A DNA stretch of 64,000 bases from a virus (taxonomy: Duplodnaviria; Caudoviricetes). The notes under the pieces are model-generated. The model was given only the letters and a program-made list of their open reading frames with translations, made no database searches and was not told the origin of the DNA. Shown piece after piece: positions 1 through 64,000 of the stretch; positions within the stretch are counted from its first letter, which is position 1; each line of letters begins with the position of its first letter. The translations under genes were made by a program, and so were the position numbers. The stretch lies in IMG/VR virus record IMGVR_UViG_3300045594_000343, positions 3,370 to 67,369 of that record, one strand, 5' to 3'.

Positions 1-185
1 ATATCACGAACAAACAACAACCATTTCATTGTATGAATCGGGTCTTCTAAATAAGATTGTTTGAATTGTAGCCACGCTATATTTAATTGTTCTTCATTTC
101 CATGTTTATATTGCATAGCCACTTTTTTTAACATTGGAATATTAAAGTTTAAAATTAACAGTTTACTGTTTTCTTTTGCATCCAT
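1..185 (-). CDS. N-terminal fragment of a protein running off the window edge, possibly DUF2828/TROVE-like
   Basis: Hand translation MDAKENSKLL...YLEDPIHTMKWLLFVRD, open to base 1. EDP...LF.RD resembles the start of DUF2828/TROVE-type proteins. Confidence 0.35.
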   Translation of the reverse strand, partial: MDAKENSKLLILNFNIPMLKKVAMQYKHGNEEQLNIAWLQFKQSYLEDPIHTMKWLLFVRD

Positions 186-242
186 TATGTTATCCCTGCT
201 TTCATAAGAACTATATTATCTTTTATTATATTATTTTACGCG

Positions 243-277
243 AAAAAACGCAATCAGAAATGATTGCGTTTTCTTTT
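243..277. terminator. Intrinsic terminator hairpin
   Basis: aaaaaacgcaatca-gaaa-tgattgcgttttctttt inverted repeat flanked by A/T tracts. Confidence 0.7.
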
Positions 278-617
278 AGAAAGAAGGAGAGTTTATTATG
301 TGTTAACCAAAAATACAATTATCATAATAACAAAAATTTCAACAACTGTTAAAATAAAAAGGAGAAAAGTATTATGATTGATACATTGTAATGACAACAT
401 ATATGGACTGCAATTTAAGCAGTAAGATTGTACAATCTGTTTATATCTATCTCAATATGTGTTTATATGAAGTCTATGTACTTTTTTATATTTTTGATTT
501 TCACTTATAATATATATAATGTAATTTATTTTATAACATTATTTTATATGTTTTTTGAACTATTTATCTTATAGAAAATATAATACTAGTATAAAAATAG
601 AAAAGGAAGTATGAATA

Positions 618-983
618 ATGGCTCTTATTGATGAGGTAAAAGATTATATTGATTCTAATCCAGGAGAATTTATTAGCATGTTGGGAGAAGCACTTAACTC
701 TCCTGATGATACATTTTATTCAATTAATGATTTGGATGAACAGCTTGACGGATTGAAACCATCTGAAATTATTAGAAAGGTATTGAATGGCGATTTCAGT
801 TTTAATGATGCAAAGTATTTCTCTTATGATGGATATGCGAATCTTAAATCATATAGCCAATCACAGGCAGAAACAGAGGTAAAAGATTATGACAGCGATA
901 TTGCTGAATATATTATTGGTAATAGTGGCTCTGTCAGTATTTCTAATGAATTAAGAGATATTTTAGACAAAGGCGAAGAATAA
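618..983 (+). CDS. Acidic hypothetical phage protein
   Basis: 121-aa ORF with AAGGAAG RBS, followed by a terminator. The F.FND..YF.YDGYANL motif is typical of phage hypothetical proteins. Confidence 0.75.
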   Translation: MALIDEVKDYIDSNPGEFISMLGEALNSPDDTFYSINDLDEQLDGLKPSEIIRKVLNGDFSFNDAKYFSYDGYANLKSYSQSQAETEVKDYDSDIAEYIIGNSGSVSISNELRDILDKGEE

Positions 984-985
984 AT

Positions 986-1023
986 AAAAAAAGCTATGGG
1001 CTTATAAACCCATAGCTTTTTTT
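986..1023. terminator. Bidirectional intrinsic terminator
   Basis: aaaaaaagctatggg-loop-cccatagcttttttt between convergent genes. Confidence 0.85.
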
Positions 1024-1519
1024 ATTTATTAAATGCTAAGAACGAAATGAATAAACAATAAACGTGTGCATATATTGCTATCCATGAATATCTTTTATTA
1101 CGAATATAATTAAAATATTTAGCATAAACGATATCATAAGTTCGTTCTGTCAATTTTTTACGATGTTTGTTTTTATCTTTAAAGAAAAATCGTTTTAAAC
1201 ATTGAAAAGTTATTGCATAATAATAAAAATATATAAATAAGCAAATAACACTCAATATAGATATTGAAACAGGTATTGTTTTAACAACTAATACAATAAA
1301 TGCAAATGAAACAAGATTCATTAATGCTTTTATAAACAATGCGACAAAATGAAGTCTAACATATCGGCTACTCAATACAGTTGCATCCGTTTCATTAGGA
1401 AACGCTTTCTTGATACCAACAAACAACTCATTAGAATGTTCAGGAGTTACTTTTTTAGTATATGTTCGAACAGCATTTAATTTCCATAAAATTAATAAAA
1501 CAAATATAGTATTTATCAT
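1022..1519 (-). CDS. Hypothetical membrane protein
   Basis: 165-aa ORF with several hydrophobic segments. Confidence 0.65.
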   Translation of the reverse strand: MINTIFVLLILWKLNAVRTYTKKVTPEHSNELFVGIKKAFPNETDATVLSSRYVRLHFVALFIKALMNLVSFAFIVLVVKTIPVSISILSVICLFIYFYYYAITFQCLKRFFFKDKNKHRKKLTERTYDIVYAKYFNYIRNKRYSWIAIYAHVYCLFISFLAFNK

Positions 1520-1537
1520 GATTAAAACTCGATTCTA

Positions 1538-2116
1538 TTATTGATGATATTTTCCAACATTGTCTTTATCTGCAATAAGGTCTGCAATCCAACCTTCAAC
1601 TACAAACGACAATTTGTTATCATCAAAAGTAACATCCTTATATGAAATTTCAATGTTATTATATCCCGTTGGACTTTCTAAGGTTATCCCCTGTCCTTTG
1701 AGCAATTCAGTAAATTCTTTACTTAATGCGCCATTGCTAGTTAATCCAAAATTATCTTTTGCCACAGTATCACTCATATTTGATTTTACATATTGGCAAA
1801 ATGCATTCCATAATACATTTACGTATGCATTTGAAGAATTTCCAAAATATTGTTTTGCTTTATCCTTCAAAGTCGGATTCAATTTTGTTTTAACATCATC
1901 ATCTGAACTAAATTCTTTTGTATATGCATCACTAAACATTCTTTTATCAACATAGTAAGTAATGTCCATCAAAACACTAACCAGCGTTTCATCACCACGA
2001 TTACTACCATCTTTTAATTCAGCAACCGAATCTGATTTTTTTGGTTCAAGCTTCATATTTTTGGCATAGTCCAAATCCAAAGCAATTTTTTTCATTTTAG
2101 TTTTAATAATATTCAT
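1538..2116 (-). CDS. Hypothetical protein
   Basis: 192-aa ORF, collinear with neighbours, RBS upstream. Confidence 0.7.
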   Translation of the reverse strand: MNIIKTKMKKIALDLDYAKNMKLEPKKSDSVAELKDGSNRGDETLVSVLMDITYYVDKRMFSDAYTKEFSSDDDVKTKLNPTLKDKAKQYFGNSSNAYVNVLWNAFCQYVKSNMSDTVAKDNFGLTSNGALSKEFTELLKGQGITLESPTGYNNIEISYKDVTFDDNKLSFVVEGWIADLIADKDNVGKYHQ

Positions 2117-2131
2117 TAATCAGGCACTTCC

Positions 2132-2722
2132 TTATTTAAATTCCCAATAGCCATATTGTTCAAAGATATTATCTTTATGTTTGGTTTGTTCCAAATGATT
2201 CAAGAATCCTTTTGCGGTCTTGAATTTTTTTTTGCATGTATTGCAGATATATGTATTTACAATACGTTTATCTCTAGGTACATCAACACAATTCTGCTCT
2301 GTACGGATGAGTTTTTCCTTATCAAAAGGAGAAGTTAAATATCCATTAATACCATTTTCAATTAATGTAATTAAAAACTTCTTCAATTTATTTATCTTCG
2401 TATTTACAATTGGAATCATAAATGTAATAGATAAACCCTTTAAAATTAATTCGTCATCAGAATTTTTCATATCACAGGAAAAAACAACCTGATAATTTTC
2501 TTTTATTTCTTGATAGGTTAATTTTGTTTTTGATAAATGAATACGGTCATTAAAACAAGAAGCATGTTCTTGCAATCCTTTTCTATACAAATCACAAAAG
2601 AATAACAACATGTTTATATCATTACCATTTTCTTTTTTATAATCATCAAACAGTTTCCATAAAATTATTTCACTTTGTTTAAGAAGTTCTTCGTTTATTT
2701 TAGACATTATATTTTTCACCAC
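2132..2722 (-). CDS. Protein with C-terminal C2H2 zinc finger
   Basis: CNTCKKKFKTAKGFLNHLEQTKH fits C-x2-C-x3-F-x8-H-x5-H. Confidence 0.65.
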   Translation of the reverse strand: MVKNIMSKINEELLKQSEIILWKLFDDYKKENGNDINMLLFFCDLYRKGLQEHASCFNDRIHLSKTKLTYQEIKENYQVVFSCDMKNSDDELILKGLSITFMIPIVNTKINKLKKFLITLIENGINGYLTSPFDKEKLIRTEQNCVDVPRDKRIVNTYICNTCKKKFKTAKGFLNHLEQTKHKDNIFEQYGYWEFK

Positions 2723-2738
2723 CCATTAAAAAGGGACA

Positions 2739-2915
2739 TTAATTTGCCCCTTTAAATGATTCAATCTCGCAATCCAAATCCCTATATTCTTTAATCATTG
2801 TTTTTAATGTTTCTAGGTTTTCAGAAGTGTATTTCATATTTACCAATTTAATGGTTACTTCTTTTTTTTCCTTTAATGCCAATCTATAGGCAAATTCATT
2901 TTTATAATTAATCAT
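2739..2915 (-). CDS. Small hypothetical protein (58 aa, not in ORF track)
   Basis: Hand translation MINYKNEFAYRLALKEKKEVTIKLVNMKY...ESFKGAN*, which fills the gap between collinear genes. Confidence 0.6.
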   Translation of the reverse strand: MINYKNEFAYRLALKEKKEVTIKLVNMKYTSENLETLKTMIKEYRDLDCEIESFKGAN

Positions 2916-2919
2916 AATA

Positions 2920-3369
2920 TCAAAACCACATAAAATCTCTGGGGCTTATTGGTTTGTCAAATGAATGTACTTTGCGAGGGTCAGGTCTTGTATTTTTCCA
3001 ACGTTTCAAAATCTCATTTTCTTCTTTCCTTGATTCAGGCTCTACATTTTTATGTTTTTGCTCTAACTCGTGTCTATTTTCTTTCACATCATTTGTTATT
3101 TTTTGCAAAAATCCTTCTTCAATAAATCCATTGTTTTCAGCAAAGGCAGATAAATTAACAATCTCGCTGAATAATTTTGCTGAAATAACGACTTTATTAT
3201 TAGGAATGACAGGTGTTGCTGATTGTTTGTTTTCTAATTCTACTCGTTCGGAATTAATAGTGGAATAAATACAATCTAAAATCATATTTTTAATATCTTC
3301 TTTATTTTGAACAAGTACCTTATCTAATTTATTGGAAATTTTATTTGAAATTTCTTGCTCATTCATCAT
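2920..3369 (-). CDS. Hypothetical protein
   Basis: ORF 2920..3468. Start is more likely at MMNEQ, overlapping the stop of the upstream gene. Confidence 0.65.
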   Translation of the reverse strand: MMNEQEISNKISNKLDKVLVQNKEDIKNMILDCIYSTINSERVELENKQSATPVIPNNKVVISAKLFSEIVNLSAFAENNGFIEEGFLQKITNDVKENRHELEQKHKNVEPESRKEENEILKRWKNTRPDPRKVHSFDKPISPRDFMWF

Positions 3370-3931
3370 CTGTTTTTTCCACCTTTTCATCTTGTTTTGT
3401 TGAGTCATTTGCTTTTGATTCAGCCTGTTTTTGCTCCAATTCTTTTTGTGCATTTTTGATTTCTTCAATCAATTTATTAGAGGTTTGTTTTGTTGCTGTT
3501 AGTTGTTTTTGACATTTATTAATAAGTGCAAAAACATCAGGATAATACATGAGAATAATTAATTTTGTTGGAATTTCAATCTCATATTTAAATTTTGTTT
3601 CATCAATATGTGTTAAATTAATGTGGTTCGAATTTTGTTCTCCAAACATTAGCATTGCAGACCATTTTTCTAATCCTTGTTTGCTTTTCGTTAGAAAATA
3701 AACATCATTTAATTCAAAGTCAAATACAATGCTAACGTTATAATCATTTGAATCCAATACTCTAACGTAAATTTGCCCTTTAAACCCATTTAAATAATCC
3801 ATTGCACTTTTTAATTGTGCTTTAACAATTGCATTCGTTGAATTCAATTCTTCTATTGTATAATATTCACCTTGTGCAATATAACGATTAAAATCATTTT
3901 GTTCAATATTTAACTTAAGTTCATATGCCAT
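3359..3931 (-). CDS. Hypothetical protein with coiled-coil C-terminus
   Basis: 190-aa ORF abutting the stop of the NusG-like gene. Confidence 0.7.
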   Translation of the reverse strand: MAYELKLNIEQNDFNRYIAQGEYYTIEELNSTNAIVKAQLKSAMDYLNGFKGQIYVRVLDSNDYNVSIVFDFELNDVYFLTKSKQGLEKWSAMLMFGEQNSNHINLTHIDETKFKYEIEIPTKLIILMYYPDVFALINKCQKQLTATKQTSNKLIEEIKNAQKELEQKQAESKANDSTKQDEKVEKTDDE

Positions 3932-4461
3932 TATTTTGTTCCTTTCTTTTCTGCTTCAATTAATACTGCATTAACATCAACAGTATTTGAGTTAAACATG
4001 TGATATTTTTCATCTTGTTTTTGTTTTAACTCTTTTTCTTCTTGTTTTGTAAAGCCTTCAACACATTGTTGCTGTTTCATCATGTCTATATCATGTTGAT
4101 ATAAATAAGAGGGAATACCTCCTGTTGATAAAATAACTGCTGCGCCTGTGGTAGTACGTAGCAAATTCCATAATTTCTCCGTCATGATGCATTTCACAAA
4201 CACATAATTTGAAAAACATCCCTTAACCTTATGAATTTTGTCTTTTTCAGTTCCGTCAATCAACTTCACTTTTTCTTTTGTGTATTTAATAGGAATATAA
4301 TATTCACTAATAAGCTTTTCCAGATTAGTGTCTTGAATTGCTTGCTGAACATTATCAATATATTTTTCTTCATAATTGAATTTTGTAACAACAGTATACC
4401 ACACATATTCCTTTGGCACAACACTTAAATCAACTGAACCTAACATGATTTTTTTAAACAT
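3931..4461 (-). CDS. nusG: NusG-like transcription factor, NGN domain only
   Basis: WYTVVTKFNYEEKY...EYYIP...KGCFSNYVFVKCIMTEKLWNLLRTTTGAAVILSTGGIPSYL aligns with the NusG NGN domain (WYVVHTYSGYE...VFPGYVLVEM.MTD..W..VRNTPGVTGF). No KOW motif follows. Start reassigned to MFKK (RBS GAAGGGA). Confidence 0.8.
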   Translation of the reverse strand: MFKKIMLGSVDLSVVPKEYVWYTVVTKFNYEEKYIDNVQQAIQDTNLEKLISEYYIPIKYTKEKVKLIDGTEKDKIHKVKGCFSNYVFVKCIMTEKLWNLLRTTTGAAVILSTGGIPSYLYQHDIDMMKQQQCVEGFTKQEEKELKQKQDEKYHMFNSNTVDVNAVLIEAEKKGTK

Positions 4462-4612
4462 CAAATCCCTTCTTTCTGTTGTTATTATATGCATTATTGC
4501 AAAACAAAAACAACTATAAGGGGGAAACCTTAATAGTTGTTTTTGAGTCATCTATCTGTTTTTTCGTCCGTTTTTTGCACCGCCAATAATAACATATATT
4601 GAATAGGGATAT

Positions 4613-5014
4613 TTATTTCTCATCATTTTCAAGTTTTGTAGTTGGTTTAATTGAAATTTTGGTTTCAAGTGTGTGGAAAAGATAATTCATAGCTGAACGT
4701 GTTACTTGATATTCTTTTGCAATTGCAGATAAACTTTTATGACTTTCTAATCGAGAACAAATCATATCATATGCAAGTCTATCTTTGAGCGAACCTCCCT
4801 TTGAATAATTTGTTAATTTAATTGCATTTACTGACTTTACCGCATTATCAACCGACCCAAAATAACGACTAATCAGTGAGTAATCAGATTTGTATTGCTT
4901 TCTATATTTGCGAATGTCAATACAATTGTTTTCGTCAATACTATCTCGAAGTGACTTAATAATCCGTTCCTTTGTATCTTTTCTTTTCTGTGTAATTGTT
5001 ACTTCATTTTTCAT
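4613..5014 (-). CDS. Putative DNA-binding (HTH) protein
   Basis: C-terminal SLSAIAKEYQVTRSAMNYLF helix-turn-helix pattern, plus an internal YFGSVDNAV motif. Confidence 0.55.
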   Translation of the reverse strand: MKNEVTITQKRKDTKERIIKSLRDSIDENNCIDIRKYRKQYKSDYSLISRYFGSVDNAVKSVNAIKLTNYSKGGSLKDRLAYDMICSRLESHKSLSAIAKEYQVTRSAMNYLFHTLETKISIKPTTKLENDEK

Positions 5015-5031
5015 AATTTATCACCCTTCAT

Positions 5032-6456
5032 TTATTTTTCGTCTAAAGTTAACTCTGTACTTCTACCAAATGGCGGTTTGTTGTTATTTGTTGTATAAAT
5101 CCAAAGTACAGGAACACCATTTGTAATTTTTTCTTCAGGATAATCACAATATCCATCTGTAAGGATAATGATACCATTAATATCCGGGAATTTATCACGA
5201 TTGTTATTCACGAAATCAAAAATACACTCATAACTTGTTCCACCACCGCCAAATGGGGAAAGTTTTGAAATATCACCATTTGTATCATCAAAATTGTAAT
5301 AATGGCTACTAACATCCGAATCAAAAAACAAAAGCGTTCCATGGAGATTCTTTTCAAACTGATTGATTGCTCCCTGAATTTCAGAATAGCAAACATTGAT
5401 TTCTCGTTCACCCATTGAACCAGAGGTATCAACAAAGAACAAAACGTCCTTTACAACTTCCGTCTTATCATTGAAGTCAAACATAAAGAAATCGCCGTCA
5501 AAACGTCTATCAGGTGGCATCAATGAATAATCATTGACTTCTTCCTGCACAAATTCTTGAAGCAGGGTTTTCCAATTTTTCTGTGGATGTGTAATTTTTG
5601 CGACAGCCATCTGAATTCCTGCTACACAAACTCCCTGCTGTTTCAAGGTTTCATTTGCCACAAGCAACTTGCCTTGCCAATCGATTTCATTAGCACGTTT
5701 TTCGTTTTCAGAAGCATTATCCGCTTTTTTCCACGTTTCATGATTAGAAGGAGCTTTAATATTACGCTTGCCAATAGATACCACAGCAGACTCGCCATCA
5801 TTGCCTGAATTGGATTTATTTTTCTTTTTTGATTTACCTTTAGAACCATTACCGCCATTGTTTTGGTTTTCATCTTCTGAATCACCATCAGAGCCGTTAG
5901 AGTTCCCAGAATTGTTCTGTTTGTCACCAGTACCATTTTGTGAACTAGACTGATTGAAATATTGGATTTTAGCATTTTTCTTAATTTCTGAATAAATTTC
6001 TTCTGCACATTTACCTGCATACTTTTCATCAAAAAGGACATCTTTTGGCATAATAATCTTATGTGCAAGAGATTCGCCATACTGTCCAAATCTACGCTTT
6101 AAATCATCATAACAAGCACTACTCACTTCATTAATCAAAGCGTTAATTGCAAAATCTGTTGCAACGTTCCACAGTGGGAAAATACGACCATCTCTACGCC
6201 ACAAATGACCCATAGCGCAATGCATTACTTCATGCATCAATACAAAACTAACCTCACCCTGCTGAAGTTTTTCAACGAATTTAGAATTAAACATAATTCG
6301 CTTACCATCAGTACACATAGTTGGCTGGTCATTATCTTCAATGACTTCCATCTGCAAAAGCAATGAAGCAAAAAAACCATAATCTGTTACCATACAATTA
6401 ATTGATTTTGTGATTTTATCTTTAGCTGAAATTTTTAATTCGCTTTTCATAATCAT
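5032..6456 (-). CDS. DUF2201-type metallopeptidase-like plus vWA domain protein
   Basis: TMCTDG motif, HEVMH (HExxH), low-complexity N/G/S linker, and a C-terminal vWA with FVDTSGSM, GGGGTS and ILTDG. Confidence 0.85.
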   Translation of the reverse strand: MIMKSELKISAKDKITKSINCMVTDYGFFASLLLQMEVIEDNDQPTMCTDGKRIMFNSKFVEKLQQGEVSFVLMHEVMHCAMGHLWRRDGRIFPLWNVATDFAINALINEVSSACYDDLKRRFGQYGESLAHKIIMPKDVLFDEKYAGKCAEEIYSEIKKNAKIQYFNQSSSQNGTGDKQNNSGNSNGSDGDSEDENQNNGGNGSKGKSKKKNKSNSGNDGESAVVSIGKRNIKAPSNHETWKKADNASENEKRANEIDWQGKLLVANETLKQQGVCVAGIQMAVAKITHPQKNWKTLLQEFVQEEVNDYSLMPPDRRFDGDFFMFDFNDKTEVVKDVLFFVDTSGSMGEREINVCYSEIQGAINQFEKNLHGTLLFFDSDVSSHYYNFDDTNGDISKLSPFGGGGTSYECIFDFVNNNRDKFPDINGIIILTDGYCDYPEEKITNGVPVLWIYTTNNNKPPFGRSTELTLDEK

Positions 6457-6477
6457 AATCCCCTTTCATTTACTTAT

Positions 6478-6506
6478 ATTATATCACATTGTTTAAACAG
6501 TGTCAA
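6478..6506 (-). promoter_or_regulatory. Consensus sigma70/sigmaA promoter with extended -10
   Basis: TTGACA (6506-6501), 17 nt, TGA-TATAAT (6483-6478) upstream of the vWA gene. Confidence 0.85.
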
Positions 6507-6528
6507 TGATTTTTTACAAATAAATAAC

Positions 6529-6555
6529 AAAAAAGGGAGATGTTATCCCCCTTTT
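6529..6555. terminator. Intrinsic terminator after the AAA ATPase gene
   Basis: aaaaaagggaga-tgtta-tcccccttttt-like hairpin with A/T tracts. Confidence 0.65.
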
Positions 6556-6557
6556 GA

Positions 6558-7718
6558 TTATATAATTTCGTCAGACAGTTCATCCATGAGCTTAGAGAAC
6601 CCCTGCGACTGGAAAATAAGATTCTTGATTTCCGAATCATTGGAGCGGAACATATCTTTGCAACAAAGAACGACATATTCACGACGGGGAATAGAATCAA
6701 TAAATGTAGCAACATTATCCAGAATAACGCTGAATGCGTCTACCTGCTTTTTGTTTCTAATATTGACCTTTTTTGCCTCTTCACTACAACGTGAAGCAAT
6801 CAGAGTTGACAATGCATACATAGTGTCAGGCTTGCAAGTAGCAATGTTTTTCGGCAATTCCGTAGTTTTACCACTTGCAATATCCTCCCAATTTGGAAGC
6901 TTGTCATATACTGAAATATACGTTTTGAATGCAGAAGCCGTACCAAGACCAATTGAACCAGCAATGCAAGAATAAACACTATTAAAATCATTTGCAGATT
7001 TCAAATATGTATCTACCATTTCCCATGAACGTGGTGTTGGGAATGCTACATCATCCGTATCCGTATCAAACATATTAAGATACTGATGGTCATGGTTAAT
7101 AAAACCAATAATACGGGTATCAATGTCATGCTTGTATGCCCATTTCTTCCAATCCTCTACAGAGCATACCATCTCAAAGTGAGTAAGACGATTACCCAGC
7201 GGTTTCGGCATCTTGTATGCAACTGCCTTATCCGTTACACGATTTCCTGCTGCAATGACAAAGCAATTTTCAGGAAGCTTATGCTCACCCACACGCTTAT
7301 CCAAACAAATCTGATATGCAGCGGCCTGAACAGAAGGTGGAGCTGCAGAAATTTCATCCAGGAACAGGATGTTGATTACCTTATCCGAATCGCTCATTTT
7401 GAAAATTTCAGGAGTAAGCCATTTTGCTACCATATCACCATCAGCATTTGTGTCTTTTGTTGGAATACCGCGCAAATCAATTGGTGACATGAGAAGAAGT
7501 GAAGCTGTTGTTACAACAACCTTCTTGTGCGTTTTGGCTTCAAGATGTTTTGCAAGCTCGCCAACTGCCTGTGATTTACCGATTCCTGGCTGACCCCAAA
7601 GCATTTTTGTTGGCTGTTTTGAAAACGTATCAGGATTGCTATAGAGATTTGTAAACAAATCAATCATTTCATTTGGAACGACCTGCATATAGTTGCCACT
7701 ATTAATATTCTTACCCAT
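6558..7718 (-). CDS. MoxR-like AAA+ ATPase
   Basis: Walker A WGQPGIGKS, DLRGIP, Walker B LFLDEI, AAGNR, FPTPRSWE; adjacent to the vWA partner gene. Confidence 0.88.
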   Translation of the reverse strand: MGKNINSGNYMQVVPNEMIDLFTNLYSNPDTFSKQPTKMLWGQPGIGKSQAVGELAKHLEAKTHKKVVVTTASLLLMSPIDLRGIPTKDTNADGDMVAKWLTPEIFKMSDSDKVINILFLDEISAAPPSVQAAAYQICLDKRVGEHKLPENCFVIAAGNRVTDKAVAYKMPKPLGNRLTHFEMVCSVEDWKKWAYKHDIDTRIIGFINHDHQYLNMFDTDTDDVAFPTPRSWEMVDTYLKSANDFNSVYSCIAGSIGLGTASAFKTYISVYDKLPNWEDIASGKTTELPKNIATCKPDTMYALSTLIASRCSEEAKKVNIRNKKQVDAFSVILDNVATFIDSIPRREYVVLCCKDMFRSNDSEIKNLIFQSQGFSKLMDELSDEII

Positions 7719-7752
7719 TTTTTATTCTATCTCCTTTTTTAATACTGTTGAT

Positions 7753-7781
7753 ATTATACATTATTTGTTTTATCAAGTCAA
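7753..7781 (-). promoter_or_regulatory. sigma70-type promoter
   Basis: TTGACT, 17 nt, TATAAT upstream of the AAA gene. Confidence 0.75.
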
Positions 7782-7788
7782 CACTTTT

Positions 7789-7959
7789 TTAATTATTGAT
7801 TTTGGAAAGTTTAATGAGTACATTAAGTTTTTCCATAGCATGACTCAATTTCATAATAGCGACATCAATAAACTCTTTGTCCGCATAATCGAACTGCTTC
7901 TGTGCGATTTCTACCTGTGCAACCGCTTCATTAATTTCATCATTTTTTGTCAAACACAT
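7789..7959 (-). CDS. Small DUF2508/YaaL-like protein (56 aa, not in ORF track)
   Basis: Hand translation MCLTKNDEINEAVAQVEIAQKQFDYADKEFIDVAIMKLSHAMEKLNVLIKLSKINN*. The A...F.....D.ID.AI..L.A....L pattern recalls YaaL/DUF2508. Confidence 0.55.
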   Translation of the reverse strand: MCLTKNDEINEAVAQVEIAQKQFDYADKEFIDVAIMKLSHAMEKLNVLIKLSKINN

Positions 7960-7996
7960 AATTTATTCACCAACTTTCCTTTCTTTCATTATCTTA

Positions 7997-8095
7997 ATTA
8001 TATCACATACTAAGATAATTGTCAACAAGTTTTTATTTTTTTATTTCCTTTTTTCAACCTACATACATATTATCACATAAAACAATATTTGTCAA
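7997..8095 (-). promoter_or_regulatory. Two tandem sigma70-type promoters
   Basis: TTGACA-17-TGA-TATAAT (8025..7997) and TTGACA-17-TAATAT (8095..8067). Confidence 0.75.
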
Positions 8096-8109
8096 TATTA
8101 TTTTAAAAT

Positions 8110-8140
8110 AAAAAGGCACTCAAAAAATGAGTGCCTTTTT
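8110..8140. terminator. Intrinsic terminator
   Basis: aaaaaggcactca-aaaaa-tgagtgccttttt. Confidence 0.85.
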
Positions 8141-8142
8141 AT

Positions 8143-8652
8143 TTATTGATGAGTCTTCAATGCTCTATTTAACAATATCATAATTTCCATTACATGTTCA
8201 TTTAAATCAAAAATACGCTGTTTGTTTTTGGGGTTCTTAAAATATTCTTCTTTATACTCCCCTGTTAAATATTTTCCTGAACGCATATATTTTAATAAAC
8301 AATCTATGGATTTTTCTAAATCTTCTATATTTAAATCAAACTCATTAACAGTATTATCAATGTTTAAATTTGTAATGCTTCGTGTTTTAATTTTTTTAAT
8401 TATTGTCGAATTTCCATTATAAATTTCATTTAATGTTTTTGCAGATTCAACCTGAGTAGGACAATTAATATTTGAAGTGTCTTCAAACACTTCATCTATT
8501 CCTTGATGATTATCATAACCAACAGTAAGCGTTCTAAGAAGTTCTGCTGATAATCTAGACCAATCATCACTATCTTTACTTCCTAAAATATTACCCTGTT
8601 TATATTCATTAATTATTCTCATTGCTTCTTGTTTAGTAGTATTATCAACCAT
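8143..8652 (-). CDS. Hypothetical protein
   Basis: 169-aa ORF directly downstream of the glycosyltransferase gene. Confidence 0.7.
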   Translation of the reverse strand: MVDNTTKQEAMRIINEYKQGNILGSKDSDDWSRLSAELLRTLTVGYDNHQGIDEVFEDTSNINCPTQVESAKTLNEIYNGNSTIIKKIKTRSITNLNIDNTVNEFDLNIEDLEKSIDCLLKYMRSGKYLTGEYKEEYFKNPKNKQRIFDLNEHVMEIMILLNRALKTHQ

Positions 8653-8655
8653 AAT

Positions 8656-9984
8656 TTAATTATCTCCCTTCAACAATTCACATTCTTTAATATGAGCTTC
8701 AATATATGATTTTGTATCTTTATCAGTGTTATCCCATTCTTCTGGTATTTTTACAATTTTCATTCCATAGTTGTTTACTTTATTAACTGATTTATGATAA
8801 TTGCTATCATAATGCAGTTCTTGTGTAAATGAACTATAATCAACATGATGATGAATCCTAGAAAACTTAAACACTTTTGTGGCATATTGAGGATATTCTT
8901 TTACCAACATATCTGTTTTTGGTTCAGTTCCTTCTTTTGAATAGAACATATCATTGTTTCCACCATCAATACGTTGAGTAGTTAATTTATCTGCCAAGAA
9001 TGTATTTAACTGAAGTGTACAAAGTCCATCAGATAAAATATCTAGTGATATAATAGTGTCTTCATTATATCTTCCTCTCCATCTATATTTTAATTCATTA
9101 TTACACATTAAGATGCTATAGATTCTAGTATTCTTTACATAGGCAGGAGTTCTATCACATTCTTTACAGAACTTAGAATAATTAAGTCCTGCTAATCCAA
9201 TATTATCGAATCTTTCAACAAAATCTTCCATAGCTGAAAAACAAACACCTGTACGCATTTTATGTTTTATATTATGATTCAAATAATGAAAACCATCAAT
9301 ATTATCATCTAACACCCAACACCACTTATAACCTTTTTTCAAAGATATATCCATACAATAGTTTCTTGCAGCTCCTGGACCCTTTCCTTTTGTATCACCT
9401 AAATCATCCAAAGTGTTATAATTTTCTTTATATCGCATATCCAATTTAATTACTCTTGTATATTTCAAATCTTTAAATGCTTGCTGATATTCTTCAAATT
9501 CGTTTGGTTCAACGACAACATAATGACGGGTTTCCATTTTATTCAGCCATTTTACACTCAAACATTTAGATAGACTTGCTCTGCCTTTACTAACAATAAA
9601 GATTGGGTATCGTGGGTTTTTACCTCCAACAACACGAATCAACTTTTTGGTATGTTTCTCTAATGCAGGAAACCAAATGCTTTTAGTCCTATCTGTAATA
9701 TTCTGCTCAAAAGTTTCACTTAATTCATTTTCCGTAAAATCATCAACAATAAAATCAATCTTTGCATACGGTTCTACTTTCGGTTCAATAAATTCAGGTA
9801 AATCATTCCAATATGATTCCCATGAATTATTAATCTCCCTATTTGAATTGACAATTCGTTTATCAATAGATTCTTTTGTCTTTAAGTTGATTTCTTTAGT
9901 AAGATTTGTATAATTTCCATTTAATTTATGGTTAAGTTTATCTAAATCTTGTTTAGTTGAAAATCTACAAATTATCTTTCTCAT
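8656..9984 (-). CDS. TET-associated/GREB1-C-like glycosyltransferase with fused N-terminal domain
   Basis: YPIFIVSKGRA, VVVEPNEFEEY, GPGAARNY, WVLDDNI (DxD-like), RWRGRYNEDT and T...GGN motifs typical of phage TAGT-like enzymes. The N-terminal EQNITDRTKSIWFP segment is present. Confidence 0.65.
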   Translation of the reverse strand: MRKIICRFSTKQDLDKLNHKLNGNYTNLTKEINLKTKESIDKRIVNSNREINNSWESYWNDLPEFIEPKVEPYAKIDFIVDDFTENELSETFEQNITDRTKSIWFPALEKHTKKLIRVVGGKNPRYPIFIVSKGRASLSKCLSVKWLNKMETRHYVVVEPNEFEEYQQAFKDLKYTRVIKLDMRYKENYNTLDDLGDTKGKGPGAARNYCMDISLKKGYKWCWVLDDNIDGFHYLNHNIKHKMRTGVCFSAMEDFVERFDNIGLAGLNYSKFCKECDRTPAYVKNTRIYSILMCNNELKYRWRGRYNEDTIISLDILSDGLCTLQLNTFLADKLTTQRIDGGNNDMFYSKEGTEPKTDMLVKEYPQYATKVFKFSRIHHHVDYSSFTQELHYDSNYHKSVNKVNNYGMKIVKIPEEWDNTDKDTKSYIEAHIKECELLKGDN

Positions 9985-9987
9985 GAA

Positions 9988-10176
9988 TTATTCTCCTTTT
10001 TTAATGGCATGTAGTTGTTCTGACAATTTGTCTAGTTCATTAAAAACAGCCTTATTGGTAATGGATAGTATCTCTATTTTTTTTCTTAATGTATCAATAT
10101 CACCATGTAATTTGCCATATTGAGATTCTAATTGTTTTATTCTATAACTTAAAGCTGCAATGACTTCTTGTTCCAT
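9988..10176 (-). CDS. Small coiled-coil hypothetical protein
   Basis: 62-aa ORF with AAAGGAAA RBS. Confidence 0.65.
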   Translation of the reverse strand: MEQEVIAALSYRIKQLESQYGKLHGDIDTLRKKIEILSITNKAVFNELDKLSEQLHAIKKGE

Positions 10177-10178
10177 TT

Positions 10179-10550
10179 TTATTTCCTTTCAAATGAAAAA
10201 TTTCTAATACAGTCCAATTCATCTTCTTTAATCAGCTTTTGCATATCATCTGCTAGGCTAATTAATTCAGTATCTTCTGAATTTATAACAATACTTTCAC
10301 ATAGTGCTAATGCCAATCCTTTTTCTATCTTGTTAGATAAATACATTTGTTGAATATCTTTTAATGTATCCATTGACATTTTATCTTCTTCATGTGCAAC
10401 AAGAATGGGTTCTTCGTTCTGACGTTTAATAATTCTTGAAATAACCTCATATAACCCATCAATGTTTTTTTCATTTTGTGACACTCTTTTTTCTAGGTCT
10501 TCTAGTTGTTGATTAATGTCCATATTTTTAATTCCCCCAATTTTTATCAT
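10179..10550 (-). CDS. Hypothetical coiled-coil protein
   Basis: 123-aa ORF. Start is probably the internal MDINQQ after a GGGGG RBS. Confidence 0.65.
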   Translation of the reverse strand: MIKIGGIKNMDINQQLEDLEKRVSQNEKNIDGLYEVISRIIKRQNEEPILVAHEEDKMSMDTLKDIQQMYLSNKIEKGLALALCESIVINSEDTELISLADDMQKLIKEDELDCIRNFSFERK

Positions 10551-10576
10551 TTTTAACTTGTTTTTATTATATGAGA

Positions 10577-10605
10577 TTGACTAAAAATAACAAATTAAAT
10601 ACAAT
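10577..10605 (+). promoter_or_regulatory. sigma70-type promoter
   Basis: TTGACT, 17 nt, TACAAT upstream of the ORF at 10640. Confidence 0.65.
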
Positions 10606-10639
10606 ATAACCATCAAGAAAAGAAAGAAGGAATTTTATT

Positions 10640-11029
10640 ATGATTACTTACACTGTTGATGAAAACACAAAAACGATTACCTGCGTACTGGATGGAGAAG
10701 AAGTTACTCATTCTGCTGTTAGAAAAATGAACGCTATGTTGAGAAACACACCAAAAAACGCCATCGCAATTGACCCAAAGCAATTTATCCTTTCAGATAA
10801 ATATATTGGTGTTGCAAAATATGATGACCAGGAAACTACTCCATTTGACATTGAGACGGGAAAAATCATTGCTCGTAAAAAAGCTTTCGCTAAATATAAC
10901 AAAGCAATGACCAAGAAATTCTCTATTCTTCGTGAAAATCTTTCAGCTCTTACTAACGAATCTTTGTTCCAGACGTTCAATTTCGATTCTAAGGTAAAAG
11001 AAATTAATCGCAAACTTAAAAAATATTAA
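10640..11029 (+). CDS. Hypothetical phage protein
   Basis: 129-aa ORF with AGGA RBS, own promoter and terminator. The G.A....D.FD.E.GK.IA..KA motif is common in phage proteins. Confidence 0.75.
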   Translation: MITYTVDENTKTITCVLDGEEVTHSAVRKMNAMLRNTPKNAIAIDPKQFILSDKYIGVAKYDDQETTPFDIETGKIIARKKAFAKYNKAMTKKFSILRENLSALTNESLFQTFNFDSKVKEINRKLKKY

Positions 11030-11072
11030 AAAAAATACCCCCTGCTTGATAATCAAGCAGGGGGTATTTTTT
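11028..11072. terminator. Bidirectional intrinsic terminator
   Basis: aaaaaatacccc-ctgcttgat-a-atcaagcag-ggggtatttttt long perfect stem. Confidence 0.9.
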
Positions 11073-11163
11073 AATCATCGCAAATTGCAAATACGATTGC
11101 CAATAGCCAAAATGGCCAAAAGAAAAAGCCTAAAATAACAAATATCCATGTAGCGCATCCCAT
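11071..11163 (-). CDS. 30-aa membrane peptide (not in ORF track)
   Basis: MGCATWIFVILGFFFWPFWLLAIVFAICDD*, between the upstream gene stop and the terminator. Confidence 0.5.
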   Translation of the reverse strand: MGCATWIFVILGFFFWPFWLLAIVFAICDD

Positions 11164-11168
11164 ATTTA

Positions 11169-11807
11169 TCACACTTTCATTGGATTATCAACATTAGCAA
11201 ACTTTTCACAAAGTTCTCTAGTTGAAAAACAATTATTGTTATTATAATTAATCATATCATTTGAATCAATAAATGATTTATTTTTAATCTCAACTTCTTT
11301 TGTCGATAGATTAACTACCTTGTAAAAGTAAACATCTCCTAAGTTTGGCATTTTTTGTTTGATGTTTAATTCTTTATTGAGCAACATAAATAGTCCATTC
11401 TTAACTTGTGGACAATTATCTTCATCAACGAATTGTTTTACTTCGCCCTCAATGTTCATGAAATAAGTATTATCATTTTCATATACATGAAAACATTCAT
11501 AAAAATCGATTCCCAATTGCTTTACAATGCTTTTGTAAAAATCGTCCACCAATGTAAGGGCTGAATCAAATGAAGCATCAGATTGCTGTTGTAAGAAAAA
11601 TTGTTTTTTCTGTTGGTCATAAATCATTACAACAATTGAATCCTTTTTGAATCCCTTATATGACTTAAGCAAAGAAGTAACGTTCTTATTTCTTAAATCA
11701 CAATTAAATAATGGAAATAATACGTTACAATAGTCTACCAACTGAATCGTATTGTCAATTTTAAGCTTTTTTCCATAGCTAATTTGATTCAAAATATTTG
11801 ATTTCAT
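11169..11807 (-). CDS. Hypothetical protein
   Basis: 212-aa ORF with ATGA-type overlap to the upstream gene. Confidence 0.7.
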   Translation of the reverse strand: MKSNILNQISYGKKLKIDNTIQLVDYCNVLFPLFNCDLRNKNVTSLLKSYKGFKKDSIVVMIYDQQKKQFFLQQQSDASFDSALTLVDDFYKSIVKQLGIDFYECFHVYENDNTYFMNIEGEVKQFVDEDNCPQVKNGLFMLLNKELNIKQKMPNLGDVYFYKVVNLSTKEVEIKNKSFIDSNDMINYNNNNCFSTRELCEKFANVDNPMKV

Positions 11808-12133
11808 TTTTCTACCTTCATTTCGTTTTTTTTAATTAAATCCTCAATAGACTTAATTACTGTAGACACCGTAACAATATTCGGGCTTGTTCTATTCTGT
11901 AAGAAATCACTTACTGTAGTTTTAGACATATTGCAGTTTTTTGCAATATCATTGAACGAAAAATTATATGCAATTCTTTTTTCATTTGCTTTTTTCCCAA
12001 GTTTTTTAACATTCTTATTGTAATTTTCCATTCTAGAGTTAAAATCAATCGTATATTTTTCAGCTTTCATTTTTTTCACATCCTTTATTAAATACATTTT
12101 ATCATTTTTTTTAGTATTTGTCAACATTTCCAC
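11804..12133 (-). CDS. XRE/Cro-type HTH protein
   Basis: SFNDIAKNCNMSKTTVSDFLQNRTSPNIVTV fits the HTH_3 pattern. Confidence 0.7.
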   Translation of the reverse strand: MEMLTNTKKNDKMYLIKDVKKMKAEKYTIDFNSRMENYNKNVKKLGKKANEKRIAYNFSFNDIAKNCNMSKTTVSDFLQNRTSPNIVTVSTVIKSIEDLIKKNEMKVEK

Positions 12134-12817
12134 CTATTTGTATTCTATAACCTTATTATATAACACTGTATGTTTATCATCAAAACACTTTGAAACATGC
12201 CAATGACCAAAATACCAACTTTGATATTTAACAGTCTTATAAAATTCATCTAAAATTGTTTCAGTAGGGTCTTTTGAAATTTCATGTACCAACTCATATG
12301 AAAAAGCATGTGGACACGTATGAGTTAACATAATATCTACTTTATTATTTACATTATTAAGATTAGTTAAAGCTTCTTCTATTTCTGCATGATTAGGAAT
12401 TTCTTCTTTCCACCAGCTAATGCCATCCACGCGACATTCTTTATCATATGATTCTGCTCCACCAAAAGCAAATATTGATTTATTATCAATATTAAATATT
12501 TGACCTCTCATAAGGTGAATAACTGAATCATTTATTTTATGAACCTTACCACCATGCCATTCTGATACTGTATGGTTATTTAATCTTGTGAAATTATCAT
12601 GATTACCATCAATAAATAATGTAGTCCAAGGTTTATTTTTAAACCAATTCATCCAATATTTCTCGGTTTTATCAGGTTCATTTTTCCATATAAATCCAAA
12701 ATCACCTAAAATAATAACATAATCATTTTTTGTTAAATCATTTCCTTGAGGAAAGTTTTTGCTATTTAACTTAGCAATGTCAATTTCTCCGTGGGTATCT
12801 CCTGTAATAAATATCAT
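12134..12817 (-). CDS. Calcineurin-like metallophosphoesterase
   Basis: GDTHG, GDFG, GNHD, THTCP and GHWH motifs. Confidence 0.88.
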   Translation of the reverse strand: MIFITGDTHGEIDIAKLNSKNFPQGNDLTKNDYVIILGDFGFIWKNEPDKTEKYWMNWFKNKPWTTLFIDGNHDNFTRLNNHTVSEWHGGKVHKINDSVIHLMRGQIFNIDNKSIFAFGGAESYDKECRVDGISWWKEEIPNHAEIEEALTNLNNVNNKVDIMLTHTCPHAFSYELVHEISKDPTETILDEFYKTVKYQSWYFGHWHVSKCFDDKHTVLYNKVIEYK

Positions 12818-12847
12818 AATTGAAAACCCCCCCTCGTTTTTAATATA

Positions 12848-12876
12848 ATTATATCATAATTATTGTATTTTGTCAA
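12848..12876 (-). promoter_or_regulatory. Consensus sigma70 promoter, extended -10
   Basis: TTGACA, 17 nt, TGA-TATAAT. Confidence 0.85.
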
Positions 12877-12904
12877 TAGAATATAAAAAAATAGAGGTAA
12901 AAAT

Positions 12905-13066
12905 ATGACTATTAATAATTTAACTATTGCGCCAATAAATCCTTCTATGGATATAAATTATAATCAGCATAACAATGAACAACCTTATGAAAAAAAGAAA
13001 AATAATGAAGATAATTTAATATTTCAAAGAATATTAGATGAAGAACTGAAAAAGCAGGACATGTAA
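12905..13066 (+). CDS. Small hypothetical protein (53 aa, not in ORF track)
   Basis: MTINNLTIAPINPSMDINY...FQRILDEELKKQDM* with GAGGT RBS. Confidence 0.55.
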   Translation: MTINNLTIAPINPSMDINYNQHNNEQPYEKKKNNEDNLIFQRILDEELKKQDM

Positions 13067-13083
13067 TATGCCCTGCTTTTTTG

Positions 13084-13614
13084 TTATTTAATTCCTGCGG
13101 TGATTTTGGTCATGTAAATTCCATATGAGGAAACAGTCCTAATGTCATAATATCGATTTGTGCGATAACTATGATATCCGCAAGCACAATTGTTATCAAT
13201 GGAATACTTAATCAGCTTATAAATTGTATCATAACTTTCAGCTTCCGAATCTTCAGAAGCAAGTTCCATCAAAACTGTTCCCTGAAACATAATCGTTTCT
13301 GGTACACTAGAAGTGATTACAATTCCAGAAACAAATCCTGCCTGATTACAAAAATATTCAATGACGTTTGTTTTATCAACCGGATTTAATGCTCCATAAA
13401 TATCTACTGTGCCGTCATTACTAATATGTTGCAATTCGCTCATTTTATAAAACCGCTGACCATTATCAGTTTGACTTATCAAATAATCATACTGACCTTG
13501 AAATGACCCTGCTCCCAAATTGTCATTAAGCTGAACTCTTGTCCATGCAAAACAAACATTTGTGACCAACATAACCATACAAGTTACTAAAAACAATACC
13601 TTTTTTGCGCTCAT
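13084..13614 (-). CDS. Exported protein with signal peptide
   Basis: MSAKKVLFLVTCMVMLVTNVCFA/W N-terminus, GGGGG RBS and its own promoter. Confidence 0.7.
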   Translation of the reverse strand: MSAKKVLFLVTCMVMLVTNVCFAWTRVQLNDNLGAGSFQGQYDYLISQTDNGQRFYKMSELQHISNDGTVDIYGALNPVDKTNVIEYFCNQAGFVSGIVITSSVPETIMFQGTVLMELASEDSEAESYDTIYKLIKYSIDNNCACGYHSYRTNRYYDIRTVSSYGIYMTKITAGIK

Positions 13615-13659
13615 TTTTTATTCCCCCTAAAAAACTTAATTTCTTTTTTAACTGTTTAT

Positions 13660-13688
13660 AGTATAACATAGCTGTTTATATTTGTCAA
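13660..13688 (-). promoter_or_regulatory. sigma70 promoter, extended -10
   Basis: TTGACA, 17 nt, TGT-TATACT. Confidence 0.8.
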
Positions 13689-13760
13689 TAGTTTTTAAAA
13701 ATAAAAAGAGTAGAGTTTTTTTACTCTGCTCTTTTTTAGTAAATTCAACTTTAGTAAATT

Positions 13761-14003
13761 TTACTTTACTAAAAACATAATTGCCCCACCAATAACAACA
13801 CCGATGGAAAACACCAATGCCATATTCCATTTTTCAGAAACATCACAATAATCATTAATTGCCTTTTTTAATTCGTGCAAACGACTAATGTTATAATTCT
13901 TATTTTTCTTATATGCTTCATCATTCTTATCCATTTGTGCAATAGTAGTAATTGCAGTTTCTATAGCGATATTGCTTGTATCATTATTCTCCAATGCTTT
14001 CAA
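13761..14003 (-). CDS. Hypothetical protein with C-terminal membrane anchor
   Basis: ORF 13761..14015, with likely TTG start after TGGAGG; ends MALVFSIGVVIGGAIMFLVK. Confidence 0.6.
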   Translation of the reverse strand: MKALENNDTSNIAIETAITTIAQMDKNDEAYKKNKNYNISRLHELKKAINDYCDVSEKWNMALVFSIGVVIGGAIMFLVK

Positions 14004-14154
14004 CCTCCACATCATATTTGCTATTTTTATCTTCCATACTAATAACGTGATTATTTATTGCCGTATTAACAACATCATTCAAATCCTCATTATCTTCTGC
14101 CTGTAAAATAGCTTCACAAATTGTTGTTCGTGTAATTTTAACTTTATATTTCAT
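13984..14154 (-). CDS. Small hypothetical protein (56 aa, not in ORF track)
   Basis: MKYKVKITRTTICEAILQAEDNEDL...VESIGE*, with ATGA overlap to the upstream gene. Confidence 0.6.
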   Translation of the reverse strand: MKYKVKITRTTICEAILQAEDNEDLNDVVNTAINNHVISMEDKNSKYDVEVESIGE

Positions 14155-14354
14155 TTAAGACCACCCTTATTAGGAAAGTGTATTAGCTTATCGGAAATAT
14201 AATATGTTCCAATATCTTTTTCTTCCTTAATATATATATACTCTTTATCTTGTAATACAATATAAACCTTTCTATCATCTTCCTTGATAATAGTTCCTTT
14301 TGATAACACATTGATATTTGGGCTGTGCATTATAAGATATATCACATTACTCAA
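14151..14354 (-). CDS. Small hypothetical protein
   Basis: 67-aa ORF with GAGGTGG RBS. Confidence 0.6.
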   Translation of the reverse strand: MSNVIYLIMHSPNINVLSKGTIIKEDDRKVYIVLQDKEYIYIKEEKDIGTYYISDKLIHFPNKGGLK

Positions 14355-14392
14355 ATCATTCCACCTCGTAAAAATATTTTTATTACATTATA

Positions 14393-15643
14393 TTAATACT
14401 TTTTAAAAACGTTTTGAGTATGGTCAATATTTACACCTGATTTTAACACTAAATCTATCTTACAAAATAAATCGTTTTCATTTAATATAATTAAATTTTG
14501 AGAAGGTTTTGAAATTAATCGTTTGCTCTGTGCAAATGCATCAACTCCACAGAAAGAGCCATTTACAATAACTTTTGTTGCAAAACTTTCTTGTTCCTCT
14601 TGATGATGAAAATGACCCATGAAGATATAATCAGGGAAATTCTGCAACATTCCTGTAAGATTGCTAACCGCCTTTTTTGGTTTATCCTTATCACCATGAA
14701 CAGCCATAATATTTTTATTACAAATATTTGCAGTAATTATTTCAGAATCATTATCGTTCGTAATAAATTTAATGCCATCCATACCATCCATCATTCCCTT
14801 TAAGAAATAATACATAATATCAAAAAAGCTTTCTTCAACCACGTGTTCTTTGAAATTTGCAATCATTCTATCATGATTACCACGAACGCCATATACATTT
14901 ACTTGTGGAACATAATCTCTCAAAGTAACAATTAAATCCATTAATTTTTTTGTTGCTTCCGTTGTCTGTTCATAAATGTTTTTTGCTGCATTAATTCTAG
15001 ATGTAACATGAATCAATCCATTAACAATATCGCCTAAAATAAATACATGCAACTTCCTCACTTTAAATAATTTGATGTGCTCAATTGTCTGAGTAATCAA
15101 TTCTTTAATTCTTTCATCAGCCACTTGCTCATTAAATGTATTCACATTATTTGAGGTGGTTTGTCCGTAATGCCAATCAGACAACAAGAGGATTGCTTCA
15201 TTGTTAGATACTTGTTGATATTGTGGATTGACCTTTATCTTATTGCATTTTGACCAATTCTTTAATGAGTTATTGATTTCTTGTGCAATACTATCCCACC
15301 GCGCATATTCTCTTGTCATTCTTCTTACAATATTTTTTTCATCACGTGCTTGAATCTTCCTTTTTTCAGATTCAAGTTTGTTTTTTTGCAGAATGTTAAT
15401 TTGACGTAATGATTTAAAGTCTAAATTCTCATCTTGATTCAAATAATTCGCAAACATTAGCATACCTTTTGCCTTATCAGAAAAGTGAGATTCACATTTT
15501 ACTTCCGGGTCAACTAATTCAGCAATCTGTTTCCATGTATAGTTTTCATAGAAACCTTGTGCCTTACCAATCATTAACCGTATTTTCCATTCAGTTGGAT
15601 TTTCTCCTTGCATCTGATTAATATCAGGATTTATTGTTATCAA
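14393..15643 (-). CDS. Large metallophosphoesterase/exonuclease-like protein
   Basis: LLSDWHYG, ILGDIVNG, GNHDR, AVHGD and MGHFHH motifs with an N-terminal helical region. Start is likely TTG at 15643. Confidence 0.8.
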   Translation of the reverse strand: MITINPDINQMQGENPTEWKIRLMIGKAQGFYENYTWKQIAELVDPEVKCESHFSDKAKGMLMFANYLNQDENLDFKSLRQINILQKNKLESEKRKIQARDEKNIVRRMTREYARWDSIAQEINNSLKNWSKCNKIKVNPQYQQVSNNEAILLLSDWHYGQTTSNNVNTFNEQVADERIKELITQTIEHIKLFKVRKLHVFILGDIVNGLIHVTSRINAAKNIYEQTTEATKKLMDLIVTLRDYVPQVNVYGVRGNHDRMIANFKEHVVEESFFDIMYYFLKGMMDGMDGIKFITNDNDSEIITANICNKNIMAVHGDKDKPKKAVSNLTGMLQNFPDYIFMGHFHHQEEQESFATKVIVNGSFCGVDAFAQSKRLISKPSQNLIILNENDLFCKIDLVLKSGVNIDHTQNVFKKY

Positions 15644-15727
15644 ACTTTTTTCACTTCTTTCTATGCTATATATTATAATTATATTATTTATTAGTAAAAA
15701 AAATATAGTAAATGTTAAATTTGTTTC

Positions 15728-15756
15728 TTGACAAACACGTTTTCTTACATTATAAT
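15728..15756 (+). promoter_or_regulatory. Consensus sigma70 promoter
   Basis: TTGACA, 17 nt, TATAAT upstream of the ORF at 15799. Confidence 0.85.
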
Positions 15757-15798
15757 AAACATCAAATGCTATAATCTTCAAATATAGGGGGAACGACC

Positions 15799-16953
15799 AT
15801 GGCTGAATCTTTATCTTTACCAGCAATTGAATCAATCTTTCAAGAATCGATGAACATCATTAAATCAGGAATGAAAGATTACCAAATTAATTGTTCGGAC
15901 AATGTTATTTTTGGTGGATGTACTGACGATTCTACCAATCCTGTTCAACTCGCATTTAATAAATCCCGTAATGTTTTTATTTTATTTTTTTCCAATCATT
16001 ATTTAATGAATTCACAAGATAAAATTTTGAAATTGTTTGTTCGATATATTATCACAACAAATAAAAACGGAACATTTAAAAACAGGAAAGAAACGAAAAA
16101 GGAATTAAAGAAATTCACGGATACACACTATGAAGCGTGTTATATGAACAACTTCTTAAAATGCGATGAAACAATATCTGATACGATTTTTTGTCGCAAA
16201 TGTAAGCGTACTTATAAGTATCCAATTAACCATCCTATTTTTCAACATTTAGAAAACTATCGTTGTGAATGTGGTGGAGAGTTAACAAAACTTATTAATA
16301 CTGGTACTTTTGATAGTGCAAAAGCAAATGTGTATTTTTCAAACAATTTCAAGGAAAATGTTAAGCCTGGTGTTGATACTTCAAAATATCCAGACAGTTT
16401 CTTTGAAAAAATCCAACATAGTGTTGAAGATTATGAACGCTTTGTTGCATTCATTAAAAACAAAAAACGCATTTCTAGGCTTAAACTAATCGGTGAAATT
16501 CAAGAAGTAATAGATAATGAAAATTATAATATGTTAAACATGTATAATTTTGCTTTCCCAAAAATGTATGATACGGCATATAATTATATTAAAGCAGACT
16601 ACCGCAACATTATGAAGGATAAATGTCCTCCTTCTTTCATTAAAGAAGAATCAAAATCAAAAAAAGTAATTGTAAAAGAAGAAATTAATCATAATGATTT
16701 TGATTGTACTGAAGAGGAATTCATTACCGTTAAAACATTTAATAATGGCAAACATAACCTTAAATGTTTAAAGCCGTATATTATTAACGCAATTGAAAAC
16801 GATAAGGTTAATATATTAAAGGCATTACAAAAAATCGATAATGAAGATTTTCAAAAATCTGTTCGATATTTAAAAAAGAAGCAAAAAACATATTTAATTG
16901 AACATGGAATGGTGGTAAATGATGATGCAAGCTCTAATCAAATTAACGAATAA
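15799..16953 (+). CDS. Hypothetical protein with SprT-like zinc ribbon
   Basis: CRKC...YRCECGGEL zinc ribbon; no HExxH. Confidence 0.5.
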   Translation: MAESLSLPAIESIFQESMNIIKSGMKDYQINCSDNVIFGGCTDDSTNPVQLAFNKSRNVFILFFSNHYLMNSQDKILKLFVRYIITTNKNGTFKNRKETKKELKKFTDTHYEACYMNNFLKCDETISDTIFCRKCKRTYKYPINHPIFQHLENYRCECGGELTKLINTGTFDSAKANVYFSNNFKENVKPGVDTSKYPDSFFEKIQHSVEDYERFVAFIKNKKRISRLKLIGEIQEVIDNENYNMLNMYNFAFPKMYDTAYNYIKADYRNIMKDKCPPSFIKEESKSKKVIVKEEINHNDFDCTEEEFITVKTFNNGKHNLKCLKPYIINAIENDKVNILKALQKIDNEDFQKSVRYLKKKQKTYLIEHGMVVNDDASSNQINE

Positions 16954-17446
16954 TGATATTAGAAGCATTGATTTATCTCATGGTATTAACATGAACGTTA
17001 AGGGCGAAACTATATATGATTCGTCCTTAACGATATATCATTGCGTAAATCTTGTATTTTATTATAAAGAAGAAGAATATTATGTTTTTTCAAGCATGGT
17101 TTCAGAAGAAGACCCTGATTTCAAAGAAAAATTGATTATGCTTGACGATTTGCTTAGTTTTGTCGCAAAAGAAACGTTAAGTATTATTTTTGCAATGTTA
17201 CAGGATGGAAAATTAGGAATCAATTTAATTTCTATCGTAGATAATATTATCAAAAGTAATATTAGTCCTGTTGATGCGCCCATTGTTGAAAACGGATTTG
17301 TATTGTATAATAATATTAAGAAAAAAATATTAGATGATTTTTCTTCATGGGAAAAATCCAATGCAAATATATCATTGACAGAAACGCTTTTAGAGCAAAA
17401 ACAAGATGAACAAACAGAATTAAAAACGGAGCAAGAAGAAAAATAA
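16919..17446 (+). CDS. Hypothetical protein
   Basis: 175-aa ORF in the plus-strand operon. Confidence 0.7.
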   Translation: MMMQALIKLTNNDIRSIDLSHGINMNVKGETIYDSSLTIYHCVNLVFYYKEEEYYVFSSMVSEEDPDFKEKLIMLDDLLSFVAKETLSIIFAMLQDGKLGINLISIVDNIIKSNISPVDAPIVENGFVLYNNIKKKILDDFSSWEKSNANISLTETLLEQKQDEQTELKTEQEEK

Positions 17447-17469
17447 ATTAAGAGGTGTTTATTTATATT

Positions 17470-18006
17470 ATGAAAATTATAGGATTTAATAATGACAATC
17501 ATTTTTTGAGTAATTTTTATAACCATTCAATTCAATATAATGGTATTACATATAAAAATAATGTTAGTGCTTTTTTGGCACAATCTTTTGAAAGTAGACC
17601 TCAAAAGGTTTCATTTTCAACGCTGTTGCCAACTCAGGCAATTAGATTGTTTGAAAGAACCTCTAATACACACATTAAGTTTGATGAAGAAGCAGTCATG
17701 AAAGAAATTTGCAAAATAAAATTTTCTGATAAAATATTGAAGGAAAAGCTATTAAATACTCATGACGATGAGCTTATTAATGAAACAAGTTTCCCAAATG
17801 AGTTTTGGGGAACAAATACAAATGGCGAGGGTCAAAACAAATTAGGTAAAATCATTATGGAAATTCGTAAAGAATTTTCAGAAGAAGAAACTAACAAAAA
17901 ACAAAAAGAAGAAATGACTGAAAAAATCGATTCTATTACTGAAGAAACAAAAAAAGATATTAAAAAAAATAAAAAGCAGAAAGAAGATTTGAAGGATGCT
18001 AAATGA
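17470..18006 (+). CDS. NADAR (YbiA/DUF1768-like) domain protein, divergent
   Basis: FLSNFY, KIKF...LKEKLLNT, FWG...GQNKLGKIIMEIRKE. Start MKIIGF after GAGGTG. Confidence 0.75.
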   Translation: MKIIGFNNDNHFLSNFYNHSIQYNGITYKNNVSAFLAQSFESRPQKVSFSTLLPTQAIRLFERTSNTHIKFDEEAVMKEICKIKFSDKILKEKLLNTHDDELINETSFPNEFWGTNTNGEGQNKLGKIIMEIRKEFSEEETNKKQKEEMTEKIDSITEETKKDIKKNKKQKEDLKDAK

Positions 18007-18700
18007 TTCTGAATTAAAAACATTCTATTGTTTGTTTAATAAAATGAATGGGGCGCAAATTAATGATTTTTTAAAAACAAAAGGATTGTTTTATGCTAGT
18101 TTTTTAGACCCTTCACTAGCTGCCTTAAACGAAAACTGTGAAGACGATAGTGATTTGGAGATTTCAGATTATATTGAAAAATGTACTGATGTTAATGATG
18201 AGGTTATACAAAAATATCTAAAACAAGTTGAGAATAACTTAAATCAAAATGATACAGTTATTGTTATTAAGCCAACAGATATCACAGAGAATGAACGGCA
18301 TCTGAGCGAAATAAACAATGTATATAAGGTTATTGATAATAACAACTTTGAGCAATTATTGCTTATTTCTAACAGCAATGTGAAAAAAAATATAGAATTA
18401 TATAAAGAAAAAATGAAAAAAACATATTGTGCTTCTGATTTATATAATATGGATAGTACAATATCTAAAATGCTGTTACCTAAAATGCTAGAACAATTTA
18501 GGAAAAACACACATGGATATCCATGTAACTTAACAGAAAAAGAATGGGATAAAATCCTATTGAAATTGATTTGGTTTTTTAACGAAATCATTACAAACCA
18601 AGGTTATGGTTGCAGTTGCGAAGAATCACAAAAATATAACAATAAAATAATCGAATGTCAAAATTTATTGGGTAAATATTTTTTGGATTTGTGGGATTAA
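17996..18700 (+). CDS. Hypothetical phage protein
   Basis: 234-aa ORF. The C-terminal EWDKIL.K.IW.F...LLGKYFLDLWD motif is common in phage hypothetical proteins. Confidence 0.7.
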   Translation: MLNDSELKTFYCLFNKMNGAQINDFLKTKGLFYASFLDPSLAALNENCEDDSDLEISDYIEKCTDVNDEVIQKYLKQVENNLNQNDTVIVIKPTDITENERHLSEINNVYKVIDNNNFEQLLLISNSNVKKNIELYKEKMKKTYCASDLYNMDSTISKMLLPKMLEQFRKNTHGYPCNLTEKEWDKILLKLIWFFNEIITNQGYGCSCEESQKYNNKIIECQNLLGKYFLDLWD

Positions 18701-18782
18701 GAAAAATCATTTTGTATGATAATATTAATATGGTTTACCATACAAAATATCTAGTAAAGAGGTTTCAGAATGGTATTCAAAT

Positions 18783-18816
18783 AAAAAAGCAAGCACATTA
18801 ACGTGCTTGCTTTTTT
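18783..18816. terminator. Bidirectional intrinsic terminator
   Basis: aaaaaagcaagcac-attaac-gtgcttgctttttt. Confidence 0.88.
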
Positions 18817-19262
18817 ATCTTGTCATAATCAAGTACCACTTTTAAGTCTGCATCAAGTTCTGACATATATCCTATTTGTGCACAATGACCTTGACCATCC
18901 ATTTGCATAACGTATAACAAATCACCGTGTATATCAATTGCCATAATTTGTTGGTTAAAGTAGTCTTTTTCTACAACATATTTAACATTTTCTTTGGTTG
19001 ATATTTTTAATCCAATATCAATTAAAAAATATACCAACTCTTCAATAATTTCCTCATCAATTCCAAAATAGAACTGAAAATCCTCTTGCAAATCGCTGTC
19101 ATATATAAAATCTTCATTATCTAATATCAGATTATGTTCCTTTGTATATTTTATAATTCGAGCTACATACATTTCCCAATTTGATTTTAATTTTCTATCT
19201 ATTTCATCGCGATGTTCTGCAAATTGTGTTAGATATAAATCTATCTCTTCTTTTGTAATCAT
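18798..19262 (-). CDS. Hypothetical protein
   Basis: 154-aa ORF with GAGGT RBS. Confidence 0.7.
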   Translation of the reverse strand: MITKEEIDLYLTQFAEHRDEIDRKLKSNWEMYVARIIKYTKEHNLILDNEDFIYDSDLQEDFQFYFGIDEEIIEELVYFLIDIGLKISTKENVKYVVEKDYFNQQIMAIDIHGDLLYVMQMDGQGHCAQIGYMSELDADLKVVLDYDKIKKQAR

Positions 19263-19329
19263 TTTTTACCTCTATTTACATAATTAATGCAACCTTATGT
19301 GCTTATAAGGTTGCATTAATTTTGTAATA

Positions 19330-20265
19330 TTAAGCTACCAGTTTATATGCCATATCAAGCATCTTGTTGCCGTTCATTGCCTGAATCATGCGGTTTTCCT
19401 GTAGATTGTGCGTAAGACGAAGCGGACGGAGATGATATGCAAAATCACTTGTTGCCTGGATAATACCCCATGCCGTTCCTTCAAACTGACGAATATCATC
19501 CTGATGCATTGCCTGAATGAAGTTCTCACGAAGATACTCCATGTTGTTGAGCTTACGAAGTGTTGTCTTGTCATCTTCTGGAATCGGAAACAGCTTATCC
19601 ATAATCGCTTTAACTTCTGCATTTGTATAGGTTTTCTTTACAAGCATTTCCGCTTTACGATTGAATTCTTCCTGATATTTCTTTGCAGAAGAAAGAGAAT
19701 GTCTAGCCTCTTCAAGCTTAGACTTGATATCTCCCTTATGCACAAAGCTCCAGGAACGCCGTGCATTTTCAAGTGCAAGGTTCAACGTATTCTGACATAC
19801 AACCCTAACATTCGTCATTGTACAACGCACAGCAGACGAACCGTCATGGGAATTAGAGAACAACATATATGGTTCTACCTTATCGCCAAGAACGCTAACC
19901 TCCGGCATTCTAGCAAGCATCCATACCACCTTACCACCTGCAAGCGAACCAGCAGTTTCATAGCGAACCTCTCCACTGTCAATCAGTGCATCCGTAAATT
20001 CAAATGCTTCACGATTCTGTACCACTTTATACTGGTCTTTTACAATTCCGAGAATGGAATTATCAGAATCACGATAATTGATAATATGACCTGTTGGAAC
20101 ATGTAGTCCATCGATTTCAATAAAAGATGGTTTCTGCTTAACTTCCCAATCCAAACAAGCAATTTTAATTGCTTCATCAGAACATGGAGCATCTTCAATA
20201 ATTGTTCCCATACCGTGCCACGGAGTTTCTCTTACACTAAACATTGTTTCTACATTTGCGGACAT
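19330..20265 (-). CDS. DUF932/DUF945-family phage/plasmid protein
   Basis: MSANVETMFSVRETPWHG, LDWEV, YKVVQNREAF, YETAGSL.GGKVVW, NSHDGS, VRVVCQNTL. Confidence 0.85.
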   Translation of the reverse strand: MSANVETMFSVRETPWHGMGTIIEDAPCSDEAIKIACLDWEVKQKPSFIEIDGLHVPTGHIINYRDSDNSILGIVKDQYKVVQNREAFEFTDALIDSGEVRYETAGSLAGGKVVWMLARMPEVSVLGDKVEPYMLFSNSHDGSSAVRCTMTNVRVVCQNTLNLALENARRSWSFVHKGDIKSKLEEARHSLSSAKKYQEEFNRKAEMLVKKTYTNAEVKAIMDKLFPIPEDDKTTLRKLNNMEYLRENFIQAMHQDDIRQFEGTAWGIIQATSDFAYHLRPLRLTHNLQENRMIQAMNGNKMLDMAYKLVA

Positions 20266-20314
20266 TTTAATTACCCCTTTTCTTTTTCTAAAATTTAATC
20301 TCTTTATACTATGT

Positions 20315-20343
20315 ATAATATCACACAGTATGTTATTTGTCAA
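20315..20343 (-). promoter_or_regulatory. sigma70 promoter, extended -10
   Basis: TTGACA, 17 nt, TGA-TATTAT upstream of the DUF932 gene. A second TTGACA-17-TAATAT lies at 20537..20509. Confidence 0.75.
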
Positions 20344-20598
20344 TAGTTTTTTAATTTTTCTTCATACCATTTTTCAGCTTCTTCCAACGTTGGGCAATAT
20401 TTCTTATTGCTTTCGTCAAATCGAATCTTATTATCTGCATCGCACCAAATCCTAATTTTGTCTTCCATATATATTACCAACCTTTCAACATATTTATCTT
20501 ATGACAATATATTAACACATATAATTATAAATGTCAATATATTTTTTTGATAAAAATAAAATATAATATATTAAAACAGATTTAAGGACGTGAAAATA

Positions 20599-20766
20599 TT
20601 GGATTTGAAATGTAAACACTGTGGTACAGAATTAAAAATGGAATATACATATTGTCCTAGATGTGGAAAAAAAATCATGTGGCAAGATGATGCTGAATTA
20701 TATTACAGTCCACAATCAAATGATGGAAGATATAAAATATTTAAAAAAGAGGCTATTAAAAAATGA
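20599..20766 (+). CDS. Small zinc-ribbon protein (55 aa, not in ORF track)
   Basis: TTG start after AAGGA: MDLKCKHCGTELKMEYTYCPRCGKK (CxxC...CxxC), with ATGA overlap to the next gene. Confidence 0.7.
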   Translation: MDLKCKHCGTELKMEYTYCPRCGKKIMWQDDAELYYSPQSNDGRYKIFKKEAIKK

Positions 20767-21119
20767 AATATAGATTAATTAAAGCAGATGTTCCATCTGA
20801 TTTTTCCAGTGAAGTGTTAGGTACAAATGCGAATGATTTAGCTAATGAAGTATATCCTTCATTGGCTATGAAACCAGACATGCTTCAAGACATTATATTT
20901 AATGGCGGTCAAAATTTAGAAGCATATATTAATACGAATTATATTCAGAATTTAGCTGACCAATACACTAGTAATAATCAAAATTATGATGCAGGTACTT
21001 TAAATGTTGATTCTGCAAACATGTCAAAAGCAGTATTCAACAATATCTGCAATAAATTAGAATCCATGAACTTCAAAGAAGTATTGTCTTATTTTGGTGT
21101 TATATTGATTCGACAATAA
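20763..21119 (+). CDS. Hypothetical protein
   Basis: 118-aa ORF followed by a terminator. Confidence 0.7.
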   Translation: MKYRLIKADVPSDFSSEVLGTNANDLANEVYPSLAMKPDMLQDIIFNGGQNLEAYINTNYIQNLADQYTSNNQNYDAGTLNVDSANMSKAVFNNICNKLESMNFKEVLSYFGVILIRQ

Positions 21120-21150
21120 AAAAGAGCTTACTTTATGTAAGCTCTTTTTT
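21118..21150. terminator. Bidirectional intrinsic terminator
   Basis: aaaaaagagcttac-ttta-tgtaagctctttttt. Confidence 0.85.
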
Positions 21151-21165
21151 CAAAATGTTCTGAAA

Positions 21166-21429
21166 TTAACGCAATAAAATAGTGACCCCTGCGCTAATTA
21201 TTGTTAACAATAACGTTCCAACCGCGCCAATAAACATATTGATTCGTTTATTAAGCTCATCTACTTCTTCCTGTAAGTGTTCCGTATTTTGCTGATTTTC
21301 AGAAATGTTTTTTTCCATCTCTAAAATTTCCTGCTGAATTTTCGGTCTTTCTTCAAGAATTATAGACATGTTGGTTTCTGTTTTTGTTAAACGTTGAACT
21401 GTGTCTTGAATAAATGTGTCTTCTCTCAT
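21166..21429 (-). CDS. XhlA/holin-like membrane protein
   Basis: Coiled-coil N-terminus plus a single C-terminal TM helix (MFIGAVGTLLLTIISAGVTILLR). Confidence 0.5.
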   Translation of the reverse strand: MREDTFIQDTVQRLTKTETNMSIILEERPKIQQEILEMEKNISENQQNTEHLQEEVDELNKRINMFIGAVGTLLLTIISAGVTILLR

Positions 21430-21537
21430 CTCCCATACACCTTCATATTAACGGTACTTAAACAAAAAATTAAATAATATAGTCAGAAAATGTGTTTACG
21501 TTAACCGCAAACACATTTTCTTGATTATAGAATATTA

Positions 21538-21843
21538 TTACTGAATCACTTTTTGAAGATTGTCTTTTACTTCATCATAGAGATTTTGTAACCATTCTCT
21601 AATCGTGGATTTTTTGATGACTTTTGCGATTACGCTATCATCAACAAGTTTGTATATTTGCTCACAAACATAATCCATTTTTGCTTCGCCAATCCAATCT
21701 TGCTTTTCAGCATAAAGGAATAATTGCAAAGCTTGTTCTCTAACTGTTTCTTCCAATGCTTTTTTATTATCTTTATTAATAAAATAAACATTTGCACCGA
21801 ATAAAGCAGTTGCTACAATCACGAGTATCGTATTGTAATCCAT
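21538..21843 (-). CDS. Putative holin (LL-H-like)
   Basis: N-terminal TM helix then ALQLFLYAEKQ..IGEAKMDYV, resembling the LL-H-type AE....G..K...V motif. Confidence 0.55.
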   Translation of the reverse strand: MDYNTILVIVATALFGANVYFINKDNKKALEETVREQALQLFLYAEKQDWIGEAKMDYVCEQIYKLVDDSVIAKVIKKSTIREWLQNLYDEVKDNLQKVIQ

Positions 21844-22003
21844 TTTTCAACACCTACCTATATTTATTTTTGAAAATGATATTTTATCATCCTCACAATT
21901 ATAATATATTTTTTCTATTTACTTATCGTCATTTTGTCTAGCAAGATACTAATAGAAAATGAAAAACGGCTGAATATTTTTAAATATCCAACCGTTTTTT
22001 TTG

Positions 22004-22894
22004 TTAAAAAATATCACCATTCAAATCGTCATCCGTATCGTCAATACCTAATGCTTTATTGATTTTGTCAATATTCACATTTGATTTTTTAACATTTTTT
22101 TGATTTGAATTAGAAACATTACCATTCTCATAAGTATAGCAAAGCACATCGAATTTTACTTTTGTAATATTATTTTCCATCACCTTAACAATGCCTACTG
22201 GACCAGCGTAGAGTGCACTATAACCGCCATATACTTGCTGAACTCCATTTACCACAGGGGTGTTATCAGACCAAACAATTGTGGTGTAAAACCCATCGCA
22301 CATATCATAAATGCGATGATGAATTGTTACATTTCCATCCACACGTTTAATAACAGTTTCGCCACTATGCAAAAGCTTCTGCTGTTTTGCTTTATTCAGC
22401 GCAGGATGCACATTATAGCCTGATTCGTTCTGAATAAAGCGTTTCTGGTCTGGAGTGTGCTCCATATTAAGACTTTCCTCGAAGATTTCTTCTTTCATGC
22501 TCTTTTCTTCAGGGTCATAACCATACATTTTTTTATTCAGTTCTTTAATTTTCTTTTCATTATCAATACGTTTTACTTCACGTGCACGGGCAATATCATC
22601 ATCAAAGTGTTCCATTTTCTTTTCATAAATGAACTTTTCACATGCATACTGATTATGTTCTGTCAAAGTAAAAAACTTAAAAATTTCAGAAGCTAAAGAA
22701 GGATTTCCGTTTGCGCGTTCTTTACTCTTGTTATAAAGTTCTACAAGCCTGAATTTATCTTCTTGCGTTCCCTGCTCCATAATTTTATGATAAAGATGGA
22801 AATAATACATAGTTTCCATAATCCCAAATGTAAAATTTGGTTTGTGCCAATCCAACATCCATGCATAATTACGATTCATAAACATAACTCTCAA
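22004..22894 (-). CDS. Hypothetical early protein
   Basis: 296-aa ORF under a consensus promoter; acidic C-terminus. Confidence 0.7.
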   Translation of the reverse strand: MRVMFMNRNYAWMLDWHKPNFTFGIMETMYYFHLYHKIMEQGTQEDKFRLVELYNKSKERANGNPSLASEIFKFFTLTEHNQYACEKFIYEKKMEHFDDDIARAREVKRIDNEKKIKELNKKMYGYDPEEKSMKEEIFEESLNMEHTPDQKRFIQNESGYNVHPALNKAKQQKLLHSGETVIKRVDGNVTIHHRIYDMCDGFYTTIVWSDNTPVVNGVQQVYGGYSALYAGPVGIVKVMENNITKVKFDVLCYTYENGNVSNSNQKNVKKSNVNIDKINKALGIDDTDDDLNGDIF

Positions 22895-22932
22895 CCTCTT
22901 TCTGACGTTCTCTTATCTCATTTGTTATATTT

Positions 22933-22961
22933 ATTATACCTCATAATTTGCTTTTTGTCAA
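22933..22961 (-). promoter_or_regulatory. Consensus sigma70 promoter
   Basis: TTGACA, 17 nt, TATAAT. Confidence 0.85.
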
Positions 22962-22984
22962 CATGTTTTTAAAAATAAACAAAA

Positions 22985-23482
22985 TTAATCTGTATATTTT
23001 AATACTATATTTTTTAATTCTCTTGTTTTATTCAAGTCAATAACCCTTTGATTATTTGACCCCCTAAATTTCAAGGTTAAATTGCGTTCTTTTAACACAA
23101 AAGCCCCATCAACTAATACATCAATGTTATTCAGTAATTCAATCTGATGTGAATCATTTCTTTTTAATAAATCCTCATATGTATATCCTGTATAACTCCA
23201 TACATTCAATCCTAGTGTGTGAATTTTTTTAGCAATATTAGCTAAAAATTCTGCTTGTAAAAATGGTTCTCCACCAGAAAATGTTACACCTGATAATAAT
23301 GGATTTTGTTTTAAATCTTTAATTATATCATTTTCACTAATTAACATATTTGTTTTAATTTCCCAAGTAGAGGGATTATGGCAACCGACACAATGATGTG
23401 GGCATCCTTGTGTAAATATTACATATCGAATTCCGTCACCATCAACAATGGATTCTTTAATAATTCCAGAACAATTTAACAT
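22985..23482 (-). CDS. nrdG: Anaerobic ribonucleotide reductase activating protein
   Basis: ESIVDGDGIRYVIFTQGCPHHCVGCHNP, GVTFSGGEPF, WSYTGY, DVLVDG.F, FRGSNNQRVID. True start is MLNCSG at 23482 (GAAGGA RBS). Confidence 0.92.
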   Translation of the reverse strand: MLNCSGIIKESIVDGDGIRYVIFTQGCPHHCVGCHNPSTWEIKTNMLISENDIIKDLKQNPLLSGVTFSGGEPFLQAEFLANIAKKIHTLGLNVWSYTGYTYEDLLKRNDSHQIELLNNIDVLVDGAFVLKERNLTLKFRGSNNQRVIDLNKTRELKNIVLKYTD

Positions 23483-23496
23483 AGGTGTCCTTCTTT

Positions 23497-24084
23497 CTAT
23501 TTCTGACATGTTTGACAAGACATTATCTGACATCCTTGACACGTTTGACAACCCTGACAAGCTTCACATCCTTGACACGTTTGACAACCTTCACAAGTTT
23601 GGCATCCCTCGCAACTTATCAACTGACAAGAAAATACCTGACAATCCTGACATTTTTGACATGATAATACTTGACAGGAAGGACCAGATTCACAACTTTG
23701 GCATCTTTTTTCTGTTGTTGAATATGATTGGCACTTACTTGTTTGACAATCATGTGTCTGACATGTAATGCTCTGACAGGTTTGAAACTGACAAGATTGA
23801 CAAGACCCTGAATATGAAGAACATTCAGCTTGACATGTTTGACAACAATCATTATTTACAATACAATCACAGTTTGTACTAAACGAGTTTTCTGCAAAAT
23901 TAATACATTTCTGTAACGAGCTTAATGTAATTGAATAAGGAACTTTATCATTGTTATCAAAATTAACACTTTTAAACCAATAAGGATTGTCTGGTCTTGT
24001 CTCATCATAAATTTGTACAGTATTTATTATATTAAAATATTGGGATACTATTGCACTTAAACTTGCTTTTTTTATATTTGCCAT
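23497..24084 (-). CDS. Cys-rich C-[Q/E]-repeat protein
   Basis: 195 aa with GCAGGTGG RBS. About 60 Cys-free N-terminal residues are followed by ~32 Cys, ending ...CEGCQTCEGCQTCQGCEACQGCQTCQGCQIMSCQTCQK. Confidence 0.8.
   Translation of the reverse strand: MANIKKASLSAIVSQYFNIINTVQIYDETRPDNPYWFKSVNFDNNDKVPYSITLSSLQKCINFAENSFSTNCDCIVNNDCCQTCQAECSSYSGSCQSCQFQTCQSITCQTHDCQTSKCQSYSTTEKRCQSCESGPSCQVLSCQKCQDCQVFSCQLISCEGCQTCEGCQTCQGCEACQGCQTCQGCQIMSCQTCQK
23500..23860. repeat. Imperfect 9- and 15-nt periodic repeats encoding the CQx units
   Basis: Recurrent tgaca/tcaca every 9 or 15 nt; catccttgacacgtttgacaacc occurs twice near 23530-23590. Confidence 0.75.
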
Positions 24085-24102
24085 TTATTTTTCCACCTGC
24101 AC

Positions 24103-24723
24103 TTATTTATCTTCATCCCAAACAGCAGTACATGGATTCCATTTATTGTTATAATAATATCTAATGACACTATCTCCATCTATCCATAATTTTGATGTAT
24201 TGGTAGGAGGGGTACTTGATACAATGAAACATTGAATATTAATATTTGTTGTTCCATCAAACACAATATCGTTTATTGTTGGAGATGCAGATAATTTATC
24301 TGCCAACCTAGAAGCATTTACTTTTGAAGCCAAAATATTACTAGTGGTTCTTGAAACCATTTTATCTACATCATTTTGAGTTGCCACTTCTTGTCCATTC
24401 AAAACAAACAACTTTCCTTTAATATATGCTTGTGTATCTGAAATCTTTAATGAATCGTTAACATAATCATTACTTACGATTAATTTTCCTGTACATAATC
24501 CTGCTGGTTTTCCTTCTGGAGTTTTTACCTCTAAAAAACTAGAGAACGTTGACGGCATAAATTTATCATCTGTTTTTCCATTTAATCTCAATGAATTACT
24601 GACAATTCCCTTAACCATATCTCCTGAAGTCATTGGGTATAAAACTGTCCATGTATTTGCTTTATCGTTATATTCTTTTAATGTTATTTTTTTTAATTTA
24701 TTTGCCATGTTATATTTCACCAC
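24103..24723 (-). CDS. Tail fibre/baseplate-associated structural protein
   Basis: W.VLYP.T N-terminal motif, SPTINDIVFDGTTNINI fibre repeat, VSSTPPTNTSKLWID C-terminal motif. Confidence 0.55.
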   Translation of the reverse strand: MVKYNMANKLKKITLKEYNDKANTWTVLYPMTSGDMVKGIVSNSLRLNGKTDDKFMPSTFSSFLEVKTPEGKPAGLCTGKLIVSNDYVNDSLKISDTQAYIKGKLFVLNGQEVATQNDVDKMVSRTTSNILASKVNASRLADKLSASPTINDIVFDGTTNINIQCFIVSSTPPTNTSKLWIDGDSVIRYYYNNKWNPCTAVWDEDK

Positions 24724-24782
24724 CGTATCACAAATAGAAAAGGGATTAAATTAATAATCCCTTTTCTAATAATATATATTTT

Positions 24783-25103
24783 CTATTCGTCTTCATTACC
24801 TGTATCAGCATCTAATGAATTATCACGCATTACAGATTGTAAGAAATTCTCATCATTTAAATATTGCAATTCCTTTTTCAAATCTCTATTAAAATTTGTG
24901 ACCTCATCAGCATCATCATTCGTTGGTAACTTAACAACCCTTTGAATTTCTTCATATACATTCGGGTAATCATTATACAAATCATTTAAATCTCGATATA
25001 AATCTAAATATACTTTTAATAAAGCATCAGAGTTATTAATGATTTCCAATATTTTTGCTTTTACATCGTGTAAATCATCTGCTTTAACTAAACGTTTTTT
25101 CAC
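24783..25103 (-). CDS. Hypothetical protein
   Basis: ORF 24783..25130, with likely GTG start (MKKRLVKAD). Confidence 0.65.
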   Translation of the reverse strand: MKKRLVKADDLHDVKAKILEIINNSDALLKVYLDLYRDLNDLYNDYPNVYEEIQRVVKLPTNDDADEVTNFNRDLKKELQYLNDENFLQSVMRDNSLDADTGNEDE

Positions 25104-25110
25104 CTTATGT

Positions 25111-25284
25111 TCACCTATCTTCTGTAGCAAGCCATTGAGTTATACCATCGTGACATTTATTTTCATCACAGTGAGAATGGTCACAACTATTAATAAACGC
25201 ACAAGTTTTACATGATTGGTTATTAATAATAAAATTTTTCATTTGTGACGGATTCAATTCACACACTTGATTCAATCTTGTCAT
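25111..25284 (-). CDS. Small Cys/His-rich protein (57 aa, not in ORF track)
   Basis: MTRLNQVCELNPSQMKNFIINNQSCKTCAFINSCDHSHCDENKCHDGITQWLATEDR*. Confidence 0.6.
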   Translation of the reverse strand: MTRLNQVCELNPSQMKNFIINNQSCKTCAFINSCDHSHCDENKCHDGITQWLATEDR

Positions 25285-25290
25285 ATTCAA

Positions 25291-26559
25291 TTACTCCTGG
25301 AAGTTTTCCTCTATAAATTTTCTCATCATTTCGTCATCAATAGGATATTTTTGCGCAAGCAATAATTTCGGTATTAATTCTTTTTTTTGAGAATCATCTA
25401 TGTCAATCGTTAATTGATTTATGAAATATGGTCTTGAACATAAATTAAAAAATAATCTTTTTGTTAATTCTTTAACTTTATTTTTATCTTCTTTATCATG
25501 CAATCTTGCATATATATGATTTACTTGAAGAATTAAATCCTTTAAGTAATGAATCCCTTGTTCCTGTTCAAAATCTGTAATTGAATCATATAATGCCTGT
25601 CTACATCCAAAATCATCTTTTTGTTCACACATGTTTTTATTTTTCATTAACCAACATATTGTGTGAATTTCCAAATCAGAAAAACTTTTGAATTTTGAAA
25701 GTTCATTTTTAGCATCCGATTCATTATCAAATAAAACAGACCATAATTCTAGCTCAATTTCCGAGGATTTTTTAAATTTATCCAAAACATCAAATCGTTC
25801 CGGTTCATATTCTTGTAACGTTAATAATATTTTTTGTTTTTCATTATTCACTAAACACTTAGAATTAAGAATTCCTATCTTTTGCATCAACTTAAATGTT
25901 TCTGAAGCATATTTTCCAACAATAATTTTTCTTAATACATTGCCAACCTGTTCACTAGGCATAAATCTTAAAAATCTCATAGTCGATTTAATGTTTTTAA
26001 GAACTTCTTTATCGATTTTAAATCCTGTTAAAGACATTAATTCAAATGCTTGTAATGTCCGTATTGGATATTCATAGAAAACCTCTTTCCCCGGAACAAT
26101 GGTTTTTATGACTCTATTCGTCATATCTAATCTTGCACTAACTCCATAGAAGTTTTCTTCCTCTTTATTTTTAGCAACGCAATTTATTGTAAACACTTTT
26201 CTATCAAAATCTTGTTCTAATGTATCTACATATTCAACAATGGGAACGCTTAAAAACTGTTCAGGTTCTTTAATATAATATTGTTCTTTATGAAAACTTT
26301 CAATTTGAAATTCTTCATTAGCAAAATTAACATATACAATCATGGAATTATTTTCATCAACTCTATGATTAGGAAAAAATTTACAAATTTCTTCGGTTTT
26401 TGCATTAGTAACAATTGTAGTTTTGAATGTTTTTAAATGTCCTTTCCCTTTATATATTTCGTTATATAATTCATTACGACATTTATCACCATTATAATAA
26501 GCTTCAAACTTTAAATTATTTAAAATTGTCAAGATGGCTTTTGCAGATTCTTGCATCAA
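25291..26559 (-). CDS. CCA-adding enzyme/poly(A) polymerase-like protein with degenerate catalytic motifs
   Basis: AYYNGDKCRNEL (cf. YLVGGAVRDLL), TIVTNA.TEEI..FF, DFDRKVFTINCVA (cf. DLARRDFTINAMA), EYPIRTLQAF (cf. EDPLRILRA). Confidence 0.75.
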   Translation of the reverse strand: MMQESAKAILTILNNLKFEAYYNGDKCRNELYNEIYKGKGHLKTFKTTIVTNAKTEEICKFFPNHRVDENNSMIVYVNFANEEFQIESFHKEQYYIKEPEQFLSVPIVEYVDTLEQDFDRKVFTINCVAKNKEEENFYGVSARLDMTNRVIKTIVPGKEVFYEYPIRTLQAFELMSLTGFKIDKEVLKNIKSTMRFLRFMPSEQVGNVLRKIIVGKYASETFKLMQKIGILNSKCLVNNEKQKILLTLQEYEPERFDVLDKFKKSSEIELELWSVLFDNESDAKNELSKFKSFSDLEIHTICWLMKNKNMCEQKDDFGCRQALYDSITDFEQEQGIHYLKDLILQVNHIYARLHDKEDKNKVKELTKRLFFNLCSRPYFINQLTIDIDDSQKKELIPKLLLAQKYPIDDEMMRKFIEENFQE

Positions 26560-26617
26560 AAAATCTCCTTCTTAAAAAACTTTTTATTAAATATTATATT
26601 GTAAATAATAATAATAT

Positions 26618-27088
26618 TTAACTTTGATATTCAGAAGCATAATAAACTTCCCAATTGTTATACATATCTTTAATATATGAAACAAACACAGTATATGGTT
26701 CTGTTACAAGATTTTCTCCATTTTCATCATAACTTAAATTAATATAATTTATTGTTTTATTTGAATAAAAGTTTATATAAAACGCCTGATAATAATTATT
26801 TGGGTCTGCTGAAGCTCTAAAACTATCAGGACATATTAATTTTATATCTAATATGATTGGTAATGAACCATTATTTGTGTAATATTGTTTAATATAAGGT
26901 CTTAAAGTGGAGAATGGAACGTACTTTCCACTACTGCCCATCATATAATTATTTGTATCAATATTCATAACTGCTCCGGTAGATGAAATCAATTCAAATT
27001 TTTTTGTTCCCCACAATAACAAATCTGAAGCAAAATCAATAAATGTTGTTAGTTCTTCATAAGTTTTAAAATCAATTTTATATCCCAT
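26618..27088 (-). CDS. Hypothetical protein
   Basis: 156-aa ORF with GGAAGTGG RBS. Confidence 0.7.
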   Translation of the reverse strand: MGYKIDFKTYEELTTFIDFASDLLLWGTKKFELISSTGAVMNIDTNNYMMGSSGKYVPFSTLRPYIKQYYTNNGSLPIILDIKLICPDSFRASADPNNYYQAFYINFYSNKTINYINLSYDENGENLVTEPYTVFVSYIKDMYNNWEVYYASEYQS

Positions 27089-27105
27089 TAACTACCACTT
27101 CCTTT

Positions 27106-27816
27106 TTATACTAATTTTGAATCGTCATTAAATGTATTTACATTTCTATCTTTTTCGCCATCTGTTGGAGATAATTTTCCTGAAAAAATCATATCTTCTC
27201 TAGACTTAAACAATTCCATTTGTTTTTTGAATTCGCTAGAAAAATCAACTTCTAATTGATAATTCATCTTATACTTTTGGTCTAATGCACGTATTGTCGA
27301 TAAAACAATTTTGGCAAATGTGTCTATTTGATTTCTATAAAAATTAGAATCAATTGTACCTTCTTGTTTAATTGCTCCACTAACTTTATCAAGCTCATCA
27401 ACTAAAGATTTTATCTGCCCCATATAACCTATGGTATATTGATGTTTTTTAGCATCTGATAATGTTTCTACTTCTTCCATTCTTGCTAAAGCCAATTCAA
27501 TCATGTGTGCGATTGTATTGGCTTTATCAATGTTTATCTTCTTACCTTCTGAATATTTTTCTCTAGAAGCTTTAATTTTAGATTTTATTGTTGCATCTTT
27601 AACTAATAAATCTTCTTTTTCATTAAAATGCCTTTGTAAATGTCTACGAATAGAAGAAGGTTTAATGTTTTCTTCTTTTACGATTTTTACATCTGTTGGG
27701 TCTGTTAGATTTTGCAAATATTCATATATTTTCTCAGGGGATAATTTTTTTATAGCCAATTCTTCAATTATACCCTTATGCCTAGACATACATACCTTAC
27801 ATTGCTTTACTTGCAA
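27106..27816 (-). CDS. Putative DNA-binding protein (CxxC...H-x3-H), possibly terminase-small-subunit-like
   Basis: CKVC...SIRRHLQRHF N-terminal motif followed by long helices. Confidence 0.4.
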   Translation of the reverse strand: MQVKQCKVCMSRHKGIIEELAIKKLSPEKIYEYLQNLTDPTDVKIVKEENIKPSSIRRHLQRHFNEKEDLLVKDATIKSKIKASREKYSEGKKINIDKANTIAHMIELALARMEEVETLSDAKKHQYTIGYMGQIKSLVDELDKVSGAIKQEGTIDSNFYRNQIDTFAKIVLSTIRALDQKYKMNYQLEVDFSSEFKKQMELFKSREDMIFSGKLSPTDGEKDRNVNTFNDDSKLV

Positions 27817-27839
27817 AAAAATTCCTTCTTTCTATTTAA

Positions 27840-28451
27840 TTAAAATGGTATAGTCATTTTAACACCCACCGAAGTTCCATCATCTTTTGATAATTTTACC
27901 GTTGGGCCTATATATGCATGTGCTCCAAATATTTTCACTTGTGTTTCATAATCTATCGTCGTATCACCATCGGTATAGTGAGCAACACTAACCTGATGTT
28001 TTGGATACGCTTTTATATTATACTGATTTATTGTTACATTATCCGTATCTTTAATATCACTTACTTGTTTCGTTTCGCCTTTTGCAGGAGTTACAACTAC
28101 TGCATCTGCTTTCTGTTGTTTTGCATAAGAAGAAACCTCAGATTGATAATTTGAACCAATCGTGTTAACAGTTCTATCTGGCTCTCTATTTCTATCAATT
28201 ATTTTCGTTATTGTATTACTTACTTCTTTTGCTTGATAATCATCTAATCTTGCATCACTATTGTCATTAACGGCTGTTTTGAGTTTAAACGGGTCTTTAG
28301 AATCATCTATTGTCATTGTTACAGGGGTAATTTTTCCCGTTTTTGTATTTATGTAATTATTTACTTTATATAAAACAAATAAAATTACAACTAAAGACAA
28401 AATACAAATTAATAGTTTCTTTATGTTTTCTGTTGTCATTTTAATCACCAC
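27840..28451 (-). CDS. Membrane-anchored exported protein
   Basis: N-terminal TM helix (LLICILSLVVILFVLY). The C-terminal beta-rich segment ends in aromatic F. Confidence 0.6.
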   Translation of the reverse strand: MVIKMTTENIKKLLICILSLVVILFVLYKVNNYINTKTGKITPVTMTIDDSKDPFKLKTAVNDNSDARLDDYQAKEVSNTITKIIDRNREPDRTVNTIGSNYQSEVSSYAKQQKADAVVVTPAKGETKQVSDIKDTDNVTINQYNIKAYPKHQVSVAHYTDGDTTIDYETQVKIFGAHAYIGPTVKLSKDDGTSVGVKMTIPF

Positions 28452-28494
28452 ACTTTTTATATTTTCATAAGTGTAATAGATTTTTATAAAAAAA

Positions 28495-29016
28495 CTATGC
28501 TTTTTGTTTTGGGTATATAGCCAATCCTCTGTTCGTTACTTCAATATTACAATCATTAAACATTAATTGTGCTATTTTTGAGCTGTTGTTTTTAATAAAT
28601 TCTTTTGCTATTTTTTTATCGTCTAGGCAAATATGAGTATACGCCATAATGTATAAATTATAAATCTCATAATCATAGGATATAATATCTAATCCCATTT
28701 CTTTATCTTTATCTGTATAAGCAATATTTCCCTTAAAACAACAAACGTTATGCTTTATTAAATAATAATCATCGTTATCTTCATTAAGCCAAACATCATA
28801 ATCTGACAATAAATCATCATTTTTTATTTTGTCATTAATGTTCTTTATGTGTTTGAATTTATATTTAAGTTCCAATAAAGATAAAGAAATAGCTCCGTCC
28901 TTATCTTTTCGATTTGCTTTTACTGTATCAAATAATGCTTTTGTTGCCAAATAACATTCTAATCTATGTCTTATTTTTCGTTTTAATATACTGAATATAT
29001 TCATATACACCATCAA
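28495..29016 (-). CDS. Hypothetical protein
   Basis: 173-aa ORF. Confidence 0.65.
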   Translation of the reverse strand: MMVYMNIFSILKRKIRHRLECYLATKALFDTVKANRKDKDGAISLSLLELKYKFKHIKNINDKIKNDDLLSDYDVWLNEDNDDYYLIKHNVCCFKGNIAYTDKDKEMGLDIISYDYEIYNLYIMAYTHICLDDKKIAKEFIKNNSSKIAQLMFNDCNIEVTNRGLAIYPKQKA

Positions 29017-29036
29017 CCTTTTATTTATATTATATG

Positions 29037-29068
29037 AAAAAACAGCCTATATTTTTATAGGCTGTTTT
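29037..29068 (-). terminator. Intrinsic terminator with TATAAT fused to its U-tract
   Basis: aaaacagcctat-aaaaat-ataggctgtttttt-ca-TATAAT on the minus strand. Confidence 0.8.
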
Positions 29069-29075
29069 TATAAGA

Positions 29076-29402
29076 TTATCGATAGTCTAACACATATTTA
29101 GTTGCCATATATTTACCCTGGTTTAGTATATTTTTTTCTGCTCTATCTGCATGTGAAAACAAATCTCTATATATTTTCATTCCACGCATTTCCATTTGTT
29201 CAGCCACTTCATAATTATTATTTGCACTAGGTAACAAATAATATTTCGACTTATACAATTTATACGCCCATTCAAATTCATTCATTGTTTCTGTATCAAT
29301 TATATCGTCAACCAATCTCAAATGATAAATACTTGACCATTCTTCTTCTGTTCTCCTAGTTAAATCAACGTCTAAAACAACGTCCTCATTCTCCATAAAC
29401 AA
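29076..29402 (-). CDS. Hypothetical protein
   Basis: 108-aa ORF with GGAAGGAA RBS. Confidence 0.7.
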   Translation of the reverse strand: MFMENEDVVLDVDLTRRTEEEWSSIYHLRLVDDIIDTETMNEFEWAYKLYKSKYYLLPSANNNYEVAEQMEMRGMKIYRDLFSHADRAEKNILNQGKYMATKYVLDYR

Positions 29403-29413
29403 GTTTCCTTCCT

Positions 29414-30793
29414 TTAATCTAATCTCTTAATTGCTTCTTCTGCAAGTTTAGAACGCACACACTCTGAATCCGTTGCCGTTACTTGTGCACATAATGAAGA
29501 ACCTTTCATTTTCTCTGCCAACCAACTTAAACCATTGTTTGTAGTATCAAGGAACGGGGTATCAATCTGATTAGGGTCACCAGCAATGATAATCTTTGTT
29601 CCTTCTCCTGCACGTGTAACAATTGCTTTAATTTGTGTTTGTGATAAATTCTGTGCTTCGTCAATAATAATATATTGTTTGCTAATAGAACGACCGCGCA
29701 AGAAAGAACAAGCTTCCATATCAATCCAATCATTTTCCATAATGTAGCGAACTTTACCTGCCAATTCTTCTTCACTATTATATCTCTGCTTCGGGTCAGA
29801 ATCAACGAGGATTTCCAAATTGTCATAAATCGGTCTCATATACGGGTCAATTTTTTCTTGTTCAGTTCCAGGTAGATAACCTAAATCTTCTCCACCCATT
29901 GCAATTGCAGGTCTACATACCAAAATTTTTCTAAATTCTTGTTTTTCAGTAATATTATCCAAACCAACAGCTAAACTCAACAATGTTTTTGCCGTTCCTG
30001 CAACACCCTTAAGAATGACCAACGGGCAATCGCTCATTAATGCTTCAATCATGAATTTCTGTCCAACATTACGGGGTTTAATTCCATAAGGGAAATATTT
30101 TTCATAATTAAGTTTTACAATATTGCGACATTGTTTATCAATTTTAGCTAGTGCAGTATTTCCTTGTGAGTTTTTCAAAATAATGAACTCATTTGCGAAC
30201 AACTGTTCTCCAAATTGAATAGGTTCTCCTGTTTCTGCATCATATTCAATCAATGGAGTATCAATTGGTAAACTTTTTTCATCATAGAATTTAGCAAAGT
30301 CACTGTCCTTAACATACACCTCAATTCTACCATTATATTGCTGGTCTAATTTTGGTGCACGATTTGACTCAAATCCTTCACTACATACTAATGAAATATC
30401 ACCTTTAATACGCTCCATCAAATCATTTGTTACCAAATGAACATTTTCGCCCTTATCTTTTAATGCCTTACAAACCTGTATAATTCTGTTATCGGCTTTT
30501 TTGGTGTCCCAATTTGGTGGCAATTGTTCATCTACATGATTAGTTTCTACAATTAAACTTCCACCGAAATCATTTAATGCAACACCTTCCGTTAACTTTC
30601 CACTTTCTCTAAGTTTTTCCAAATATCTTATCACAGCACGAGCATTGACACCCAAATCATCTTTTTTCTGTTTGAAATTGTCCAATTCCTCTAAAACCGC
30701 TTCTGTTAATACAACCTTATTGTCCTCGAAAGAAAATAAAGCTTCCGGATTCTGCAATAATACATTTGTGTCTAATACATAGGTTTTTTTCAT
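29414..30793 (-). CDS. phoH: PIN-PhoH family protein
   Basis: N-terminal PIN (YVLDTNVLL, ADNRII), Walker A GVAGTAKT, LGYLPG, FLRGRS, IIDEAQN, GDPNQID. Confidence 0.92.
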   Translation of the reverse strand: MKKTYVLDTNVLLQNPEALFSFEDNKVVLTEAVLEELDNFKQKKDDLGVNARAVIRYLEKLRESGKLTEGVALNDFGGSLIVETNHVDEQLPPNWDTKKADNRIIQVCKALKDKGENVHLVTNDLMERIKGDISLVCSEGFESNRAPKLDQQYNGRIEVYVKDSDFAKFYDEKSLPIDTPLIEYDAETGEPIQFGEQLFANEFIILKNSQGNTALAKIDKQCRNIVKLNYEKYFPYGIKPRNVGQKFMIEALMSDCPLVILKGVAGTAKTLLSLAVGLDNITEKQEFRKILVCRPAIAMGGEDLGYLPGTEQEKIDPYMRPIYDNLEILVDSDPKQRYNSEEELAGKVRYIMENDWIDMEACSFLRGRSISKQYIIIDEAQNLSQTQIKAIVTRAGEGTKIIIAGDPNQIDTPFLDTTNNGLSWLAEKMKGSSLCAQVTATDSECVRSKLAEEAIKRLD

Positions 30794-30839
30794 ACAAAGC
30801 CCTCCAGGGTTACAGGTTTTATCCCTTAATTTATAAATA

Positions 30840-31577
30840 TTATTTTATAATATTTAGTTTATATTTTAATAAATCTTCTTTTGAAGAATTTATTATTTTC
30901 ATAATGAAATGATAATCATTCTTTTTTATCCAATCATCCAAATCATTACCGTTTTTAAGAATACCTCTTAATATGCGAACTTTGACATCCCCACGTAATT
31001 TTATTTTTTCTAATGAGTTGTTTGCTCCTTCTTGACCTGCATCATCATCATCATATAAAACATTTACTCTATCTGTATATCTTGATGCAATAGCTAATTG
31101 TTCAGAAGAAAAATGTGCTCCAAACGTGCATGAACATAATTTAAATCCATTTTGCCATGCTGAAATAACATCCATCTGTCCTTCTGTTAAAATCAACATA
31201 TTTTGTTTTAAGATTTCTTTTTCATTAAAAAACAATCCAAATAAAATTCTTCTTGTTGGAAATTGATAGTGCATATATTTTGGTTTTGTTTCTGGATTGA
31301 TTGCTCTACCTGATATTGCAATTAAACTTCCATTTTGGTCATAAACAGGTATTGTTAATCTACCATTCATTTTTTCCCAAAATTTAAATTTTTCATTTGT
31401 TTCATCTTTATAGCATTCAGGAATGAAATTTTCAGGTGAATATCCCAAATGCCAATATTTTGCAGTATTAGGTTTTATGTTTCGTTTTCTTAAATAATCT
31501 CTAGCTGGTTTACCTATTTCTTTATTCCAAAGATTATTTTCATATTCTTTTGATTCTTGCTCATATAGCTTTTTCAT
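30840..31577 (-). CDS. dnaG: DnaG-type primase catalytic (TOPRIM) core, no zinc-binding domain
   Basis: YLRKRNI, GRLTIPVYD.NG..IAISGR, PKYM, LFGL, LTEGQMDVIS, LYDDDDAG. Confidence 0.88.
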   Translation of the reverse strand: MKKLYEQESKEYENNLWNKEIGKPARDYLRKRNIKPNTAKYWHLGYSPENFIPECYKDETNEKFKFWEKMNGRLTIPVYDQNGSLIAISGRAINPETKPKYMHYQFPTRRILFGLFFNEKEILKQNMLILTEGQMDVISAWQNGFKLCSCTFGAHFSSEQLAIASRYTDRVNVLYDDDDAGQEGANNSLEKIKLRGDVKVRILRGILKNGNDLDDWIKKNDYHFIMKIINSSKEDLLKYKLNIIK

Positions 31578-31623
31578 AGTAGACCCTCAAATTTATTTTT
31601 CATTTCTACTATTATTATATCAA

Positions 31624-31968
31624 TTATTGTTTTAATTCATATAGTGATATTTCATTTTGAGGTATAAATATTTGTCCACAGGTATCGCATCTTTTTGCTT
31701 TAAATGGGTTTTCTTGTTTTTCCACTTGATAACTAACTTCATTACAATGCGGACAATATGTTATATATTGATAATTAATAACATTTGCTTTTTTTAATTT
31801 GTGTACTATTTTATCTAATTCGTCAGGAGTTAAATCTTTATAGTTTGAAATTTCTCGTTCTCTTAAAAAAAGCCCTGATAATCTAACTAATTTAACACCT
31901 TCTAGATTAAAAATATCAACAATATCTTTCATCATTGAATCTAAATCTGTTGTAGCAAAATTTATCAT
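31624..31968 (-). CDS. Zinc-ribbon protein
   Basis: CPHC...CDTCG. Confidence 0.7.
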   Translation of the reverse strand: MINFATTDLDSMMKDIVDIFNLEGVKLVRLSGLFLREREISNYKDLTPDELDKIVHKLKKANVINYQYITYCPHCNEVSYQVEKQENPFKAKRCDTCGQIFIPQNEISLYELKQ

Positions 31969-32007
31969 GTTTTTTCACCATCCTACTTTAAAAATATATT
32001 ATAAACA

Positions 32008-32042
32008 CAAAAAAAATACCTCATTTTCATGAGGTATTTTTT
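32008..32042. terminator. Intrinsic terminator after recA
   Basis: aaaaaaaatacctca-tttc-atgaggtatttttt-like hairpin. Confidence 0.8.
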
Positions 32043-32046
32043 ATTT

Positions 32047-32583
32047 TTAAGAATCAAGTTTAGACCAATCGTCTTCCTCTTCTTTACTAATATCCGTATT
32101 AGAATCATCACGAAGCGATTCTTCAAATTCTTCATCGCTCATATCTGAATCCATTTCTTCAGAATCATACTGATGCGATTCGAAATCACCGGAAGCTATA
32201 ATATCAATCAATTCCTGTTTTACATTTGGGAACAAACGAATCTGTTCAGGCACTTCTGCTTTTGACTTAGCAAGGAACTTAGGCTCACTAGGCCACTTGT
32301 ATTGTCTCCCAGTTTCTGTCAACTCGCCCTTTGCATTATATCGCGGAATAATACCTTTTGCAAGCGCAATGTCAGCAACTTCATCAACATCATCTACATG
32401 TCTACCATCAAAATAAACCTTAAATTCTGCTGTCTTAAATGGTGAAGCTGTTTTGTTTTTCACAACCTTTACTCGAATTCCTTGTCCAACAACAACATCT
32501 TCTGCACCATGCTTTTCTTTCAACATTCCATCTGCGTTTTTTGATACGCGCAAACGCAAGGAACTATAAAATTTTAGTGCTTT
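32047..32583 (-). CDS. recA: RecA recombinase, exon 2
   Basis: KALKFYSSLRLRV...VKVVKNKTASPFKTAEF; acidic tail. Begins right after the intron-terminal G. Confidence 0.9.
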   Translation of the reverse strand, partial: KALKFYSSLRLRVSKNADGMLKEKHGAEDVVVGQGIRVKVVKNKTASPFKTAEFKVYFDGRHVDDVDEVADIALAKGIIPRYNAKGELTETGRQYKWPSEPKFLAKSKAEVPEQIRLFPNVKQELIDIIASGDFESHQYDSEEMDSDMSDEEFEESLRDDSNTDISKEEEDDWSKLDS

Positions 32584-32984
32584 CAAAATTTTTACAAACA
32601 GGCTCTTTATCCCATTAAACTTTTTCAAGAAAATTTCGGACTATATCTTCTGCTCATTTTCCATAAAATGAGAGTTTCACCGCACTCGTGGAGGATTTTA
32701 TCGCCATATCTTTCGATTTAGGCTTACCTCTAGTCTCTGAACACATAATAGCATTTCTGCTAATACTTTGTTGCTGATTATTTCCAACCATCCATTTTTC
32801 AAACATTCACGCTTACAATCTCTTGTTACGTTGTAGTATGGATATTGTTTTATGCCTTTCGGCAGAACCTTCCAGCAATTCACGGCGTTTTTTAACGTGG
32901 AAGCAAAGCTACGATTCTGTTTTTACAGTCATTATAATTATTTATTAATGCCCTGAATATAACACAATCTTACGCTATTTTTCT
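32584..32984 (-). ncRNA. Group I self-splicing intron (401 nt, no homing endonuclease)
   Basis: P GTGAATTGCTGGAA (32883-32870), Q AATCAGCAAC (32779-32770), R GTTCAGAGACTAG (32742-32730), S AAGATATAGTCC (32649-32638). P7 is GACTA/TAGTC. 5' exon ends in U, intron ends in G. IGS GCTTCCAC pairs with exon GTGGAGGT. Confidence 0.92.
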
Positions 32985-33638
32985 ACCTCCACCAGTAGTA
33001 GTGTTATCTCCCCACATTACGCCAATTTTTTCGCGTGTCTGATTAATGCAAATCAGTATACCTCCTGCATGTGCAAGCTTGCTTGTAACTCTACGCAAGA
33101 ACTGTGACATGTAACGAGCAACAAGACCTACAGTTTGTTTACCAGGCTCTGCTTCCAATTCTTCTTCAGGAACTAGCGCAGCAATTGAATCTAGTACAAT
33201 AACATCAACTCCTGCATCAATCAAGGCATCAATTACCTTGAATGTTTCCTGCAATGAACTCGGCTGTGAAATAACAAGATTGTCAACCTGCACTCCAAGT
33301 TTTTTTGCAAAAGAAGTATCAAAAGTGAATTCCAAATCAACATATGCACACAATCCACCATGTGACTGACAAGCTGCAATAATTTTTTGTGCAATCAATG
33401 ATTTACCACTTGATTCTGCACCAAACAACTCTACAACTCTTCCACGAGCAATTCCTTTTCCTGTACATGCTGAATCCAATGTAAGATAACCAGTTGGAAT
33501 ACAATCATATTCTTGCTGTGGAGCTTCACCTAAAATCTGAATAAGATTCTCCTTTTTAGTTGACTTGCTCAATGACTTCATTGCGCTTTTTAATGCTGAT
33601 AACTTTTTTGCTTGTGCTTTTTTATCAAAATCCTGCAT
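32985..33638 (-). CDS. recA: RecA recombinase, exon 1
   Basis: GRVVELFGAESSGKS (Walker A), VIVLDSIAALVP, INQTREKIGVMWGDNTTTGGG. Spliced product is 396 aa. Confidence 0.92.
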
Positions 33639-33713
33639 TCAATTTCCTTCTTTCTATTTTTGATGATGTTATTATATTCAATTTAGTTATTTTTTCAATT
33701 AAAGAAAATAAAA

Positions 33714-34385
33714 TTATTTTCTGGCATCACTTTGCCAAAATTTATTCGTTAAAACATTTACGCATGATACTTTTCCATTATCTAAAAAAGAACCAGTATC
33801 ACACATAACGATATTGTTTGGCAATAAAATAGGAACATTTCTATCTTCAACAATACATTGTGTCGGCGTATGTCCAACAACCACAATTTTATTTTTATCA
33901 TATTTAAACAAAAAGTCTTCTCTAATCCAAAGCATATCATCTTCAAGTTGATGTTCAAAATCAATTCTAGGATTAACACCTGCATGACAAAAGAAAAAAT
34001 TATTCAATTCATATTTTATTGGTAATGATTCAACAAATTCAATAATAGAACTAAACTCACCATCTGATAAATCTTTTAAATCTTTTAACGTTTTGTCACC
34101 ACCATTACTAAGCCAAATATCACCATAATTATTCTCACTGAATTCTTCACTAAAGTAATCCAACATCATTTGTTCATGATTACCACGTAACACAATAACA
34201 TTATCTTGTTTTGATAATTTCATTACTAATTTTAAACAATCTAAACTTTGATTTCCCCTATCTATATAATCACCTAAAAAAATTAGCAAATCTTCTTTTG
34301 TAGGATTAACTCTAGATATTAATTGTTTTAATTGAGTGTAATTCCCATGTGCATCTCCGAATGCCAATACTCTATTGAATTCCAT
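33714..34385 (-). CDS. Ser/Thr protein phosphatase (PPP-like metallophosphoesterase)
   Basis: GDAHG, GDYIDRG, LRGNHE, HAG, GHTP and DTG motifs. Confidence 0.88.
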   Translation of the reverse strand: MEFNRVLAFGDAHGNYTQLKQLISRVNPTKEDLLIFLGDYIDRGNQSLDCLKLVMKLSKQDNVIVLRGNHEQMMLDYFSEEFSENNYGDIWLSNGGDKTLKDLKDLSDGEFSSIIEFVESLPIKYELNNFFFCHAGVNPRIDFEHQLEDDMLWIREDFLFKYDKNKIVVVGHTPTQCIVEDRNVPILLPNNIVMCDTGSFLDNGKVSCVNVLTNKFWQSDARK

Positions 34386-34455
34386 TTGTATCCACTTCTT
34401 TCTTTTTATTGTTTATTATACAAAAAGTAGTTTCCTTTTGGAAACTACTTTATAT

Positions 34456-34902
34456 TTATAATTTAAATTCAATAACATTAATTGCTTCAACATTATTTAG
34501 TGAAACGACTGTTTGCACCAATTTATCTCTATAATCTCTAATTGATTGTCTTTGCTTTTTTAACAAATTATATTCTTCTTCTGTCATGTTTTTTAATTCC
34601 AAATACTCAACAATATTATGGTCAGTTTCAACCAATTTTGCTTTTGCCATGTCTTTAATCTGAAGAATTTTTTGTTGTCTAGCTGATTCTATTGAATCTG
34701 TACTAGTTGGTTTTTGAGGTTTACCGTTTTTACCACGAATATATCCTTGCATATATAACTTCTGGTCTTCTTCTGAAATCTCAATAGCTTGTGGATATTG
34801 AGTAATAATATCAGAAACAGTTAATGGTAATCCATCAGCAACCAATGTCATTAAGCGTTCGCCCGTATCAGCAAATGTAGCAAAATATCTCATTATTTCC
34901 AC
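34456..34902 (-). CDS. Tail fibre assembly/chaperone-like protein
   Basis: Directly downstream of the tail fibre gene. L.ETDH......RQSIRD motif of fibre chaperones. Confidence 0.6.
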   Translation of the reverse strand: MEIMRYFATFADTGERLMTLVADGLPLTVSDIITQYPQAIEISEEDQKLYMQGYIRGKNGKPQKPTSTDSIESARQQKILQIKDMAKAKLVETDHNIVEYLELKNMTEEEYNLLKKQRQSIRDYRDKLVQTVVSLNNVEAINVIEFKL

Positions 34903-36062
34903 CTACCCATTGCTATATAGTGAATTACTGCATTATTCATTACAATTCCTGCTGAATTCGTTACAATAAAATCGCATTTTGTAGCTGATTTTGTTAAACT
35001 ATTAATTGTTATGTCTACATTTTTTGCAGAACCTTCATATGAAGTAATAATGGTATATGAGTTATCAATAAATGGAATCGAGAACATACACGTTGAACCT
35101 GTGATTACCCCATACTGAGTTAGTCCACCTTCATAATATTTATTAAATCCTATTCCAGAAACAACCTTTGATTTGTTTATTTCATCAATGGAATCCTGCA
35201 TTGTTTGTAAATTTACAACATTTCTTGCAGACAAATCATCATATGATTTAATTAAATACATTGTATCATCATTAGTCGGAATATTTGGAAGCCTAAAAGT
35301 TGTACTTCCGTCACCATAACTATATTTCAAAACCTTTTCATTTGAAGCTTTTTCTAATTTCCATTCCTCATCAGGAACTAAAGATGATTTTGCTTTAACG
35401 AATGTCCATAACCCATTAAAACCTTCTCTAGATACTGTATGCCCATCTGCTTTTAGATATCCATTTGGAACAACATTAGATAATGTCTTTATTATAGCAC
35501 CAATTGGAACAGTATACAAGGTGTTATTTGCAACGGCTGTTTCATCATCCACTAAATCTTCGTCTAGTGTCTGACCCCAAATAACACCATCTGTTACATT
35601 TAATGGTTCTCCCCTATCAACGAGGATTCCCCTTCCTGCTATATCCAATTCTGTAAAATCAATTCCCGTTATTTCATTTTTATCATTTAATGTTAAAACC
35701 CTAGAATCATTTATCAAAAGTTCTCCAGAAACTTTCATGATAACGTCTTGATTATGTGGACCGGATATTGAAAAATTAGACGTATCTAAATTTTGATTAT
35801 CAATTTCCAATCTGGCTCTATTATCTTCAGCTTTTAACGTAATAATTGTATTATTAGAAGCAACACCAAATGTAACACTGTCATAAAACGCTTTTATTGT
35901 CTGGTCTTTTAAATCATTTCTAACAAATTTGTCATACGTGATACCATTCAACGACAATGCGCTTTCGATACTACCTACAAAGGCGTGGGTATGTGTTTTA
36001 TCTGCTTTCGTTGCTATTAAATCATAAAGGGATTGAAGTGATAAGTCTTTTATATCTGACAT
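34893..36062 (-). CDS. Tail fibre protein with collar domain
   Basis: VPIGAI...PNGYLKADG..VSR..F..L...GDGSTTFRLPN collar motif, C-terminal GGLTQYG...PF domain. Confidence 0.82.
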   Translation of the reverse strand: MSDIKDLSLQSLYDLIATKADKTHTHAFVGSIESALSLNGITYDKFVRNDLKDQTIKAFYDSVTFGVASNNTIITLKAEDNRARLEIDNQNLDTSNFSISGPHNQDVIMKVSGELLINDSRVLTLNDKNEITGIDFTELDIAGRGILVDRGEPLNVTDGVIWGQTLDEDLVDDETAVANNTLYTVPIGAIIKTLSNVVPNGYLKADGHTVSREGFNGLWTFVKAKSSLVPDEEWKLEKASNEKVLKYSYGDGSTTFRLPNIPTNDDTMYLIKSYDDLSARNVVNLQTMQDSIDEINKSKVVSGIGFNKYYEGGLTQYGVITGSTCMFSIPFIDNSYTIITSYEGSAKNVDITINSLTKSATKCDFIVTNSAGIVMNNAVIHYIAMGRWK

Positions 36063-36171
36063 TAAATCTTCACCACCTAATTTATAAAGTATTTCCTTAA
36101 AATTAAATAGATTAATTCACTTTGAAAATTAATCATTTACTAGTCTTATATATTTCAGAATATTATAAAAC

Positions 36172-36729
36172 TTATTTAATTTTTGTTCCAAAAAAAGTCA
36201 AAAAATCATGAATGTTTTCCCAATCATTTGATTTATATAATTCTCCATAAACCATATCATTATAATTTTGCTTAAATGTAATAAATGGTATATCATGTTT
36301 TGCTAATGCCATTAAGTTATGCGGATTATCATCAATCATGACATCTATATCTTTCCATGCGCAAACATCAACCTTATTACCTGCATTAAAATATATTTCA
36401 TTATATGCAAATTGATTCATGCGCAACCATTCTAATGTCGGGTCAGCCATAGAATAATATCTTGCCGTTATAATATAAATCCGATTACCTTCTGACAATA
36501 AGTCTTTAATTACTTCCTGAGAATGTGGCAATGATGTTACATCATTTAAAAAATCATCTTGATGTTTTTCATTAAATTCTTTTATCTGTACCTTATTCAA
36601 TCCTGTATATAATTCATAATTACTATCATCAAAATTTATTCCATAATCCTGTTTTAAATATTTCGCTGCAACGTCTTGAAAGTTATTGATTGTTCCATCT
36701 ATATCTATTCCAATTTTCACGAAAAACAC
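36172..36729 (-). CDS. HAD-family 5'(3')-deoxyribonucleotidase-like protein
   Basis: IGIDIDGTI (DxDGT), IITAR, MIDDNP. Confidence 0.85.
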   Translation of the reverse strand: MFFVKIGIDIDGTINNFQDVAAKYLKQDYGINFDDSNYELYTGLNKVQIKEFNEKHQDDFLNDVTSLPHSQEVIKDLLSEGNRIYIITARYYSMADPTLEWLRMNQFAYNEIYFNAGNKVDVCAWKDIDVMIDDNPHNLMALAKHDIPFITFKQNYNDMVYGELYKSNDWENIHDFLTFFGTKIK

Positions 36730-36751
36730 CTCTTTTATTTTTTAAAAACTA

Positions 36752-36780
36752 TTGACAAATAAACAAATATATTATATAAT
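36752..36780 (+). promoter_or_regulatory. Consensus sigma70 promoter
   Basis: TTGACA, 17 nt, TATAAT upstream of the helicase. Confidence 0.85.
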
Positions 36781-36813
36781 GTATATAGAGTTAAGGAAAG
36801 GAAGTGATTAAAA

Positions 36814-38217
36814 ATGATTACGATTGAGTATGGAAATGTAACCTGTAAGGTAAACAATTTAACTGATTCTACCATTAAATATGAAATTGCGAACAAACTG
36901 TCATATGAAACTGGTGGATTTGGTGCACCAAAACAGCTACACGTCATTTTTAATCCTAAAACCTGCATTTCTTATACAGGTCTAATCCCCTATATTATTA
37001 ATATATTAAAAAAGCATAAATTAGAAGTACAACTTATCGATAAAAGAATAGAGCCAGAATCAAATGCTAATTTTAATATTGTTGATGGTATTGTGCCACG
37101 TGATTATCAGCAGAATGTTTTTGATAATGCGCGTTCTCGCATGATTGTACAAATGGCAACTGGAGCAGGAAAAACACTTGTTCTTGCAGGGATGATTTCA
37201 CAGTTCGATGTGAAACCTGTAATTGTTATGTCACCAAAAGCAACTCTAGCATATCAGCTCCGTGACGAAATTGCAAAATTTTTGGGTGTAAAGGTTGGTG
37301 TTTTAACGGGTAGTGAAAAAGATATTCAAGACATCACTGTTGCTACTCCCCAAACTGCATTGAAATCAGAGGTTTTACCAAAAGCAAAAGCATTGTTGGT
37401 AGATGAGTGTCAGTTTTTAGGTTCGCATACATTGTTTATGGTAGCTAGAATGGCTAGAAATGCATATTACCGTTGTGCCGTATCTGCAACTCCATGGCGT
37501 GATGGAACGGACGATATGCTGATTGAAGCATCTATTAATGTACGCAATCCGAAATCAAATGTTAATGCAACTACGTTAATTAAAAAAGGTAAACTTACTC
37601 CCTGTGAGATTAATTTTATCGAACAAGAAGAAAATTGTCAATGGTTGGGCTCTTATGCAAAAACATATAATTGCGCAATTGTAAATAATACTAGTCGCAA
37701 TAATAAAATTATGAAATTGGTTAAAAGTAGCATTGATAAAAATCTTGGTTCAATTTTGGTACTTATTAATAAAATTGAACATGGCAACATGCTTCTGAAT
37801 CGCATTAGAAAAGAAATTAATGACGAAACTTTTGAATTTGTGCACAATGGAAAAACATTCACGCTTCATCATTCTGAATTCATTAGTGGAGTTACTTCAA
37901 TGGAAGAACGCATGGCAATTCTTGAAGCTTCTCGCCAGGAAAAAGTTACGATTCTTATTGGTTCTACTATTGCGGATGAAGGTTTAGATGTTCCTGCTCT
38001 AAAAGTTCTCATTTTGGCAGGTAGCGGAAAATCTTCCACTCGTGCTTTTCAGCGTGTAGGACGTGTGCTTAGACTTTTCAAGGGTCGTAACAAAGCATAT
38101 GTATATGACTTTATGGATATGATTCCTACGTTCTACAAACATTATCTGTATAGAAAAGCTTTATATTGTACGGAACCGGCATGGAAGAATAATATGCATT
38201 GGATTAAAGTTTTTTAA
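36814..38217 (+). CDS. Superfamily 2 DNA helicase (UvsW/XPB-like)
   Basis: PRDYQ, ATGAGKT, LVDECQ, SATPWR, DEGLDVP, QRVGRVLR. Confidence 0.9.
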   Translation: MITIEYGNVTCKVNNLTDSTIKYEIANKLSYETGGFGAPKQLHVIFNPKTCISYTGLIPYIINILKKHKLEVQLIDKRIEPESNANFNIVDGIVPRDYQQNVFDNARSRMIVQMATGAGKTLVLAGMISQFDVKPVIVMSPKATLAYQLRDEIAKFLGVKVGVLTGSEKDIQDITVATPQTALKSEVLPKAKALLVDECQFLGSHTLFMVARMARNAYYRCAVSATPWRDGTDDMLIEASINVRNPKSNVNATTLIKKGKLTPCEINFIEQEENCQWLGSYAKTYNCAIVNNTSRNNKIMKLVKSSIDKNLGSILVLINKIEHGNMLLNRIRKEINDETFEFVHNGKTFTLHHSEFISGVTSMEERMAILEASRQEKVTILIGSTIADEGLDVPALKVLILAGSGKSSTRAFQRVGRVLRLFKGRNKAYVYDFMDMIPTFYKHYLYRKALYCTEPAWKNNMHWIKVF

Positions 38218-38223
38218 AAAACC

Positions 38224-38252
38224 TTGACACAAATAATATTATATGATATAAT
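38224..38252 (+). promoter_or_regulatory. Consensus sigma70 promoter, extended -10
   Basis: TTGACA, 17 nt, TGA-TATAAT. Confidence 0.88.
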
Positions 38253-38273
38253 GATTAACAAGAGGTGAAGGAA

Positions 38274-39503
38274 ATGAAAAAAATTATAATGATTATAATC
38301 AGTTTTATTGTTTTCGCAATTAATTTTAGTCCTCACATTGTATTTGCAAAAATTCAAACAATTTCTGCCACAAGTGAATACATTATGGGCGATGGCGAAA
38401 ACAAAATTGATTCTCAAAAGAAAGTTCAAGAACTTGCAATCAGAAACGCTGTTGAACAAGTTGGCGTTTATGTTGAAAGTTATTCAAAAACGGAAAATTT
38501 TCAGCTAAAGCAAGATGAAGTATCAACAATCTCAGCTTCCATTATTAAAATAAACAATTCTGAATTTATTTGGAAAATGCAAAACAATGGAATTTTTGTT
38601 GTCACTTGCAATTTGTCCATCACCATGGATGATTCAAATTTGGATGAAATAATTAAGCACGGCGTTGATAACAAGAAAAAAGAAGAAGAAAACCAAAGAT
38701 TGAGAAAGGAAAGTGAAAAAAATCAAGTAAAGATAAATGATTTGGAAGCAAAAGTTCAAGAGTTGAAAACCGCGACAGCTATGGGTTCTTCTACAAATCC
38801 AATTTCACTAGCATGGTATGATAGGGGATTGAATTGTGAAAAAGAAAAAGATTGGAATGGAGCGATTGCAAATTATGAAAAAGCATTACTAAATGACGAT
38901 AAATTTATTCTGTGTTATATTCGAGAAAGTTATTGTTACACAGTAATGTCAAAAATGAAATTTTCTGATGAAGCATTATATAGAGCATTAAAAATAAACG
39001 ATAATTTCCCTGAAGTATATTATTCATTAGGTCAAAATGCATTTTTCGAAGACGAATTCAAAAAAGGTTTAGAGTATTTGGAAAAAGCTAGAAATCTAGG
39101 ATTTAATACAGGAAAAATGTATTGTTATACGGGAGCTTGTTATAGAGAATTAGGCGATTATGATAAAGCTTTTTATTATCTTGTTAAATCATGTGACATG
39201 GATAAAAATGAACCACTTGCAGTATATGAATTAGCAAGATACTATGATACTATGAAAGATTACGACAATGCTAAATATTACTTCAAGAGAGCTTATGAAA
39301 TTGATGATTCATACACTTACTATTGGTACTACATTGGATATTTATGTATGAAAAATGGCAAATATTCAGAAGCAATAAATAATTTTCAATTATATATTGA
39401 CAAAGAAACAAGAATTGAAGAATTGTATTCTTCTGAACTTAGTTCTTTGTTGGAAGAATGCCGACAACGTATTGCAAAATGTCAACAATATTTAAATGTA
39501 TAA
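38274..39503 (+). CDS. Exported TPR-repeat protein with LPP20-like N-terminal domain
   Basis: Signal peptide MKKII...HIVFA; AIRNAVEQVGVYVES; coiled coil; multiple TPRs (WYDRG...AIANYEKAL...). Confidence 0.78.
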   Translation: MKKIIMIIISFIVFAINFSPHIVFAKIQTISATSEYIMGDGENKIDSQKKVQELAIRNAVEQVGVYVESYSKTENFQLKQDEVSTISASIIKINNSEFIWKMQNNGIFVVTCNLSITMDDSNLDEIIKHGVDNKKKEEENQRLRKESEKNQVKINDLEAKVQELKTATAMGSSTNPISLAWYDRGLNCEKEKDWNGAIANYEKALLNDDKFILCYIRESYCYTVMSKMKFSDEALYRALKINDNFPEVYYSLGQNAFFEDEFKKGLEYLEKARNLGFNTGKMYCYTGACYRELGDYDKAFYYLVKSCDMDKNEPLAVYELARYYDTMKDYDNAKYYFKRAYEIDDSYTYYWYYIGYLCMKNGKYSEAINNFQLYIDKETRIEELYSSELSSLLEECRQRIAKCQQYLNV

Positions 39504-39522
39504 CGAAAGAAGGAAAAACAAA

Positions 39523-40344
39523 ATGAAAAAGATTATGGTACTTTTCACAATGCTTATGATTATCATGAGCACTTCCGTATTCGCATCTTCATCGCAGTCA
39601 AAAGGTGATGTAAACTGGGAGAATAGCACGATTGAGGGTGTTGGAGTAGGAGTTGCACCACCAACAGCTCTTAATCCCGGTCATGCCAAAGCACTAGCAC
39701 GTCGAGCTGCTATTGTCAATGCATATCGTGCTCTTGCTGAAACCGCACAGGGTGTTACCATTGATGGCGAAACCACAGTAGAAAACCTCATGGTAACTAA
39801 TGAAGTAACAAAGACTAAAATCTCTGCCGTTGTTAAGGGAGCAGAAATCATCAAAGAGGACTATGATGGTAATGGTATGTACACTGTTACTATGCGTGTT
39901 AAATTGTATGGCGTGTCAAACTCAATTGCCAGCGCTGTCATGCCACAGACAAACGTTATTGAACCATTGCCTACACCCAATACCAACACTTCCACTCCTA
40001 CTCGCCTGAACGCTTCTGGAGCGTATACCGGGGTTGTGATTGATTGCCGTGGACTCAATCTAAGTCCTGCTATGAGTCCTGTTATCAAAAATGCTTCTGG
40101 TCAGCCAATTTACGGTTATAAAAACCTCGATTATGATTATGTTGTATCAAATGGTATGGCAGGATATTCAAAAGATATTAACACACATCCTCGTGCAGGT
40201 GCAAATCCTCTTATTGTTAAAGCAATCGGCGTGGACAACCACAACACTTATCCTATTGTATCTGACGAAGACGCAAATAAAATTCTTGTTGAAAACAGTG
40301 CAACAGGATTCCTTAATCGCTGTGCAGTAGTATTTGTTCGTTAA
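39523..40344 (+). CDS. LPP20-like exported protein
   Basis: Signal peptide MKKIMV...SVFA; ARRAAIVNAYRALAE..QGV.IDGETTV, YTGVVIDCRGL, PAMSPVI, NPLIVKA. Confidence 0.75.
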   Translation: MKKIMVLFTMLMIIMSTSVFASSSQSKGDVNWENSTIEGVGVGVAPPTALNPGHAKALARRAAIVNAYRALAETAQGVTIDGETTVENLMVTNEVTKTKISAVVKGAEIIKEDYDGNGMYTVTMRVKLYGVSNSIASAVMPQTNVIEPLPTPNTNTSTPTRLNASGAYTGVVIDCRGLNLSPAMSPVIKNASGQPIYGYKNLDYDYVVSNGMAGYSKDINTHPRAGANPLIVKAIGVDNHNTYPIVSDEDANKILVENSATGFLNRCAVVFVR

Positions 40345-40345
40345 T

Positions 40346-40386
40346 AAAAAAGCCCCTTGATTATTTTTAATCAAGGGGCTTTTTTT
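40346..40386. terminator. Bidirectional intrinsic terminator
   Basis: aaaaaagccccttgatta-tttt-taatcaaggggcttttttt. Confidence 0.9.
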
Positions 40387-40645
40387 ATTTTGTTCTTTTT
40401 ATAGTTAATCCTTTATTTTCTTCAAAGACCAATTCTTTTTCTCCATTTGAAACGCTTTCAATGAATGGCCCAAATAAAGAACAAAAAGATTCGACAAAAT
40501 CCGAGCCGTCATTATTTAGATTTTTTAGTACAATTTTAGTAATTATTTTTTGACTATCCACATCTTGTGAATCTTCAATTGCAACATCAAACGTGCTATT
40601 TAATGAATCTAAAACCGCCTGGATTTTAGTTTCTAATTCGTCCAT
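40385..40645 (-). CDS. Small acidic hypothetical protein
   Basis: 86-aa ORF with AGGAG RBS. Confidence 0.7.
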   Translation of the reverse strand: MDELETKIQAVLDSLNSTFDVAIEDSQDVDSQKIITKIVLKNLNNDGSDFVESFCSLFGPFIESVSNGEKELVFEENKGLTIKRTK

Positions 40646-40674
40646 AAAATCACTCCTTTTTGTTTATATTATAT

Positions 40675-43600
40675 TTATTTTGAAGCCGATTTTATAATTG
40701 TTGTATTGTCCCATGAATAATACATAAAGTCTGTTAAATCAACAAATAATGATTCTGTAGTATTAAATTTTATTTCAATCATTGCTTTAGTATTATTAGA
40801 TAGATACGCCGAAACCCTTGTAACTTCCGTTGAATCCGTCAAATCAATATTTTCTACACTATTTACTTTAATTGATTTGTTAATTCTATATCCAAACTCA
40901 TCTAATGGTGTTATTTCTCGAATTGTTTTATTACACTTAATGAACAATGATGGATAATAATTAATATCGCCACTAGTCCAAATCTCCAACATATAATCGT
41001 CTTCATCATTTTGCAAACTAAATTTATTATCTATCCAAATATTATTAACATAATTATTGTTCTGAGAAATATCTTTTATTGCTTTTGTTTGAATTAAAAA
41101 CTCGCCAGAATTAAACGATAAAACATATACATTTTTTGAATCATAATACATGCATAATGGATTGTCATCAATTGTATCTATTCCCATTTCCATTAAATCA
41201 GTAAATGCTTGTGACTCAACAGAATATTTTGCAGTATATACAACAGCAACAGAACGTCCAACTAACAACAAGTCCTGTTTTGCTATTAATTGCGTGTCTT
41301 GTAATGACTCGCCATACACAGCTACTTGTTCATACTTGTTATCGATATATGTTCCATATGTTGAAGTTTTTGTGCCATCTGTTACTGAATCATAAAATAA
41401 TCTTAATCCATCTAAATTATCTGTACACACGCTAAAATTATTAAAATTATCTGTATAAACATTTTTTATTTTTATTTGTTCTGTTGTTAACGTTTCTTGT
41501 AAATAAGTTGAAGAAGTATAATCGTTATCCAAAACGCTTTCCACAATATTCATATACGGTTCTGTATCAATACAAGCTAAATACCAACCTCCACTATTTT
41601 TCAATGCAATCTTTGGAGCATGATTGTGCAATGTGTTATTTACTAACTCTTGCTGTTCCTGATATAATTCACCATTACGATACCATACCCCACTAACATT
41701 GGAACAATAGCCAAAATCTTCTTCCCATACAATCATAACTACATTATTTTTTGAATTGATTTGTAAATCAGGATTCAAATATTCATTAACTAAAGCGTTT
41801 GATTCAATAATCATACCTTCTTCAATTTTATGTTGAACTGAATCTCCATCACTATTATAACCTTTACAATTTGTACAATATACTACTTGCTTTCCGCATG
41901 TAAATACTAAATGTATATTCCCGTTTTTATCGCATTTCATTGCAGAATATATATGATTTGCCTTTATTCCATAATCAACTAACAAAAATTGGTCTTTTGT
42001 CGTTTCATTATATGTGTATATTTTTCCTCTATCAAAAATATAAAACAATTTATCAATTGAGTTATAAACAAAACTACGTTCGTTTGGCAATCTATCACCA
42101 TATACAGGTTCAAAATTTGAAGCTAATGTTTTAACTGTAATTATATCACTTACTCCATAATTTTCTCCATATAAGCAAATCAATTTAACTTGATATGTAG
42201 TATTTTGCATCAAGTTTTTTAATTCAAAATCATTAACTGCATCTACAATTTCCTCATTCCATATAATCCCATCCATACTATATTGAATATAAACAAAACT
42301 AGATACATTTGTACTTGTTATTTCAGCTAAATCATCCCAATGAAAGACGATACTATGTTTGTCTTGTTTTGTACAGGTAATGTTTTTTGGACTATTACCT
42401 GTAGTTGTAATGTCTATCTGATTTGAAAGGTCTCCATAATGACTACCATTTGGCATTACAAAAACAGAATAATAATGTCCTTTTTTGAAATTATTAATAA
42501 CAAATTGTATCTCTGTTTTTGTTGCTGTTGGCGTTGATATAACATGTGATACATTTTCCACTTCTCCGTCTATGGTTTCATCTGTATTTAAATCCAATGC
42601 ATAAAACGAAATTGATGAATACGAATCTTTTATACTAAATTTAAATGTACCAACTGTTCCTACAAGCGATACCAAAGATAAATCATCCACAGGTTTTTTG
42701 CTTGTTTTCACAGAGATTATATTAGAATATACGCCAGTAAATCTACCAGGAAAATACATTCTAAATAAATAATCTGTATCATAATTTAATTTAGAAATAA
42801 CTGTACTGCAATTTGTTATTGGATTCACAGAAGTTGTCCAATTAACTCCCCCATCAATAGAATATTGAAATTTATAATTTTCTGCACCATCAATAGAAGT
42901 CCATTGCAATGTTGCTGATTTATAATCACTTGCCGTACATTTAAGATTGTTTGTTAATGAAACCCAATTAGAATATTGTTCTACTGAATTGACTAAATAT
43001 GCCAATCTGTATCTATATGTCACTTCATTTAAATTTGTTATAGTAGCTTTTTCAGAATCTTTTGAAATTGGTTCCTTTGTCGTTGCTGTGTACCAATCAT
43101 CGCCATCAATACTTTGTTGCACTTCCAAATAAGTGGAATCCTTTAATTTTGTCCATTCCAAAACTAAATCCTGACCATCTAATGAAATCGTTAATGGTCT
43201 GACTTCATTAGAAACACCTTCTGCAACACCACCAACAACTCGAAATCTAAACTTAGTTATTCTTCCATCAAAATCGCATGAGAAAAAATAATTTTTGTTT
43301 GGAATAACGCACAAATCGTTCCATGTTTCAATTGAGTATTCCAATGTCTGACTAACAATATTGTTAGGGGGTTGCCATGATAAATTAATATTTTGTTTTT
43401 TATCATTATCTAATGTTCCATTTAAATATAAAACACCTTTTGTTTTGTCTGTCCTTGTGAATTCAACTCTAAATTTTAATTTTCCTGCTGGCAAATCAAT
43501 ACCAACTGCTGAATTATCCGTTACAGATAATGGCGTGATTAACGCGACTGGTTGCCAGCTATCTTCCTCTAGTTCTTGCAAGTATATTTTTTCTGCATTT

Positions 43601-44796
43601 CTAACAGGAGTCCATGCAAAACTTACTGAACTATTTGTAATAGAAGCAATCTGTAAATCAGAAATGGGCGCAAACACTTCTGCCAAATCAGTATCAATTC
43701 TAACAAAATAAATTTCATTATCTTGTCTAACAATTGTATATAAATTACTATTTACGCAATACCCATACAACATTTGCCAATTATTATTGCTTAATTCAGT
43801 AACACTTGTCCACGTTGAACTGCTATAAGCCTTTTTTAAATATTGTATTGATTCGCTTGCTAAATTATATAACACATATAAACAATCATATTCATCACAA
43901 GTGATATAAGGATATTGATTGTTTTTTGCATTATTTGATATTGTAGTTACCTCTTTTTGCTCCATGTCAACAATTGAAGTAACATTAATATTATCAGTGG
44001 CATAACTATCTTTTGTATTCAACCATGTCAAATATACAACATTATTAGAATCTCTTGTCATTGTCTGATGATAATTATTGTGTATATCATCAGAAGTTAA
44101 TTGTAAAAATTGATTCCATTCCTGGTTAATATAATCATATTGCGTATAAAATATCTGAGACAATCCATTATAATTTTCTTCTTCCCATGACATAGCCAAC
44201 GTATTTCCTGTTAACAACATGATTTTACCATTATGTTGATTAACTGATGGTTTTGAATTAATTACAACGTTATATTTTAAAGCATAATCTGCTGTTGAAA
44301 GCATTGCATAATGTACGGCATATTTATTATTAGAGTTGAGTTGGTCAAACAATAAATGAATGAATGAACCGTTATCATCCGTACAAATATCTGTAACACG
44401 ATTATTAAATGTTGTGTCTGAAAAAAGTTTTGTCCAAGTTTCATCCCACACCATTGTTATGGTGTCAGAAGTGCTACTAGTATCAACAGTTTTCTTAATA
44501 AAATAAATGGTATCTATAGCATTAGAATCCATTCCATGCGCAAATACATACCAAGTGGTATCAATAACAATTATTTTTGCATCATACAATGGATATGTAT
44601 TAATAGGTAAATTTTCATCTAGTGTCCACGTTTCGCCATCATCAATAGAATAGTATAAATCTAGCCATTCCGTTGAATCATCATTTTTCATGCTCATAAC
44701 TGTATATAAAATATCGTCAGAGTCTTTATATAAATATGGTCTCGAACCATTTAATGTAATCAAATTTTGATATACATATTTTGAAATATTTGCCAT
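40675..44796 (-). CDS. Large virion-like protein with fibronectin type III and Asp-box/beta-propeller-like repeats
   Basis: YSIDDGETW, QSIDGDDW, YSIDGGVNW and YSMDGIIW Asp-box-like motifs; several ...S..L.W...Y.FR FN3 units. Start MANISKY (GGGAG RBS). Confidence 0.7.
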   Translation of the reverse strand: MANISKYVYQNLITLNGSRPYLYKDSDDILYTVMSMKNDDSTEWLDLYYSIDDGETWTLDENLPINTYPLYDAKIIVIDTTWYVFAHGMDSNAIDTIYFIKKTVDTSSTSDTITMVWDETWTKLFSDTTFNNRVTDICTDDNGSFIHLLFDQLNSNNKYAVHYAMLSTADYALKYNVVINSKPSVNQHNGKIMLLTGNTLAMSWEEENYNGLSQIFYTQYDYINQEWNQFLQLTSDDIHNNYHQTMTRDSNNVVYLTWLNTKDSYATDNINVTSIVDMEQKEVTTISNNAKNNQYPYITCDEYDCLYVLYNLASESIQYLKKAYSSSTWTSVTELSNNNWQMLYGYCVNSNLYTIVRQDNEIYFVRIDTDLAEVFAPISDLQIASITNSSVSFAWTPVRNAEKIYLQELEEDSWQPVALITPLSVTDNSAVGIDLPAGKLKFRVEFTRTDKTKGVLYLNGTLDNDKKQNINLSWQPPNNIVSQTLEYSIETWNDLCVIPNKNYFFSCDFDGRITKFRFRVVGGVAEGVSNEVRPLTISLDGQDLVLEWTKLKDSTYLEVQQSIDGDDWYTATTKEPISKDSEKATITNLNEVTYRYRLAYLVNSVEQYSNWVSLTNNLKCTASDYKSATLQWTSIDGAENYKFQYSIDGGVNWTTSVNPITNCSTVISKLNYDTDYLFRMYFPGRFTGVYSNIISVKTSKKPVDDLSLVSLVGTVGTFKFSIKDSYSSISFYALDLNTDETIDGEVENVSHVISTPTATKTEIQFVINNFKKGHYYSVFVMPNGSHYGDLSNQIDITTTGNSPKNITCTKQDKHSIVFHWDDLAEITSTNVSSFVYIQYSMDGIIWNEEIVDAVNDFELKNLMQNTTYQVKLICLYGENYGVSDIITVKTLASNFEPVYGDRLPNERSFVYNSIDKLFYIFDRGKIYTYNETTKDQFLLVDYGIKANHIYSAMKCDKNGNIHLVFTCGKQVVYCTNCKGYNSDGDSVQHKIEEGMIIESNALVNEYLNPDLQINSKNNVVMIVWEEDFGYCSNVSGVWYRNGELYQEQQELVNNTLHNHAPKIALKNSGGWYLACIDTEPYMNIVESVLDNDYTSSTYLQETLTTEQIKIKNVYTDNFNNFSVCTDNLDGLRLFYDSVTDGTKTSTYGTYIDNKYEQVAVYGESLQDTQLIAKQDLLLVGRSVAVVYTAKYSVESQAFTDLMEMGIDTIDDNPLCMYYDSKNVYVLSFNSGEFLIQTKAIKDISQNNNYVNNIWIDNKFSLQNDEDDYMLEIWTSGDINYYPSLFIKCNKTIREITPLDEFGYRINKSIKVNSVENIDLTDSTEVTRVSAYLSNNTKAMIEIKFNTTESLFVDLTDFMYYSWDNTTIIKSASK

Positions 44797-44873
44797 TATT
44801 TTCTCTCCCTTATATCGTTCTAACAATATAATAGAAAAACCTGTTTGCAAAATATGCAAACAGGTTTATTTTT

Positions 44874-45728
44874 TTACTTACACAATTTAGAATTAAGATT
44901 AAATTTTTTCATAGTTAAACATTCATTTAATGTTTGTTTATGAATATTTCCCCACTCAGTTCTATATTGTTTACAAACCTCACAAGGAACGATATATCCA
45001 TCTGATGTAACAACAAATTTTTCTCTACCTGCGGTACAACAATTATTCAAACCAAGCATATATCTTAATGGATTCCCCAATCTAATGTTGATTTTTTTCT
45101 TATCAATAGAATTAATAAATTGAATTAAATCAGTATTTGTTGGCAATAAATCTTCAGTACATCTTCCTTGTGCAACTGCTTTAAGAATAGATATTCTATT
45201 TACATTATGACTTAATGCAAAATTAATCACTTCAGAAAATCCAATCAAATTAACAACTAATGGCACAAAATGTAATTCAATATTAGTGTATTTTTCAACA
45301 TTTTTTATACTTTGTTGAAAAATATCCCATCCGTTTTTGGTTTGCGATATATAATTATAATCATTTCCAACACCATGACAGCTAAAAATAATTTTATCAA
45401 ACATTTTATTATCAATCACTTGTTTGATTTGTTGTTCTGATATTGGATTTCCATTAATATTGCCACAAGTATAAATACTAAACTTTATGTTTTCTGATTG
45501 AAGTAAATTTAATATTTTAAAAATATCAGGATGTAGAAATGGTTCTCCACCAGATATTGATATATGACAGTCTTTATCAATGTAAGATAAAGATTTTAAT
45601 TGTTTAATTAAATCTTTTATTTGTTCAAATGATAATATCGTTGTATCTTTTGCAGAAGAATTTGAAGAACAATGTATACAATGTTGCATACATCTATTTA
45701 ATATTTCTAGTGTAATACTATTGAACAA
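44874..45728 (-). CDS. Radical SAM protein with SPASM/Twitch-like C-terminal domain
   Basis: CMQHCIHC (CxxxCxxC), ISGGEPFLHPD, C-terminal CCTAG...V..DG.I.PCEVC...WGNI. TTG start abuts the thyX stop. Confidence 0.85.
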   Translation of the reverse strand: MFNSITLEILNRCMQHCIHCSSNSSAKDTTILSFEQIKDLIKQLKSLSYIDKDCHISISGGEPFLHPDIFKILNLLQSENIKFSIYTCGNINGNPISEQQIKQVIDNKMFDKIIFSCHGVGNDYNYISQTKNGWDIFQQSIKNVEKYTNIELHFVPLVVNLIGFSEVINFALSHNVNRISILKAVAQGRCTEDLLPTNTDLIQFINSIDKKKINIRLGNPLRYMLGLNNCCTAGREKFVVTSDGYIVPCEVCKQYRTEWGNIHKQTLNECLTMKKFNLNSKLCK

Positions 45729-46409
45729 TTAAACTTCACTTCTTACATTTTCTTTTGATACAAACTTCTTATATAAATCCTCAAAAAATACAGGATAACG
45801 TTCATACATCATTTTTAATAGTGTTGTCATTGACATTCTAATGTCAAGTTGTGCATGGGAATCACAACGCAACTCAAAAATATGTCTCCATTCTCTAATA
45901 TTAGCACCCATAACAATAGTCGTTGCTGTGCATTGTGGCAATACTGACCGTGCTTCTTCTGGCTTGCATCCCAATTCAATTAATTTAAAATAAGATTTTT
46001 CAGATTGTGAACAAGCATCAAACCATAAATCAAACTTATCTTTATCACAACGACCATCTTCTGTTAACATTCCCTGTGGAATAACAAAACCAACGCTATG
46101 ATTAAATTTATCTTTACTATAATTTACATAACGCATAGATTCGATTGCGAAGCTTGACAATCTCTGTCTTGTGATTTGCCCCATATAACTTCTATCTGCT
46201 ACAATTTTAACAGTAATATTATTCATTTCAATTGGCGAACCATGACCAACTGCAATCAATCGTCTTGCCAATTTTTCTGCATCTTCCATATTATTATTAT
46301 TATCCGTAGCACTCTTATAACAATTCCTAGCTGCGGTATTAAATGTCATTAATACTGTTTCATAAGATGGTGGATAAACAAATTCTACACTCGGATTTAC
46401 AATGTTCAT
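45729..46409 (-). CDS. thyX: Flavin-dependent thymidylate synthase
   Basis: GHGSPIE, RQRLSSFAIESMRYV (RHR-x7-S variant), PEEARSVLP, NIREWRHIFELR, HAQ.DIR. Confidence 0.88.
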   Translation of the reverse strand: MNIVNPSVEFVYPPSYETVLMTFNTAARNCYKSATDNNNNMEDAEKLARRLIAVGHGSPIEMNNITVKIVADRSYMGQITRQRLSSFAIESMRYVNYSKDKFNHSVGFVIPQGMLTEDGRCDKDKFDLWFDACSQSEKSYFKLIELGCKPEEARSVLPQCTATTIVMGANIREWRHIFELRCDSHAQLDIRMSMTTLLKMMYERYPVFFEDLYKKFVSKENVRSEV

Positions 46410-47176
46410 TTAACATTCTCCTTTTTTATTAATTCTTCTGCTTTTTTCAATTTATCTACTAATTGATTTATTGAGTTTGCAGTAATCATTACTTCATTAG
46501 AAATATTTTTATATATCATACCTGATATTAAATATTTCATTAAAACTTCTGATTGCATATTACTAAATCTATCAATAGATTTTATTGTGCTCATGAATTT
46601 ATTATATTCAATTTGATTATGATTTTCCCATTCAAATTCTCTCATTTTATTATCTACTGCTTCTCGCACTCGATTATCATAATCTTGTCCAATTTCTTTT
46701 TGCAATTGAATTCTTTCTTTTTCTAAAAACTGTTTATGTTTTCGTTCTAATGATTGTAGCATACCTGCCACAAACCCCTCTGATAATGCGCAGGATTCGA
46801 TTTGAGAGGGCTTTTTGGTTTGACGTAACTTACCATTCGTATATTCCATTATTCCCCAAGCAACCGGGATTTCTATATCCTCGGTAATTAATCCTTTAGG
46901 AGTAACTAGATAAAACAAATCGCAATATTTAGCAATAGCATTTGATTTACTTCCATCTTTTAATTCATGTTGCAAGTCCGATTTTAACGTCTTTATTTCA
47001 AATGCTATCTTTTGATATTTTTTTGATGGATATAAATTATAAGCAAACCCGTCAATTTGTCTTCGAGATAAAGCCCCAGTTGCATTTGGAACTTCTGTTA
47101 AAAAAATCCATTCAGGAAATTCATATTTTTTATTTAGAGCTTCTTTTATATCCCTTGTTAACTGCCGATTATCCAA
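46406..47176 (-). CDS. PD-(D/E)XK nuclease, MmcB-like
   Basis: EV...R.ID...AFEIK..KSD...ELK...K......CD.FYLV.P.GL......WGI. Confidence 0.7.
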   Translation of the reverse strand: MDNRQLTRDIKEALNKKYEFPEWIFLTEVPNATGALSRRQIDGFAYNLYPSKKYQKIAFEIKTLKSDLQHELKDGSKSNAIAKYCDLFYLVTPKGLITEDIEIPVAWGIMEYTNGKLRQTKKPSQIESCALSEGFVAGMLQSLERKHKQFLEKERIQLQKEIGQDYDNRVREAVDNKMREFEWENHNQIEYNKFMSTIKSIDRFSNMQSEVLMKYLISGMIYKNISNEVMITANSINQLVDKLKKAEELIKKENVK

Positions 47177-47193
47177 TATGAGGACACTCCTTT

Positions 47194-47775
47194 TTATTGA
47201 AATGATGGTAATATTTCTGTCAAAAACAATTTGATTGAAATCAAATCAATTTCATATAATTTTTTTTCTAAATAATGATACCGTTCTTTGAATGGATTTA
47301 CATTACCTAATTTTATTTCCTGCTGACATTCTAACATTGCATCAATCATGTCTGCTGCGGATAATATTTTACCCTCTAATGTATCATCTTTATCTTCGTT
47401 TATAATATTTTCAACTTCTTGTCGATAATCCACATTATCAATTTTTGACAAAATATATTCGTTACTTAATTCAGTTTCTATTATATTTAATGCTTTATTT
47501 ACTTCTTCTTTTTTATGTTTTGTGTTATGCAGAATATCACCAGTACACGATTCTTTAATATCATGATTAATTGCTTTTCTATATAATTTAGCCCAATCTA
47601 TTTTTTTACCATGTTTTTGTTCAATAATCCCTATACATTGTGCTATTTGCGCAACAGAATATGAATGTTCGGCAACGCTTGCTTTATGGTATAAAAATTC
47701 AGTATTCCATCTTTGAATATTCGTTAGCTTTTTCGCATATGCTATAAAATTTGCTAGTCCTGTTGTTTCTTCCAT
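47194..47775 (-). CDS. HD-domain 5'-deoxynucleotidase (YfbR-like)
   Basis: L.NIQRW, SVAEHSY, AINHDIKE..TGDI, ADMIDA..EC..E...GN. Start is likely MEETTG. Confidence 0.85.
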   Translation of the reverse strand: MEETTGLANFIAYAKKLTNIQRWNTEFLYHKASVAEHSYSVAQIAQCIGIIEQKHGKKIDWAKLYRKAINHDIKESCTGDILHNTKHKKEEVNKALNIIETELSNEYILSKIDNVDYRQEVENIINEDKDDTLEGKILSAADMIDAMLECQQEIKLGNVNPFKERYHYLEKKLYEIDLISIKLFLTEILPSFQ

Positions 47776-47848
47776 TACAATAACTTCCTTCCTCATTATA
47801 TAAAAAAAGGATAGAGATTAAATTCTCTATCCTCCTGTTTTTTATCTA

Positions 47849-48508
47849 TCAGTCAAAATTATCCCACTCGCCGTCTTCATCTTTCTTATCAGAAGATGAA
47901 TCAGAATCAGAATCCTCATCATCCTCTGTCATATCAGAGAGGATGTTCAGATTAAGAGCAAGGACTTCACTTTCAGTGAGAACCTTGTTCAAATCTTTAA
48001 GCGTTGGAGCATTTTCAACAGCTTCTTTTTCTTCTTCTGTCAGCTCAGAAGTTTTCGGGCTAGGAACTACTGCATAACGGGTTTCCTTACCTGAACCTTC
48101 TTTTTTGATTTTAATATCATAAGTGGTTGGGTCTCCGTAATCAGGGTCAGTAGCATAAGTCTTAATTCCCTTCATTACAGAAATACCTGTTTCGAGAACC
48201 TTAACCTGTGGGCCTTCTGAACCATAACCATCTTCTCTACTCCAATTGGATTTATCAATTACCAAAAGCTGATAACGATGGCGTGGCTTAGAACCATGTT
48301 CGCACAGAACACATTTAGAGCCAAGGCAGTTGATTTTGTGTGCCTTTTTTACTCCATCCTCATAAGAATCCTCCCAATGCACATCAATTACTGATGGTTT
48401 GGAAACAATTCGCATAAGGTTTCCAGCCTTGCCTGATTCCAAAGTCAAGAAATTTACATTTCCTGTCGTTGTTTTTACGTCTTCCCAAGTCATGTCAAAA
48501 TTTGCCAT
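47849..48508 (-). CDS. Single-stranded DNA-binding protein (gp32-like)
   Basis: H...C.G..C.LC zinc motif, YGDP..YDI.I.K.G.GKETRY, very acidic C-terminal tail ending WDNFD. Confidence 0.72.
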   Translation of the reverse strand: MANFDMTWEDVKTTTGNVNFLTLESGKAGNLMRIVSKPSVIDVHWEDSYEDGVKKAHKINCLGSKCVLCEHGSKPRHRYQLLVIDKSNWSREDGYGSEGPQVKVLETGISVMKGIKTYATDPDYGDPTTYDIKIKKEGSGKETRYAVVPSPKTSELTEEEKEAVENAPTLKDLNKVLTESEVLALNLNILSDMTEDDEDSDSDSSSDKKDEDGEWDNFD

Positions 48509-48684
48509 AATTAAATTACCTCACGTTTCCTTCTGTTGTACCTTGTTTGCGATATTGCTTCAGTAGCTACTCTTGCGATATGGCATCTAAAGGTCAACGA
48601 TTGATATATTTATTTAGTCAACATATTCAGTTGTCTATAAACTAAATATGTGTTAACTACATTTTTATTATATTTAATAAAAAA

Positions 48685-49284
48685 TTATTTTTTCAACTCT
48701 TTATTAGATATTTTTTCTGCTAAAAGATTTCTGATTATTTTGAAATATGCCGTATTATCTTTTGTTTCATCAAGTGCATTCAAATCATCTTCTGTTTCGA
48801 TGAATTTCCATCGCATATTTACTCCATAGAATAATTTATTAAACTTTGGAACAAATACACAAGGATTTGGATAAAATCGATTAGTAATTGAAGCATTTTT
48901 TTTATCATATAAAGAAATTATTGAAATTGGTAATATTCCTAAATATAAGCCTAAATGAACTTCTTCGTCATACCCTTCAGCATTTAATGACACTATACAC
49001 CACTTGCCAACTTCTGTCAAGCTATTTCCTCTATCATATGCCAAATCACTATTTATTGATTCAACCAATATTGGAAATTCAATAAACATTGCTTCATAAT
49101 CATCACATAAATAATACATGGATACCAAAATGTCTGCATATTCATTAGTTGCTTTATTTATTTCATGCTGATTATATAACAATCTGCATTCCATTCTCTT
49201 TTTACAAGAAGCACAACAATGTTGTTTTGGAATTAATTTCCCATTTTCATCAAATTTTGGTTCTATTTTTTTTATTTCTGCCAT
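48685..49284 (-). CDS. Hypothetical protein with N-terminal Cys cluster
   Basis: HCCASC...C...C motif; 199 aa. Confidence 0.65.
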   Translation of the reverse strand: MAEIKKIEPKFDENGKLIPKQHCCASCKKRMECRLLYNQHEINKATNEYADILVSMYYLCDDYEAMFIEFPILVESINSDLAYDRGNSLTEVGKWCIVSLNAEGYDEEVHLGLYLGILPISIISLYDKKNASITNRFYPNPCVFVPKFNKLFYGVNMRWKFIETEDDLNALDETKDNTAYFKIIRNLLAEKISNKELKK

Positions 49285-49297
49285 ACAATATTAAACC

Positions 49298-49834
49298 TCA
49301 TTCCTCATAATCAAACTTGTTAATTCCACATTTAGTACATAATTTATCTATATATTGCCAGCTTTTTCCACGTATTTCATTAGCAGCCTTTTCAGCACTA
49401 TATCCATCAATTAATACTCGATGTACACCAAGCTTTTTCACTTTCTTGTTTAATCTTGTATTTTCATATCTGTATTCAGCTAACATTCCCATATATAATA
49501 TGGAAAATGTTTTCTCCATAATCAATGCACGATTATTATATTTTTTGCACATATCATGAATTGCGCTAAACACACTTTTATCCACTTGCCTATTATACAA
49601 TGACCATTCATCTTTTGTCAAGTCGTAAATTAAACAAAAATCATTATATATTACTTCTGCTGAAAATTCTTTTTTTGCAGAAATTAAATTTTGAAAATAA
49701 TGTTTGTCTAATGGCGCATAATGTTCTCCGTTTTTAGAATGAACATATACACACCATGAATCTTTTGTTCCAAAATCAAAAGATAAATCTGTTCCATCTT
49801 CAAATACAACAACAGGAATAAACTGTTTCTCCAT
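49298..49834 (-). CDS. Conserved hypothetical protein (DUF7004-like)
   Basis: F.DG..L.F..G..D.WCVY, P.D..YF..L, Y.DF..IY, LY..M.AE...NT.L.K..K.LG. Confidence 0.55.
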   Translation of the reverse strand: MEKQFIPVVVFEDGTDLSFDFGTKDSWCVYVHSKNGEHYAPLDKHYFQNLISAKKEFSAEVIYNDFCLIYDLTKDEWSLYNRQVDKSVFSAIHDMCKKYNNRALIMEKTFSILYMGMLAEYRYENTRLNKKVKKLGVHRVLIDGYSAEKAANEIRGKSWQYIDKLCTKCGINKFDYEE

Positions 49835-49866
49835 AAAATACCACCCTTGTTGAAAAAGAGATGCAA

Positions 49867-50943
49867 TTACATCTCTTTTTCGCATTCGCCAACCATTTTA
49901 TGATTTTTAAAAATTAAAGATTCTTCATATTTCAATTTCCGCTCATGTTCAAAAACAACATTCTTATCTTGAATAATGTTATCTGATAATGCCTCTTTTT
50001 GTGCAGTCAAATCCTCTTTTTGTTTTAACAATTCTTCTATTTTTTTATTAACTAACTCAATATTAGTTAACAAAATTTCCTTTTCTTGTTCTTTAGAAGA
50101 AATAACCTTATCATATTTTTTTCTTAATTTCTCTAGTTTGTTTTGGCAACCTTTAATATATTCCAATTGTAACATGGTTGTAATATTATTGATTTTAGTA
50201 TCACTGAATCCATATTCATTTTTCCATAAAGTTAAAATAATATTATCATCTGATACTGCATAAAAAATCATATTATTTTTATCCAAATAAAAATTACTAC
50301 CAATAGAATCACTCGTATATACAAACTTTGCATTTTTAAATGATTTCATTAATCGATTGACAATTTCAGCTCTTTTTTCATTTTGAAATCTGCCGTCACC
50401 TTTTTCAATTCGTTCATCCCATCTTTGAATACAATGGCTTGTAATTAAAAAAGTTTTCCCGTTTTTGTCTAAATGGTCAGTACAATTAAAGAACTTATTT
50501 AATATTTCATCTTGTTTTCTAAAGACCTTGTTTTTATAATCATTCAACACTTCATGATTCATATTGTCTTTAACAAATTGAGTATAGTCTTCTCTTGATT
50601 TGGCTTTATCAAAAGAAAAATCAACATATATCTCATTTATCCGTTCTTGATGTAATGGATAAACTATCATGGTTGGCTTTTTACCTGCCATACAAATTAT
50701 TCCATACCAATCTTCATTGATTCTTATAATATTGGAAGATATACAAGAATCAATCATTTCCTGAGTACAATCTTTATAATCTTTTGCAATCTTTAATTTT
50801 TCAATAATTAATGGTTGGCAGTTTTCCTCTGTAAACCCTAAAGTTTTTGCTTTATTAATGGCTTTATTAATAGCATCATGTAAAAACCTTGCTTCCCAAT
50901 AATCATCTATTGTTTTTTTTGATATTTTTGCAAATGTACACAT
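49867..50943 (-). CDS. Hypothetical protein with C-terminal coiled coil
   Basis: ORF 49867..50994, with likely start MCTFAK after GAGGGG. Confidence 0.7.
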   Translation of the reverse strand: MCTFAKISKKTIDDYWEARFLHDAINKAINKAKTLGFTEENCQPLIIEKLKIAKDYKDCTQEMIDSCISSNIIRINEDWYGIICMAGKKPTMIVYPLHQERINEIYVDFSFDKAKSREDYTQFVKDNMNHEVLNDYKNKVFRKQDEILNKFFNCTDHLDKNGKTFLITSHCIQRWDERIEKGDGRFQNEKRAEIVNRLMKSFKNAKFVYTSDSIGSNFYLDKNNMIFYAVSDDNIILTLWKNEYGFSDTKINNITTMLQLEYIKGCQNKLEKLRKKYDKVISSKEQEKEILLTNIELVNKKIEELLKQKEDLTAQKEALSDNIIQDKNVVFEHERKLKYEESLIFKNHKMVGECEKEM

Positions 50944-50984
50944 TTTTTCACATCCCCTCAAATTCGTTATAGATTTATTATATG

Positions 50985-51019
50985 AAAAAAGCACTTACTA
51001 TTTAAGTAAGTGCTTTTTT
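50985..51019 (-). terminator. Intrinsic terminator with TATAAT fused to its U-tract
   Basis: aaaaagcacttac-ttaaata-gtaagtgctttttt-ca-TATAAT on the minus strand. Confidence 0.82.
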
Positions 51020-51023
51020 ATTT

Positions 51024-51746
51024 TTAATGCACGTCAGCCCATTCAAGTGATGGAACTCCACTCTTATAATCAACCTTTTGTGTTGCCTCTCCGTTATCCT
51101 GAAGCTCCACAGGGAGCTTTTTGCGGTACTCCCCTAGACTTATCTGCATGTTCAAAATAGAAGCCTGTCTGGACACCGTATCGCCAATAGAACGCATATT
51201 GTTCATAACATTAGTCACTTCCGTTCGGAAACTATTAATGTTCTCGAATTGCAACAACAACATAGGGTAACGAATCGTTGCTTCTCCACGACGTTTATCT
51301 GCTGAACTTTGTTTTGATACTGCTTGATTTGCATCAAACAGCATATCGTTCACACGTTTTCTAACTAAATACTCATGTTCCACGTCATTCATGATTTCTG
51401 AAAGTCTATTCTTAAATTCTTGCACTTTTGCCATAGCTTCAGCCAACTGAAAAGTTGTTGGATTTTCAAAAATTTCAACACTCATATTATTCATTTCAGA
51501 ACGAAGTTTGTTCATGTTAATTGGTTTCAATGTAGAAATAATTGTTTTACCAATATCCTCAACGTCATTAAATGAACATTCTTTAGAACCATATTCAGAA
51601 TCCAGTTCATTTAAGGTTGATTGATAATCCCCCTCAACTTTAGTTTCTGTTTTTTTTGGTTCAACTGTTTTTGATGGTGTTTTTGATGGTTCGTCAAACT
51701 CGCTAAAATCATCTGCAACTTCTGTAATTTTCATATATATAAGCAT
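51024..51746 (-). CDS. Hypothetical helical protein
   Basis: 240-aa ORF downstream of sbcC with AGGAG RBS. Confidence 0.7.
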   Translation of the reverse strand: MLIYMKITEVADDFSEFDEPSKTPSKTVEPKKTETKVEGDYQSTLNELDSEYGSKECSFNDVEDIGKTIISTLKPINMNKLRSEMNNMSVEIFENPTTFQLAEAMAKVQEFKNRLSEIMNDVEHEYLVRKRVNDMLFDANQAVSKQSSADKRRGEATIRYPMLLLQFENINSFRTEVTNVMNNMRSIGDTVSRQASILNMQISLGEYRKKLPVELQDNGEATQKVDYKSGVPSLEWADVH

Positions 51747-51774
51747 CTCCTTTTTATTTTAAATTATATTATAA

Positions 51775-53835
51775 TTAAGCAATTAATTCAACATGGCTAC
51801 CAGTTAATTGGTCTTTTTGAATCAATACTCGTTTCTCAAAGGCGTTTTGCAAATCTTGAATGTGCGTAATTACCATAATTTGTTTAAATATTCCATTCAA
51901 CAAATTAACGCTTTCTAAGAACTTCTGTTTTGCTCCATCATCTTGACTTCCCAATCCCTCATCAATAATTAAGAAATCAATTGTTGCACCACTACGTTTT
52001 GTAAGAAATTTAGCCAATCCAATATGACAAGCAAAATCGATTCTAAACTTTTCTCCACCAGAATATGTTTCATAACTTCTAGAACCATTAGAATCATTGA
52101 TAAGAATGTCTAATGTATCAATTGATTTTTTTCCTTTTGCAGATTCTTTCTCTGTTTCATATTTAACCGACATTGCATTATCAGTTAACAATCCTAAAAT
52201 CTTATTTGTTTCATTTTCGATTTCAGGAATATCATGACTAATAATATCTTTTGGAATACCTGACTTACCAAAAGCTGTTGCCAAACTATTATAATCACTA
52301 TACAATTCTTTTAATGAAGTCAATTGATTCTTCAATCGTTTAATTTCTTTTTGATTCTTTTTAAATGTATTAATTTTATCTTTAATCAATGCAATTTTAG
52401 TATTATTACTATTAAACAATTGCGTACAATTATCCAATTCGTGCTTATACTCTGCATCTTTCCAATCTTTTGCTTCAACTTCAACAATCTTCATTTTTAA
52501 ATTTTCAGCATATTCTTCCTGTAATTTATCTAGATTTTCTTTTTGATTAGAAATCATAAGCTGAATGCGCTTGATTTTGTTTTTGTTTTCCTCACAAGCT
52601 TTTTGTTCCTCAATCAATTTCTTTTTTTCAATTGTTGCTTCTTTTCCCTGATTTGCATATTTTTTTGCTTTAGTCTTTATTGATTCGATTTTAATTTGAT
52701 TTGAATCAATATTTGATTGTAATTCATCCATTTGCGTTTTCATTTCAGTCAAATGCTTTTGTTTATGTTCAGAAGATATTTCTCCACCACAAAAATCACA
52801 AACCGATTTATTATATTTTTCAAATCCAATATATTTTTTATTGATTTTATTAAAATCCGTTTGATAAAAATCTATTTGTGTATCCAACTTCGACATAATT
52901 TCTTTTGCATCAGATATTTTTTGTTTTGCTTCATCAATAATATTTTGTTGATTTTCAATTTTTGATTCATCAAAATCACTATCTTCCATGTTTAATTCAT
53001 TTTCCATGGATTCATATCTATTCAGATTTTGTTTTGCAGAGTCAATATCCGATTCAATACGTACACGATTAGATTTAATATATTGATTTTGTTTTGCCAA
53101 TACATTATATTCATTTTTATTTTTAATCTCTAGATTTAACTTTTCTGTTAAATCATCCATTTTTGGTTTCAAATCAAAATCATTTTGGTTTTCTAGTGAT
53201 TCAATTTCTTTCGTTTCTGCTTCAATATCACATTCTGTTTTTTGAATAAAATCAATCTGATTTTCAATTTCTGTCATCTTTTGTTTAGTTTCTTTTTTAT
53301 TCTCTTTTGCTTCTTTTTCATATTGTTCATATTTTTGAATATCTAAAATCTGAACAAATGTTTCTTTTCTTTCAGCAGGTTTCTTATTCATAAACCTATC
53401 TGATTGACCCTGACCCAAACAAACCGTATCGAGGAATGTATTATAATTCATCTTCAAAACAGAATTAATTTTTTCTTGTGTCTCTGTAACTTTTTCACTT
53501 TGATTTATACCATCAATATAGAATTCCAGTTCTTTACTCTCTCCACGAACTTTTTTTGTTATAATTAAATATTCCACATTATTCATAACAAAACAAAATT
53601 CCAATTGGAAATAATCACAATCCGTATTAATGCACTTATCCAATCCACTTCCTTTTGAATCGGTTGCATCATTTACTCCATACAAAGCTGTTGTAATCAT
53701 TTGAATCAATGAACTTTTTCCTGCACCATTTTCACCAATTACTACGAATTTATTTCCAAAATCCTCAAAATTTATTTCCGCATCAATGTAGCTTCTAAAT
53801 CCGTGAATTTTTAAATATTTTGGTAACATATTCAT
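51775..53835 (-). CDS. sbcC: SbcC/Rad50-like ATPase (gp46-like)
   Basis: GENGAGKSS, CLGQG, coiled coil with CDFC hook, SGGEKFR, IIDEGLGSQD, ITH. Confidence 0.92.
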   Translation of the reverse strand: MNMLPKYLKIHGFRSYIDAEINFEDFGNKFVVIGENGAGKSSLIQMITTALYGVNDATDSKGSGLDKCINTDCDYFQLEFCFVMNNVEYLIITKKVRGESKELEFYIDGINQSEKVTETQEKINSVLKMNYNTFLDTVCLGQGQSDRFMNKKPAERKETFVQILDIQKYEQYEKEAKENKKETKQKMTEIENQIDFIQKTECDIEAETKEIESLENQNDFDLKPKMDDLTEKLNLEIKNKNEYNVLAKQNQYIKSNRVRIESDIDSAKQNLNRYESMENELNMEDSDFDESKIENQQNIIDEAKQKISDAKEIMSKLDTQIDFYQTDFNKINKKYIGFEKYNKSVCDFCGGEISSEHKQKHLTEMKTQMDELQSNIDSNQIKIESIKTKAKKYANQGKEATIEKKKLIEEQKACEENKNKIKRIQLMISNQKENLDKLQEEYAENLKMKIVEVEAKDWKDAEYKHELDNCTQLFNSNNTKIALIKDKINTFKKNQKEIKRLKNQLTSLKELYSDYNSLATAFGKSGIPKDIISHDIPEIENETNKILGLLTDNAMSVKYETEKESAKGKKSIDTLDILINDSNGSRSYETYSGGEKFRIDFACHIGLAKFLTKRSGATIDFLIIDEGLGSQDDGAKQKFLESVNLLNGIFKQIMVITHIQDLQNAFEKRVLIQKDQLTGSHVELIA

Positions 53836-53847
53836 TCCCCCAATGTT

Positions 53848-54660
53848 TTAATAATTCATATATAATGATTCTTGCACAAATACATTCTTTTTACGCAACC
53901 GATTAAAGCTAGACATCCCACTATCAATAAGAATGTGTCGTTTATAAATATCATTTGGCAACTCTACTTCAAATGATTCATCTCCACGTTTTCCATCATA
54001 AGAAAGCATAAAACGAATATTTCTATCATTCAAATCTCTAAGAAAATCTATAAACTTATTATAATCAATTGTTCCAAAATACATTCCTTTTGTATGAAAA
54101 TAAGGAGGGTCTAAATAAACAAAATCTTTATCTGTTGCTGTTTTTACTAAATCTGCATAACTTTTATGATAAAACTTTGCATTTTGAATATTGCTTGTCC
54201 AATCCTCAATAATATTTCTTAGCTTCTTTGGATTAATACCTGGGCGGTTCAAATGAAAAGAATTATTAAATTCTCCCTTTTGATTAAACCGAATCAAACC
54301 ATTCGTGCACGTTCTTGACAAAAATAATAGTTGCTCCGGTTTTTGTTCTTTGTTAAATAAGTCTCTCGTTTCATAATAAACGTCCTGACCATTTTTCTGC
54401 AACTCTTTCCATAAACGTTCATATTCATTCATAATATGAATTGGATTATCACGAATTTCTTTCCACAAATCAATCAACGGTTCGCAAATATCACCACAAA
54501 TTGATTTTTTGGGATGTAAATTATACAAAATAGCCCCACCGCCAATAAACGGTTCATAATACGTATCGAATTCTTTTGGTACATATTTCAAAATTTCATC
54601 TGCCTGACTACGTTTACTTCCACTCCATTTTATAATTGGTTGCATATTATTTTTCCTCAC
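53848..54660 (-). CDS. DNA N6-adenine methyltransferase (Dam/D12 class)
   Basis: IKWSGSKR, YYEPFIGGGA, NGLIRFN.KGEFN, YLDPPY. Confidence 0.9.
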   Translation of the reverse strand: MRKNNMQPIIKWSGSKRSQADEILKYVPKEFDTYYEPFIGGGAILYNLHPKKSICGDICEPLIDLWKEIRDNPIHIMNEYERLWKELQKNGQDVYYETRDLFNKEQKPEQLLFLSRTCTNGLIRFNQKGEFNNSFHLNRPGINPKKLRNIIEDWTSNIQNAKFYHKSYADLVKTATDKDFVYLDPPYFHTKGMYFGTIDYNKFIDFLRDLNDRNIRFMLSYDGKRGDESFEVELPNDIYKRHILIDSGMSSFNRLRKKNVFVQESLYMNY

Positions 54661-55064
54661 TCAATTCTATTTGCTTTATAACTATGAATCATATAATATT
54701 GTAAGTTGCTAAAAAATCCTAATTCAAAAATTTGTTTTTTCAAATCAACTTCTTCTTTTTCGGATAATTTTACTTCTATTTTCTTTCCATCTAAATGTTG
54801 CATATACATGCCATTTTCGTCAAATTTCAATTTTACCGCTAAAAAATTGTGATAAAAATCTAATTTTTTACCAATAACAAATTCATTTGCACGTTCATCA
54901 TCGCCAACACGCATATATTCCAATCCGTGACTATAAATAAAAGAATACATATCTCCCTTATAATGAAATCTTTTCATTGCGGTTGATACTTCTCCGATAC
55001 TGACAAAAATACCATAAAAAATAAATTCGTTACATTCTACTGGCTTGAAAAACATAATTATCAC
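54657..55064 (-). CDS. Hypothetical protein
   Basis: 135-aa ORF overlapping its neighbours. Confidence 0.65.
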   Translation of the reverse strand: MIIMFFKPVECNEFIFYGIFVSIGEVSTAMKRFHYKGDMYSFIYSHGLEYMRVGDDERANEFVIGKKLDFYHNFLAVKLKFDENGMYMQHLDGKKIEVKLSEKEEVDLKKQIFELGFFSNLQYYMIHSYKANRIE

Positions 55065-56194
55065 GCACCTTCTTCAACTTTTTCAACAATTTCTTTTCCC
55101 AATTTGATACGTTCACTTTCACGTTTCTGCCCTTTATAAAAATGTTCTAACGCTTCTGTCACAGTTAGGGTATTATCAATTGTATCATTTGTTGCTACAA
55201 CCTTTTTGGGAATGATTTTTTGTAATTTCAATACATATTGAACACCATTATCATATGCAAATTGAATAATACTTTTTTCATCAAAAATCATATTATCATC
55301 TAATTCAATTTGAATTCGTAAAAAAGCATCATTAATATCCATTTTTGAAATTTCTTTTTTTATTTTATCCTCAATTATTTTTGTGTTTGTTTCATCTTTT
55401 CCATCAACTCGAATTGTAACAAATTTTTGTGCATGTTCTAACTCAACGAACTTATGTTTTACCATTGACCCATTTACATCCAATAATACAAAACCTTTTG
55501 GTTGTTTTCCTTCTGAAAAATCAATTCGATTTGCAGAACCACAATAATATACAAATGGCTCTTTATTAATAATCTGATACTTATGAAAATGACCTAAAAT
55601 AACCGCTAATATATTTTTCTTATTAAACACTTCTGGCTCAATACAAGCTTCATTATCCATAATTGTCCAGTCATTTAATTGCGCATTTTTTATTGCCAAA
55701 TGACCAATAACGATTGTTTTCTTTGAAGTGTCTAACGTATCCATAATGTTTTCTATTTCTTCTTTGGTATGATGCGTTGGAAGAAATACGAATTGATATT
55801 CTTCATTATCAACAGTATAATTATCAATCATAAAGAATCTAGTTTGAATAATATTCGGCACATTCAATGCGGTAAATTGTGATAATCCTGAATTGAATGT
55901 TTCCATTTTTGACACATCATGATTACCATCTAGTACATATGTACGAATATTATTTTTAGATAATCTAGCAAAAGCTTCATTAACTTTATCTACAATTGTT
56001 GTAGAAGGTGAAGAATTTTTGTACATATCACCAGGAAACACTACAACATCAACACTGTTAGAAACTGCATAGTCAACAATTTCATTCAAAATGTTAATAG
56101 AATCAACCTCTCTAGAGTTTAATCCTGATTCCTTATCAATATGACCATAGGATTTATTGCCAATATGCAAATCTGCAAATGATAAAATTTTCAT
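55061..56194 (-). CDS. sbcD: SbcD/Mre11-like nuclease (gp47-like)
   Basis: FADLHIG, PGDMY, GNHD, GHL, LGHFHK, YCGS..RIDFSE. Confidence 0.92.
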   Translation of the reverse strand: MKILSFADLHIGNKSYGHIDKESGLNSREVDSINILNEIVDYAVSNSVDVVVFPGDMYKNSSPSTTIVDKVNEAFARLSKNNIRTYVLDGNHDVSKMETFNSGLSQFTALNVPNIIQTRFFMIDNYTVDNEEYQFVFLPTHHTKEEIENIMDTLDTSKKTIVIGHLAIKNAQLNDWTIMDNEACIEPEVFNKKNILAVILGHFHKYQIINKEPFVYYCGSANRIDFSEGKQPKGFVLLDVNGSMVKHKFVELEHAQKFVTIRVDGKDETNTKIIEDKIKKEISKMDINDAFLRIQIELDDNMIFDEKSIIQFAYDNGVQYVLKLQKIIPKKVVATNDTIDNTLTVTEALEHFYKGQKRESERIKLGKEIVEKVEEGA

Positions 56195-56270
56195 TACATT
56201 CTCTCCTTTTTATATATATATACTTTCATTATATCAAAAAAGAAGGAATCTGTAAATAGATTCCTTCTTT

Positions 56271-56837
56271 TTATTTTGCTTTTTTTCGCGTTTTCTTCTT
56301 CTTTTCGACTTCTTGCCCGTCCATTATAACGTATGTCATACAACAACTGATTGAATCTGACATATCATCATTCAATGATTTTTTAACAAAATTATTTTTG
56401 CCAAACGTTTCAATTACTTTGGCTTGTACTTCTAGTTTCATCTGTTTGCCATCTTTTTTAGTGCCATTAGCATTTTTGGTTTTAATACCACCCAAAACTT
56501 TTGATTTCAATGTCATAACAGCATAATAAACAAATGGAATTTTAAATTTTTCCAAAATCATCATCATAACGCCGTGAAAATTTGCTAATTTTTGAATCGT
56601 ATTTCGATTTGCGCCGACAAACGGTGCTTCTGCTGATACAACATCAGGACGAAATTTTTCAATAATATTGATTAATTCTTTCTCAAAATTGACCAATGCT
56701 TCTGGAACGCTCATTTTACATCGCTCGATACATCCGTAATCTATTAATTCCATTTTATCATTTTTATATTCAACAATGCTCCATCCAGTTGATTTTGTTG
56801 ATACGTCTAATCCTAATATTTTGCAATCTTGTAGCAT
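56271..56837 (-). CDS. ruvC: RuvC-like Holliday junction resolvase
   Basis: ILGLDVSTKSTGW, PDVVSAE, K..V.G...K, DDMSDSI. Start is likely MLQDCK. Confidence 0.8.
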   Translation of the reverse strand: MLQDCKILGLDVSTKSTGWSIVEYKNDKMELIDYGCIERCKMSVPEALVNFEKELINIIEKFRPDVVSAEAPFVGANRNTIQKLANFHGVMMMILEKFKIPFVYYAVMTLKSKVLGGIKTKNANGTKKDGKQMKLEVQAKVIETFGKNNFVKKSLNDDMSDSISCCMTYVIMDGQEVEKKKKTRKKAK

Positions 56838-56890
56838 TTTATCACCCAATATTATTATATAAAAAAAGGAGAAATTAATCTCCTTTTTTA

Positions 56891-57568
56891 TTAAATAACG
56901 CACTCATAAAAGACTCTAATTACATCTGTTGATTCTTTCAAATCATCAAAACTAAAATCATCATTGCTAGTGTCAAAATAAATTATTTTATTATCTCTAT
57001 CAACAATAAAATCATCATTTTCATAATATGACACGCCATTAATTTCCATTTGAACCGCTTTTGAATTCGGTTTATACTTCAATTCAATATGATGCTTTTT
57101 TGTAGCATCTGTTTCTGCCGTATCAGTAACAATATCAGCCACTTTTATTATATCAATATATGATTTTGGTTGATGCAACAAGTTATATGTTCTTGCACTT
57201 TCTGTTAATTCTGTTGTTATACCGATGGCAATGCCATTCGGTATATCATCAATATAATCTGTTGTTGAACAAGCAAATGCAGGTATAGTAGGAATATTAT
57301 TATCGTCCGTTGTTGGATTTAATCGTTTTAATACTACTCCTTTTAATTTAGAAGCAGTATATTTAGCAATAGATACTATTTCAAACACACCTAATGAATT
57401 TTGTTGATTTGTTTTTAAATTTAAACAAAACGCATATATTTTACATCCAACAATAATATCACCTTTGGTATATTTACCTCGAATATCATTAACGCCCAAT
57501 AATCCAACATTAACCGTTCCATCAGCATTGCTAACAACTGTATTTAAAGAGGCAATATTAATATTCAT
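56891..57568 (-). CDS. Putative virion structural protein
   Basis: 225-aa ORF at the end of the tail-fibre-like gene cluster. Confidence 0.5.
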   Translation of the reverse strand: MNINIASLNTVVSNADGTVNVGLLGVNDIRGKYTKGDIIVGCKIYAFCLNLKTNQQNSLGVFEIVSIAKYTASKLKGVVLKRLNPTTDDNNIPTIPAFACSTTDYIDDIPNGIAIGITTELTESARTYNLLHQPKSYIDIIKVADIVTDTAETDATKKHHIELKYKPNSKAVQMEINGVSYYENDDFIVDRDNKIIYFDTSNDDFSFDDLKESTDVIRVFYECVI

Positions 57569-57582
57569 AATAATTCCTCCAA

Positions 57583-59820
57583 TTAGAATCTTATTGTCAT
57601 AACATAAGTTTCCCTATTTGGCGTTAATGCACCCACCTGAAGAACGTTGTTACCCGTTATAGCAGTATTTCCTGCTCCATGGGTCAATGAATGGTCTCCT
57701 AAAGTATATGCTGTTACTGTTGGCATTGGAGATAATGCAACGTCTCCATCACCTTCAGCAGACTCAGTATACCATGTCTTTGTGCTTGTAAATGCATGGT
57801 CTTTATCATATACAACTGTTATTATTGAAGATGTAACATAACTCATCGCAACCTTAAATGTTGCAGTTGTATATTCAACTCCAGCAGGAACAGTAATTAC
57901 AACATTATTCGTAGTATAACTTACAGTTATACCATCACCATTACCATACCATATGATATTTCCATCTGCACTAGCATACCATTTGTAAGCCCCACCACCA
58001 GTACTTTCAGAAGTACCTGCAATAACACGACCATATTTATCTGTTGTCACTTTTGTGTATGTACCTGCCACACCAACAGAAGGTAAGAGATTATCATCTA
58101 ATGTACCACTTGTATTTTTATAAACCAATGTAGTCGGAACGTTTCCAATGGAAGCCCAATCGGTTGTAATAATAGAAGGGTCATATTTACCAATCATATA
58201 TGCAGTTTGTGTTCCGAACACCAACGTGGAATCTGCCGCTGCTTCTTCTGCTGTTACAGTAACAATATAGTAAATTCTATAATTGTTCATAATTGTTTTT
58301 GTGTTATCGTTTTTCATTGAATCTGGAACCACAAAATACAATCTACTAGTCAAAGCATTTGCTGCTAATTTTTGTGCAAAATCACTCGTTGAAGTTAATG
58401 CAATTACCTGTCCATTAGGCAATGCCACTGATAAATATTTCGGGTCTATTTTTGCATCACCATTCAAAGGAACATATCCGCTTGCAGCGCCACGGTTTGC
58501 AACATTTTCAGGAACATATGAAAGTTTATCTTGTTTATTTGAATATGTTGTAATTTGGTCATCTGTAATAAATCTATGATTTGCATCTGTAACCACATTA
58601 GCAGCTTTAATTGTTTGCATTAAAGAATCAACCTGAATTTGGGTATACACATCAGCAGAGTTGGCTTTTTTATCAATCTCAGCCTGTAAAGCAGAAGTAT
58701 CTGTTGCCGTACCAACTTTAGAATCAACATATGATTTAACATATGAAACCATATGACTTTCAGGAATCAACTGTGTATCATCAAAACTACCGCTTGTATC
58801 TGTTTGATACATTTTTGGAGCAGTAATATTTGAAGAAGCAGAAACAACACCATTTAATTTAATTGTTTTTGCAGTTAAATCAATCTCACCTTTATCGCCC
58901 ACCGCAGTAGCAACAACTTTTGCACTAGTCGTTCCGTTTGAATTTAATTCAATATCTGTTGTTAATCCATTTGCATTAACAATATAATCTGATTCTTCAG
59001 TGCCGTTTACTAATACCGTCGTAGAAGCTTTTTTTGTTGCAGTCATATTTACGTCATTAGTTACATTAACACCTGACAAAGATTTTGTTTCTACAACATC
59101 ATTAGAGCTAGAAGCTTTTACATCACTTGCCGTAATCTTGTTAGCTGAAGAAACATTTGACTTATATACAGGAGCATCAGCTTTTACTGCAATATCAATA
59201 CCATTTTCATCCAAAATATATTGATTACTTCCTGGAGTAATCGTTGTTTTTTTCAAAACAGTATTTCCGTCAACAGCAAAATTCCCTGTTATTTCACCAC
59301 CGGCAATTGGTAGTTTATCAGAAGAACTTCCAATATTTGCAACAGCTTTTTTAATTTCACTTGATACATATGCCAAAAACTTTTCATCTCTAACATATAG
59401 GTCAATATTTCTAGCACCATCAACTATAGAACTAGAAAAACCATCCGATGTCGTTGGAAGTGATGTAAAACCATTTTCAGAAGTCAATCGTCCAACCATT
59501 CCAACTTGATGTTCCTCATCAACGTATGGCGCAAAAACAGCCGTTCCACTTGTATGTGTCTCCCCATAATTAACAATCAAGTCTAATTGTTTTTTATCAC
59601 TAGTAAATGCACATGTTGAAATAACATATCTACAAAGTTGCGATGTTGCATCATCAACGCAATAACCATTTAAAAAAATTATATCTCCCACTTTAACATC
59701 TGTTAAGTGAAAATCATTAACGCTAGTAAATTTTGCTTGTATACTCCATGAAGTAGCAGGGGAATCAACCCCTGCATCTTTCACGGAAGTAAGTACAAGC
59801 TGTCCATTAAACAACTTCAT
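57583..59820 (-). CDS. Putative tail fibre/virion protein
   Basis: T/S/A/V-rich; DKLPIAGGEITG, AGTYTKVTTDKYGRVIAG and YTQ.QVD.L fibre motifs. Confidence 0.65.
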   Translation of the reverse strand: MKLFNGQLVLTSVKDAGVDSPATSWSIQAKFTSVNDFHLTDVKVGDIIFLNGYCVDDATSQLCRYVISTCAFTSDKKQLDLIVNYGETHTSGTAVFAPYVDEEHQVGMVGRLTSENGFTSLPTTSDGFSSSIVDGARNIDLYVRDEKFLAYVSSEIKKAVANIGSSSDKLPIAGGEITGNFAVDGNTVLKKTTITPGSNQYILDENGIDIAVKADAPVYKSNVSSANKITASDVKASSSNDVVETKSLSGVNVTNDVNMTATKKASTTVLVNGTEESDYIVNANGLTTDIELNSNGTTSAKVVATAVGDKGEIDLTAKTIKLNGVVSASSNITAPKMYQTDTSGSFDDTQLIPESHMVSYVKSYVDSKVGTATDTSALQAEIDKKANSADVYTQIQVDSLMQTIKAANVVTDANHRFITDDQITTYSNKQDKLSYVPENVANRGAASGYVPLNGDAKIDPKYLSVALPNGQVIALTSTSDFAQKLAANALTSRLYFVVPDSMKNDNTKTIMNNYRIYYIVTVTAEEAAADSTLVFGTQTAYMIGKYDPSIITTDWASIGNVPTTLVYKNTSGTLDDNLLPSVGVAGTYTKVTTDKYGRVIAGTSESTGGGAYKWYASADGNIIWYGNGDGITVSYTTNNVVITVPAGVEYTTATFKVAMSYVTSSIITVVYDKDHAFTSTKTWYTESAEGDGDVALSPMPTVTAYTLGDHSLTHGAGNTAITGNNVLQVGALTPNRETYVMTIRF

Positions 59821-59837
59821 CTTATAAATCCCTCCTA

Positions 59838-62768
59838 TTAATATACCATTTTAACTCTCATACCATATCCCGTCTGAATTGCTCTGATTTCATAGGTCAT
59901 TGGATTATCAATGTCATATTTAACACTTGTGGTTTTGAAGTTATAATTACCATCAATTGCATAATAGCCAACAATAGGCATATGTCCTTTGAATGTATCC
60001 CACGTATATGTTGAACCGTCTGAATTAATCATATCAACGTGTAACAAAATTGCTTGTCCAATATCAGTTGCACTCAAATCAAATTGAATTGAATAGATTT
60101 GTGCCGTTGGGTCAATAGTCAATCTAACTTTGTTGCCATTCACTTCATATTTAACAGCATTTGCTTTATTTGCACGAACAATACAGTTTTCTCCACCAGT
60201 TGCATCAGCATGATACTCTAAGATACCTGAACCACCAGAAGAACTAGTCATATCAACGTATTCTAATTTTCCGTTTCCGTTATATGCCAACACACGACCT
60301 TGTTTCTGATTTGTATTATCAATATCAATCAAATTCTGAGGTAATGCGCTATAAACCAATTTCGTTCCATTATAAGTTAATACTTTTCCTGTGCCAATTG
60401 AAGATTCATCAATCGTTACAGTACCAACTTTATCAGAACTTGCACTTGTAGCAGGTGCTTTATAAGTGAGTTTCTTGGAAGCAGAATCATACGTCAAAAC
60501 ATAACCATCTTTAATAGCTGTTGGCTCATCTACTTCAATTGAACCCAATTTATAATAATTTACTGGTTCTGTAGTACCGCTAGAGCTAATGGTTTTATAT
60601 TTTAATTGATTGTATGTCGCATCAAAATAAAGAACCATTCCATCTGCCATACCAGTTTCATTAACATTATAAGAACCAACCTGTACGGCAGGATGTAATC
60701 TAGAATCAGTGTTATCTAATTTTGTTGCTAATTGTGTGGTTAATGTAGCTGGAGTTACATATTTATCATCATGATTATGGTTAGTATCAGATTTATTAAC
60801 CAACAAGTTATTTACTTCAGTCTTAGTATAAACGCTTCCCGTTGTACCGGTTTTAGCATAATCAGTCAATTTAGTTAAATCAGGATTAAACGTAGTCGGT
60901 TTATTGGTTACATTAGCCCAATCCAAAACAACATCCAAACCTTCTTGTTCTGCCGTTTTTACCCATGATTTAGTAGCTGCTTCATACATATACTGCGCCC
61001 AACCACTCTTAACCGTAGTATCTGCTGTTGCATCTTTTACAAACACAACCTGTGCATCAGTTGCAGTTAAAGCCGTCATATCTGCATAAGTATTAACAAT
61101 CTTGACACCTTGTGCGCCAACACTTCCCATAACAGGTAATTGACTGAGCGGAACTTTACCAGTTGAATCCAATGAAGCATATCCATTCGCAACTGCCTTG
61201 TTTGCAACATTTTCTGCCGTATATCCTAAAGCATTTGCCTTATTATTCCATGCAGTAATTTCATCATCCGTTACAAAACGATGAGTGGAATCCTGAGAAA
61301 TATCACCAGCCGTATGTCCGTGATTTATATCAGCTTTATCCGTTAACAACAGATTAACGTCTGCTTTTGTATAATATTTCGTTGTATCTAATGCACTTCC
61401 GCTATTAATTGTAGCGATTTTAGTATCCATTTCTGTTTTACTATATACATTAGAAATATCTGCTTTCGTATCAATCTTAGTAGATAAATTATCCGTAATA
61501 GTTTTTTCGTTTACAAATTTTGCATCAATTGCATCTTTCGTATATTCAGAATCAGCAAGTTTCTGAAGCAATGCATCAACCTCTTTGGCAGTATAATAAC
61601 CCGTCAAATCAGCACTTCCGCTACCGCCACCGCCACAATTACATTTATGGTCTGCAAACAGTTTATCAATTTCGGTCTTAGAGTAAATCTGTGACAATTT
61701 TTCTTCAATTTCAACTCTAGTATAAACCGCACTTGCATTGGCTTTCAAATTCAAAATTCTATTAAGCTGGTCTTTTGTATACCCACCTGACAAATCAAAA
61801 TCTGCACGTGTAACGAAAATATTTTCAGCATCAGATTTAGAATACACATCATCTGCATTTGCTTTTGAAACAATTTTCTTATCTACGTCTTCACTAGTAA
61901 CAAACTTTGCTAAATCAGCTTTATCTGCTTTTTGGTCAATCTTTGCCAATCTCGGGTCATTCGTTCCTACTGCGATTGGTTCACTTGCATTTACAGGGTC
62001 TACAGATAATTTCGTTAAACCTGCCGTATAAGCCGTTGCCATATCGAATGTATCCGTATCCATTCCAAACGGATGCCACGTAGAACCATCATTTGTATAT
62101 TCCCACTTATCGCCGTCTTCATTATAACGTAAGCCAACTTCTGGTAAAGAACCACGATTAACACGAATACCACAATATTCAACAGGAACACCTGAATCAT
62201 CTTTATTTAACGTAAAGTTTGCTGCATTTGTTCCATCAGAATCAGCTTTTTCTGCTAAAAGGTTTTGTGCTTCTGAAACGTCTAATTTTTCAGTTAATTT
62301 ATCATTCAATCCAGTAATTGATTGCATTGGATGACAATCAACAGCATCTCTTCCTTGAAGCTGATTGTGCTTTAACGGATAACCACCAGCAGCAAATACT
62401 GGTCTTGCATCAAAAATCATATCATTTGTAATTAACTTCGTTGAAGATTTTACAAATACAAATGCAATAGGCAATACGTTTTTGTCAACTTCAGGTGGTT
62501 CAGGATTATTAGGCATAACAATACCATTAAATAAAACTGGAGTACCTAATTTATTAATAGCAATCAATACCCATTTTGCCCCACTTACAGGAGCTTCAAT
62601 TTTTGGAGAAGCACCCCCAGCATATTCGACAAATGTTGTATTGTTAACCCAAAATGAACCTTGATTAATTTTTACAGTCATATTTGGAGTATCTTGCGCT
62701 GACGGCTGGAACATTACATGTGCGTACTGTCCACGTCTAAACGCATCTCCCCTTGGTGGTCTATTCAC
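59838..62768 (-). CDS. Large repetitive tail fibre/virion protein
   Basis: Many Y[TS]K.E[VI]..LL..KAD repeats, H.HTA.DI, four VL.Y...KL.Y repeats. GTG start is likely after GAGGTG. Confidence 0.7.
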   Translation of the reverse strand: MNRPPRGDAFRRGQYAHVMFQPSAQDTPNMTVKINQGSFWVNNTTFVEYAGGASPKIEAPVSGAKWVLIAINKLGTPVLFNGIVMPNNPEPPEVDKNVLPIAFVFVKSSTKLITNDMIFDARPVFAAGGYPLKHNQLQGRDAVDCHPMQSITGLNDKLTEKLDVSEAQNLLAEKADSDGTNAANFTLNKDDSGVPVEYCGIRVNRGSLPEVGLRYNEDGDKWEYTNDGSTWHPFGMDTDTFDMATAYTAGLTKLSVDPVNASEPIAVGTNDPRLAKIDQKADKADLAKFVTSEDVDKKIVSKANADDVYSKSDAENIFVTRADFDLSGGYTKDQLNRILNLKANASAVYTRVEIEEKLSQIYSKTEIDKLFADHKCNCGGGGSGSADLTGYYTAKEVDALLQKLADSEYTKDAIDAKFVNEKTITDNLSTKIDTKADISNVYSKTEMDTKIATINSGSALDTTKYYTKADVNLLLTDKADINHGHTAGDISQDSTHRFVTDDEITAWNNKANALGYTAENVANKAVANGYASLDSTGKVPLSQLPVMGSVGAQGVKIVNTYADMTALTATDAQVVFVKDATADTTVKSGWAQYMYEAATKSWVKTAEQEGLDVVLDWANVTNKPTTFNPDLTKLTDYAKTGTTGSVYTKTEVNNLLVNKSDTNHNHDDKYVTPATLTTQLATKLDNTDSRLHPAVQVGSYNVNETGMADGMVLYFDATYNQLKYKTISSSGTTEPVNYYKLGSIEVDEPTAIKDGYVLTYDSASKKLTYKAPATSASSDKVGTVTIDESSIGTGKVLTYNGTKLVYSALPQNLIDIDNTNQKQGRVLAYNGNGKLEYVDMTSSSGGSGILEYHADATGGENCIVRANKANAVKYEVNGNKVRLTIDPTAQIYSIQFDLSATDIGQAILLHVDMINSDGSTYTWDTFKGHMPIVGYYAIDGNYNFKTTSVKYDIDNPMTYEIRAIQTGYGMRVKMVY

Positions 62769-62904
62769 ATTTATCACCTCAATCTTTATTAGTGTGAAAA
62801 ACAAAAATATTATTATTTTTATCTATTTATGAAATAATTTAACTCAACCTTTATATATTCATTATGCTATCTAACAATTTTATAATGAATGTATTTTTAA
62901 ATAT

Positions 62905-62936
62905 AAAAAAAACAGCACTTAATTCGTGCTGTTTTT
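62905..62936. terminator. Intrinsic terminator after the polymerase gene
   Basis: aaaaaaaacagcac-ttaattc-gtgctgttttt. Confidence 0.8.
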
Positions 62937-64000
62937 GTATGTTGATGCACACAAGTCAATGGTATCAACAGTAATTCCACCAAAACCTTTTCTACCAGTA
63001 ACTTTCACAATAGCATTAACAAAAATTTCTTTCTTATTTCTTTGATAAATATTATCCCAAACAGTTAATCGTATCGTTTCTCTAGGAGTTTGAATCACAA
63101 CATTTTTGAAATCTTTTCCTTTTTTTGTCTGACGATTAATAATGTTTGTAATAATACCTGCTGTCCTTGTTATTTTTCCATCAGGTATGCTATCAAATGG
63201 AGGAAGATTCTTTAATTTATCCTCTAGCGGATGTGGAATAAATGTTAATGCAAATTTTTCCATTTCTTTCAGATATTGGGATATTTTATTTTCTTTTAAA
63301 TTAACAATATCATCATATGCTTTTTCAAAAGCTATTTCCTCTTTCGTTAATTTAATTTCTGCTTTTTCTTCTTTCAATATTCCTTTAGGTTTTTTTCTAG
63401 TCTTATAAGATAAAACCGCATCTTCCTTAAATCCGAATTGCTCTAGCATTGGTGATGGTATAACTAATGTACCATCTTTTTCATAAATTAAATCATCACC
63501 GAATTCTTCTAAATATTTACCCTTAATCAAATCTTGGGGTATTGCATAATTCGGAACAGCTTTACTGCTCTTACATTCTAAATATTGCTTATACCAAAGC
63601 TCTTGTTGCTCACGATTCATATAAACAGCAACCGTATTTTCATCGTGTTGTTTAATCGTTAATGTTCCAATATCCTCATAATCAATAAGATTTTGGTTCA
63701 CAATTAATGCAATGTTTTCAAATGCACCAATATCAATTCCAGCTTCAACGACAGCTTTTCCACCGCCTTTTCCACCTTTATTCTTTAAGAAAAATTCTTG
63801 AAAATTAGCGAATGGTTGATTTGGCACTAAATCTTCAACTGCCTTTTCTCCAATTCCTTTTACGCATTTCAAGCCCATACGAATGACATTATTATCTATA
63901 TCTTCAATTATAGATTCATACTTTGATTTTGAAATATCAGGTGGAGCAATTACAATGCCGTGTCGTTTTGCTTCTTTCATACATTCTTGTAAACTATCAA
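62919..64000 (-). CDS. dnaE: DNA polymerase III alpha-type subunit, C-terminal part (truncated by window edge)
   Basis: EAKRHGI.IAPPDISKS, IRMGLKCVKGIGEKAV, PFANFQEF; OB fold AGIIT.I...QTKKGK. Frame is open to the window end. Confidence 0.85.
   Translation of the reverse strand, partial: DSLQECMKEAKRHGIVIAPPDISKSKYESIIEDIDNNVIRMGLKCVKGIGEKAVEDLVPNQPFANFQEFFLKNKGGKGGGKAVVEAGIDIGAFENIALIVNQNLIDYEDIGTLTIKQHDENTVAVYMNREQQELWYKQYLECKSSKAVPNYAIPQDLIKGKYLEEFGDDLIYEKDGTLVIPSPMLEQFGFKEDAVLSYKTRKKPKGILKEEKAEIKLTKEEIAFEKAYDDIVNLKENKISQYLKEMEKFALTFIPHPLEDKLKNLPPFDSIPDGKITRTAGIITNIINRQTKKGKDFKNVVIQTPRETIRLTVWDNIYQRNKKEIFVNAIVKVTGRKGFGGITVDTIDLCASTYKNSTN

Follow-up and report, generated by a model that had tools for sequence, protein, structure and literature searches.

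The question raised by this locus is what is made of a small phage protein in which cysteine recurs every few residues and is nearly always followed by glutamine or glutamate. The gene lies in a 64,000-nucleotide stretch of phage DNA (hereafter the window) taken from a 67-kb virus record. A preliminary description, made from the sequence of the window alone, had proposed that the protein is a substrate of a phage-encoded radical SAM modification system and had named a radical SAM/SPASM enzyme 21 kb away as the possible partner. The features that bear on this proposal are collected in Table 1.

Table 1. Positions of the features discussed, counted from the first nucleotide of the window.
Feature	Position	Strand	Basis and remarks
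Terminator-like hairpin	21962-21999	minus (21999-21962)	Consensus scan only
NrdG (anaerobic ribonucleotide reductase activase, radical SAM), 165 aa	22985-23482	minus	Fer4_12 9.6e-41; phrog_626; TIGR02491
Cys-Gln repeat protein, 195 aa	23497-24084	minus	ATG start; stop codon 23497-23499; open reading frame, composition, homologues
Region of Cys-Gln/Glu repeats (residues 80-195), presumably the modified core or a fibre shaft	23500-23847	minus	Spacings 3 and 5
18-nt tandem repeat (two C-Q-x triplets)	23528-23607		4.4 copies, 75% matches; encodes the perfect C-x-x run
N-terminal domain, residues 1-79	23848-24084	minus	Two predicted helices and terminal family motif; alignments A1/A2, AlphaFold2
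Fibre-like protein, 206 aa	24103-24723	minus	18-nt gap upstream of the Cys-Gln gene; weak PHROG tail-fibre and tail matches
Terminator-like hairpin	24735-24768	minus	Just upstream of the fibre-like gene; consensus scan only
Radical SAM/SPASM enzyme	44874-45728	minus	Pfam Radical_SAM and SPASM

The protein itself proved to be much as first described. The leader-like region of about 60 residues without Cys is present, with 59 residues preceding the first Cys at position 60, and the estimate of about 32 Cys is exact (32, or 16% of the 195 residues). The residue next to Cys is Gln in 23 cases and Glu in 4 (27 of 32 together), which bears out the claim that Cys is nearly always followed by one of the two, and the intervals between Cys residues are chiefly 3 or 5. 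The perfect Cxx run that had been noted near the end comprises ten successive Cys at spacing 3 (residues 158-185), and the protein ends immediately after the final C-Q unit. Since this run is encoded by the 18-nt tandem repeat, it is able to grow by duplication. No other open reading frame of the 64-kb window has a comparable Cys density.

A search of 5.8 billion proteins yielded full-length homologues with 81%, 65% and 45% identity. All 32 Cys are kept in both of the homologues that were aligned (81% and 45% identity), and Gln and Glu replace each other after Cys among the homologues. The dN/dS ratio against the homologue of 81% identity is 0.12 (dS about 1), and the gene thus evolves under purifying selection. 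It is evident from the conserved homologues and the low dN/dS that 23497-24084 is a real gene; a chance open reading frame is thereby ruled out. The protein has no family match in Pfam, PHROG or NCBIfam (the precursor model TIGR03973 included) and no usable match in the ESM Atlas. Neither blastn nor tblastn with the gene and protein found a match among 50,697 phage records, where the low-complexity filter probably masks the repeats.

A more sensitive handle on the protein is its N-terminal domain, which closes with the motif L-Q-x-[AC]-I-N-x-x-E-x-x-F-S-x-N-C-[ND]-C in alignments A1 and A2. The window protein carries the two-helix domain with the form L-x-x-A-I-N-x-L-E-x-x-F-S-x-N-C-(x)-C. When AlphaFold2 was given 10 sequences, the mean pLDDT of the Cys-Gln protein was 38; with 78 sequences, residues 1-70 reached pLDDT 75-87, with predicted helices at residues 6-22 and 51-69. 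No confident fold was obtained for the repeat region in the monomer model, the pLDDT staying below 50 even with 78 sequences. A fold search with this model returned generic helical hairpins only (Z ≤ 6), none of them informative, and a sequence search of the PDB with the N-domain profile gave a chance-level match only (E = 0.047). The architecture was aptly read in the preliminary description as a leader-like domain followed by a Cys-repeat core, and the N-domain may be a leader or may serve in docking.

With the N-domain profile A2 as the definition of the family, 113 cluster representatives were found among 1.84 billion proteins at E ≤ 1e-3, 40 of them at E ≤ 1e-10; the profile recovers a close homologue (P0001) at 3.9e-19. 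A scan of IMG/VR added 33 further Cys-Gln loci. Judged by their sequences, the Cys-Gln proteins are an unnamed family of phages and prophages, with the two-helix N-domain followed by a run of C-Q-x or C-Q-x-x-x units of variable length. Most members have 90-160 residues, and in the weaker homologues (109-137 aa) the N-domain is conserved and the Cys-Gln run is shorter. The length of the repeat region varies across the family, about eleven distinct groups of N-domain can be told apart, and several phage loci carry two Cys-Gln paralogues. Among 78 members, 58% of the 1110 Cys precede Gln or Glu and the commonest spacing is 3; the median member has 13 Cys, which places the window protein near the top of the family.

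The gene directly follows a tail-fibre-like gene, as had been noted; this is the usual position in the family, and L003 and L018 are further examples. The fibre-like protein of the window has BLAST matches to the neighbours of the Cys-Gln genes at L003 and L008. Its C-terminal motif (P-P-T-N-T-S-K-L-W-I-D...) is also found in the fibre gene preceding the Cys-Gln gene of L003, which is an unrelated locus, and the gene itself is syntenic in L001, L002, L011 and L012. Further upstream lies a gene for a CCA-adding-type nucleotidyltransferase. On the other side, NrdG begins at the ATG at 23482, a start taken from the 165-aa gene call in L001. The two terminator-like hairpins, known from the consensus scan only, enclose the fibre-like, Cys-Gln and NrdG genes together with a gene for a 296-aa protein, and NrdG probably shares a transcription unit with the Cys-Gln gene.

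The location in a tail-fibre region is also evident in complete proviruses. There the order is a baseplate-type gene, a tail fibre of 499 aa with many PHROG tail-fibre matches, a radical SAM gene, a small protein, the Cys-Gln gene, a Hint-like gene, a 280-aa gene, a second radical SAM gene and, later, an amidase endolysin; the Cys-Gln module thus stands after the baseplate and tail-fibre genes and before the lysis genes. We also considered whether the 296-aa, fibre-like and 115-aa products of the window correspond to the conserved helper, Hint-like and 234-aa proteins of the prophage module, and rejected this, as the hhalign probabilities are at most 0.3%.

Several members of the family are fused to other domains, among them a fibre chaperone, Hint-like domains and domains of receptor-binding type. 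In P0044 the Cys-Gln region runs directly into a Peptidase_S74 domain (53.6 bits, cut-off 22). In known fibres and spikes this intramolecular chaperone folds the trimeric shaft, after which it is released by self-cleavage. Hint-like domains, with matches below threshold, follow in P0049, P0069 and P0085, and P0057 has a similar C-terminal extension that was read from its sequence and has no Pfam match. In P0100, P0109 and P0106, F5/8-type-C-like or glycine-rich parts precede the leader-like helix and the Cys-Gln tail; all three were read partly from sequence, P0100 being without a Pfam match and the matches of P0109 and P0106 being sub-threshold.

Radical SAM genes accompany the family closely. 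By clustering of open reading frames, a radical SAM cluster was found within 6 kb of the Cys-Gln gene at 35 of 39 loci, and outside the window's own lineage PapB-like radical SAM/SPASM genes occur within that distance at 35 of 35 clustered loci. Near-identical prophages make up many of these 35, which brings the independent observations down to about a dozen. At all six of the further metagenome and MAG loci that were long enough to judge, the gene adjoins either a radical-SAM-type open reading frame with CxxxCxxC or one that matches a Cys-Gln-linked radical SAM enzyme. PF04055 genes are present in all 32 related IMG/VR records, and proviruses of 40-55 kb typically have exactly two of them, one on each side of the Cys-Gln gene. 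In all four independent metagenomic contexts of short members, the Cys-Gln gene has radical SAM genes as neighbours: three at L003, after baseplate J, wedge and collar-fibre genes; four at L004; four at L006, together with a ThiF-like gene; and one at L008, a short contig.

Among NCBIfam models, the flanking enzymes come closest to the PapB ranthipeptide maturase; the geopeptide, QhpD, CcpM and SCIFF maturase models come next. All of these scores lie far below cut-off (for the PapB model NF047865, 91 bits at best against a cut-off of 340). The SPASM domain of a flanking enzyme scores above its cut-off (33.3 versus 27), and one L003 enzyme matches TIGR04463 at 1e-10, far under the cut-off. In phage libraries the Cys-Gln-linked enzymes fall into phrog_1802, whose only label is "radical SAM domain-containing protein". 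Cultured phages (Achromobacter JWF, Ralstonia RSP15, and Erwinia and Campylobacter phages) also encode related enzymes, under generic annotations only, and Dialister, Phascolarctobacterium and Sporomusaceae are among the hosts named for related enzymes. The proposal that the protein is a radical SAM substrate therefore finds support at the level of the family, in the 35 of 39 loci, but not in the window, where no PapB-like enzyme stands near the gene.

This exception is confined to one lineage. The four loci of the 39 that have no adjacent PapB-like enzyme (L001, L002, L011 and L012) all belong to the window's own lineage, whose five members are the only loci with no maturase next to the gene; no PapB-like enzyme was found anywhere in the 64-kb window or the 67-kb record. 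The most informative relative is a 281-kb record judged 98% complete (G001, which contains L011). It shares with positions 2-29 kb of the window a syntenic block of about 28 kb that includes the fibre-like, Cys-Gln, NrdG, 296-aa and holin-like genes. At 64.8-68.5 kb, G001 also encodes another Cys-Gln protein (305 aa with 27 Cys, at about 65 kb) and, beside it, two enzymes, one of 363 aa with 46% identity to the conserved enzyme linked to Cys-Gln genes, the other of 374 aa. Measured across the ends of the linear record, this second locus is about 70 kb from the syntenic block. Its existence makes maturation in trans plausible for the lineage.

The genome of the window's phage extends well beyond the window. 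The protein encoded at 44874-45728 is also present on a 430,772-bp JGI contig (3300051660 Ga0527070_013), where the window corresponds to roughly 64.7-128.7 kb. The window accordingly covers about 15% of a megaphage genome of roughly 431 kb; the CheckV completeness of the record, 14%, agrees with this figure. The source is a giant gut-type phage. A search with the 363-aa enzyme of G001 gave no match on the contig of about 431 kb among the best 120 matches, which hints weakly that a close orthologue of that enzyme may be missing from the window's phage.

Taking the family as a whole, we lean slightly towards the reading that the Cys-Gln repeat region is a fibre module stapled through thioethers by PapB-like radical SAM/SPASM enzymes, which in the present phage would act in trans if the protein is modified. 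The repeat region would be fibre-like, probably oligomeric, and joined to a protein of the tail-fibre type, and the enzymes would recognise the protein by its N-domain or dock there. These would turn Cys into non-reducible thioether bridges to nearby Gln or Glu side chains, of the ranthionine type; in the window's phage they would be encoded elsewhere in the genome. In the C-Q-x-C-Q register each Cys has Gln at +1 and at +4, the latter being the C-X3-acceptor spacing of PapB. Thioether formation on the Cys-Gln region is suggested because the flanking enzymes resemble PapB-, QhpD- and SCIFF-type maturases and because of the chemistry of PapB and CrpC. The interchange of Gln and Glu after Cys fits an acceptor at a side-chain carbon, a site that is not readable from sequence. 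We infer that the protein would be the substrate of such enzymes, with thioether chemistry, Gln as acceptor, an oligomeric state and a place in the virion. As a broader and more tentative picture, phages of anaerobes might staple a Cys-Gln fibre or whisker with dozens of Cys-to-Gln thioethers, giving a non-reducible and protease-resistant appendage, and the 32-Cys protein of the megaphage would be a version matured in trans; we hold this to be possible, with somewhat less than an even chance.

The main competing explanation is that the protein is left unmodified and binds metal, its ladder of CxxC units chelating Zn, Fe, Cu or Fe-S clusters, either as a rigid fibre or as a supply or buffer of metal or electrons for neighbouring iron-sulfur enzymes (NrdG, or radical SAM enzymes elsewhere). 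Repeated C-x-x-C is a classic metal-binding spacing, no apo fold could be predicted for the repeat region, the gene adjoins the Fe-S enzyme NrdG, and clusters of the CrpA type have been tied by their authors to iron/sulfur acquisition (PMC13692751). Binding of metal would nevertheless leave the conserved Gln or Glu after Cys (58% family-wide) unexplained, and the enzymes that flank the gene in relatives are most like peptide-crosslinking maturases. The S74 and fibre-type fusions and the position after a fibre gene suit neither a storage protein nor an electron carrier, although a metal-stabilised fibre would be compatible with the fusions. We regard a metal ladder as unlikely, though it is more credible in the window's lineage than elsewhere because no maturase lies nearby. 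A disulfide-rich protein would also be unlikely, given assembly in the cytoplasm in a phage of anaerobes.

If an enzyme encoded in the window were to modify the protein, there are two candidates. The preliminary description had called the enzyme at 44874-45728 an orphan radical SAM/SPASM enzyme; it is indeed of this type and the only gene in the fragment with both domains, but it is not the sole radical SAM gene, NrdG having been overlooked. Weak best NCBIfam matches of this enzyme include the peptide maturases ScmE, HxsC and MftC, which would suit a maturase of the Cys-Gln protein, and no match to TIGR04463 is found among the 25 best of its 48 NCBIfam matches. However, besides being 21 kb away, its gene is directly downstream of ThyX, with an HD-type dNTPase, SSB and SbcCD near and a 1394-aa fn3 protein following. 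Its likeness to the Cys-Gln-linked enzymes is at superfamily level only (best phmmer E 2e-5), and the two fall into different PHROG families. No relatives of it occur in viral_contigs. Two relatives were examined in context, one in a bacterial CBASS/Fic neighbourhood and the other beside an IS element, and neither has a Cys-Gln protein next to it. The 98%-complete G001 keeps the Cys-Gln gene and has no orthologue of the enzyme. The suggested pairing is not supported, and we consider it improbable that this enzyme matures the protein.

It is less probable still, and in our view hardly to be expected, that the adjacent NrdG-type activase acts on the Cys-Gln protein or needs it. The 14-nt gap between the two genes contains no predicted terminator, and their order is kept in the window, L001, L002, G001 and G002 even though the Cys-Gln proteins are only 31-33% identical. 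The block is, however, syntenic across these five genomes, and the adjacency therefore counts as one arrangement passed on by descent and not as independent functional evidence, and elsewhere the NrdG and Cys-Gln genes are far apart (about 65 kb in G005). NrdG scores 166.7 bits on the NCBIfam equivalog model TIGR02491 (cut-off 126.1), which marks it as a true activase of anaerobic ribonucleotide reductase; it has no SPASM domain. NrdD is absent from the 67-kb record and present in G001, in pieces at 218-223 kb. Since G001 has NrdD and no other NrdG, the neighbour of its Cys-Gln gene must be a real NrdG, needed there as activase. As to the alternatives of a virion appendage or a RiPP-like effector that had been left side by side, the appendage fits better. 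A precursor of a secreted antimicrobial or effector, with the leader cleaved off and the core exported, would share the leader-plus-core layout and the maturase-like neighbours seen in relatives, but neither a peptidase nor an exporter was seen in the Cys-Gln modules examined, and cores of up to 115 residues with fusions to fibre domains and a chaperone are unlike known RiPPs. The fibre position together with the fusions to Peptidase_S74 and fibre-type domains argues for a radical-SAM-modified fibre module, and a secreted RiPP is very unlikely.

The stapled fibre module that we favour can be compared with several known systems. Stapling through thioethers by radical SAM enzymes has precedents in small bacterial peptides and, since 2026, in a single archaeal protein. 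To our knowledge, Gln has not been reported as a thioether acceptor of the PapB type, and we know of no S74-assisted fibre that is Cys-Gln rich. SCIFF precursors have about 45 residues and six Cys. With SCIFF (CteA-CteB, TIGR03973/TIGR03974) the family shares a Cys-rich core after a leader and possibly SPASM thioether formation, its enzymes matching TIGR03974 weakly, whereas the window protein is much longer, matches no NCBIfam model and has a different context. P0044, with its chaperone domain directly after the Cys-Gln region, resembles Peptidase_S74 (PF13884) fibres, although the window protein has no S74 domain. A close parallel in layout is found in Methanococcus voltae, where the radical SAM/SPASM enzyme CrpC (TIGR04463) installs ranthionine crosslinks on CrpA, a Cys-rich substrate of protein size with a conserved N-terminal region and a repetitive Cys-rich C-terminal region with Cys-x-x-Gln/Asp motifs, and where CrpB is a paralogous partner sharing the N-terminus of CrpA (PMC13692751, 2026). 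The phage family likewise combines an N-terminal region with Cys-rich repeats, has a SPASM enzyme alongside and, at several loci, paralogue pairs like CrpA and CrpB. It differs in that the Crp system is archaeal and cellular and that the repeats of CrpA have 17 residues, in contrast to the 3- and 5-residue C-Q-x units of the phage protein; moreover, the window protein has no sequence homology to CrpA and no TIGR04463-family enzyme is adjacent to it in the window. PapB links Cys to Asp or Glu via thioethers (PMC9413430). Apart from being the top model of the flanking enzymes, PapB/freyrasin (NF047865) resembles the phage system in the Gln or Glu that lies four residues past each Cys in the C-Q-x-C-Q register. 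In the phage proteins, however, the acceptor would be mostly Gln, and the substrate would be a fibre-module protein of 90-360 aa, not a short secreted peptide.

We found no paper in the literature on Cys-Gln repeat proteins or on radical-SAM modification of phage structural proteins. If phages do staple structural fibre proteins, this would be a new kind of post-translational modification of the virion and would give a function to a recurrent, unannotated phage cassette (phrog_1802 and its neighbours). Enzymes that crosslink substrates of protein size, possibly with Gln as a new acceptor, could be sourced from such loci. The lineage of the window, by uncoupling substrate from enzymes, would be a natural test case for whether the modification is essential. 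The case of the window is weaker than that of phages in which enzyme and substrate are adjacent, and it adds to the family the most Cys-rich member seen in this analysis.

The SPASM radical SAM enzyme, which the preliminary description had proposed as the maturase of the Cys-Gln protein, is encoded directly downstream of a ThyX-type thymidylate synthase gene both in the window and in the compared loci L060/L061, and its near neighbours include an HD-type dNTPase, an NT5C nucleotidase and an SSB. For this enzyme, maturation of peptides and modification of nucleotides or DNA are equally plausible roles. Thymidine hypermodification in phages is known to involve a radical SAM enzyme (PMC8989533), but that enzyme is SPL-like and differs in type from the SPASM enzyme of the window. 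A possible hint that DNA may be hypermodified in this phage comes from the 442-aa protein, whose T4-like phage matches bear the RefSeq name beta-glucosyl-HMC-alpha-glucosyltransferase.

An IS200-type Y1 transposase is inserted beside ThyX in variant contigs, and the 256-aa gene beside ThyX is called as 167 aa in L061 and L062. Split points of the 1394-aa fn3 gene differ among these contigs (132+1259, 597+640 and 448+939 aa). L061 is a contig of roughly 431 kb (JGI 3300051660 Ga0527070_013, 430,772 bp) from either the phage of the window or one almost identical to it, which is therefore a megaphage.

Features discussed, with their positions
Feature	Position	Strand	Remark
442-aa protein	window 8656-9984	minus	48% identity to Tenacibaculum, Aeromonas and Vibrio T4-like phage proteins
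Sigma-70 consensus, perfect (TTGACA, 17 nt, TATAAT)	window 22933-22961	minus	
tRNA nucleotidyltransferase, CCA-adding type	window 25291-26559	minus	Pfam and phrog_2244
SPASM radical SAM gene and ThyX-type thymidylate synthase	window 44874-46409; L060/L061		PF02511 (ThyX)
Cys-Gln paralogues	L004 1278-1535; L006 532-801; L008 285-605		
Hint-like (intein/hedgehog-type) ORF	L018 10196-10600		Pfam match below cut-off
NrdD of the 281-kb relative G001, in pieces	G001 218087-223410 (L056)		

At several loci the Cys-Gln protein is encoded twice, by paralogues whose N-domains are related: the shorter product has 85-106 aa, the longer 112-137 aa. The window carries a single copy. In the provirus L018, in 26 other prophage loci and in the family members P0049, P0057, P0069 and P0085, a Hint-like domain lies 3′ of the Cys-Gln region; it is encoded by an ORF of its own (131-199 aa) or fused to the C-terminus of the Cys-Gln protein. 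The Pfam matches are below cut-off. This arrangement suggests that the end of the Cys-Gln tail could undergo thioester-mediated cleavage or ligation.

The tRNA nucleotidyltransferase, encoded two genes upstream of the fibre-like gene, has PolyA_pol head and RNA-binding domains that barely exceed the Pfam cut-off. The sigma-70 consensus stands just 5′ of the next gene after nrdG, which encodes 296 aa. In G001, NrdD is broken into at least five pieces separated by in-frame stops, which suggests introns, inteins or homing-endonuclease insertions.

Follow-up and report, generated by a model that had tools for sequence, protein, structure and literature searches.

Introduction

In recA, the sequence that encodes and flanks the L2 loop is a known hotspot of introns and inteins. 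Group I introns of recA, including ORF-less forms that retain remnants of a homing endonuclease gene (HEG), are already described in the literature (PMC2504315, PMC3239194). The intron in recA of Bacillus phage 0305phi8-36 encodes the endonuclease I-Bth0305I and has been studied experimentally (Taylor et al. 2011, PMC3239194). [quoted passage not shown] This intron still splices, and its subgroup has been given as IA1/IA3-like (Tourasse and Kolsto 2008, PMC2504315).

In this study, we analyzed a 64,000-nt stretch of viral DNA (hereafter, the window), in which recA is interrupted by 401 nt. As in 0305phi8-36, a group I intron is found in recA of a large phage, in the region that codes for and flanks the L2 loop, and the sister introns of the window intron carry endonucleases of the same Vsr-like family. 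Unlike the 0305phi8-36 intron, however, the window intron possesses no ORF. The insertion sites also differ: the 0305phi8-36 intron follows TTC GGT GAT (the D of FGD), between D211 and N212 in the numbering of the window RecA, seven codons upstream of the window's site between G218 and K219. When the two cores were compared, blastn aligned only the 13-nt S element.

In being ORF-less with what appears to be a short 3′ HEG remnant (about 34 nt, against 39 bp), the window intron resembles that of the B. anthracis/B. cereus group (Ko et al. 2002), although the latter is located on a bacterial chromosome and not in a phage. It stands at the same stage of the mobile-intron life cycle as that splicing-competent intron. 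Homology across P3-P5 also links it to intron 2 of nrdE of Staphylococcus phage Twort (the I-TwoI intron; AF485080), a phage IA-type intron. In Twort, however, the host gene is that of ribonucleotide reductase, and the endonuclease is an HNH enzyme whose gene starts downstream of the matched P3-P5 segment, not in L1 as in the window's family.

The recA gene of the window

The window is taken from an IMG/VR viral contig of 67,369 nt, most of which it covers. CheckV estimates this contig to be 14% complete; the genome would accordingly be several hundred kb in size. Full-length relatives of its RecA are encoded by contigs 404-420 kb long. Around recA lies a replication/repair module, with genes for a calcineurin-like phosphoesterase, a DnaG-type primase, a PIN-PhoH protein and an SF2 helicase. 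On the minus strand, the gene is divided as follows.

32985..33638, minus strand: recA exon 1, 218 codons, C-terminal end TTTGGG, last base U; matches Pfam RecA (E 3.9e-62)
32584..32984, minus strand: ORF-less group I intron, 401 nt, recognized by RF00028, by empty and filled alleles and by covariation
32047..32583, minus strand: recA exon 2, 178 codons plus stop, N-terminal start KALKFY; matches Pfam RecA positions 206-258

The ORF that contains exon 1 (33638-32970) matches positions 2-207 of the Pfam RecA model, and the ORF that spans exon 2 (32628-32047, TTG start) matches positions 206-258 with E 8.5e-11. The amino acid identity of exon 1 is 71-73% to the relatives L002 and L003, and 57% to gp407 of the 498-kb Bacillus phage G, the closest cultured RecA. 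Both exons are open frames without a frameshift, and their identity to homologues is 57-73% over the whole length.

Exon 1 ends with GGT GGA GGT at 32985, the intron runs from A32984 to G32584, and exon 2 begins with AAA GCA CTA at 32583. The junction RNA is ACU GGU GGA GGU / AGA AAA AUA GCG UAA ... UUUUG / AAA GCA CUA AAA UUU UAU (slashes mark the intron ends), with an in-frame UAA at 32972-32970, four codons inside the intron. When the insert 32984-32584 is excised, GGT is joined to AAA in frame, the product reads TTTGGG-KALKFY, and a 396-aa RecA is obtained. In a MAFFT alignment with 10 full-length RecA homologues, the junction was free of gaps. The intron thus separates the GG(G) codons from the KALKFY codons, on the 3′ side of the L2 DNA-binding loop and inside the TTxGG-xALKFY motif. 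The first-pass annotation had read the two ORFs as exons and had placed the junction at GGT/AAA after removal of 401 nt. Both readings are borne out by the Pfam matches and the gap-free joint, and by the relatives L002 and L004, in which the gene is uninterrupted at this point.

Empty and filled alleles

Viral contigs were scanned with exon 1, and tblastn with both exons then gave four informative loci. In L002 (71% amino acid identity), recA is uninterrupted and the matches of exon 1 and exon 2 abut. In L004 (57% identity), it is uninterrupted at the exact insertion point of the window. L005 possesses a 1427-nt insert at the exact site of the window, GGT GGT / AGACTT...ATTATG / AAA GCT, and L088, a metagenome contig whose RecA is 45% identical, possesses a 1437-nt insert at the same site. 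The cores of the L005 and L088 inserts show 74-79% nucleotide identity to the window intron. The flanking DNA of L004 (empty) and L005 (filled) is 98% identical. Thus, in closely related genomes, an intron of this family is present or absent at an identical site.

In a protein search for longer RecA homologues, no near-identical intron-less or spliced version of the window RecA was detected (best, 73% identity), and an exact-pattern scan of the viral contigs with the spliced junction gave no match. No other core of the family is as divergent as that of the window, which is 65-75% identical to the others.

These alleles bear on whether recA is a true split gene, the halves of which are translated separately while the spacer stays in the RNA. 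The TTG-started ORF 32628-32047, which spans exon 2, would fit such an arrangement. However, this ORF starts within the P9 region of the ribozyme, and its N-terminus is without support from homologues. Moreover, the break cuts through the middle of the conserved TTxGG-xALKFY motif, the same point is uninterrupted in relatives, and the spacer carries a full covarying ribozyme structure (see below). We therefore regard a split gene as very improbable.

Similarity to group I introns

When the region was searched alone, it matched RF00028 (Intron_gpI) from end to end (model positions 1-253) with 33.4 bits and E 1.4e-6. P, Q, R and S were aligned, and P3-P9 appeared in order. The group I covariance-model search proposed in the first-pass annotation therefore gave a full match, but with a score below the RF00028 gathering score of 50 bits. 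Nothing was found in the whole window with Rfam at the gathering threshold; at E 0.01, unlike in the region-alone search, the whole-window search did not recover the intron. The low score is caused by large insertions (L1, the P5 extension and P7.1/P7.2), and default Rfam annotation consequently misses the intron. The experimentally studied 0305phi8-36 recA intron is similarly below the threshold (32.2 bits), the self-splicing Twort nrdE introns gave no match at E 0.01, and L092, a sibling of the window intron, exceeds the gathering score with 50.6 bits. Thus, the cut-off is not discriminating for phage introns.

Two other sub-threshold Rfam matches occur in the window, STnc430 (40 bits, 29032-29135, minus strand) and Thr_leader (36 bits, 18707-18819, plus strand). 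Both are below gathering, with E 0.005-0.008, and are probably spurious matches to AT-rich DNA.

Direct homology was detected as well. A blastn match of 42 nt (90% identity) was found to Twort nrdE intron 2, and an nhmmer profile of the intron family matched the same intron with E 4.8e-12. In exact-pattern scans of the viral contigs, two core patterns were found in the L003 and L005 contigs only, and the S/P9 segment gave no match. Exact P...Q pattern matches in a Deltaproteobacteria MAG (L094) and a SAR86 MAG (L095) were without Rfam or nhmmer support, and were therefore treated as chance.

Yersinia phage phiR1-37 contains an unannotated stretch with homology to P3-P5 of the family, in the gap between g335 and g336 (AJ972879.2, about 252393-252499; L085:2465-2571). 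The blastn identity is 81% over 73 nt and the nhmmer E value is 3.5e-12; Rfam at E 0.01 gave no match on this stretch. Judged from its sequence, a gene is probably split here by a group I intron that has escaped annotation.

Additional family members were obtained from one metagenome pattern scan, and seven cores were aligned. From this alignment, RNAalifold recovered P3, P4, P5, the long P5 extension, P6 and P7.1/P7.2; P7, which forms a pseudoknot, and the P9 hairpin were added before the pairs were counted. Across the resulting 71 pairs, 97.5% of the cells are paired, and 32 pairs are changed on both sides. Slid controls gave 2-5 compensatory pairs against these 32, and none of 500 shuffles reached the observed value. 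In the window copy, nearly all core pairs are standard, and the unconstrained minimum free energy (MFE) fold forms P1 unaided.

The group I match might instead be a chance or compositional artefact of AT-rich DNA, with the insert being some other mobile element. The sub-threshold bit score and an MFE z-score of only -2.26 could be taken in this sense. However, the 32 covarying pairs, the sequence homology to a validated intron (Twort nrdE intron 2) and the precise insertion polymorphism are against an artefact, and we assign it a negligible probability.

Secondary structure of the intron

The intron is composed, in order, of P1 with an extended L1, P3, P4, P5 and its extension, P6/P6a, P7, P7.1/P7.2, P8, P9 with two inner hairpins, and the terminal G. 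Its elements are located as follows.

32985..32992, minus strand: exon strand of P1, GUGGAGGU; U32985 is the 5′ splice site; eight contiguous pairs with the guide
32910..32984, minus strand: L1 loop, with the in-frame UAA; putative remnant of a lost HEG
32905..32909, minus strand: P10 guide GCUUU; five pairs with the exon 2 start AAAGC (32583-32579)
32897..32904, minus strand: P1 internal guide sequence, GCUUCCAC; the eight pairs end with U32985·G32904
32678..32887, minus strand: span of P3 (32887-32881 with 32684-32678); 100% paired, two compensatory pairs
32771..32878, minus strand: span of P4 (32878-32872 with 32777-32771); covariation in the seven cores
32867-32865 with 32784-32782, minus strand: P5, inside P4
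32864-32853, minus strand: GAAA-capped hairpin, inside P4
32847-32785, minus strand: long P5 extension, including an ACAA-GAGA-UUGU hairpin; 11 compensatory pairs
32742..32770, minus strand: P6/P6a hairpin with a GAAA loop; compensatory change in seven of nine pairs
32735-32731 with 32643-32639, minus strand: P7, GACUA with UAGUC; pseudoknot with P3; R and S elements
32691..32730, minus strand: P7.1/P7.2 extension, between P7 and the 3′ strand of P3; eight compensatory pairs
32650..32674, minus strand: P8 hairpin; a hairpin in every family member, with a different sequence in each
32584..32638, minus strand: P9 domain and 3′ G; outer stem, small hairpin, and hairpin 32616-32597 with loop AUAAAGAG; omega-G is 32584

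The conserved elements are P-like AAUUGCUGGAAGG, Q-like AAUAAUCAGCA, R GUUCAGAGACUA and S AAGAUAUAGUCC, and P3 encloses P4-P6, the 5′ strand of P7 and P7.1/P7.2. The first-pass annotation had named the P, Q, R and S elements and P7, all of which are present, and P1 with its U·G pair at the splice site and P10 are formed exactly as it had described.

P1 and P10 covary with the exon sequence, the guide doing so in seven relatives at two insertion sites. In L005, the exon strand is CAGGUGGU and the guide is GCUUCCUG; two distal P1 pairs are changed on both sides (exon CA.., guide ..UG). P10 has seven pairs in L005, compared with five in the window.

The three-part P9 domain can be folded in all family members despite unrelated sequences, and its inner hairpin is weak in the window copy. 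This inner hairpin (32611-32602 in the window) possesses a near-invariant 8-nt loop on a stem whose sequence is free to vary. The loop is AUAAAGAA in L005 and L091 and AUAAAAAG in L093, and it is found at the same position also in L090. It is a candidate for a tertiary contact.

P7.1/P7.2 is a peripheral element of IA-type introns, and in the window intron it lies between P7 and the 3′ strand of P3. Many IA2 introns also possess P2 between P1 and P3. In the window intron, P2 is absent, the gap from the guide to P3 being only 9 nt (32896-32888). The assignment therefore stops at IA-like, without a finer subgroup.

The L1 loop and the homing endonuclease

L1 of the window intron measures 80 nt if counted up to the P1 guide strand and 75 nt if counted up to the P10 guide. 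No ORF of at least 62 aa was found in the intron, and its two ORFs (50 and 61 aa) both cross the conserved ribozyme core. ARAGORN detected no tRNA in the window, and hence none as intron cargo.

The introns of L005, L088, L003, L090 and L091 are 1.3-1.4 kb long, and ORFs of 341-344 aa were read in L005, L003 and L088. In L005 and L088, the Vsr-like endonuclease ORF (343-344 aa) occupies L1, between the 5′ splice site and the guide. Nucleotides 57-395 of the window intron align with nucleotides 1087-1422 of the L005 intron. On the L005 side, the alignment begins 34 nt upstream of the ORF's stop codon, which itself falls inside the guide sequence.

The three sister ORFs share about 28% mutual identity, with HTH-like repeats in the N-terminus and a DUF559-type C-terminus. 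With phmmer against PDB, a sister endonuclease alone missed I-Bth0305I. A profile of the three sequences matched PDB 3R3P, the catalytic domain of I-Bth0305I, with E 6.5e-4, followed by Vsr. Pairwise BLASTP between a sister endonuclease and gp29 of 0305phi8-36 gave E 2e-7, and tblastn of a sister endonuclease against the phage collection gave no match.

Since the sister ORFs occupy the same place, the profile matches I-Bth0305I and Vsr, and the alignment with L005 begins near the end of the ORF, the interpretation of the 80-nt L1 as the scar of a lost HEG is well supported. The first-pass annotation had suggested such a scar with an in-frame stop; the UAA is indeed there, and the L005 comparison supports the suggested origin.

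Two insertion sites in recA

Homologous cores occur at two sites in recA, 32 nt apart. Site A interrupts the V207 codon after its second base and holds the cores of L003/L086, L090, L091 and L092. Site B, after G218, holds those of the window, L005 and L088. The site A junction is GGCGU / ... GUAG / U AUG UAU, and the guides of the site A introns fit the site A exon.

L004 (no intron), L005 (site B, with endonuclease) and L092 (site A, ORF-less) have flanks of 98-99% nucleotide identity and represent one phage species. The core of L092 shares 90.5% identity with that of L005, but only 79% with other site A cores, such as that of L090. Thus, the cores group by phage lineage and not by site. We regard as evenly balanced the proposal that one ribozyme lineage shifted between sites A and B recently, possibly repeatedly, with its guide being retargeted. 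Ectopic transposition, by reverse splicing or by a shift in endonuclease specificity, and gene conversion between co-resident twin introns are possible mechanisms of such a shift.

In L093, a 330-nt ORF-less intron (L093:995-1328) possesses a 5′ junction of the site A type and a 3′ end like that of site B. The surrounding recA is without the 10-11 L2-loop codons between the sites. We suspect that two adjacent homologous introns (twins) were collapsed into one during assembly, or that recombination has deleted this part of the gene.

In P0006, a 763-aa RecA that is 73% identical to exon 1 of the window, about 364 aa are inserted near residue 209, including a LAGLIDADG domain (PF03161). This insert is probably an intein, near intron site A. 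In the phage clade of the window, the L2-coding stretch is targeted by inteins as well as by introns.

Proposed splicing of the window intron

The recA gene is split at a defined junction by an insert with a covarying group I structure, and this insert has homology to endonuclease-bearing introns at a site that is empty in other alleles. Taken together, these results make it very probable that a 401-nt IA-like group I intron, which has lost the HEG from L1, interrupts recA of a phage-G-like jumbo phage. We infer that the window intron is catalytically active and is spliced in vivo.

In the proposed reaction, the guide GCUUUGCUUCCAC would first pair with the end of exon 1 to give P1, with U·G at the splice site, and subsequently with the first bases of exon 2 to give P10. 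An exogenous guanosine bound in P7 would attack after U32985. The freed exon 1 would then attack after the terminal G32584, so that GGU is joined to AAA and the 396-aa RecA is restored. In the predicted spliced RNA, ...GGTGGAGGT would be joined to AAAGCACTA with the loss of 401 nt. Ribosomes would be halted at the in-frame UAA, after four intron codons, and would not reach the ribozyme core. The ancestor was very probably a mobile intron with a Vsr-like HEG of the I-Bth0305I type in L1, the deletion of which left the 80-nt remnant. Without this gene, the window copy would be unable to home on its own.

A decayed group I intron that has lost splicing, with recA being a pseudogene or heading to loss, is the main alternative. 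It would be in keeping with the absence of the endonuclease gene, the divergence of the window core, the Rfam score below gathering, and the lack of L2 codons in recA of the relative L093. However, the exons of the window are intact and similar to homologues throughout, the core pairs are nearly all standard, and P1, P10, the U·G pair, the terminal G, R and S are all preserved. Moreover, the B. anthracis recA intron shows that an endonuclease can be deleted with splicing kept (PMC2504315). Decay is thus unlikely, and we favour a splicing intron. Its splicing may be reduced or protein-assisted, since the window core has diverged further than any other in the family and the inner hairpin of P9 is weak.

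Implications

The recA intron findings do not overturn current understanding. What is new is modest: the insertion site differs from that of 0305phi8-36, and the intron family occupies two sites 32 nt apart. For annotation, recA of the window phage should be regarded as intact and not as broken; because default Rfam thresholds miss the intron, pipelines call the gene as two fragments. For the part of recA that codes for and flanks the L2 loop, the locus represents an intron family not described before and one more insertion site. The natural series of empty, endonuclease-bearing and ORF-less alleles at two adjacent sites could serve for the study of endonuclease loss and target change.
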